DNA from: a virus
Length of the DNA: 14,104 nucleotides
Direction: 5' to 3' (one strand)
UHGV virus genome: UHGV-0325397
The notes under the pieces are model-generated. The model saw only the letters and a program-made list of their open reading frames with translations. It searched no databases and was not told the origin of the DNA. How positions within the stretch are numbered: position 1 is the first letter of the stretch; each line of letters opens with the position of its first letter. The translations under genes and the position numbers were made by a program. Shown in pieces: positions 1 to 14,104 of the stretch.

Positions 1-7014: not shown

Positions 7015-7057
7015 GCTCTTTAACAGTCATGGTCCTCATTCCCGCCGAAATGCGGGA
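7015..7057 (+). promoter_or_regulatory. nutR-like site: boxA (GCTCTTTAACA) plus boxB hairpin
   Basis: boxA 7015-7025 starts 8 nt after the cro stop; boxB stem TCCCGC (7040-7045), loop CGAAAT, GCGGGA (7052-7057); identical in sequence to nutL. Confidence 0.55.
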
Positions 7058-7064
7058 ATACAAC

Positions 7065-7099
7065 GCGCATAAGTTGATGCGCATAACTTCTTATTTGTT
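7065..7099 (+). terminator. tR1-like terminator between nutR and cII
   Basis: Hairpin GCGCAT-aagttg-ATGCGC at 7065-7082 followed by the T-rich tract ATAACTTCTTATTTGTT. Confidence 0.4.
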
Positions 7100-7115
7100 A
7101 AGGAAATACTTACAT

Positions 7116-7394
7116 GTGGAACTTACAAGTACTCGCAAGAAAGCGAATGCAATTACAAGCAACATCCTGAATCGAATTGCTGTACGTGGTCAGCGAAAGG
7201 TTGCCGACGCGTTAGGGATTAATGAATCGCAAATTTCGCGATGGAAAGACAGCTTCATCCCCAAAATGGGAATGCTTCTGGCTGTTCTTGAATGGGGTGT
7301 TGAAGACGAGGAGTTGGCGGAACTGGCTAAGAAAGTAGCCAGAATGCTGACAAAAGAAAAAGCCCCGAAGAACGGCGAATTCTTCGAGGCCTGA
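7116..7394 (+). CDS. cII: CII-like transcriptional activator (93 aa from the GTG start)
   Basis: ESQISRWKDSFIPKMGMLLAVLEWGV matches lambda CII (KSQISRWKRDWIPKFSMLLAVLEWGV, from memory); RBS context TAAGGAAATACTTACAT is as in lambda but followed by GTG rather than ATG; the track's 7029 start would read through nutR and tR1. Confidence 0.8.
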   Translation: MELTSTRKKANAITSNILNRIAVRGQRKVADALGINESQISRWKDSFIPKMGMLLAVLEWGVEDEELAELAKKVARMLTKEKAPKNGEFFEA

Positions 7395-7428
7395 TGTAGA
7401 AAGACTGGATCAATCCACAGGAGTAATT

Positions 7429-8073
7429 ATGACATACGAAAATGACAAATTCCAGGTTCTGAAGAGCATGAAGGTGCCAGATGATTTTAAATCAAATGGC
7501 TTTGTTTATGTGCTTTCGAATGAGTGCATGCCAGGAATTTATAAGATTGGGATGACTAAGCATTCACCAGAAGTTAGGGCTAAAGAAATTTCAGCCTCTA
7601 CTGGCGTTCCTAAGCCATTTAAGGTGATAGCAGCCTTTCATTCAAATAATCCCGCATCAGATGAAAAACTCATTCATAAAGCCTTTGCAAAAGAGAGGCT
7701 TAGTGATAATCGAGAGTTTTTCAAGCTTGAAGATAATGAGCTTTCTGAATCTCTAAATGAAATAAGGGCGCTGGTTGGCCCTGAAAGAAATGGCGAGACG
7801 GCAGAATACGCAATTTACGACTCATTCATTTCTTTTCGCCATGAAAATGAGCTTGATCTTAATGAGGAGCTTATAGAGCAAGGTCTGGGTAGTGTAGTTG
7901 GTCATCTTCCTGCGGTGAAAAATTTCCTTATTCGCGCCGGAATTGATTACGCGAAGCAACTGATAAGCAAATATAACTCATCGATAGTTATTAATACAGA
8001 TGGCAGTGTGGTGATGGTTAAGTCTCTTGAAGCCCAATGCTTTGATGCGGAGGTTGGAAATGAGCCTGGCTGA
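7429..8073 (+). CDS. GIY-YIG/T5orf172-like domain protein (214 aa), AT-rich accessory insert between cII and O; family assignment tentative
   Basis: N-terminal GFVYVLSNECMPGIYKIGMTKHSPEVRAKEI fits the T5orf172/GIY-YIG nuclease-like pattern as I remember it; visibly AT-rich versus its flanks; AGGAG 5 nt before the ATG; 3' end overlaps the O start by 14 nt. Confidence 0.5.
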   Translation: MTYENDKFQVLKSMKVPDDFKSNGFVYVLSNECMPGIYKIGMTKHSPEVRAKEISASTGVPKPFKVIAAFHSNNPASDEKLIHKAFAKERLSDNREFFKLEDNELSESLNEIRALVGPERNGETAEYAIYDSFISFRHENELDLNEELIEQGLGSVVGHLPAVKNFLIRAGIDYAKQLISKYNSSIVINTDGSVVMVKSLEAQCFDAEVGNEPG

Positions 8074-8902
8074 AGTATTTTACCTGCCGAAGAGTGAACC
8101 TGTTGAACAGGAGCGAAGAGTGGCTGATATCGATGATGGTTACACCAGATTCGCTAACGAGCTGCTGGAAGCTATCGCAAGTGCCGATTTAACCGCTCGC
8201 CAGTTGAAAGTTATGCTGGCCTACGTCCGGAAAACATATGGGTTCAATAAGAAAACAGATCGAATAGCCGATGAGCAAATTGCTCAGTTAACAGGACTGT
8301 CAAGGCAGAATGTTAACAAGGCTAAAAAAGAACTGATTTCAATGAATTGCCTGTTTATGGATGGAAATCAAATCGGTGTAAACAGGGAGGTATCTGCGTG
8401 GCTATTCAGCAAGTGTCTCCAAGTTAGCAACTTTGTCTCGAAGTTAGAGACAAAAAATGTCTCCAAATTAGAGACACTCAATGTCTCGAAGTTAGAGACA
8501 CACAAAAGACATTCTTTAAAGACAAAAGAAAATATTAATAAACCCCCTATATCCCCCAAAAAAGTTTCTCAGAAGTTCGACCCGCTAGAAACAGAGTTGC
8601 CTGATTGGTTATCAGCAGAAACATGGTTGTCGTGGGTTACCTATCGCAAGGAGATAGGTAAGTCGATCAAGTCTAAGCAAAGTGTCACTCAGGCTATCAA
8701 CGTTCTAAGCAGAAGTCTGGAGAAGGGATATACACCTGAAGAAATTATAAACCAGAGCATAGCCAGTGGTTGGCAGGGGATTTTTGAGCCCAAGACTCCA
8801 AAGGGGAAATCTCAACCGAGGCCGCAGCATCGAGCTATGCAGGAAAACTTTGCCACCAAAGATTACGGACAAACTGAAATGCCTTCATGGGCGCAGGAGT
8901 GA
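8060..8902 (+). CDS. O: Replication initiator O (origin-binding protein) containing the origin iterons
   Basis: From ATG 8060 (GGAGG upstream): ERRVADIDDGYTRF...LLEA...ADLTARQLKV...RKTYGFNK..DRI matches the lambda O N-terminal domain (from memory); the iterons translate as repeated VSKLET. Confidence 0.8.
   Translation: MSLAEVFYLPKSEPVEQERRVADIDDGYTRFANELLEAIASADLTARQLKVMLAYVRKTYGFNKKTDRIADEQIAQLTGLSRQNVNKAKKELISMNCLFMDGNQIGVNREVSAWLFSKCLQVSNFVSKLETKNVSKLETLNVSKLETHKRHSLKTKENINKPPISPKKVSQKFDPLETELPDWLSAETWLSWVTYRKEIGKSIKSKQSVTQAINVLSRSLEKGYTPEEIINQSIASGWQGIFEPKTPKGKSQPRPQHRAMQENFATKDYGQTEMPSWAQE
8414..8500. repeat. Origin iterons: four about 19 bp inverted-repeat units (TGTCTC-N7-GAGACA) inside the O gene, followed by an AT-rich stretch
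   Basis: Units at 8414-8432 (imperfect), 8434-8452, 8458-8476, 8482-8500, spaced 20-24 bp; AT-rich region 8501-8545 follows. Confidence 0.6.
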
Positions 8903-8904
8903 AC

Positions 8905-9750
8905 ATGACGCTGGATGAAAAGATCTCCCAACTGGAGAAAAAACTTGCAGAATTGAGTTCTCCGCCAATTGCTATCGAGCATACAGCTGTAGAAATTGGC
9001 ACTGGCATCTGTGAAAAACATGGTGAGTTTGAGCAGCGTAACCGTTACTCGACTGGGCCAATTAAGTTTGCCTCAAGACCTAGCGAATGCCCGGAATGCA
9101 TGAGAGATGAGCTTATTCGGCTACAGGCAGAGAAGATTAAAATCGACGAGGAATCACGTAAGCGCAATGTCGAGTTTCTGTTGAATAATCTTGATATTCC
9201 TGAACGATTCAAGGGTTGCACACTACAGAACTACGAGCCAATCAACGACGATGCAAAGAGAGTGCTCAGGGTGTGTCAGGCATACGCCAGCAAATGGCCT
9301 GAGAGGTTACAGAAAGGCGGTGGGCTGGTTATGTGTGGAAAGCCTGGTACTGGAAAGAATCATCTTGCACTGGCTATCGCCCGGCACGCAATTACGGAAC
9401 ATCAAAGCTCAGCTATTTTCACAACGGCGCTGAAAATTGCCAGAGAATATAAATCAACATGGTCGAAAAACTCCACCCGCACAGAGGATGAAGTGATCCG
9501 ACAGTTCACTAAACCTGACCTGCTAATTATCGATGAGGTTGGTGTGCAGTTTGGAAGCGAGGCGGAAAAGATGATCATGTTCGAAATCATCAACACCCGC
9601 TACGAGCGCATGAAGCCAACAATCCTGATTAGCAACCAGAGCAAAGATGAACTGTCTGCATTCATTGGTGAGCGTGTTATTGACAGGATGAATGATGGCG
9701 GTGGATGCACCCTTGCGTTTACATGGGATAGTTACAGGAGCAGATCGTGA
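8905..9750 (+). CDS. DnaC-like helicase loader (AAA+ ATPase, IstB-like) replication protein
   Basis: Walker A GKPGTGKNHLALAI and Walker B LLIIDEVG; ATG at 8905 preceded by AGGAG; follows O, in the position lambda uses for P. Confidence 0.8.
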   Translation: MTLDEKISQLEKKLAELSSPPIAIEHTAVEIGTGICEKHGEFEQRNRYSTGPIKFASRPSECPECMRDELIRLQAEKIKIDEESRKRNVEFLLNNLDIPERFKGCTLQNYEPINDDAKRVLRVCQAYASKWPERLQKGGGLVMCGKPGTGKNHLALAIARHAITEHQSSAIFTTALKIAREYKSTWSKNSTRTEDEVIRQFTKPDLLIIDEVGVQFGSEAEKMIMFEIINTRYERMKPTILISNQSKDELSAFIGERVIDRMNDGGGCTLAFTWDSYRSRS

Positions 9751-10037
9751 CTGGAAAAGAAATCATCCTGGAATATCTGAAAACTCATGAACAATTCTCC
9801 CCACATGAATTAGCACTGATCACCGGAATACCAAATAACAGAATCGCTCAAGCAGCAAGGCATATGGTGAAACAAGGACATTTGAGTGTTGTTGAGCGTA
9901 AGTGGAAGACGGTTATTTATGCAAAACGCAAAGTGAAGAAGGAGCCAATTAAAAGAAATCCAGATGGTACGGGGTGGGGATGTGCAAATCCAATGACGGC
10001 GTTTATTAATAGGGCGCTTATGGAGGTAAGGCAATGA
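9747..10037 (+). CDS. ren: Ren-like protein
   Basis: MTGKEIILEYLKTHEQF resembles the lambda Ren N-terminus (MTGKEAIIHYLGTHNSF, from memory); GTG start overlaps the loader stop (GTGA) with AGGAG upstream. Confidence 0.55.
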   Translation: MTGKEIILEYLKTHEQFSPHELALITGIPNNRIAQAARHMVKQGHLSVVERKWKTVIYAKRKVKKEPIKRNPDGTGWGCANPMTAFINRALMEVRQ

Positions 10038-10063
10038 CCATCTACATCACTGAGCTAATAACA

Positions 10064-10093
10064 GGGGCTATTTATACAGTAGCCCTTTTTTAT
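10064..10093 (+). terminator. tR2-like intrinsic terminator after ren
   Basis: Hairpin GGGCTA-tttatacag-TAGCCC at 10065-10085 followed by TTTTTTATT; same position as lambda tR2. Confidence 0.45.
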
Positions 10094-10118
10094 TGGATTA
10101 AGAACGAGGGGGATCCTG

Positions 10119-10331
10119 ATGGACACCGTTAACGGAATGTGTTCAGACGCACCGCGTGCCAAAAAATGTAAATGCGGAAAATCACCGACAATATTCGACA
10201 TGGAGAACGGGTGCCAAATCTACTGCGCTAACCACGCCGCTGTGGCGGCCGCGAATTATCGCAGTGCGGTAACGGAGTGGAATAACCTGAAATCTGTTAG
10301 AGAGGGAAGTCATGAAAAAACTAACCTTTGA
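10119..10331 (+). CDS. Hypothetical small Cys-rich protein (70 aa), possible zinc ribbon
   Basis: CKCGKSPTIFDMENGCQIYCANH (four Cys in two pairs); ATG preceded by GAGGGGG; 3' end overlaps the ninB start by 20 nt. Confidence 0.35.
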   Translation: MDTVNGMCSDAPRAKKCKCGKSPTIFDMENGCQIYCANHAAVAAANYRSAVTEWNNLKSVREGSHEKTNL

Positions 10332-10752
10332 AATTCGATCCCCAGCACATCAGCAAAACGCTATTCACGCGGTACAGCAAATCCTTCCAGACCCAACCAA
10401 ACCAATCGTAGTAACCATTCAGGAACGCAACCGCAGCTTAGACCAGAATCGAAAGCTTTGGGCTTGCCTGGGTGACGTCTCTCGTCAGGTTGAATGGCAT
10501 GGGCGCTGGCTGGATGCAGAAAGCTGGAAGTGTGTGTTTACCGCAGCATTAAAGCAGCAGGACGTTGTTCCTAACCTTGCCGGGAATGGCTTTGTGGTAA
10601 TAGGCCAGTCAACCAGCAGGATGCGTGTAAGCGAATTTGCGGAGCTATTAGAGCTTATACAGGCATTCGGTACAGAGCGTGGCGTTAAGTGGTCAGACGA
10701 AGCGCGACTGGCTCTCGAATGGAAAGCGCGATGGGGAGATCGGGCGGCATGA
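10312..10752 (+). CDS. ninB: NinB (Orf-family recombination protein)
   Basis: 146 aa; [31 protein letters not shown]... matches lambda NinB almost residue for residue from memory. Confidence 0.85.
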
Positions 10753-10931
10753 GACGACAGCGACGAAGTATCACCGACATAATCTGCGAAAACTGCAAAT
10801 ACCTTCCAACGAAGCGCTCCAGAAATAAACGCATGCCAATCCCAAAAGAATCTGACGTAAAAACCTTCAACTACACGGCTCACCTGTGGGATATCCGGTG
10901 GCTTAGAGAACGTGCGAGGAAAACAAGGTGA
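10749..10931 (+). CDS. ninD: NinD-like zinc-finger protein (60 aa from the internal ATG)
   Basis: [23 protein letters not shown]...[10 protein letters not shown] matches lambda NinD from memory; ATG at 10749 overlaps the ninB stop (ATGA). Confidence 0.6.
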
Positions 10932-11098
10932 TTGACCCAAATCGAAGTTACGAACAAGAAAGCGTCGAGCGGGCTTTAACGTGCGCTAACTGCGGTCAGA
11001 AGCTGTATGTGCTGGAAGTTCACGTGTGCTCCGATTGCTGCGCAGAACTGATGAGCGATCCGAATAGCTCGATGCACGAGGAAGAAGACGATGAATGA
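10928..11098 (+). CDS. ninF: NinF-like protein (56 aa); ORF not in the supplied track
   Basis: GTG at 10928 overlaps the ninD stop (GTGA); translation (V)[55 protein letters not shown] matches lambda NinF from memory. Confidence 0.55.
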
Positions 11099-11816
11099 GT
11101 TAATAAATGGCAATGCCATCAAAATGACAAGCATTGAAATCGCTGAGTTGGTAGAAAGCCGCCATAGCAATGTAAAAGTATCCATAGATAGATTGGTGAA
11201 ACGTGGCGTTATCAAGCCTCCTGCATTGCAGCACACTAACATAATCAATGATTTAGGTGTTATTACCGGGAAGCGTTATTTCTACGTCTTCGAAGGCGAA
11301 CAAGGAAAGCGAGACAGTATTGTCGTTGTTGCCCAGTTGTCGCCAGAGTTCACCGCTCGTCTTGTTGACCGTTGGCGAGAGCTTGAAGAAACTGCGGTTA
11401 ATATCCCAAAAACGTTACCGGAAGCGTTGCGCCTTGCTGCTGATCTTGCTGAGCAGAAAATGCAACTGGAAAACCAGCTCGCAATTGCCGCACCTAAAGT
11501 TGAGTTTGCCGATCGCGTTGGCGAGGCCAGCGGAATTTTGATTGGAAACTTTGCAAAGGTTGTTGGTATTGGTCCAAACAAACTGTTTGCGTGGATGCGC
11601 GATCACAAAATCCTTATTGCTTCAGGTTCCCGGCGCAATGTGCCAATGCAGGAATATATGGATCGCGGCTATTTCACAGTGAAAGAAACAGCGGTCAACA
11701 CAAATCACGGAATACAGATATCGTTCACCACAAAAATCACCGGGCGTGGTCAACAGTGGCTGACCAGAAAGCTGCTCGATAACGGAATGCTGAAAGTAAC
11801 AGGGGAGGCTGCTTAA
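11091..11816 (+). CDS. Rha/KilAC-type phage regulatory (antirepressor-like) protein
   Basis: 241 aa; N-terminal MTSIEIAELVESRHSNVKVSIDRL fits a Rha/phage regulatory DNA-binding pattern; located in the nin region where some lambdoid phages carry roi/ant-like genes; assignment is from motif pattern only. Confidence 0.5.
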   Translation: MNELINGNAIKMTSIEIAELVESRHSNVKVSIDRLVKRGVIKPPALQHTNIINDLGVITGKRYFYVFEGEQGKRDSIVVVAQLSPEFTARLVDRWRELEETAVNIPKTLPEALRLAADLAEQKMQLENQLAIAAPKVEFADRVGEASGILIGNFAKVVGIGPNKLFAWMRDHKILIASGSRRNVPMQEYMDRGYFTVKETAVNTNHGIQISFTTKITGRGQQWLTRKLLDNGMLKVTGEAA

Positions 11817-12106
11817 TGGCTAACCTACGCAAAGAAGCGCGCAACAGAGAATGCCAGGTACGTATTTACGGCGTATGCAATGGTAATCCTGAAACTACAG
11901 TTCTGGCACATTACCGGATGGCTGGAATTTGCGGAACGGGAATGAAGCCTGACGACCTGATCGGCGCATGGGCTTGTAGTGCGTGTCACGATGAAATCGA
12001 CCGACGCACCCATAACCTCGACAACAAAGACGCCAGACTTTACCACCTCGAAGGTGTGATCAGGACGCAGGCGATACTGCTGAAGGAGGGAAAGATTAAG
12101 CCATGA
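11816..12106 (+). CDS. YbcO-like (DUF1364) Cys-rich putative nuclease
   Basis: MANLRKEARNRECQVRIYGVCNGNPETTVLAH...CSACHDEIDRRTH resembles E. coli DLP12 YbcO as I remember it; start overlaps the previous stop (TAATG). Confidence 0.6.
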   Translation: MANLRKEARNRECQVRIYGVCNGNPETTVLAHYRMAGICGTGMKPDDLIGAWACSACHDEIDRRTHNLDNKDARLYHLEGVIRTQAILLKEGKIKP

Positions 12107-12627
12107 ACGGTAAAAGATATCCAACACAAAAAGAAATCAATGAATTGTATGAATATAATAGCGAAACAGGTTTGTTTATATACAAGAGAAGAGAAAGTGT
12201 AAGAGAGTGCTGGAATTCAACATATGCCGGTAAGATTGCTGGTTCTATAGATGAAAAAGGATACGTTCGTATATCTGTAAATAAAAAAGTTTGTCGAGCT
12301 CATAGAATCGCATGGATATCCTTTTATGGAAGTGAACCTGATGGGGAAATTGACCACATAAATGGAATTAAAAGCGATAACAGAATATGCAATTTGCGCG
12401 TTGTAGATGATAAACAGAACTCAAGGAACAGAAAAAAGCCTATTAATAATCGCTCTGGAGTAATTGGTGTTGCCTACTATAAGAAGAATAAAAAGTGGGG
12501 CGCATATATAAACAGTGATAATAAAAAGATATTTCTTGGATTATACGATGACATATCTCTAGCCGTTAATGCCAGAAAATTGGCGGAATCACGATTGGGC
12601 TATCACCATAATCATGGGAGAGGATAA
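12103..12627 (+). CDS. HNH endonuclease (free-standing, homing-type), AT-rich insert
   Basis: HNH-type motif CRAHRIAW...GEIDHINGIKSDNRICNLRVV; strongly AT-rich relative to neighbours; sits between ybcO-like and rusA; ATGA start overlap. Confidence 0.8.
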   Translation: MNGKRYPTQKEINELYEYNSETGLFIYKRRESVRECWNSTYAGKIAGSIDEKGYVRISVNKKVCRAHRIAWISFYGSEPDGEIDHINGIKSDNRICNLRVVDDKQNSRNRKKPINNRSGVIGVAYYKKNKKWGAYINSDNKKIFLGLYDDISLAVNARKLAESRLGYHHNHGRG

Positions 12628-12990
12628 ATGGCAGAATACAGATTCACACTTCCGTACCCACCGTCGCTGAACACCTACTGGCGAAGACGGGGAAGCCAAT
12701 ACTACATCAGCGATAAAGGCCAGAAATACCGAAAAGACGTTCAGCAAATCATCCGCCAACTTAAGTTAGACATTTTCACCAAATCACGACTCCGCATCAA
12801 AGTCATCGCAGACGTTCCAGACTCCCGCCGCCGCGACCTCGATAACATCCTGAAAGGTTTACTCGACTCCCTTATCCACGCCGGATTTGCGGAAGACGAC
12901 GAGCAATTCGATGACATTCGCGTAATTCGTGGCGTGAAAGTACCAGGCGGAAGGCTTGGAATAAAAATCACCGAACTGGAGAACGTATGA
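12628..12990 (+). CDS. rusA: RusA Holliday-junction resolvase
   Basis: 120 aa; TLPYPPSLNTYWR...DSRRRDLDNILKGLLDSLIHAGF...GGRLGIKITELE matches the RusA family with its catalytic Asp cluster. Confidence 0.85.
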   Translation: MAEYRFTLPYPPSLNTYWRRRGSQYYISDKGQKYRKDVQQIIRQLKLDIFTKSRLRIKVIADVPDSRRRDLDNILKGLLDSLIHAGFAEDDEQFDDIRVIRGVKVPGGRLGIKITELENV

Positions 12991-13175
12991 ACGCCACAAT
13001 TCAAACGATACCAGAGCTTCTTATCCAGACACGAGGCAATCAGACCGAAGTGGCGAGGATGCTTTCCTGTGCAAGAGGAACAGTGCTCAAGTACAACCGA
13101 GACAGCAAAGGCGAGCGTCACGTAATAGTTAACGGCGTCCTGATGGTCAAACAGGGCAAGAGGGGAAGACGATGA
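12987..13175 (+). CDS. ninH: NinH-like protein
   Basis: TIPELLIQTRGNQTEVARMLSCARGTVLKY...HVIVNGVLMV matches lambda NinH (TIPDMLVEAYGNQTEVARRLKCSRGTVRKY, from memory); ATGA overlap with rusA. Confidence 0.7.
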   Translation: MNATIQTIPELLIQTRGNQTEVARMLSCARGTVLKYNRDSKGERHVIVNGVLMVKQGKRGRR

Positions 13176-13795
13176 GACTCGAAAGCGTAGCTAAATTTCA
13201 TTCGCCAAAAAGCCCGATGATGAGCGACTCACCACGGGCCACGGCTTCTGACTCTCTTTCCGGTACTGATGTGATGGCTGCTATGGGGATGGCGCAATCA
13301 CAAGCCGGATTTGGAATGGCTGCATTCTGCGGTAAGCATGAACTCAGCCAGAACGACAAACAAAAGGCTATCAACTATCTGATGCAATATGCACACAAGG
13401 TATCGGGGAAATACCGTGGCGTTGCAAAACTTGAAGGAAATACTAAGGCAAAGGTACTGCAAGTGCTCGCAACATTCGCTTATGCGGATTATTGCCGTAG
13501 TGCCGCGACGCCGGGCGCAAGATGCAGAGATTGCCACGGTACAGGCCGTGCGGTTGATATAGCCAAAACGGAGCAGTGGGGGAGAGTTGTTGAGAAAGAG
13601 TGCGGAAGATGCAAAGGTGTCGGCTATTCAAGAATGCCAGCAAGCGCCGCATATCGCGCTGTAACGATGCTAATCCCAAACCTTACTCAACCCACCTGGT
13701 CACGCACTGTTAAGCCGCTGTATGACGCTCTGGTGGTGCAATGCCACAAGGAAGAGTCAATCGCAGACAACATTTTGAATGCGGTCACACGTTAA
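13172..13795 (+). CDS. Q: Late-gene antiterminator Q (lambda type)
   Basis: 207 aa; MRLESVAKFHSPKSPMMSDSPRATASDS...CRDCHGTGRAVD...CGRCKGVGYS matches lambda Q almost throughout from memory; ATGA overlap with ninH. Confidence 0.9.
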   Translation: MRLESVAKFHSPKSPMMSDSPRATASDSLSGTDVMAAMGMAQSQAGFGMAAFCGKHELSQNDKQKAINYLMQYAHKVSGKYRGVAKLEGNTKAKVLQVLATFAYADYCRSAATPGARCRDCHGTGRAVDIAKTEQWGRVVEKECGRCKGVGYSRMPASAAYRAVTMLIPNLTQPTWSRTVKPLYDALVVQCHKEESIADNILNAVTR

Positions 13796-13837
13796 CAGCA
13801 TGATTGCCACGGATGGCAACATATTAACGGCATGATA

Positions 13838-13866
13838 TTGACTTTTTGAATAAAGTTGGGTAAATT
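13838..13866 (+). promoter_or_regulatory. pR' late promoter with presumed qut site
   Basis: -35 TTGACT 13838-13843, 17 bp spacer, -10 TAAATT 13861-13866; closely resembles lambda pR' as I remember it; immediately downstream of Q. Confidence 0.5.
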
Positions 13867-13902
13867 TGACATCAACGATGGATAAATGCACTCGTTAAAT
13901 AA

Positions 13903-13936
13903 AGCCCTGAGTTAATAGCTCGGGGCTTTTTGCGTT
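13903..13936 (+). terminator. tR'-like intrinsic terminator, giving a short 6S-like leader RNA from pR'
   Basis: Hairpin AGCCCTGAG-ttaatag-CTCGGGGCT (one G-U pair) followed by TTTTTGCGTTTT, about 35-65 nt after the predicted start site. Confidence 0.5.
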
Positions 13937-14104
13937 TTAATCACGACCTTTCTGAAAGCACATCAAACCAAATACCAGACAGACAAAAATAATCACCTTA
14001 TCCGCTGTGGCTACGGTGCGGTGTGCTTTGCATAAAAGAAAACCAGCGCAATGGCTGGCTTCGTGAAAGCGGGTGGCAAGAGGTTGCGCTAACAACCTCC
14101 TGCC

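Follow-up and report, generated by a model that had tools for sequence, protein, structure and literature searches.

The lambdoid phages serve as the textbook example of genomes built as mosaics of modules, and how the sharp boundaries of exchange in these genomes arise and are kept up is debated. In the virus genome UHGV-0325397 (14,104 nucleotides, the whole of which is here called the window) a nuclease-like gene lies between cII and O, and the locus raises the question of what such a gene does at this site. A literature search found no description of a T5orf172/GIY-YIG gene at the lambdoid cII-O junction. An optional, conserved nuclease gene on the immunity/replication boundary is a concrete candidate driver of mosaicism; its footprints are the captured translation start of O, the apparently co-transferred donor 5' end of O, and the occurrence of three cII types on both kinds of allele. 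Homing-type nucleases have been studied almost wholly in lytic phages, and the picture of these enzymes is widened by a family that belongs to temperate phages and has an orphan second domain. The locus is accessible to experiment, as the identical 214-aa protein is encoded by a cultured phage of a public collection, Bas106 ("CurroJimenez"; Bas106_0049), and phage N7 and many prophages are natural counterparts lacking the cassette.

The gene and its two-domain product

The segment 7429-8073 (+ strand) is a real ORF with an ATG start, encoding 214 amino acids. It is preceded by the gene of CII (PF05269, E=1e-41) and followed by O (PF04492, E=5e-36) and then by the gene of a DnaC/IstB-like loader. 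O starts with the ATG at 8060, which has GGAGG before it at 8049-8053 and at which the annotations of phage Bas106 and of RefSeq prophages also begin the gene; the TTG at 8027, given as the O start in the mechanical ORF list, was rejected as unsupported. The stretch shared by the two genes is 8060-8073. These coordinates bear out an earlier description made from the letters alone (the sequence-only reading), according to which a 214-aa ORF between cII and O overlaps the O start by 14 nt. In 19 E. coli genomes the product is annotated as 'GIY-YIG nuclease family protein'.

The N-terminal part of the protein had been assigned to the GIY-YIG/T5orf172 nucleases. In agreement with this, profile HMM search gave significant matches of residues 24-112 (7498..7764, + strand) to PF10544 (T5orf172; E=1.4e-15, 58 bits, cut-off 20) and PF13455 (MUG113; E=7e-16, 59 bits, cut-off 22.3), both scores lying above the curated gathering score that defines membership. 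The segment conforms to the GIY-YIG alpha/beta fold. Residues Y27, Y38, R50, E79, H83, R95 and E96 are invariant; for Y27 (GFVY), Y38 (YKIG), R50 and E96 (REFF), which are invariant in 37 homologs, catalytic roles are suggested by analogy with I-TevI and Odn (PMC8263062). The 214-aa protein is predicted to be an active GIY-YIG nuclease of the T5orf172 class. It belongs to a family of ~215-245-aa proteins, for which no NCBIfam family was found. The dN/dS values of the gene (0.08-0.26) indicate purifying selection, which acts on both the nuclease and the C-terminal domains.

The C-terminal domain, residues 113-214 (7765..8070, + strand), has the order helix, strand, helix, long helix, beta-hairpin, helix. 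As the sequence-only reading had noted, this half of the protein matches nothing recognised: there was no Pfam match even at E<=10, neither the family profile nor the C-terminal profile found anything meaningful in a sequence search of the PDB, and Foldseek against the PDB gave no significant match. The domain has neither a fold match nor an architecture other than that of its own family. No DNA-binding signature was recognised in it by Pfam at E<=10 or by fold search, and the CxxC...CxC motif is absent from the protein sequence. When the C-terminal profile was aligned by hhalign with the N-terminal domains of O (the comparison covering O-type initiators only), the probability was 0.06, and on this basis a borrowed initiator domain of the Odn kind was rejected.

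T-even Seg proteins and I-TevI likewise combine an N-terminal GIY-YIG domain of ~100 aa with a C-terminal part of ~100 aa, and their genes are likewise AT-rich and lie between or in conserved genes; they show co-conversion of flanks, of which the window locus has a possible footprint. Unlike these enzymes, the window protein belongs to the T5orf172/MUG113 subfamily and not to PF01541, its host is temperate, homing is for it only a candidate function, and its C-terminal domain is by fold search unlike the zinc-finger/minor-groove-helix/HTH module of I-TevI. The free-standing T5orf172 homing genes of ICP1-like, T5-like and Vibrio phages share with the window gene the Pfam domain, the position beside or inside essential genes, the location at exchange boundaries and the optional occurrence among close relatives (PMC10448857). 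However, 87% of phage T5orf172 homing genes carry CapR, DUF723 or DUF4397 zinc-finger repeats, which shuffle between genes (PMC10448857), whereas the window protein has no Cys motif and an orphan C-terminal domain that was never shuffled; in lytic phages those genes are found at many loci, and the window family keeps to a single locus in temperate lambdoid phages. Odn (ICP1 Gp88) is also a T5orf172 protein with conserved catalytic Arg and Glu and a link to initiators and origins, and it is a phage weapon in conflicts between elements (PMC8263062), which the window protein may be too. Its targeting domain is N-terminal and homologous to the RepA_N domain of the satellite initiator, in contrast to the second domain of the window protein, which is C-terminal and has no similarity to the N-terminal domain of O. 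Genes of the P22 orf48/DUF2740 and HK97 gp53 types occupy the same cII-initiator slot and are also optional, but their products are unrelated, measure 48-53 aa and have no nuclease domain.

Junctions, composition and distribution of the cassette

The gene had been pictured as wedged into the gap between cII and O. Comparison with unoccupied alleles (phage N7 and six E. coli prophages) did not bear this out: 670 nt (7435-8104, + strand) stand in place of 42 nt, AATACAGC...AACTTTGCC, which constitute codons 3-16 of O, and the junctions are the same in 33 occupied and 7 unoccupied loci. The start of O is captured, as the T5orf172 gene takes the RBS and the ATGACA that O uses in unoccupied alleles. 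The cassette provides O with a new Shine-Dalgarno sequence and a new N-terminus; this replacement translation start (8049..8104, + strand) comprises the GGAGG, the ATG at 8060 and 15 donor-type codons, MSLAEVFYLPKSEPV. The same O N-terminus and 14-nt overlap occur in loci L027 and L028, whose T5orf172 genes have 82% and 70% nt identity, respectively, to that of the window. The MSLAEV-type N-terminus common to these loci suggests that O 5' sequence was co-transferred from the donor.

On the left side, the conserved cII-O linker ACTGGATCAATCCACAGGAGT (7404..7428, + strand; RBS AGGAG at 7419-7423) is the sole flanking sequence common to occupied loci with unrelated cII 3' ends, and CAGGAGTAATTATG is kept also ahead of divergent family members. 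Position 7425 of the linker is a cassette-linked SNP, A in 32 of the 33 occupied loci and C in all 7 unoccupied ones. On the right side, the remainder of O (8105..8902, + strand; PF04492) is ~99% identical to O of unoccupied alleles and shows no fixed difference between occupied and unoccupied loci except at position +10, which is G in 33/33 occupied and 2/7 unoccupied loci. In 134 phage records, among them those of lambda, 434 and Stx phages, the 83-mer spanning the unoccupied site is at least 95% conserved.

The T5orf172 gene is moderately AT-rich and its composition is foreign. Its GC content is 0.406 compared with a window mean of 0.463, which places it in the lowest 3.1% of 645-nt windows, and its GC3 is 0.358 compared with 0.47-0.61 in the neighbours; the AT-richness relative to the neighbours remarked upon earlier was thus confirmed by measurement, though it is moderate. 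The cassette was present in 19 of the 46 E. coli genomes having this O allele and in one of 50,697 phage records (Bas106); in E. coli it is always paired with one O allele. Matched backbones with and without the cassette (L021/L017 and L022/L018) show that genomes nearly identical elsewhere are polymorphic at this one site for the presence of the cassette. Because the gene is optional, and in keeping with its AT-richness, its horizontal acquisition, proposed in the sequence-only reading, is supported. Neither of the outcomes that would have told against the earlier reading was observed: the HMM matches are significant and the composition differs from that of the flanks, and the gene, present in a minority of lambdoid phages, is not a housekeeping one.

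Diversity is lowered only within ~150 nt of the junction, and beyond this distance no graded conversion tract was seen in the occupied/unoccupied comparison. Three unrelated cII 3' ends were found on both occupied and unoccupied alleles. Pi is 0.0072 for the cassette and 0.0090 for adjacent O; a recent sweep of the cassette was rejected, since its diversity is about that of O. Spread of the cassette to lambda- or Stx-type O alleles with the identical 83-mer was not seen in the phage records. Another nuclease cassette in the window, HNH_3 (12103-12627), is likewise AT-rich and optional, indicating that the phage lineage hosts such elements, and the phage codes for its own recombination proteins, a Rad52-type annealase and an SSB.

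Expression signals and the position of the family

An oop-like antisense terminator (7360..7392, - strand), formed by a 14-pair stem and a T-run, lies at the 3' end of cII. The corresponding pO-like (oop) promoter (7426..7454, - strand) has a -10 hexamer, CATAAT (complement of 7426-7431), that overlaps the ATG of the T5orf172 gene, and a -35 hexamer, TGGAAT (complement of 7449-7454), that is now within the cassette. The promoter reads TTGAGT-17-CATAAT (9/12) in the unoccupied allele and TGGAAT-17-CATAAT (8/12) in the occupied one. Rfam at gathering thresholds matched nothing in the window, and the oop assignment is not a curated family match. The origin iterons within O (8434..8505) are three 24-bp repeats detected by Tandem Repeats Finder; one occupied prophage, L026, has an extra copy. 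A consensus scan found no convincing sigma-70-like promoter upstream of or within the T5orf172 gene; promoter-like sites did not exceed the shuffled expectation in number, and promoters that are weak or of another type may escape such a scan. Translation of the gene is coupled to that of O. Co-transcription of the gene with the replication genes from pR, anticipated in the sequence-only reading, is likely.

Members of the ~215-245-aa family lie directly upstream of a replication initiator at every locus examined (16 loci for 10 family members and 77/77 viral-contig loci), and this position was found also in phages S107, Brookers and KL4. The initiators concerned represent at least five families, and the loaders are of the lambda-P type as well as the DnaC type. 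The family gene is tightly coupled to the initiator gene or overlaps it, with a spacing of -74 to +12 nt, and related genes (72% identity) flank unrelated initiators. At YdaU-like loci the N-terminus of the initiator is intact. In Burkholderia phage KL4 a 132-aa T5orf172-only relative abuts O. The C-termini of distant members, DFDDxPF or SDD.DIPF, resemble the C-terminal tip of SSB. The homolog of Vibrio phage K303 was placed outside the positional rule, as it differs in architecture, with a T5orf172 domain and a weak P-loop match, and there is no evident initiator beside the gene.

A few further observations concern the same position. Both this nuclease domain and a YdaU-like initiator N-domain match phrog_8130, a hint of fusions; a tblastn survey of phage records revealed no natural T5orf172/initiator fusion. 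P0032, a candidate fusion of a T5orf172 C-terminus with O on a metagenomic contig, was rejected as it looks like a frameshifted gene call. Among genes upstream of initiators in other lineages, which are no more than leads, the GIY-YIG match of Gordonia phage Sahara gp64 stays below threshold, HK639_53 has no match, and Bordetella IFTN9_55 has a weak match to DUF968.

Homing or interference, and other possible roles

Superinfection exclusion, anti-defence and homing had been offered as functions of the gene. Homing or inter-phage conflict fits best with the polymorphism, the fixed junctions, the donor O 5' end and the disrupted conserved sequence, and superinfection exclusion from the prophage is disfavoured for the reasons given below. 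The cassette most likely codes for a selfish homing or phage-versus-phage nuclease at a classic recombination boundary. With somewhat less than even confidence, we favour the gene of a free-standing, site-specific homing or interference endonuclease, part of an optional mobile cassette, at the boundary of the immunity (cI-cro-cII) and replication (O and loader) modules. Odn, which loses its activity with E180A, demonstrates that T5orf172 domains can be active sequence-directed nucleases (PMC8263062). Among the homing genes of ICP1-like phages the T5orf172 class predominates, and nuclease genes sit at boundaries of genetic exchange (PMC10448857); the three cII types on both kinds of allele fit this placement. 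The sequence disrupted by the cassette, codons 3-16 of O, is conserved and belongs to an essential gene, and the single fixed genomic position is what allelic homing predicts.

A homing or interference endonuclease could act as follows. The gene would be transcribed early from pR with O and the loader gene and translated from what sequence comparison identifies as the former RBS and ATG of O. The protein would cut the DNA of cassette-less relatives at or near the cII-O linker and the 5' end of O. The phage's own copy would be spared, because the cassette splits its target sequence and replaces 42 nt there. The break would be repaired by recombination with the cassette-bearing genome as template, for which the phage annealase and SSB, or host RecA, could serve, and the gene would be copied together with a short donor flank. 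The footprint seen is the donor-type O N-terminus with linked SNPs at -4 and +10. The nuclease might be purely selfish or might also cripple co-infecting rivals; in either case the breaks would promote exchange at the boundary.

Several observations count against homing. The donor-type 45-nt O 5' end and the SNPs travel with the gene, but ordinary recombination or loss of the cassette would look alike; gain and loss of the cassette cannot be told apart in these data, which cuts against the homing reading. The C-terminal domain is not recognisably DNA-binding and is none of the zinc-finger domains of most phage T5orf172 homing genes. It was never shuffled onto other proteins, unlike typical homing DNA-binding modules, the cassette is missing from lambda/Stx-type O alleles that have the 83-mer, and there is no sign of a recent sweep. 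The initiators that follow the relatives belong to five or more unrelated families, so that one target within the initiator gene does not explain the whole family, and the intact initiator N-terminus at YdaU-like loci also speaks against homing. An enzyme that is sequence-specific and self-sufficient does not sit well with the nuclease-only relative of KL4. The main rival reading, possible though unlikely, is an accessory nuclease of the replication module that works with the initiator or the origin. Its C-terminal domain, which in distant relatives has an SSB-tail-like acidic end, would dock on the initiator, loader, replisome or SSB partners. The enzyme might nick or cut the phage's own DNA near the origin and so trigger, for instance, rolling-circle or recombination-dependent replication, or it might cut rival replicons using the same machinery, an Odn-like outcome reached with two separate proteins. 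Such a role is consistent with the constant position ahead of initiators across initiator families and loader types, the tight coupling or overlap with the initiator gene, a C-terminal domain unique to the family and devoid of a DNA-binding signature, the KL4 version beside O and the purifying selection on both domains; Odn is an example of a T5orf172 nuclease aimed at an origin (PMC8263062). However, the gene is dispensable for replication, because it is optional within a single O allele (19/46 genomes), its C-terminal domain is dissimilar to the O N-terminal domain, the partner would need to be common to unrelated initiators, and the positional conservation is equally expected of an allelic homing element in syntenic mosaic genomes. 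We consider it rather unlikely that the gene is the founding member of a replication-module-linked nuclease class distinct from classical homing endonucleases, with a new C-terminal fold that couples to the initiator, loader or replisome. Such enzymes would cut origin-proximal DNA, either of rival lambdoid phages and satellites or of the phage itself to switch its mode of replication, and their existence would explain the position ahead of unrelated initiators at every locus examined.

Prophages often carry defence genes, and an optional, AT-rich gene is moron-like. A superinfection-exclusion or anti-phage defence gene protecting the lysogen, a single-gene nuclease like PDC-S57 or PD-Lambda-1, is nevertheless improbable. 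PADLOC matched both (PDC-S57, E=4.5e-29; PD-Lambda-1, E=4e-12), but the PDC-S57 profile, which at 212 positions is similar in length to the window protein, aligns with the nuclease domain alone (residues 21-113 to profile positions 3-94), the rest of the protein being unrelated, and the PD-Lambda-1 match comprises only positions 354-450, the C-terminal ~100, of a ~495-position profile whose ~350-aa N-terminal region is missing in the 214-aa protein. The literature search found nothing on PDC-S57. The window gene lies in a repressed early operon, whereas the PADLOC candidates have a defence-island setting. Defence expressed from the prophage is unlikely, because the gene is in the repressor-silenced pR operon between cII and O and its own promoter was not detected by the scan; translational coupling to O points the same way. 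The position is also unlike that of known lambdoid exclusion genes, which are repressor-independent or pRM/pL-proximal. Early expression with the replication genes, as deduced from position, would suit an anti-defence or host-takeover factor whose nuclease or DNA-binding activity blunts host immunity, for instance by masking DNA ends or, early in the lytic phase, destroying a host or satellite element. There are precedents: phage homing endonucleases have a catalysis-independent ability to attenuate a break-sensing defence (bioRxiv 10.1101/2025.09.07.674715) and can amplify anti-defence loci (PMC13096335), and Odn destroys a satellite (PMC8263062). Such a role appears quite improbable here, as the sequence has no pointer to a host or satellite target and known anti-defence families in Pfam and PHROGs are unmatched; a purely DNA-masking role is disfavoured because all catalytic residues are conserved. 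CapR sets a precedent (PMC10448857, bioRxiv 10.1101/2020.11.28.402263) for a homing endonuclease that has been domesticated into a DNA-binding regulator and no longer cuts. A protein of this kind could adjust the expression of cII/oop or of the replication genes, and the gene does overlap the pO/oop promoter region and alter its -35. This reading is highly improbable, as the catalytic Tyr, Arg and Glu do not vary, purifying selection is strong and no DNA-binding domain was recognised. Even with a selfish nuclease the cassette could alter replication control, because it rewrites the oop -35 and the N-terminal 16 residues of O, which in lambda O carry the ClpX recognition signal.

Capture of the O translation start

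The sequence-only reading placed the nuclease gene at 7429-8073 on the + strand, and these coordinates, the ATG start and the length of 214 amino acids were confirmed. The gene is preceded by one coding for a CII protein (PF05269, E=1e-41). Next downstream come O, the gene for an initiator of lambda-O type (PF04492, E=5e-36), and a gene for a DnaC/IstB-like helicase loader. The start codon of O is the ATG at 8060, with GGAGG in front at 8049-8053, and the same ATG is the O start in phage Bas106 and in RefSeq prophages. Since O begins there, the last 14 nt of the nuclease ORF lie within O, in agreement with the overlap claimed earlier. The claimed AT-richness was also borne out and is moderate: GC content is 0.406, the mean for the window being 0.463, which puts the gene among the lowest 3.1% of 645-nt windows, and GC3 is 0.358 as compared with 0.47-0.61 in the neighbours.

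The ends of the cassette were determined by aligning the window with phage N7 and six E. coli prophages, in which O directly follows cII and the O allele is ~99% identical to that of the window. The junctions were nucleotide-exact: the sequences are common up to ...ACAGGAGT(C/A)ATTATGACA and again from GAACAGGAGC.AAGAGTGGCTGATATCGATGATGG. Between these points the unoccupied alleles have 42 nt, corresponding to O codons 3-16 (lambda-type MTNTAKILNFGRGNFA), and the window has 670 nt (7435-8104). Because the 670 nt stand in for these codons, the nuclease gene is not, as had been claimed, wedged into the cII-O gap. It has taken over the ribosome-binding site and ATGACA start of O, the first 16 codons of O being lost to the cassette. 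The new Shine-Dalgarno sequence, ATG and 15-residue N-terminus of O come from the 3’-end of the nuclease gene, and at 8060-8104 (+ strand) the MTNTAKILNFGRGNFA of unoccupied alleles and lambda is replaced by MSLAEVFYLPKSEPV. The 9-mer ATGACAAAT at 7442-7450 (+ strand), which begins 13 nt into the nuclease gene and is out of frame there, repeats the opening 9 nt of the lambda-type O ORF; it may be left over from the original insertion or be a coincidence.

The cassette also affects the oop (pO) promoter (7426-7454, - strand): the -35 hexamer TTGAGT is changed to TGGAAT, and the -10 hexamer CATAAT, which overlaps the start codon, is kept. The oop-like terminator at the 3’-end of cII (7360-7392, - strand) is intact. 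A conserved ATTATG start context precedes every first replication-module gene and may be held by the overlapping -10. The N-terminal residues of lambda O reportedly carry a recognition signal for ClpX (Gonciarz-Swiatek et al. 1999, cited in PMC7804408; Flynn et al. 2003); given this signal in the replaced N-terminus, O stability may differ in cassette-bearing phages. Either the changed oop -35 or the changed O N-terminus could alter replication control. Inside O, the 24-bp ori iterons vary in copy number, the window having 3.0 copies (8434-8505). O is 48 nt longer (891 nt vs 843 nt) in one occupied locus, the E. coli ET776 prophage.

Distribution and exchange of the cassette

Among 5,426 complete E. 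coli genomes, 19 carried the nuclease gene and 46 the O allele. A single phage record out of 50,697, Bas106 ("CurroJimenez"), carried the gene; its protein is identical and annotated as hypothetical. Including 25 further copies from viral contigs, 33 occupied loci were compared with 7 unoccupied ones, and the junctions were the same in all of them. The SNP 4 bases before the ATG was A in 32 of 33 occupied and C in all 7 unoccupied loci, and at a right-flank SNP at 10 nt G was present in 33/33 and 2/7, respectively. Three unrelated types of cII 3’-end each occurred in both states, and two pairs of prophages with the same alleles of cI and cro and ~1 kb of shared sequence upstream differed in occupancy. 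No fixed differences between occupied and unoccupied loci were found deeper in O. Nucleotide diversity (pi) was about equal in the cassette (0.0072) and in O (0.0090 and 0.0088), and in occupied loci a reduction was confined to the initial 150 nt of O (0.0040 vs 0.0083). These SNP, cII-type, backbone and diversity data indicate tight local linkage at the cassette with frequent exchange on both sides, and among the 33 occupied and 7 unoccupied loci they give no evidence of a recent sweep.

The polymorphism is compatible with either gain or loss of the cassette. The new N-terminus of O is no random sequence: two loci with diverged nuclease genes (L027 and L028, 82% and 70% nucleotide identity to the window gene) have the same MSLAEV..YL.K.EPV N-terminus of O, and the nuclease gene again overlaps O by 14 nt. 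Over its full length, O in these loci is 85-87% identical to that of the window, whereas past the junction the window O is ~99% identical to that of N7. The simplest reading is that an L027-like segment, consisting of the nuclease gene and 45 nt of adjoining O, was joined to an N7-type O by recombination within the two conserved flanking blocks.

A two-domain protein in front of replication initiators

Residues 24-112 scored 58 bits with the Pfam model T5orf172, for which the cut-off is 20, and 59 bits with MUG113, as predicted for the N-terminus, and the 102 C-terminal residues, previously described as unrecognisable, had no Pfam match even at E<=10. The RefSeq name is already 'GIY-YIG nuclease family protein', and PHROGs lists the families as of unknown function. 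Homologs of 211-245 amino acids form 52 clusters across Enterobacterales, and viral contigs contain at least 538 stretches that match. When 37 sequences were aligned, the GIY-YIG-type residues Y27, Y38, R50, E79, H83, R95 and E96 were invariant, and the C-terminal half was also conserved. Compared with seven relatives, dN/dS was 0.08-0.26 for each half of the protein, and synonymous sites were almost saturated; this is a maintained two-domain protein. The AlphaFold2 model was confident (pLDDT 87.5, pTM 0.72). A profile search with the C-terminal domain among 1.84 billion representative proteins gave only 14 matches, all with the same two-domain layout or fragments of it. The C-terminal domain is an orphan never recombined onto other proteins.

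In 16 of 16 loci (ten family members, assemblies) the nuclease gene was directly upstream of a replication initiator; the upstream neighbour was CII or YdaT, and the downstream loader was of lambda-P or DnaC type. All 77 viral-contig loci with downstream sequence had a gene start at -74 to +12 nt relative to the stop codon of the nuclease gene, and every such gene was a replication initiator by Pfam or PHROGs annotation: 39 YdaU/RepA-like (MARSRNIKPGFF...), 25 of the window's O type, 7 of the HTH_36+DnaT type and 6 other O-like or DnaD-like. In two loci (L063 and L064) nuclease genes 72% identical stand next to unrelated initiators. Distant homologs head the replication module in Salmonella phage S107, Proteus phage Brookers and Burkholderia phage KL4. 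The KL4 protein (L116, 3007-3405; annotated 'putative helicase') is a nuclease-only T5orf172 protein of 132 amino acids abutting replication protein O. Gordonia phage Sahara gp64 (L119, 1403-1801), a 132-amino-acid 'endonuclease' with a sub-threshold GIY-YIG match, overlaps a RepA-like initiator by 1 nt; with KL4, it hints that a small nuclease gene immediately in front of an initiator may be a recurrent arrangement far outside lambdoid coliphages. Other coliphages have unrelated ORFs of 48-53 amino acids (DUF2740/P22-orf48 and HK97-gp53 types) in the cII-O slot.

Divergent initiators adjoining the nuclease gene also start with M.(T/L)AE(V/I)..(F/L)P. A small set of C-terminal tails recurs among initiators whose N-terminal origin-binding domains are unrelated (window 8850-8902; L003-L114 among the comparison loci), for example ENFATKDYGQTEMPSWAQE where a DnaC-like loader follows, ...NTDW..GV.. 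where the loader is of lambda-P type, and HWNSRE.WE..FL. These motifs show that the initiator C-terminus is paired modularly with the loader type. In phrog_8130 (434 positions) positions 181-257 match T5orf172 and 11-101 the YdaU-like initiator N-domain, which suggests natural phage fusions of an initiator DNA-binding domain with T5orf172 (Odn architecture); a tblastn survey of phages found none.

Possible homing and alternative functions

T5orf172 domains can be active sequence-directed nucleases, Odn cleavage being abolished by E180A (PMC8263062). In ICP1-like and other phages, homing endonucleases belong mainly to the T5orf172 class, whose genes adjoin essential genes at boundaries of genetic exchange (PMC10448857). 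The anatomy of the window gene fits this picture. The gene is optional and intact, has a foreign composition, and splits highly conserved essential-gene sequence: the unoccupied-site 83-mer shows at least 95% conservation in 134 phage records, those of lambda, 434 and Stx phages among them. It has a piece of donor flank attached and lies at the classic mosaic boundary between immunity and replication modules. A Rad52-type annealase and an SSB are also encoded by the phage. The nuclease would cleave the cassette-less allele, the cassette-bearing genome would be immune, and inheritance would be biased towards the cassette. We infer that a nuclease expressed from pR at the lysis-lysogeny decision must be highly specific, because otherwise prospective lysogens would be killed. 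Known T5orf172 biology, the fitting anatomy and this specificity therefore lead us to favour, tentatively and at somewhat less than even probability, a free-standing homing or interference endonuclease.

Several observations lower our confidence in homing and leave room for a rival reading, functional coupling of the nuclease to the initiator, loader or replisome, which we regard as rather doubtful. Unlike known T5orf172 homing genes, the window gene codes for no shuffling zinc-finger modules, and no DNA-binding signature was recognisable in the C-terminal domain. The cassette has not reached the many other O alleles bearing the identical candidate target, the nuclease-only relative also abuts O, and several distant members end in DFDDxPF or SDD.DIPF, like the C-terminal tip of SSB. 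With at least five unrelated initiators following the family, no single target inside the initiator gene explains the placement. Constant position does not separate homing from coupling, because allelic homing in syntenic mosaic genomes keeps position too. Among the functions proposed from the sequence, homing is favoured by T5orf172 precedent and anatomy, and exclusion or defence is disfavoured: defence from the prophage is unlikely, as the pR operon that contains the gene is repressed, no separate promoter was detected for the gene, and the PADLOC matches (PDC-S57, PD-Lambda-1) are limited to the nuclease domain. An anti-defence factor is improbable and a CapR-like domesticated regulator very improbable, both being without specific support.

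The nuclease class and the homing-gene concept are already known; our literature search found no paper on a T5orf172 or GIY-YIG gene at the lambdoid cII-O junction. The orphan second domain, the capture of the O start and the invariable placement before replication initiators in temperate phages are new. The nuclease reading is readily testable because Bas106 is cultured and has natural cassette-less counterparts.

The window contains a second nuclease cassette, an AT-rich, optional HNH_3 gene (12103-12627, + strand; PF13392, E=1e-16) between YbcO/DUF1364 and RusA, with GC 0.349, the lowest in the window, and GC3 0.286. Matches to its flanks were found in 996 E. coli genomes, in most cases side by side, but only 32 genomes have the gene, which resembles a classic free-standing HNH homing-endonuclease gene.

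A distant nuclease subfamily (~36% identity; loci L010, L012, L013 and L065-L114, proteins P0029-P0040) lies upstream of YdaU-like or HTH_36/DnaT initiators and has acidic C-termini (such as ...GIYGPxxP..DFDDAPF, SDDSDIPF, EVPF or VEF). These tails resemble the C-terminal tip of SSB, DFDDDIPF, and may be mimics that bind SSB-interacting proteins; the window nuclease has no such tail. The phage SSB ORF (2478-2984, - strand; PF00436) has the canonical ...MDFDDDIPF followed by 15 more residues before the stop codon. Because the SSB tip normally must be a free C-terminus, this ORF is probably either a read-through or frameshift variant or one with a modified tail.

What the first reader, a model, noticed from the sequence alone, without database searches (positions are those of the whole stretch)
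12103..12627. AT-rich HNH endonuclease inserted between ybcO-like and rusA
The ORF carries a clear HNH motif and is markedly AT-rich, interrupting what are adjacent genes (ybcO then rusA) in the E. coli DLP12 prophage as I remember it. Its start and stop are nonetheless knitted into the operon (ATGA overlap upstream, TAA-ATG junction downstream). This is the signature of a mobile homing endonuclease, and it may cleave the insert-free allele in related phages.
Basis: partly seen in the sequence, partly recalled or inferred. Interest (0 to 1): 0.45.

Follow-up and report, generated by a model that had tools for sequence, protein, structure and literature searches.

The report
Free-standing HNH homing endonuclease gene in prophage
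A 525-base AT-rich gene for an HNH-AP2 nuclease, of the kind that copies itself into rival genomes, sits exactly between two phage recombination genes in about 3% of related E. coli prophages; it is an uncharacterised member of a well-known class of selfish genes.

Summary
ORF 12103-12627 (174 aa) is a Pfam HNH_3 nuclease. Its ATG overlaps the ybcO stop codon (ATGA) and its TAA abuts the rusA ATG. At 34.9% GC it is the most AT-rich stretch of the window.

It is a true presence/absence insertion of exactly 525 bp. It is found in 33 of 5,426 complete E. coli genomes and 19 IMG/VR contigs. About 960 E. coli genomes and every deposited phage examined (HK97, HK022, HK620, mEp phages) have the intact ybcO-ATGA-rusA junction.

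The modelled protein has an I-HmuI-like HNH core with the catalytic D84/H85/N106, followed by a C-terminal AP2 DNA-binding fold. This is the classic HNH-AP2 homing-endonuclease architecture.

Every filled allele also carries 11 substitutions in rusA nt 4-21. These are never seen together without the gene, so they are a candidate immunity or co-conversion tract. A decayed ortholog sits at the same ybcO junction in Symbiopectobacterium.

The decoupled flanks are normal for this highly recombining region and are not in themselves evidence of homing.

Verdict: a new member of a known kind, of modest interest.

The parts
11816..12106 (+). ybcO (DUF1364, His-Me finger putative nuclease). This is the left flank. 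Its TGA stop overlaps the ATG of the inserted gene.
   Evidence: Pfam YbcO E=5.5e-43. There are no fixed differences between filled and empty alleles anywhere in this gene.
12103..12627 (+). Inserted free-standing HNH-AP2 endonuclease gene, 174 aa; the 525-bp insertion equals the ORF. Domains: N-terminal beta-rich domain (res 1-60), HNH_3 core (res 65-108, nt 12295-12426), AP2-like three-strand-plus-helix domain (res ~119-165, nt ~12457-12597).
   Evidence: Pfam HNH_3 E=1e-16. AF2 model pLDDT 93.5. Foldseek hits: I-HmuI 1u3e E=3e-4, and AP2 domains at rmsd 1.2-1.4 A. The gene is absent from >95% of related loci. GC is 0.349.
12616..12624 (+). Shine-Dalgarno-like GGGAGAGGA inside the 3' end of the HNH ORF, 3 nt upstream of the rusA ATG. 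It would replace the ribosome-binding context that rusA loses through the insertion.
   Evidence: Read directly from the sequence; its function is inferred.
12631..12648 (+). rusA nt 4-21: a patch of 11 substitutions relative to empty alleles. GCAGAATACAGATTCACA replaces AACGAATATCAGTTTGTG, changing MNEYQFV to MAEYRFT. It is a candidate immunity determinant or co-converted donor flank.
   Evidence: Fixed in 20/20 distinct filled alleles; each single variant is at 0-3% in 97 empty alleles. The patch occurs only next to the HNH gene: 19/19 IMG/VR contigs, 33/33 E. coli genomes and 5/5 metagenome loci.
12628..12667 (+). rusA nt 1-40: the haplotype block that travels with the HNH gene. There is a single allele among all filled loci; nt 27, 33 and 40 are shared with a minority of empty alleles.
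   Evidence: The first polymorphic site among filled alleles is rusA nt 45.
12628..12990 (+). rusA (Holliday-junction resolvase), the right flank; intact, 120 aa.
   Evidence: Pfam RusA E=2.4e-16; PHROG 34 E=9.9e-53.

Best explanation
The ORF is a free-standing homing endonuclease gene of the HNH_3-AP2 (I-HmuI-like, 'HNN-AP2') class. It is lodged at the ybcO|rusA gene boundary of a lambdoid prophage.

Shown:
- It is a precise 525-bp insertion, present in a small minority of otherwise about 97% identical nin regions.
- It has no intron, transposon ends or target-site duplication.
- Its catalytic residues are conserved and it is under purifying selection.
- It sits in many different phage backgrounds.

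Inferred:
- It is transcribed with the delayed-early pR/nin operon. It is translated by coupling to ybcO (ATGA overlap), and its 3' end supplies a Shine-Dalgarno sequence for rusA, so the insertion is nearly cost-free.
- During lytic growth in a cell that also holds an HNH-less relative (co-infection, or another prophage), the AP2 and N-terminal domains bind the empty junction or the first ~25 nt of rusA. The HNH site then nicks or cuts there.
- Repair from the HNH-carrying genome copies in the gene together with the adjacent rusA nt 1-21(-40).
- The carrier is protected because its own rusA 5' end differs at 11 of 18 positions and/or because the site is split by the insertion.
For: - Insertion geometry and empty sites.
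- Frequency: 33/5426 genomes, always single-copy; 19 IMG/VR contigs; 5 metagenome contigs.
- Family membership: HNH_3. 31 of 45 aligned homologs hit Pfam AP2. The AF2 model has pLDDT 93.5. The best PDB match is the homing endonuclease I-HmuI, and the C-terminus superposes on AP2 domains.
- Catalytic residues: D84/H85/N106 align with I-HmuI D74/H75/N96. D84 and H85 are invariant and N106 nearly invariant (>=90%) in the family alignment.
- This group is classed as homing endonucleases, with AP2 as the specificity module (PMC5714182; PMC2248197; PMC10448857, citing Magnani 2004).
- Selection: 20/20 ORFs are intact, with 11 synonymous versus 6 non-synonymous polymorphisms.
- Young cassette in older flanks: nucleotide diversity (pi) is 0.78% in the HNH gene, against 4.2% in ybcO and 2.9% in rusA nt 41-363. 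Flank alleles are shared with empty loci. There are 18 upstream and 11 downstream architectures among 20 loci.
- The substitution patch is exclusive to filled alleles.
- The same junction is occupied in a lineage whose ybcO is only 74% identical at the DNA level (Symbiopectobacterium).
- There are no transposon-like repeats and no intron RNA.
Against: - No cleavage, target site or biased inheritance has been measured.
- Linkage disequilibrium (LD) among empty alleles already falls to r2~0.02 beyond 50 nt. Rapid decoupling of the flanks and the variety of backgrounds are therefore expected from ordinary recombination in lambdoid phages and do not require homing.
- Frequency is low (about 3% of loci with this module). 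No deposited phage genome carries the gene.
- The patch could be a relic of a single ancestral import, not an immunity determinant. No donor rusA with that 5' end was found.
- The query itself does not reach Pfam's AP2 model at E<=0.01; AP2 is supported by homology and by the model.
- HNH+ genomes are not significantly depleted of co-resident empty sites (1 of 33).
Confidence: 0.6

Rival explanations
1. A relic homing-endonuclease gene. It entered the lambdoid gene pool once, bringing a stub of a foreign rusA 5' end. It no longer promotes its own transfer and is now shuffled passively by the very frequent homologous recombination among lambdoid prophages.
For: LD in this region decays within about 50 nt even among empty alleles, so passive shuffling explains the varied backgrounds. 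There is a single patch haplotype and a single left boundary in all copies, which is compatible with one founding event. Frequency is low. Decayed copies exist: one IS1-truncated in E. coli 1008S19 and a pseudogene in Symbiopectobacterium.
Against: All 20 distinct full-length alleles are intact. The catalytic residues are conserved and the polymorphism pattern is skewed towards synonymous changes (11:6). This argues for continuing selection on the protein, which for a gene with no evident phage function is most simply selection for homing.
Confidence: 0.25
2. A domesticated accessory nuclease. It would work with the nin-region recombination genes (NinB, YbcO, RusA), or act as a weapon against competing phages or host DNA, without copying itself.
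For: It lies in a cluster of recombination and nuclease genes and is expressed as part of that operon, with no promoter or terminator of its own beyond chance. The protein is under purifying selection.
Against: The gene is sporadic, found in about 3% of otherwise near-identical modules. Its architecture is typical of a homing endonuclease. It is AT-rich relative to its flanks, as are 94% of 104 distant family members. The same family occurs at other, unrelated positions in related prophages.
Confidence: 0.12
3. The filled state is ancestral, and the empty junctions are precise deletions of the gene.
For: An orthologous copy at the same junction in a distant lineage shows that the association with ybcO is old.
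Against: The ybcO-ATGA-rusA overlap is shared by deeply divergent rusA types, including DLP12. Diversity inside the gene is 4-5 times lower than in its flanks. The composition is foreign in both lineages. Hundreds of independent, perfectly precise deletions would be needed.
Confidence: 0.03

Closest known systems
I-HmuI (Bacillus phage SPO1, PDB 1U3E), His-Me finger group 2 (HNH_3 / zf-His_Me_endon)
   Same: It is the best solved-structure match by sequence (E=0.016) and by fold (E=3e-4, prob 1.0). Both share an N-terminal beta domain followed by an HNH core, with the same D-H...N catalytic triad positions. Both proteins are 174 aa.
   Different: I-HmuI is encoded inside a group I intron and uses a C-terminal helix-turn-helix module. 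This protein is free-standing between genes and ends in an AP2 fold. Identity is only about 24%. From my own knowledge, I-HmuI nicks one strand; whether this enzyme nicks or cuts both strands is unknown.
HNH(HNN)-AP2 free-standing endonucleases of phages (Xanthomonas phages Xp10/OP1/Xop411, T5, T1, RB43; Magnani et al. 2004 class)
   Same: Same two-domain architecture, and the same motif set: HRxAW, DH, DNR, NLR, (E/Q)N, with no CxxC zinc dyads (PMC2248197). These genes are free-standing, variable in presence and prone to decay.
   Different: Those genes lie at varied positions in virulent phages, and no conserved flanks were found for them. Here the site is precisely defined, the host is a temperate lambdoid phage, and a linked flank polymorphism is visible. 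Nearest protein relatives outside E. coli are <=55% identical, apart from one pseudogene.
T4 free-standing homing endonucleases (Seg and Mob families, e.g. SegG, MobE)
   Same: The proposed mode of action is the same (from my own knowledge). The gene is inserted between conserved genes and cleaves in or near the neighbouring gene of a HEG-less relative. Flanking markers are co-converted, and the carrier is protected by sequence differences at the target.
   Different: Seg proteins are GIY-YIG enzymes. The Mob proteins fall in a different His-Me finger group from I-HmuI/HNH_3 (PMC5714182, Table 1). Their hosts are virulent phages. Activity has been shown for T4 enzymes and has not been shown here.
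ICP1 'IPA-HNH' and T5orf172 homing endonuclease genes (Barth, Dunham & Seed 2023, PMC10448857)
   Same: HNH plus C-terminal AP2. The genes are located next to or within important genes and at boundaries of genetic exchange. The ybcO|rusA junction is itself a mosaic boundary.
   Different: IPA-HNH domains are too divergent for the Pfam HNH_3 model, whereas this protein is a canonical HNH_3 member. The host and phage type are also different.

Membership tests
HNH_3 / His-Me finger group 2 (I-HmuI-like) endonuclease | Match to the family profile above the curated threshold | tested here: met
   Pfam PF13392 60.7 bits against a cut-off of 24.8, E=1e-16, residues 65-108.
HNH_3 / His-Me finger group 2 (I-HmuI-like) endonuclease | Catalytic Asp-His pair and metal-binding Asn conserved | tested here: met
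   D84/H85/N106 align with I-HmuI D74/H75/N96. D84, H85, N97 and N109 are invariant, and N106 is >=90% conserved, in 45 homologs. The roles of the I-HmuI residues are from my own knowledge of Shen et al. 2004.
HNH_3 / His-Me finger group 2 (I-HmuI-like) endonuclease | Beta-beta-alpha-metal fold | tested here: met
   AF2 model with pLDDT 93.5: strands 82-85 and 98-101, then helix 103-108. The top Foldseek hit is 1u3e.
HNH_3 / His-Me finger group 2 (I-HmuI-like) endonuclease | Metal-dependent DNA nicking or cleavage | not testable with these tools
   Requires purified protein.
HNH-AP2 homing endonucleases (Magnani 2004 class) | C-terminal AP2 DNA-binding domain after the HNH core | tested here: met
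   The query alone does not reach Pfam AP2 at E<=0.01. However, 31 of 45 aligned homologs do in the same columns. The model has three strands plus a helix at residues 123-165. It superposes on the TEM1 and AtERF1 AP2 domains at rmsd 1.2-1.4 A over 45-50 residues.
Free-standing homing endonuclease gene (functional class) | Presence/absence polymorphism at one precise site between otherwise homologous genomes | tested here: met
   A 525-bp indel with identical boundaries in all copies. Filled in 33 genomes and empty in about 960.
Free-standing homing endonuclease gene (functional class) | Own start and stop codons; not within an intron or intein; no transposon ends | tested here: met
   ATG and TAA are its own. 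There is no Rfam family in the window. No terminal inverted repeats or target duplication flank the insert.
Free-standing homing endonuclease gene (functional class) | Enzyme cleaves the HEG-less allele at or near the insertion site | not testable with these tools
   Needs an in vitro or in vivo cleavage assay on HK97/HK022-type junction DNA.
Free-standing homing endonuclease gene (functional class) | Carrier allele protected by sequence difference at the target | tested here: inconclusive
   An 11-substitution patch in rusA nt 4-21 is exclusive to carriers. Its role is untested. It may instead be a stub of donor DNA.
Free-standing homing endonuclease gene (functional class) | Endonuclease-dependent, super-Mendelian transfer with co-conversion of flanks | tested here: inconclusive
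   The cassette has low diversity and sits in diverse, shared flank alleles. But LD in the empty population decays just as fast, so ordinary recombination cannot be excluded.

The most novel reading that the evidence does not exclude
The gene is an actively homing element of temperate lambdoid phages, and its recognition site is the first ~21 nt of rusA at the ybcO|rusA boundary. The 11-substitution patch is the immunity determinant. If so, this would be a naturally occurring, genetically tractable homing-endonuclease/target pair in the lambda-HK97 group, with HK97, HK022 and HK620 as ready-made recipients. Such nucleases (together with the T5orf172 gene between cII and O in the same prophage) could help create the module boundaries of lambdoid mosaicism.
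Probability: 0.4. Interest if true: 0.5.

Novelty: new member of a known kind. Interest (0 to 1): 0.3.

Why it matters
Homing endonucleases have been studied almost entirely in virulent phages (T4, T5, SPO1, ICP1). This is a clean, well-sampled case in temperate lambdoid phages:
- the insertion site is exact;
- there are hundreds of natural empty alleles;
- there is a candidate immunity patch of defined sequence;
- classic laboratory phages (HK97, HK022, HK620) would serve as recipients.

If the enzyme is active, one could test directly whether site-specific nucleases contribute to the gene-boundary mosaicism of lambdoid phages. It would also add an HNH-AP2 enzyme with a known target to a class where few targets are known. 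If the enzyme is inactive, the finding is simply a correctly annotated, ordinary selfish gene.

Tried and rejected
1. Donor search. Exact and codon-degenerate DNA patterns for a rusA beginning MAEYRFTLPY were run against IMG/VR. They found only the HNH-carrying contigs. The origin of the patch is unresolved.

2. Intermediate relatives. The 5.8-billion protein search, IMG/VR, GTDB genomes and JGI metagenomes gave only ~99% copies, then relatives at <=55% identity. The one exception is a Symbiopectobacterium pseudogene.

3. Flank decoupling as evidence of homing: rejected as specific evidence. LD among empty alleles decays equally fast.

4. Depletion of co-resident empty sites in HNH+ genomes. 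One of 33 has a second place, against my rough estimate of about 3 expected (from the roughly 10% of matching genomes that hold a second place). I do not consider this significant, and the genomes are clonally related.

5. Transposon or IS origin: no terminal repeats or target duplication.

6. Intron-encoded gene: no Rfam hit, and the coding context is continuous.

7. Own promoter or terminator: nothing above shuffled expectation.

8. AT-richness as proof of recent import: weakened. 94% of 104 distant family members are also AT-poorer in GC than their flanks. The Symbiopectobacterium ortholog keeps 36-38% GC next to a 57% GC ybcO.

9. Terminase-associated HNH (HK97 gp74-type): rejected on position (nin region, not next to the terminase) and on Pfam family and architecture (HNH_3 plus AP2).

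Full report
**What is in the sequence**

The ORF at 12103-12627 (+ strand, 174 aa) is present exactly as described. Its ATG overlaps the TGA of the upstream gene (ATGA at 12103-12106). Its TAA (12625-12627) directly abuts the ATG of the downstream gene.

Pfam identifies the three genes as follows:
- YbcO/DUF1364, E=5.5e-43;
- HNH_3, E=1e-16, 60.7 bits against a cut-off of 24.8, residues 65-108;
- RusA, E=2.4e-16.

PHROGs agrees: phrog_99 'HNH endonuclease', E=7e-63.

The wider window is the early half of a lambdoid prophage. It contains an integrase, P22-type Abc2, SSB, a Rad52-like recombinase and a gp17 exclusion protein. These are followed by the cI-like repressor, Cro, CII, O, a helicase loader, NinB/E/F, a KilAC antirepressor, YbcO, HNH, RusA, NinH and Q.

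The ORF has GC 0.349 and GC3 0.286. The other 22 genes average GC 0.473 (sd 0.035), giving z=-3.6. Only 0.12% of all 525-nt windows are as low.

**It is a precise insertion with abundant empty sites**

A 1601-bp query around the ORF matched 1339 of 5426 complete E. coli genomes, but only 32 over its full length. In the others the match is split into two pieces spanning 1076 bp, which is 1601 minus 525. Annotated examples (strains E4 and LF82) show ybcO and rusA overlapping by ATGA. K-12 DLP12 shows the same arrangement.

Alignment of the junctions:
- empty: ...AAGYC ATGAACGAATATCAGTTTGTGCTTCC...
- filled: ...AAGYC ATGAACGgtaaaag...[HNH]...ggaTAA ATGGCAGAATACAGATTCACACTTCC...

The HNH DNA itself occurs in 33 genomes, always as a single chromosomal copy. 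Thirty-two copies are full length at >=98.9% identity, and one is truncated by IS1.

None of the 296 matching deposited phage records holds the gene. HK97, HK022, HK620, HK75, CUS-3 and the mEp phages are all empty. JGI/ENA metagenomes add 5 filled loci with identical junctions.

No inverted terminal repeats or target-site duplication flank the insert. No Rfam family, and hence no group I or II intron, is detected in the window. It is therefore neither a transposon nor an intron-borne gene.

**What the protein is**

In the 5.8-billion-protein collection, the E. coli cluster (99% identity, 145 members, named 'HNH endonuclease') is followed by a gap. The next relatives are <=55% identical.

In an alignment of 45 homologs, H67, D84, H85, N87, D92, N93, N97 and N109 are invariant, and N106 is >=90% conserved. 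All 45 match HNH_3, and 31 also match Pfam AP2 in the C-terminal columns. The query itself does not reach the AP2 model.

An AlphaFold2 model built on this alignment is confident (pLDDT 93.5, pTM 0.80). It shows an N-terminal beta-rich domain, a beta-beta-alpha core, and a C-terminal three-stranded sheet packed on a long helix.

Foldseek against the PDB puts the homing endonuclease I-HmuI first (1u3e, E=3e-4). Plant AP2/ERF domains follow (TEM1, WRI1, AtERF1), superposing at 1.2-1.4 A over 45-50 residues. The phmmer alignment to I-HmuI places D84/H85/N106 on D74/H75/N96.

Published classifications place HNH_3/I-HmuI proteins in a homing-endonuclease group in which AP2 is a specificity module (PMC5714182). 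The literature describes free-standing 'HNN-AP2' genes with the same motif set (HRxAW, DH, DNR, NLR, EN/QN, no CxxC) in phages Xp10/OP1/Xop411, T5, T1 and RB43 (PMC2248197). HNH-AP2 HEGs are also described in ICP1 (PMC10448857, citing Magnani et al. 2004).

**Population structure around the insertion**

I compared 20 distinct filled loci with 97-117 distinct empty loci.
- Across +/-700 nt, the only sites whose allele frequency differs by more than 0.5 between the two classes are rusA nt 4-40.
- Eleven substitutions in nt 4-21 are fixed in filled alleles. Each is at 0-3% in empty ones. They change MNEYQFV to MAEYRFT.
- nt 27, 33 and 40 are fixed in filled alleles and at 3-14% in empty ones.
- Nothing in ybcO differs.

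The patch never occurs without the gene. This holds for 19/19 IMG/VR contigs, including with a codon-degenerate pattern. It also holds for 33/33 E. coli genomes, where the patch is always immediately 3' of the HNH gene.

Diversity among filled alleles:

| Segment | Nucleotide diversity (pi) | Alleles |
|---|---|---|
| HNH gene | 0.78% | 12 |
| rusA nt 1-40 | 0 | 1 |
| ybcO | 4.2% | 19 |
| rest of rusA | 2.9% | 19 |

For 15-18 of the 20 filled loci, the nearest flank allele belongs to an empty locus, and several are identical to one. The surrounding 2.5 kb upstream and 1.1 kb downstream fall into 18 and 11 different architectures. All 20 ORFs are intact, with 11 synonymous and 6 non-synonymous polymorphisms.

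One control matters here. Among empty alleles, LD falls from r2=0.58 at <=10 nt to about 0.02 beyond 50 nt. Decoupled flanks and many backgrounds are thus what ordinary recombination produces in this region. They are compatible with homing but are not specific evidence for it.

**An older association with this site**

A 1.2-kb Symbiopectobacterium contig carries a ybcO homolog (81% aa identity). It is followed, through the same ATGA overlap, by an ortholog of this HNH gene (71-76% aa, 74-76% nt). That ortholog is interrupted by a ~190-nt insertion and truncated before the AP2 domain.

There, ybcO is 56.7% GC and the HNH parts are 36-38% GC. The same junction is therefore occupied in a lineage whose flank is about 26% diverged, and the copy shows the decay stage expected in the homing-endonuclease life cycle.

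In 104 loci of distant family members, the HNH ORF is on average 6.8 GC points below its flanks, and 94% are lower (Wilcoxon p=2e-17). AT-richness is a family trait, not a clock for recent import.

**Most likely mechanism**

Shown:
- a precise, foreign-composition, single-gene insertion at a gene boundary;
- sporadic distribution;
- homing-endonuclease architecture with an intact active site;
- purifying selection;
- an exclusive substitution patch in the adjacent 21 nt.

Inferred:
- The gene is expressed with the delayed-early nin operon. No promoter or terminator of its own exceeds chance.
- It uses the ybcO stop/start overlap that rusA uses in empty phages. Its 3' end (GGGAGAGGA, 12616-12624) provides a ribosome-binding site for rusA.
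- In a cell containing both a carrier and an HNH-less relative, the enzyme would bind and nick or cut the empty junction or the rusA 5' end. Recombinational repair would then copy in the gene plus rusA nt 1-21(-40).
- The carrier's patch, or the split site, would give immunity.

I put this at about 0.6. The main rival, at about 0.25, is a relic that now moves only passively. Domestication as an accessory nuclease is at about 0.12. 'Empties are deletions' is at about 0.03; it is contradicted by the shared ATGA junction across divergent rusA types and by the diversity contrast.

**Novelty and verdict**

The protein is already annotated as an HNH endonuclease in RefSeq, and its class is well known. 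I found no paper describing this element, its site or its patch.

It is a new, uncharacterised member of a known kind. Interest is modest (0.3). Its value is as a tractable homing system in lambdoid phages and as a possible contributor to mosaic boundaries.

Noticed in passing
window 7429-8073 (+): A 214-aa ORF between cII and the replication O gene matches Pfam T5orf172 (E=1.4e-15) and MUG113, a GIY-YIG-like family treated as homing endonucleases (PMC10448857). It has the second-lowest GC of the genes in the window (0.406). Only 8 of 750 matching E. coli genomes cover the whole region. In many others homology stops at the end of cII, or cII is directly followed by the replication gene. It is probably a second free-standing HEG in the same prophage.
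   Followed up: partly
L246 143-1055 (Symbiopectobacterium sp., JBPETA010000371.1): A ybcO homolog is followed, through the same ATGA overlap, by a pseudogenised ortholog of this HNH gene (74-76% nt identity). The ortholog has a ~190-nt internal insertion and has lost its AP2 end. GC is 0.57 for ybcO and 0.36-0.38 for the HNH parts.
   Followed up: yes
L024 2977-3528 (same IMG/VR contig as L103): An HNH-carrying phage contig holds a second HNH_3-AP2 gene (183 aa, 44% identical). It lies between the Rz lysis gene and a downstream 172-aa ORF that I did not scan but which resembles the Rha regulators annotated at this position in L001 and L002. Related endonuclease genes thus occupy other intergenic sites of the same phages.
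   Followed up: partly
L243 1748-2938 (E. coli 1008S19, NZ_CP147050.1): One E. coli copy of the HNH gene lacks its first 87 nt and lies about 55 nt from an IS1A transposase gene. Everything between cII and the HNH gene has been deleted. The rusA patch is retained.
   Followed up: yes
L244 2315-2827 and 4383-4850 (E. coli LZYWN_4): Other lambdoid prophages carry distantly related HNH endonuclease genes in the early-left region, one next to kil and one after recT.
   Followed up: no
window 12100-12110 and the equivalent junction in L001, L225-L236: The same conserved ybcO 3' end (CTGAAGGAGGGRAAGATTAAGYCATG) is followed by at least three different rusA types, starting MNEYQFVLPYPP, MNEYEFVLPWPP and MKTYRIKLPWPP. 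The ybcO|rusA ATGA junction is therefore itself a mosaic recombination boundary.
   Followed up: partly
ybcO-rusA region of 105 empty loci (L104-L242): Linkage disequilibrium decays extremely fast in this part of lambdoid genomes: r2 is 0.58 at <=10 nt, 0.15 at 26-50 nt and about 0.02 beyond 50 nt. This implies very short exchange tracts.
   Followed up: partly
NZ_CP054407.1 (E. coli KCJ3K291): This is the only HNH-positive complete genome that has a second ybcO-rusA place in the same chromosome. It may be a natural case of donor and recipient alleles residing together. The second place was not inspected.
   Followed up: no
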